Assembly (NCBI GenBank): GCA_964522265.1
Contig: CAZFVS010000013.1
Location: 1,373-8,640, forward strand
Source of the DNA: an uncultured Gammaproteobacteria bacterium
GTDB lineage: Bacteria; Patescibacteriota; Microgenomatia; Daviesbacterales; UBA10151
Length of the DNA stretch: 7,268 nt
Reading direction: 5' to 3'
The translations under genes were made by a program, and so were the position numbers. A model generated the notes under the pieces. That model was not told where the DNA came from, did no database searches, and saw only the letters and a list, made by a program, of their open reading frames with translations. Positions within the stretch are counted from its first letter, which is position 1. The number at the start of each line of letters is the position of its first letter. Shown here piece by piece: positions 1-7,268 of the stretch.

Positions 1-15
1 GTGCTCTTCCGATCT
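1..15. other. Illumina TruSeq-type adapter remnant (GTGCTCTTCCGATCT), a technical artefact at the contig end
   Basis: Bases 1-15 read GTGCTCTTCCGATCT, which matches the 3' terminal 15 nt of the common Illumina adapter (...GTGTGCTCTTCCGATCT). It sits at the extreme end of the sequence. Confidence 0.85.
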
Positions 16-298
16 AATAAATATAACTTTTACCTTTTTGCAGCTGCCCGGGTTCACCCTGGGATGACAGAATCAGGTAACCTCCATAGATAATTGCCAA
101 AAGAGCTACCCCGCCAATAAGCCCTAAACCGATCCCATAAAGCCTTGAGGAAAAACCAACCGGATCCGTCGGGATACATCCTAAATCTGTCTTTACTTCA
201 TTGCTGCTGCAATCTATGGCCAGCACCTTACTTTTTTCGGTTAAGCCAAGTAAAAAACCAACAAGCAATGCTACTGCAAAAGATGTTTTTTTTCTCAT
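14..298 (-). CDS. Pilin-like small membrane protein P1 (T4SS-pilin / TrbC-VirB2-like topology); 3'-truncated with an artefactual stop
   Basis: The ATG is at 298..296; the track ORF begins at an upstream TTG at 319. The N-terminus MRKKTSFAVALLVGFLLGL...VLA is signal-peptide-like. A D-C-x10-C-I-P motif follows, then a TM helix (IGLGLIGGVALLAIIYGGYLIL) and a polar loop SSQGEPGQLQKGK, as in the paralogs. The second TM helix seen in the paralogs is missing. The TAG stop at 16..14 uses adapter bases 14-15, so the true C-terminus is lost. Confidence 0.7.
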   Translation of the reverse strand: MRKKTSFAVALLVGFLLGLTEKSKVLAIDCSSNEVKTDLGCIPTDPVGFSSRLYGIGLGLIGGVALLAIIYGGYLILSSQGEPGQLQKGKSYIY

Positions 299-299
299 A

Positions 300-629
300 T
301 TAATCACACCCAATACCAAACCCCAGGATGCAATCCGAACCGCTGATCACTGAAATAGCCTTGATAATAGCAAAGCTTAGTAATATTATTACTAATCCCA
401 CAACAGACCAGGTCAGGCTTTTTTTGGCCTGTTCTACTTTAGATATATCACCTCCGGCAGTTAAAAATCTGATACCGGAAATTATTATAAAAAAAGAGGC
501 CACAACCCCTGCAAACCCCAGCATAAAATTGATAATATTACCAAAAAAGAACGGGATACAGCTTAAAGGAGTTGGTGTATTCTGGTCCAAACAATCAGCT
601 GCTGTGATAACTATCGAACTTAAGGCCAT
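300..629 (-). CDS. Pilin-like small membrane protein P2
   Basis: The ORF is 109 aa with an in-frame TAA three codons upstream of the ATG at 629. It carries D-C-x10-C-I-P, then TM1 (FMLGFAGVVASFFIIISGIRFL), the loop TAGGDISKVEQAKKSL, and TM2 (VVGLVIILLSFAIIKAI). The GGD-x2-K-x3-A-K/R-K-x-L loop is shared with P4, and the overall pattern with P1 and P3. Its stop at 300-302 lies 1 nt from the P1 ATG. There is no clear basic signal-peptide n-region. Confidence 0.7.
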   Translation of the reverse strand: MALSSIVITAADCLDQNTPTPLSCIPFFFGNIINFMLGFAGVVASFFIIISGIRFLTAGGDISKVEQAKKSLTWSVVGLVIILLSFAIIKAISVISGSDCILGFGIGCD

Positions 630-689
630 ACCATTAGATTATCAACTGAGGGTAGCAAAAGCAAGAAATTAAACAACCGTGCCGGAAAA

Positions 690-1103
690 CTACTTGCAGT
701 TAGGGTTTCCGCCCAAAATAGGCAGCTGGAAACCGCATTTCAACGGATTATCCACACCTAAAACTGTAAAAAGAACCTGCAGAATCAGGAACGTACCGGC
801 TACAACTACAATACCAATAATTGCTGAAACAATATGTTTCCTGGCTGACTCTATAGCCATTTTATCCCCCCGCGACGTAATCCAGCGGATGCCCCCATAC
901 ATTAAATAGACAACTGCCAAAAAGATGGCTAAACCAAAAACCATTTTTATTACCAGTTGTGGTACATCTTCAAACTGGGTATCCGGGTTAACAAAACCCG
1001 GAGGAGGTGTAAATTGAGTTACCGCCAATACCGAAGATACAGCTGTAAAAAAACCAAACACCAAACCCAAAAAGGCAGTTATTTTTTTCATAATACCAGG
1101 CAT
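690..1103 (-). CDS. Pilin-like small membrane protein P3
   Basis: ATG candidates are at 1103 (MPGIMKKITAF...) and 1091 (MKKITAFLGLVFGFFTAVSSVLA, a classic signal peptide). The track start at 1178 is a GTG that would add a 25-29 aa non-signal leader and overlap the abiE promoter. After the signal peptide come TM1 (MVFGLAIFLAVVYLMYGGIRWI), the loop TSRGDKMAIESARKHI, TM2 (AIIGIVVVAGTFLILQVLF) and a Cys-x12-Cys tail. Confidence 0.7.
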   Translation of the reverse strand: MPGIMKKITAFLGLVFGFFTAVSSVLAVTQFTPPPGFVNPDTQFEDVPQLVIKMVFGLAIFLAVVYLMYGGIRWITSRGDKMAIESARKHIVSAIIGIVVVAGTFLILQVLFTVLGVDNPLKCGFQLPILGGNPNCK

Positions 1104-1109
1104 TAAATT

Positions 1110-1139
1110 AATATGACCATAATTTACAAACTTTGTCAA
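1110..1139 (-). promoter_or_regulatory. Candidate sigma70-type promoter for P3 (and possibly P2 and P1)
   Basis: The minus strand has TTGACA at 1139..1134. After a 17-18 nt spacer comes TCATAT/CATATT at 1116..1110. The predicted transcription start is only a few nt upstream of the ATG at 1103. The -10 element is a weak match. Confidence 0.3.
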
Positions 1140-1193
1140 CCCCAAACCGATAATGTAACAATTCAGACTTCTTGACACATTTTGAAGAATAAT

Positions 1194-1222
1194 TTGACAT
1201 TTATAGCTTCCTGGTATATATT
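1194..1222 (+). promoter_or_regulatory. Candidate promoter of the abiEi-abiEii operon
   Basis: TTGACA lies at 1194-1199. After a 15-nt spacer there is TGgTATATA (an extended -10-like element, 1212-1220), or after a 17-nt spacer TATATT at 1217-1222. A weak SD (AAGGG, 1233-1237) precedes the ATG at 1243. A second TTGACA at 1172-1177 forms a direct repeat. Confidence 0.4.
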
Positions 1223-1242
1223 TATTTCAGAAAAGGGCAAAA

Positions 1243-1839
1243 ATGTATACTTTACTGAAACCATTATTAGCTCGGGAGGAGTTATTAAAAAAGAATATCC
1301 ATATCTTTACAGTTCAAGATTTCGAGCGTATTTTTCAAATATCCCCCAATAAAGCTAAGTATTTTCTGGAAGAACAGGTTAAGAAAGGGCTGTTGCTGCG
1401 TCTTAAAAAAGGACTATACACTTTAAGAACTGACCTGCCGGATGAGAAAGAAATAGCCAACGCTCTTTACAAACCATCATACATTTCATTTGCCTATGCG
1501 CTGGCCTACTATAATATCCTACCTGAGATGCCATACTCAATTACTTGTGCAACTACAAAACCAACCCGCCTTTTTACCCTAAACAATCAGGTTTTTAATT
1601 ACTACACCATTAAGACGGAAGCTTATACCGGTTATGTCATTGAGAAAAAAGGCAATAAAACATTTCTGATCGCGGAAGCGGAAAAAGCTTTAGTTGATTA
1701 TCTATACTTTATTTCACTTGGGCGCCAGTTTCCCCATGAGCGTCTGGATGTTTCAAAATTAAACAAAAATAAAGGTTTAAAATATGCTGCTCTTTATAAA
1801 AGGGCGAACCTGTTTAAATTAGTAAAGGAGATTTTATGA
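1243..1839 (+). CDS. abiEi: AbiEi-family antitoxin / transcriptional regulator (type IV TA system)
   Basis: The product is 198 aa, the typical AbiEi size. The N-terminal region is wHTH-like (FTVQDFERIFQISPNKAKYFLEEQVKKGLLLRLKKGLY). It contains a YISFAYALAYYNILPE motif and LIAEAEKALVDYLY, which resemble the conserved AbiEi segments recalled from memory. It overlaps the downstream NTase toxin gene by 4 nt (ATGA). Confidence 0.8.
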   Translation: MYTLLKPLLAREELLKKNIHIFTVQDFERIFQISPNKAKYFLEEQVKKGLLLRLKKGLYTLRTDLPDEKEIANALYKPSYISFAYALAYYNILPEMPYSITCATTKPTRLFTLNNQVFNYYTIKTEAYTGYVIEKKGNKTFLIAEAEKALVDYLYFISLGRQFPHERLDVSKLNKNKGLKYAALYKRANLFKLVKEIL

Positions 1840-2546
1840 TTAGTGAGGAACAAATTAAGATATTGGCCCAAAGACAACAGACAACAGAATTAAATATCAA
1901 TCGTGAGTACTATCAACACCTGTTTTTGTCATATTTTTATCAGCAACCACAATCATCCCAGGTTTATTTTAAGGGTGGCACTGCTTTGAAAGTACTTTAT
2001 AATAGTCCGCGTTTTTCTGAAGACCTGGATTTCAGCAGTACTTTTTCAAATATTAAAGACATAGAACAAGCGATATTAGATACACTAGTTCAAATACAAA
2101 GAGAGAATACTAAAACAGTATTCCAAGAATCTAAGCTTACAAGCGGGGGTTATTTAGGCACAATTGAATTTGAGAGTAGTATTTTAATACTTCTGCAAAT
2201 TTCTCTTCGGCAACGGAACATAACAGGCCAGGTTATGACAGTTACCGGTGATTTTGTACCAGCTTACACAGTTGTATCTCTAAATCAAGATCAATTAGTC
2301 GGAGAAAAATTACAAGCGTTGTTAGAACGCAAAAAACCAAGGGATTTTTATGATCTCTATTTTATGTTAAGGGCAAATTTAGTTTCTATAGAAAAGAGGC
2401 AAGTTTTAAAACAAGCTTTGAAAGTTTTAAAAACTACAGATATTAATTTTGAACAAGAACTAAAGGAGTTTTTGCCAAAAGCCCATTGGGCACTAATCAG
2501 GGATTTTAAAAAGAACCTTGATCAGGAGATTAATCGCTTTATTTAA
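1836..2546 (+). CDS. abiEii: AbiEii/AbiGii-family nucleotidyltransferase toxin (DUF1814-type)
   Basis: The product is 236 aa and carries the hallmark NTase motifs FKGGTALKVLYNSPRFSEDLDF (1968-2033) and KLQALLERKKPRDFYDLYFML. A strong SD (AAGGAG, 1825-1830) lies 5 nt before the ATG at 1836. The ATGA overlap with abiEi indicates translational coupling. Confidence 0.85.
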   Translation: MISEEQIKILAQRQQTTELNINREYYQHLFLSYFYQQPQSSQVYFKGGTALKVLYNSPRFSEDLDFSSTFSNIKDIEQAILDTLVQIQRENTKTVFQESKLTSGGYLGTIEFESSILILLQISLRQRNITGQVMTVTGDFVPAYTVVSLNQDQLVGEKLQALLERKKPRDFYDLYFMLRANLVSIEKRQVLKQALKVLKTTDINFEQELKEFLPKAHWALIRDFKKNLDQEINRFI

Positions 2547-2554
2547 AACAAATT

Positions 2555-2581
2555 TTGAATGTTTCATATTATAATTATAAT
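2555..2581 (+). promoter_or_regulatory. Candidate promoter for the 2631-4109 gene
   Basis: TTGAAT lies at 2555-2560. After a 15-nt spacer there is a perfect TATAAT at 2576-2581, with a second overlapping TATAAT at 2570-2575. The region between the abiEii stop (2546) and the next gene is AT-rich. Confidence 0.35.
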
Positions 2582-2630
2582 GGAATAAATTACCGTGCAG
2601 TCAGCTGCTCTGTATTATGTGACAATCAGG

Positions 2631-4109
2631 ATGTTTGTAAAAAAAACCGATTTCGGTTATATCAAGGTTATTATTTTAATATTCGGATTACTCCTTTTTT
2701 GGGCTTATACTTTTAAAAACCTAAAAACAGGTACCCAAATCCCAATCTCCACTATCACTGAAGACCAAACAAACCCGGCAATAGGCTCCGTTTGCCAGAA
2801 GGGAGACGGTTCAGTTATAATTGATGCTCCATCATTCCATTTCTCTGATAAAGACGGCAAAATAGCTCCGTCTTGGAGTAGCAACAGACAATATAAAAAA
2901 GTTCTTTCCAATATCCTGGTAAAAGCACTAGAATTTTACGAAGGCCATCATGTATATGACACTAACAATGAAAGAGATTTGCTTTCCGCGGGTGAAAAAT
3001 ACAAAGATCCTGGTACAGGTGTTGAATATAAGATCTACGCGCTCGCCGGCGACAGGAAAAATCCTGATAAATCTGGGGGCACCAGTAATTCTAATTACTG
3101 CAATTCCAAAGTTAGCGAAAAGCCTGAGTGTCAGATTTTTTATGCCGAATACGATATTTTACTTCTAGTAAAGTTAGGCAGTGACGGCAAGCCTGTTACT
3201 GCTGGCGGACCTTTTACAGGCAAGAAAAATACTGATTGGGATGTATTAGTAGCTGCAGATATCTACCAGGCTGTTGACAGCCCCAAGACATTAGCGGACT
3301 GGATGTTGGACTGCCGGTTTGACGAACATGGCAAGCAGATTGGGATCAATAATACAGGAACCGGCACCAATACTCAGGATAGCTCCTCCATCCAGTTCAT
3401 ACCCGAAGACCCTAGCAAAAAAAGTCCTGACCAAAAAGAGCTGCAGCTGGAAACTTTTTATTTAAAAAGAAAGATAACCAGAATCACCACGCCTTCTCAG
3501 GGGACGCTTTTCGCCTTAGGCTGCAAACCGGCAATCTACCTGTATCCCCAAACACCTATCCGGGTTAATGTTAAAGTTAACACTAAAGGCAGTTTTACTT
3601 TTACAGATCCTGTATATCCTCCAGGCGGCTGGAATACACTGGCTACTGCAAATGGTGATATTTTTGTTGATGAACAAAAATATCCTTATTTGTATTATGA
3701 ATCTAAAATTCCGGATGAATTAGTAAAAATCCCCAGTCAGGGTTTGGTTGTAGAATTTTTCAAGCTAGATTCCCTTTATGATACTCTTTTACCCAATTTA
3801 GGGTTAAATGAAGTTCAAACCAAAGACTTTAAAGACTATTGGTTAAAAACATTACCCTATTCTCCGTATTATTTTGTAGGTATTATGAACCAGGAAGACA
3901 TCAATGCTATTGAACCTTTAGAAATCACTCCAAAACCTGATTTAGTAAGTAGAGTCAGATTATATTTCCAGGCTTTAGACAAAAAAATGGATCCCTCCCT
4001 CCCCAACATACAACCCTCAACTTATAACTCTCAACCTGGTTTCCGGGTTGTAGAATGGGGCGGGATGTTTAAATCAGACCCTCTACATCCTTTTACATGC
4101 TCGCAGTGA
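2631..4109 (+). CDS. Membrane-anchored (N-terminal TM or signal-anchor) two-domain protein of unknown function
   Basis: The long ORF ends at TGA 4107-4109. The ATG at 2631 gives MFVKKTDFGYIKVIILIFGLLLFWAYTF, a basic n-region followed by a hydrophobic helix. The track start at 2595 is a GTG and remains possible. An N-terminal domain spans roughly residues 40-240. A Thr/Gly/Ser/Asn-rich linker (INNTGTGTNTQDSSS) lies at 3344-3388. The C-terminal domain starts at CKPAIYLYPQTPIRVNV (3522). I recognise no catalytic motif. Confidence 0.75.
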   Translation: MFVKKTDFGYIKVIILIFGLLLFWAYTFKNLKTGTQIPISTITEDQTNPAIGSVCQKGDGSVIIDAPSFHFSDKDGKIAPSWSSNRQYKKVLSNILVKALEFYEGHHVYDTNNERDLLSAGEKYKDPGTGVEYKIYALAGDRKNPDKSGGTSNSNYCNSKVSEKPECQIFYAEYDILLLVKLGSDGKPVTAGGPFTGKKNTDWDVLVAADIYQAVDSPKTLADWMLDCRFDEHGKQIGINNTGTGTNTQDSSSIQFIPEDPSKKSPDQKELQLETFYLKRKITRITTPSQGTLFALGCKPAIYLYPQTPIRVNVKVNTKGSFTFTDPVYPPGGWNTLATANGDIFVDEQKYPYLYYESKIPDELVKIPSQGLVVEFFKLDSLYDTLLPNLGLNEVQTKDFKDYWLKTLPYSPYYFVGIMNQEDINAIEPLEITPKPDLVSRVRLYFQALDKKMDPSLPNIQPSTYNSQPGFRVVEWGGMFKSDPLHPFTCSQ

Positions 4110-4113
4110 GCTT

Positions 4114-4461
4114 TTAATTGAATTTAAAGAAAAAATCCTGGCTGCCGCCAAAAACCGTAATTACTACCCGGGTTATAAAAAAAGCCCCCATTACCACTAC
4201 CAGTCCAATCACGGAAAAAAGTAATCTTTTTCTTGCAGAAGCAAGCTTCTCGATATCCCCTCCCGAAAGAATCAATCCCACCCCGGAAAAAATTATAAAA
4301 ATCACTGCTAAAAAAAGCGCTGCCAAAAACAGCAGGTCAAATCCGGTCCCAAAAATATTTTTAAGTATGTCTTCCGGATTACCAGTCAGTGCTTCCGGTA
4401 TCCCGCTGGGGGGTACTACGGGTTGGTTTCCCGGCATTGTAAATTGGGCTATGGTCTTCAT
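4114..4461 (-). CDS. Pilin-like small membrane protein P4
   Basis: The ORF is 115 aa. It has TM1 (LLFLAALFLAVIFIIFSGVGLIL), the loop SGGDIEKLASARKRL and TM2 (VIGLVVVMGAFFITRVVITVF). The loop pattern GGD-x2-K-x3-A-K/R-K-x-L matches P2. The ATG at 4461 lies 4 nt after the Clp stop codon, and the gene's own stop at 4114-4116 lies 4 nt from the convergent TGA at 4107-4109. There is no obvious signal peptide (the N-terminus is MKTIAQFTMPGNQPVVPP). Confidence 0.7.
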   Translation of the reverse strand: MKTIAQFTMPGNQPVVPPSGIPEALTGNPEDILKNIFGTGFDLLFLAALFLAVIFIIFSGVGLILSGGDIEKLASARKRLLFSVIGLVVVMGAFFITRVVITVFGGSQDFFFKFN

Positions 4462-4465
4462 ATTT

Positions 4466-6940
4466 TTACTGGCTTGTTTGGTTGTTTACCGGTTGAACCG
4501 CAGGCTCTTGTGGTAATGGTTGGACTACCCCCACTGTTACAGGTTGAGTGGTTGGTGCAGGTTGAACTGGTTGGATACTCGGTTCAGCAGGTGCCTGGGG
4601 AGGGGGCGGTTGTACATTAGCTGTTTGGGGATGGCTTCTGTTAAATACAAATTTGTCTCTCGTGGGGTCAAAATCAATAATTATTGTATCTCCGGGAGTT
4701 AAATTTTTTTGTATCAGATAGATAGCGATCGGATTTTCAATTGCACGCTGAATCAGCCTCCGTAGCGGCCTTGCCCCATAAACCGGGTCATATCCATCTT
4801 TGGCCAGCTGGTTTAAAGCAGTCTGTGAAATCTGCAGGCCGACATTTTGCTCCTTGAGCATTTTGCGGGTGTTTTCTATTCCCAGCTTGGCTATCTCAAT
4901 CATGTTTGCTTGTGTCAGCGGTTCAAAAATGACTATTTCGTCAAAACGGTTCAAAAACTCCGGCTTAAAGTGTTTGTTGAGCTCATCTATCACCAGTTTT
5001 GAAAGTTTTCTGAACTGTTGGTTATTGTTATCCTGGTTTGTTAAAGATCCCTGGTGGCCTGTTGTTTTTTGTACTTGCTGTATGGGTACTTGGGCAGCTA
5101 TTCCCTGATAATACTGGGTTAAACCAGGCGGGTTTTGCCCTGGCGGTTTTTGCTGGACATTAGGTATTGTGGCGGTTTGTGCTTTTTGGATAAAATCACG
5201 GATCAGGTCAGAACCTACATTTGAGGTAGCGATAATAATAGTATTTTTAAATGAAATAGTATTCCCTTTGTTATCGGTTAAACGCCCATCTTCCAAAATC
5301 TGTAACATAATATTAAATACATCCGGATGGGCTTTTTCAATCTCATCTAAAAGTACTATCGAAAAAGGTTTTTTTCTGACAGCTTCAGTCAGCTGCCCGC
5401 CCTCTTCATATCCCACGTAGCCAGGAGGGGCGCCAATCAGCTTAGCCACTTCGTGCTTCTCCATATACTCACTCATGTCAAGTCTGATCATGGCATCCAT
5501 CTTGCCAAACATGATCTCCGCCAAAACCTTGGCAATTTCGGTTTTACCGGTACCGGTTGGACCAAGGAATATAAAAGAGGCAAACGGCCTGTTTAAGTTA
5601 GCCAATCCAATCCGCCCGCGCCTGACTGCTTCGGCTACTGCTTTTACAGCTCTGTCGTGGTCGATGTATTTTTTATGAATTAAATCCTCAAGGTGCAACA
5701 GTTTTTCGCTTTCTTTTTCTGTAAGTTTGGCCATCGGTATCCCTGTCATAGCAGAAACAATATTGAGAATGTCTGTTTCTTTGACAATAGTATCGTTTCT
5801 TTTTCCTTGGGATTGTTCAAGCCTGATCTCTGAAGCAGACTCATCCAGAAGGTCTATCGCTTTATCCGGCAGATACCTTTCTCCTATGTACCGTTTTGAC
5901 AGCTTTACTGCAGCCTGTAATGCTTCAGGTGCGAAAGTCACCTTATGAAAAGTTTCATACTTTGGCTGCAGCACTTTAAGCATCTGCAGTGCTAGCTCCT
6001 CCGATGGCTCTTCAGCTACCACTGTCTGGAAACGCCTTTCAAAAGCGCGGTCTTTTTCAAAGTACCTCCTGTACTCGGCAGTCGTAGTTGCCCCTATCAC
6101 CTGTATCTGACCTCTAGCCAGGTATGGTTTTAAAATATTTGATGCATCCAAAGCTCCGCCTGTTTCCCCCGCCCCTATAATGGTGTGTATCTCATCAATA
6201 AATAGGATCACTTTGCCGTTTGAAGCTTGGGTTTCTTTGATCACCCTCTGCAGCCTTTCTTCGAATTCCCCTCTGTGTGATGCCCCTGCCACCAAAGAAG
6301 ATACCTCAAGCTGTATAATCTGCCTGTCTGCAAGCTCAGCGGGAACCTGTTTTTGGGCTATTAACTCTGCCAAACCCTCAACAATAGCAGTCTTGCCTGT
6401 CCCTGCTTCGCCGATAATCAGCGGGTTGTTTTTTGTCCTTCGTATCAGTATATGGATCATTCTCCTGATCTCAGTATCACGGCCAGCTACAGGGTCAAGC
6501 TTTCCTGCCCTTGCCGATTCGGTAAGATCTGTCCCGAACTCTTTAAGAGCGCTCTTTTTCCCTGTCTGAAACTCAGTTGATTTGGACAATTTACTCTGGA
6601 TTTTCTCTTTATCAACACCTTGGGTTTTGAGTGACTCTGCTACCGGGGTGGTTGAGGAGAGTATCGCCAGAAGAATATCCTCCGGAGTTATAAATTCTAC
6701 ACCTCTGGTTTTTGCCTGGCTGAAACCCGCTTCCAAAACCTGCTTGCTGGCTTCAGAAAGGGTTGGTTCTCCTGTGAAAGTTCCCAGAGCCTGGTTTTTA
6801 CTCTGAAGCTCTCGGGTTAATTTGGCGATATCTATGGAAAAATCCTGTATTAATTTAAAAATTTCCCGATCAGTAAGCAGTGCCAGAAGTATCTGCTCCG
6901 ACTCAATTAGGGCCAGTTTAAGACTTTTGGTTTCACTCAA
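4466..6940 (-). CDS. Class I Clp/Hsp100 double-AAA+ ATPase, ClpC-like in sequence but lacking a middle domain (main ORF as it stands after an in-frame TAA)
   Basis: D1 Walker A is GEAGTGKT (6389-6412) and D1 Walker B is ILFIDEIHTIIGAG. D2 Walker A is GPTGTGKT (5540-5563) and D2 Walker B is IVLLDEIEKAHPDVFNIMLQILEDGRLTD. The sensor-2 motif is GARPLRR. A Clp_N repeat 2 is visible (SEASKQVLEAGFSQAKTRGVEFITPEDILLAIL). The stretch MIRLDMSEYMEKHEVAKLIGAPPGYVGYEEGGQLTE closely resembles ClpC as I recall it. The track start at 6940 is a TTG with no SD, and the gene very probably begins at 7129 (see the next feature). Confidence 0.95.
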   Translation of the reverse strand: MSETKSLKLALIESEQILLALLTDREIFKLIQDFSIDIAKLTRELQSKNQALGTFTGEPTLSEASKQVLEAGFSQAKTRGVEFITPEDILLAILSSTTPVAESLKTQGVDKEKIQSKLSKSTEFQTGKKSALKEFGTDLTESARAGKLDPVAGRDTEIRRMIHILIRRTKNNPLIIGEAGTGKTAIVEGLAELIAQKQVPAELADRQIIQLEVSSLVAGASHRGEFEERLQRVIKETQASNGKVILFIDEIHTIIGAGETGGALDASNILKPYLARGQIQVIGATTTAEYRRYFEKDRAFERRFQTVVAEEPSEELALQMLKVLQPKYETFHKVTFAPEALQAAVKLSKRYIGERYLPDKAIDLLDESASEIRLEQSQGKRNDTIVKETDILNIVSAMTGIPMAKLTEKESEKLLHLEDLIHKKYIDHDRAVKAVAEAVRRGRIGLANLNRPFASFIFLGPTGTGKTEIAKVLAEIMFGKMDAMIRLDMSEYMEKHEVAKLIGAPPGYVGYEEGGQLTEAVRKKPFSIVLLDEIEKAHPDVFNIMLQILEDGRLTDNKGNTISFKNTIIIATSNVGSDLIRDFIQKAQTATIPNVQQKPPGQNPPGLTQYYQGIAAQVPIQQVQKTTGHQGSLTNQDNNNQQFRKLSKLVIDELNKHFKPEFLNRFDEIVIFEPLTQANMIEIAKLGIENTRKMLKEQNVGLQISQTALNQLAKDGYDPVYGARPLRRLIQRAIENPIAIYLIQKNLTPGDTIIIDFDPTRDKFVFNRSHPQTANVQPPPPQAPAEPSIQPVQPAPTTQPVTVGVVQPLPQEPAVQPVNNQTSQ

Positions 6941-6964
6941 AGCGATTGTTGTGACCTGGGTTTA

Positions 6965-7129
6965 GCGGGGATCCAAGTGTGAAAGGACTGCGATATCCTG
7001 CTGTATGATCGGATTAATAGATGGGGATGCAGATGCCGTCTGAGGCTGGTTTTGAGTCGGCTGAGGTTCAACTACAGTTGCAGCTCCACTTTTGCTGTTT
7101 TTAAAGATCGTTTCAAATAAAGATGCCAT
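6965..7129 (-). CDS. 55-codon ORF, the probable true 5' part of the Clp ATPase gene, cut off from it by one in-frame TAA (6962-6964)
   Basis: Hand translation from the ATG at 7129..7127 gives MASLFETIFKNSKSGAATVVEPQPTQNQPQTASASPSINPIIQQDIAVLSHLDPR, then TAA. It is in the same frame as the Clp ORF, since 7129-6940 = 189 nt = 63 codons. It is not in the supplied track, probably because it falls below the length cutoff. A promoter-like element lies directly upstream. Confidence 0.55.
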
Positions 7130-7154
7130 GGGCAGGTATAATCTTTCTTTAATT

Positions 7155-7183
7155 ATTATATACTACGGCTTTTAAAAAGTGAA
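7155..7183 (-). promoter_or_regulatory. Candidate sigma70-type promoter of the Clp ATPase gene
   Basis: The minus strand has TTCACT at 7183..7178. After exactly 17 nt comes a perfect TATAAT at 7160..7155, about 25 nt upstream of the ATG at 7129. The -35 element overlaps the last codons of the upstream gene. Confidence 0.4.
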
Positions 7184-7267
7184 TCTTTTTAATCTTTTTT
7201 CATATTCTTTCAATATCTTCTCCCTCAAATCTTCAGGATGAAAATATAAAGCACTCTCTGATATCCT
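7172..7267 (-). CDS. 3' end of an unidentified protein-coding gene (partial, runs off the window)
   Basis: This is the only minus-strand frame that stays open to the window edge. It reads ...RISESALYFHPEDLREKILKEYEKRLKRFTF and ends at TAA 7172-7174. The other two minus-strand frames hit stops within about 40 nt. With only 31 residues, no family can be assigned. Confidence 0.35.
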   Translation of the reverse strand, partial: RISESALYFHPEDLREKILKEYEKRLKRFTF

Positions 7268-7268
7268 C

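Follow-up and report, generated by a model that had tools for sequence, protein, structure and literature searches.

A single in-frame TAA interrupts a Clp/Hsp100 ATPase gene on the minus strand of the stretch of DNA analyzed here (7,268 nt, hereafter the window), near the 5′ end of the gene. Comparison with homologs supports the view that the 55-codon ORF ahead of this stop and the 824-codon Clp ORF behind it are one gene, built to start at the ATG at 7129, and we hold with moderate confidence that the stop is a genuine, evolutionarily recent nonsense allele of that gene in the sampled population. We see in the interruption an ordinary nonsense mutation (or else a miscalled base) through which the annotated protein comes to start too late, and not a new genetic element.

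A Clp gene in two pieces

The list of ORFs carries the gene as two pieces, one at 6962..7129 (55 aa) and one at 4466..6940 (824 aa). The latter is 100% identical to a public, NCBI-derived protein of 824 aa (P0001), and because P0001 begins MSETKSLK, the TTG at 6940 is the annotated start. An earlier note on this DNA had placed the ATG at 7129, its 55 codons, the TAA at 6964..6962, the codons TQVTTIA and the TTG at 6940 in one frame; translation of the minus strand, on which the ATG occupies 7129..7127, confirmed every one of these positions and the shared frame. The features are as follows.

4466..7129, minus strand: whole ancestral Clp gene; 888 codons with the terminal stop counted, for a product of 887 aa were the internal TAA a sense codon
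6965..7129, minus strand: leader ORF, by the ORF list and homology the actual N-terminal part of the Clp ATPase; 55 codons, MASLFETIF...DIAVLSHLDPR
6962..6964, minus strand: in-frame TAA, read directly; an Ala/Ser/Thr column in homologs and the third residue of the predicted N-domain helix A1
6941..6961, minus strand: seven codons, TQVTTIA, from the stop to the annotated start; N-terminal half of predicted helix A1
6938..6940, minus strand: TTG at which the annotated 824-aa product starts, 21 nt past the TAA; its counterpart in the closest ortholog (P0002) is Tyr66, midway along predicted helix A1
4466..6940, minus strand: truncated class-I Clp/Hsp100 ATPase ORF as annotated, from its domain matches; 824 aa, ending in TAA
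7155..7183, minus strand: promoter-like site, from its consensus match; TTCACT at 7183..7178, a 17-nt spacer, TATAAT at 7160..7155
7172..7268, minus strand: 3′ end of the upstream gene (...KRLKRFTF; TAA at 7174..7172), also found ahead of the Clp gene in the ortholog locus

The leader comprises the MASLFETIF motif, a low-complexity linker of Q, P, T and S residues, and a INPIIQQDIAVLSHLDPR motif that runs into helix A1. When the leader was compared with P0002, residue 1 aligned with residue 1 and 44 of 57 positions were identical to residues 1–57 of the ortholog (E=4e-24); it is because of this homology that we regard the leader as more than a chance ORF (by our own estimate, at 40% G+C an open frame of 55 codons has a chance probability of ~0.03). 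P0002, which is 87% identical, has 887 aa, exactly the length of the read-through product. The genes in the window and in the ortholog locus (L001) are of equal length (2,664 nt) and collinear from residue 1, and the start context CCTGCCCATGGC is kept between them. Among the 120 best homologs, 119 are uninterrupted at the point of the stop, the sole exception being the gene's own annotated product, and the leader motif was likewise found in 119 of the 120. Residues F9, P40, S50, D53 and R55 are invariant in a 29-sequence alignment (A2). The gene was thus, as had been proposed, meant to start at 7129 and is split by the TAA within the first helix of the N-domain, and the comparison of ortholog 5′ ends that had been suggested as a check reveals a homologous upstream extension. 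The 824-aa protein on deposit has been called too short at its N-terminus; the locus is better annotated as an 887-codon full-length gene interrupted by a stop, whether as pseudogene or as nonsense allele, or else corrected if the codon proves to be a sense codon.

A second suggested check, a search of the read-through translation with Clp_N (PF02861), is misleading if used alone: the alignment starts at residue 63, one before the TTG, and does not cross the stop. The repeat model spans 53 positions, and we judge its failure to cross the stop a limitation of the model. In its place we used full-length NCBIfam models together with a family profile compared with the PDB. On the intact P0002, the full-length ClpB and ClpA family models align from residue 57, one before Ala58, the equivalent of the stop; on the truncated product, the same two models align only from model positions 16–22. 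The family profile, when aligned with solved ClpC N-domains, pairs LDxR-A-TQV with the TER-A-QKV of ClpC (...TERAQKVL...). A BLASTP comparison of an N-terminal fragment of P0002 with a B. subtilis ClpC N-domain gave no alignment.

The TTCACT-17-TATAAT site upstream of the ATG at 7129, also singled out in the earlier note, matches the consensus at 10 of 12 positions and is the top promoter-like match within 4000..7268; its −35 hexamer overlaps the final codons of the upstream gene (whose counterpart in L001 encodes a 307-aa product with a faint match to NTP_transf_2). The consensus match is the support for the site, its sequence not being conserved in L001. The Clp gene is probably transcribed from this site, and what had been described as a hidden ORF with a promoter of its own is simply the 5′ end of the Clp gene with the gene's own promoter. 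It is true, as had also been pointed out, that the TTG at 6940 has no Shine-Dalgarno sequence, but this does not serve as an argument: one is lacking at the ATG at 7129 as well, and at most of the other starts in the window (the sole instance is the aaaggag at AbiEii), so the absence of a Shine-Dalgarno sequence cannot discriminate between the TTG and the ATG.

The stop column and helix A1

In the AlphaFold model of P0002, helix A1 spans residues 56–71 and the stop corresponds to residue 58 (pLDDT by block 86–93 over residues 51–80). On this model, the stop is in the first turn of helix A1 of the Clp N-domain. A start at the TTG would strip 10 of the 16 residues of the modeled helix together with the family-wide N-terminal extension, and the model places the TTG in the middle of the helix and not at a domain boundary. 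Of 119 homologs, only 17 have Leu in the column of the TTG, where the sister sequence has TAT (Tyr).

In homologs the column of the stop most often holds Ala (66), followed by Ser (23) and Thr (16), and seldom Met (4), Leu (2) or Gly (1); its codon is GCA in P0002, TCA in P0003 (the second-closest ortholog) and AGC in P0007. Judging from these orthologs, the ancestral codon was likely TCA or GCA, and not the leucine codon TTA, to which the earlier note had pointed as one substitution away from TAA. The related claim that the stop occupies a Leu or Phe column stands for E. coli ClpB, where the match to Leu6 holds (the query having had Leu placed at that position), and fails for ClpC, which has an alanine in this column, and for the Ala, Ser or Thr of the orthologs. 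We take the alanine within TERAQKVL of ClpC to be Ala10 of the B. subtilis protein, and not Phe6.

Origin of the stop codon

The interruption has the features of a nonsense disruption: an in-frame stop lies within a segment homologous to orthologs that are uninterrupted at that column. As in other nonsense-interrupted genes of metagenome-assembled genomes (MAGs), one in-frame stop falls in a region collinear with orthologs, and the gene caller takes the next start (here the TTG), giving P0001. Nothing essential sets the gene apart from such cases, and with no others beside it and a low dN/dS, the lesion is either very young or artefactual. Under the reading we favor, that of a real and recent nonsense allele, the TAA would have arisen by a point substitution in the codon of the third helix A1 residue, most economically from TCA (Ser) through a change of base 6963; this one-step path is available because P0003 has TCA, one transversion from TAA, at the stop column. 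Ribosomes would then terminate after the 55-aa peptide, with at best a minority re-initiating at the TTG, 21 nt downstream and lacking a Shine-Dalgarno sequence, and the TQVTTIA codons would go untranslated if termination at the TAA is efficient. A re-initiated product would be an ATPase without the N-terminal extension, its N-domain impaired by the shortening of helix A1. The AAA+ rings still work in N-domain-less variants of ClpB, ClpA and ClpC, and the two rings of the truncated product could likewise still work; otherwise the gene would be a young pseudogene. If the allele is real, a Daviesbacteria-like population carries a crippled chaperone or unfoldase that is strongly conserved in its relatives, which would add a modest point on gene loss in reduced genomes.

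The age of the lesion can be gauged from the pattern of substitutions. Relative to the ortholog, dN/dS is 0.049 in the leader and 0.045 in the rest of the gene, with no frameshifts and all conserved leader residues intact; because the leader has the dN/dS of the rest of the gene, the lesion must be recent or artefactual. We found neither further lesions nor relaxed selection over the gene as a whole, and signs of relaxation are confined to a local cluster of atypical residues at 56–77. Within the 22 residues from the stop onward, 7 are rare (≤3%) in homologs, against a background of 3.7%, making this the densest such stretch in the protein (permutation p=0.0004); T60, for example, occupies a position that is Leu, Ile, Val or Met in all 119 homologs. 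Three derived substitutions (E65S, R69S and P77S) fall within 21 residues, versus 7 in the other 865 (p=0.0014), and the segment after the stop is the only folded segment that has diverged from P0002 as far as the disordered linkers have. These cluster statistics rest on very few substitutions, and a relative-rate test against the sister lineage was not significant (3:0 versus 7:9, p=0.21). The atypical residues do not stem from a compensated frameshift, since the codons align in register with those of L001 throughout. The cluster mildly favors a real allele over an error. Simple relaxation after the stop is a somewhat poor fit to an intact leader beside diverged residues 57–77: the leader shows none of the ~2.6 decay events expected (by our own Poisson estimate ~0.07, not significant), and residues 57–77 do show decay.

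Of the three explanations offered in the earlier note, a nonsense mutation and a sequence error both remain, and programmed readthrough is disfavored by a stop that is not conserved and by the lack of RNA structure around it. We think an error less likely than a real allele. The gene of the organism would then be intact, with a TAA introduced during base calling, polishing or consensus building, or taken into the MAG consensus from a minority strain. A clean gene under strong purifying selection with no other lesion is also what an artefact is expected to look like. The interruption is present in only 1 of the 120 best homologs and amounts to one differing codon; in all else the gene is perfectly collinear, with a dN/dS of ~0.05 and fully intact leader motifs. 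Furthermore, the sequence is known from a single sampling, a contig of 15.9 kb. We found no independent sampling of the population: exact searches for the source contig with the truncated protein, P0001, the 55-aa ORF and AbiEii gave no match, stop-spanning DNA patterns with NNN at the codon were unmatched in genome_contigs and metagenome_contigs, and searches for related loci returned only the known Daviesbacteria ortholog and one locus of 40% identity. However, atypical in-frame substitutions flank the stop, which looks more like lineage-specific evolution than one miscall, and the Pfam-matched ORFs of the window include no further gene that is evidently broken. Stop-creating substitution errors are also rare in short-read consensus assemblies, although the platform used here may differ.

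We consider it improbable that the stop is real and tolerated, or even selected, as part of a functional split in which a 55-aa peptide with conserved motifs is made alongside a Clp ATPase re-initiated at the TTG at 6940. That a start-capable TTG lies 21 nt past the stop, in a column where Leu is uncommon and the sister has Tyr, is consistent with such a split, as is the retention of the conserved leader residues while residues 57–77 diverged. Against it, the TTG lacks a Shine-Dalgarno sequence and would start the protein within helix A1, the arrangement was seen in no other homolog, and the substitution statistics it draws on come from very few changes. A phmmer search of 1.84 billion representatives with the 55-aa peptide, a short, low-complexity query of little power, found no stand-alone homolog; the sole match, a family member of 126 aa, runs uninterrupted through the point of the stop. 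The nearest precedent is E. coli ClpB-80, an N-domain-less isoform whose internal start is conserved, lies at a domain boundary and needs no stop codon. Here, too, a shortened Clp ATPase could be translated from an in-frame internal start other than ATG; unlike the start of ClpB-80, the TTG in the window falls within helix A1, comes after a nonsense codon peculiar to this sequence and is not common to the family. A less likely variant of the split is that low-level readthrough of the TAA sets the dose of full-length protein. Were the split real, it would be a natural experiment on the role of the Patescibacteria-specific N-terminal extension and helix A1.

Programmed readthrough or recoding, by which the TAA would be decoded as sense to give the 887-aa protein at a regulated level, or genome-wide reassignment of TAA, seems to us very improbable. 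In their favor, the frame is kept perfectly on both sides of the stop in a gene otherwise under purifying selection, but the stop is conserved in none of the 119 homologs (the further, 126-aa homolog is continuous as well), and the 96 nt around and after it fold no better than shuffled sequences (z=+1.0). The stop reads TAA-A in context, and of the three stop codons TAA, which both release factors recognize, is the least leaky. The window has no tRNA gene, and we know of no bacterial lineage in which TAA is reassigned. TAA ends the Clp gene (Pfam match) and four other window ORFs, of which the two pilin-like genes and AbiEii have Pfam matches and the upstream gene fragment has none; TAG ends one pilin-like gene (Pfam match), and TGA ends AbiEi (Pfam match) and a 504-aa ORF with no Pfam match. 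Each stop codon thus ends at least one Pfam-matched ORF, in agreement with the earlier view that there is no sign of reassignment.

The remaining idea, that the leader is a chance or unrelated small ORF, with the TTG as the real start of the Clp gene, draws on the late onset of the Pfam Clp_N repeat and is hardly tenable, being refuted by the continuity of the homologs, by the match of the leader to the ortholog N-terminus, by its possession of the family's most conserved N-terminal motif, and by the alignment of full-length family models and solved ClpC N-domains upstream of the TTG.

Domain composition and relation to ClpA, ClpB and ClpC

Judged by its sequence, the protein is a Patescibacteria (Daviesbacteria-type) class-I Clp/Hsp100 ATPase. 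The 824-aa ORF matches Clp_N in two stretches (repeats 1 and 2, at read-through residues 63–110 and 137–183), AAA (237–368), AAA_lid_9, AAA_2 (514–732) and ClpB_D2-small (738–818), and thus has the double Clp_N repeat and the D1 and D2 AAA+ modules with a D2-small domain that define the class. These elements are shared with ClpA, ClpB and ClpC, and the best matches of solved structure are ClpB and ClpC. The 824-aa ORF nevertheless falls under the NCBIfam equivalog cut-offs for ClpB, ClpA and ClpV, and so does P0002, which scores 871 bits versus 1232 with ClpB (TIGR03346), 716 versus 993 with ClpA (TIGR02639) and 668 versus 885 with ClpV1 (TIGR03345).

Unlike ClpA, ClpB and ClpC, members of this family have an N-terminal extension of 35–134 residues ahead of the LSHLDxR motif that enters helix A1; a search of the literature on an N-terminal extension of ClpC in Patescibacteria found nothing relevant. 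The common N-terminal extension and atypical D2 loop of the Microgenomates-type Patescibacteria relatives, of which we found no description, are in our view more interesting than the stop. In place of the usual ClpP-docking loop of ClpA- and ClpC-type partners of ClpP, the family has a Q/P-rich insertion. The ClpP-docking tripeptide, sought as a sequence pattern only ([ILVMF]G[FLIM]) in the D2 loop region, is absent in 116 of 120 sequences, including that of the window, and the closest members carry YYQG[IV]AA in the D2 loop. By our own reading of the AlphaFold model of P0002, the coiled-coil middle (M) domain that ClpB and ClpC have as an insertion in the D1 small domain is not evident: we saw no extended coiled coil in the short sequence that joins the D1 lid to D2.

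Layout and N-terminus of the Clp gene

The earlier note had described a Clp gene that opens at an ATG and is interrupted by an in-frame TAA, and the minus-strand sequence agrees with that layout exactly.

Features at the 5' end of the Clp gene
7183..7155, minus: promoter-like TTCACT-17-TATAAT (10/12 positions match)
7174..7172, minus: TAA ending the upstream gene (sequence read)
7129, minus: leader ATG (read directly and translated)
Downstream of ATG 7129, minus: leader, 55 sense codons, MASLFETIFKNSKSGAATVVEPQPTQNQPQTASASPSINPIIQQDIAVLSHLDPR (translation)
6965-7129, minus: N-terminal extension; also at 6001-6171 of L001, the locus of the closest ortholog, and at the gene starts of two further ortholog loci, L006 and L007 (motif comparison)
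6964..6962, minus: in-frame TAA (sequence read)
Between the TAA and TTG 6940, minus: seven codons, TQVTTIA (translation)
6940, minus: TTG opening an 824-aa ORF that ends with the TAA at 4466 (ORF listing)

The public, NCBI-derived protein of this gene (P0001) is 100% identical to the 824-aa ORF and begins MSETKSLK; the TTG is thus the annotated start, as had been stated. The promoter-like element claimed upstream of the ATG is present and is the best such site in 3.3 kb, its -35 hexamer overlapping the final codons of the same-strand upstream gene. No Shine-Dalgarno site precedes the TTG, although most starts in the window likewise lack one.

Comparison of ortholog 5' ends bears out the view that this is one Clp gene, starting at ATG 7129 and split by the TAA. 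In a protein search, the closest relative of the conceptual read-through was P0002, from a groundwater MAG of Candidatus Daviesbacteria (GCA_016186955.1), which is 87% identical and, at 887 aa, has exactly the read-through length. The two genes are of equal length (2664 nt), have the start context CCTGCCCATGGC in common, and lie between the same two neighbours, an upstream gene and a downstream pilin-like gene. The leader is collinear with P0002 from residue 1 (44/57 identities, E=4e-24), the alignment ending one residue before the stop column. A homologous extension is found in 119/120 of the best homologs, the sole sequence without it being P0001, the truncated annotation of the window gene itself.

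The extension is built from an M-x-LF-x-x-(L/I)F motif, a linker of low complexity and an NP..QD..LSHLDxR motif, and its best-conserved residues directly precede the stop (S50, D53 and R55 invariant; H51 and L52 nearly so). The stop column itself is occupied in homologs by Ala (66), Ser (23), Thr (16), Met (4), Leu (2) or Gly (1). The corresponding codons are GCA in P0002, TCA in the second-closest ortholog (P0003) and AGC in another (P0007), so that TCA to TAA, by a change at base 6963, is an attested one-step path. The extension is shared by the Clp family of Daviesbacteria and other Microgenomates-type Patescibacteria, with LSHLDxR starting 35-134 residues from the N-terminus; a literature search on it found nothing.

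Position of the stop in the N-domain

When the Pfam Clp_N model was run on the read-through, as the earlier note had suggested, the alignment of this short repeat model began at residue 63 and therefore stopped short of crossing the TAA. Full-length ClpB and ClpA models, by comparison, align with the intact ortholog from residue 57 on, the stop being equivalent there to Ala58, and on the truncated product they align only from model positions 16-22. When a profile of family N-termini was aligned to solved ClpC N-domains, LDxR-A-TQVL lay opposite TER-A-QKVL, placing the stop at a ClpC alanine, which we take to be Ala10 of B. subtilis ClpC, rather than at Phe6 as had been suggested. The proposed equivalence with Leu6 of E. 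coli ClpB agrees with the alignment, but the query had Leu inserted at the stop position. Within the extension, SHLDxR is matched to IHYTPR, the stretch ahead of repeat 2 in ClpC.

The AlphaFold model of P0002 (mean pLDDT 78.5) shows residues 1-42 as disordered and helix A1 as spanning residues 56-71, with a block pLDDT of 86-93 over residues 51-80; the stop is thus the third residue of the helix. The TTG is equivalent to Tyr66, mid-helix, and a product started there would, on this model, lack the entire extension together with 10/16 residues of helix A1.

Explanations for the stop

Relative to P0002, dN/dS (Nei-Gojobori, with synonymous sites close to saturation) is 0.049 for the leader and 0.045 for the rest of the gene; pN is 0.054 in the conserved parts of the leader versus 0.066 downstream, and neither a frameshift nor a further stop is present. 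Through essentially the whole divergence, therefore, the upstream piece has been coding sequence under selection, and the stop is recent or artefactual.

A recent, real nonsense allele is the reading we favor, if only somewhat. Residues 56-77 (window 6899-6964, minus; helix A1 and the A1-A2 loop), which begin at the stop, form the protein's densest cluster of unusual residues: 7/22 (background 3.7%) are residues seen at a frequency of <=3% in 119 homologs (p=0.0004, permutation test on the window maximum). They include T60, where all other homologs have Leu, Ile, Val or Met, and S77, where 115/119 have Pro. Derived substitutions, polarised strictly against outgroups, are also concentrated there (E65S, R69S and P77S, 3 in 21 residues versus 7 in the other 865; p=0.0014), although the comparison to the sister lineage falls short of significance (p=0.21). 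No other folded segment has diverged from P0002 to the extent that the disordered linkers have. A compensated frameshift as the source of these residues was rejected, the codon alignment being in register. The cluster is weak evidence that helix A1 has truly relaxed or changed in this lineage and tilts the balance toward a genuine allele; its counts are small, however, and it fits imperfectly with an undecayed leader. Relaxation following the stop, a lineage-specific change that came earlier and locally poor sequence quality could each account for it.

A consensus or base-call error, making the stop a sequence artefact, is a possible but less probable explanation; we looked for independent sampling of the source population and found none. 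A functional split, or an N-truncated isoform re-initiated at the TTG, is unlikely: the TTG lacks a Shine-Dalgarno site (as do most starts in the window), and we found neither a second split member of the family nor a stand-alone leader homolog. Programmed readthrough, which the earlier note had offered as one of three explanations, or reassignment of the codon is more doubtful still. Among the 120 best homologs the stop is confined to this sequence, the surrounding RNA has no more structure than shuffled sequences (z=+1.0), the window contains no tRNA gene, and TAA is the least leaky stop. TAA also terminates the same Clp gene, two pilin-like genes, AbiEii and the upstream gene, in line with the earlier view that there is no sign of genome-wide reassignment. 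That the leader is a chance ORF or a separate small gene is refuted by the ortholog match, the 119 homologs and the ClpB/ClpA models. The phenomenon is of an ordinary, already-known kind, in which a conserved gene acquires one premature stop and the gene caller takes the next start.

Clp family and neighbouring genes

The protein is a class-I Clp/Hsp100 ATPase (two Clp_N, AAA, AAA_lid_9, AAA_2, ClpB_D2-small) with no evident M-domain, and its scores do not reach the NCBIfam equivalog cut-offs for ClpB, ClpA or ClpV. Where ClpA, ClpC and ClpX have the D2 loop that bears the ClpP-docking tripeptide, it has instead a Q/P/N-rich insertion of 40-90 residues. An [ILVMF]G[FLIM] motif is absent from it in 116/120 family members, and the closest relatives have YYQG[IV]AA in place of the tripeptide. 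The C-terminal ~55 residues form a P/Q/V-rich low-complexity tail (PQTANVQPPPPQAPAEPSIQPVQPAPTTQPV...; window 4466-4640, minus), which is variable across the family and predicted to be disordered in the ortholog (pLDDT<50 from residue 844).

D2 insertion and neighbouring genes
About 4964-5212, minus: Q/P/N-rich D2 insertion, read-through residues 640-722 (from sequence; disordered in the model)
4114-4461, minus: T4SS_pilin gene (PF18895); counterparts at L001 8668-9024, L006 3027-3330 and L007 3086-3318
2595-4109, plus: 504-aa ORF with GTG start (ORF listing)
1243-2546, plus: AbiEi antitoxin/AbiEii nucleotidyltransferase toxin pair (Pfam)
690-1178 and 300-629, minus: two further pilin-like genes

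Directly 3' of the Clp gene, and on its strand, lies the small T4SS_pilin gene, both in the window, where it starts 4 nt past the Clp stop, and in each of the three ortholog loci examined. AbiEi and AbiEii, a type IV toxin-antitoxin system of the abortive-infection type, overlap at ATGA (1836-1839); neither Pfam family was matched by any gene called near the Clp gene in L001. The 504-aa ORF had no Pfam match at E<=0.01. It is on the strand opposite the Clp gene, convergent with the pilin gene, and its counterpart position in L001 is occupied by an unannotated 441-aa gene.
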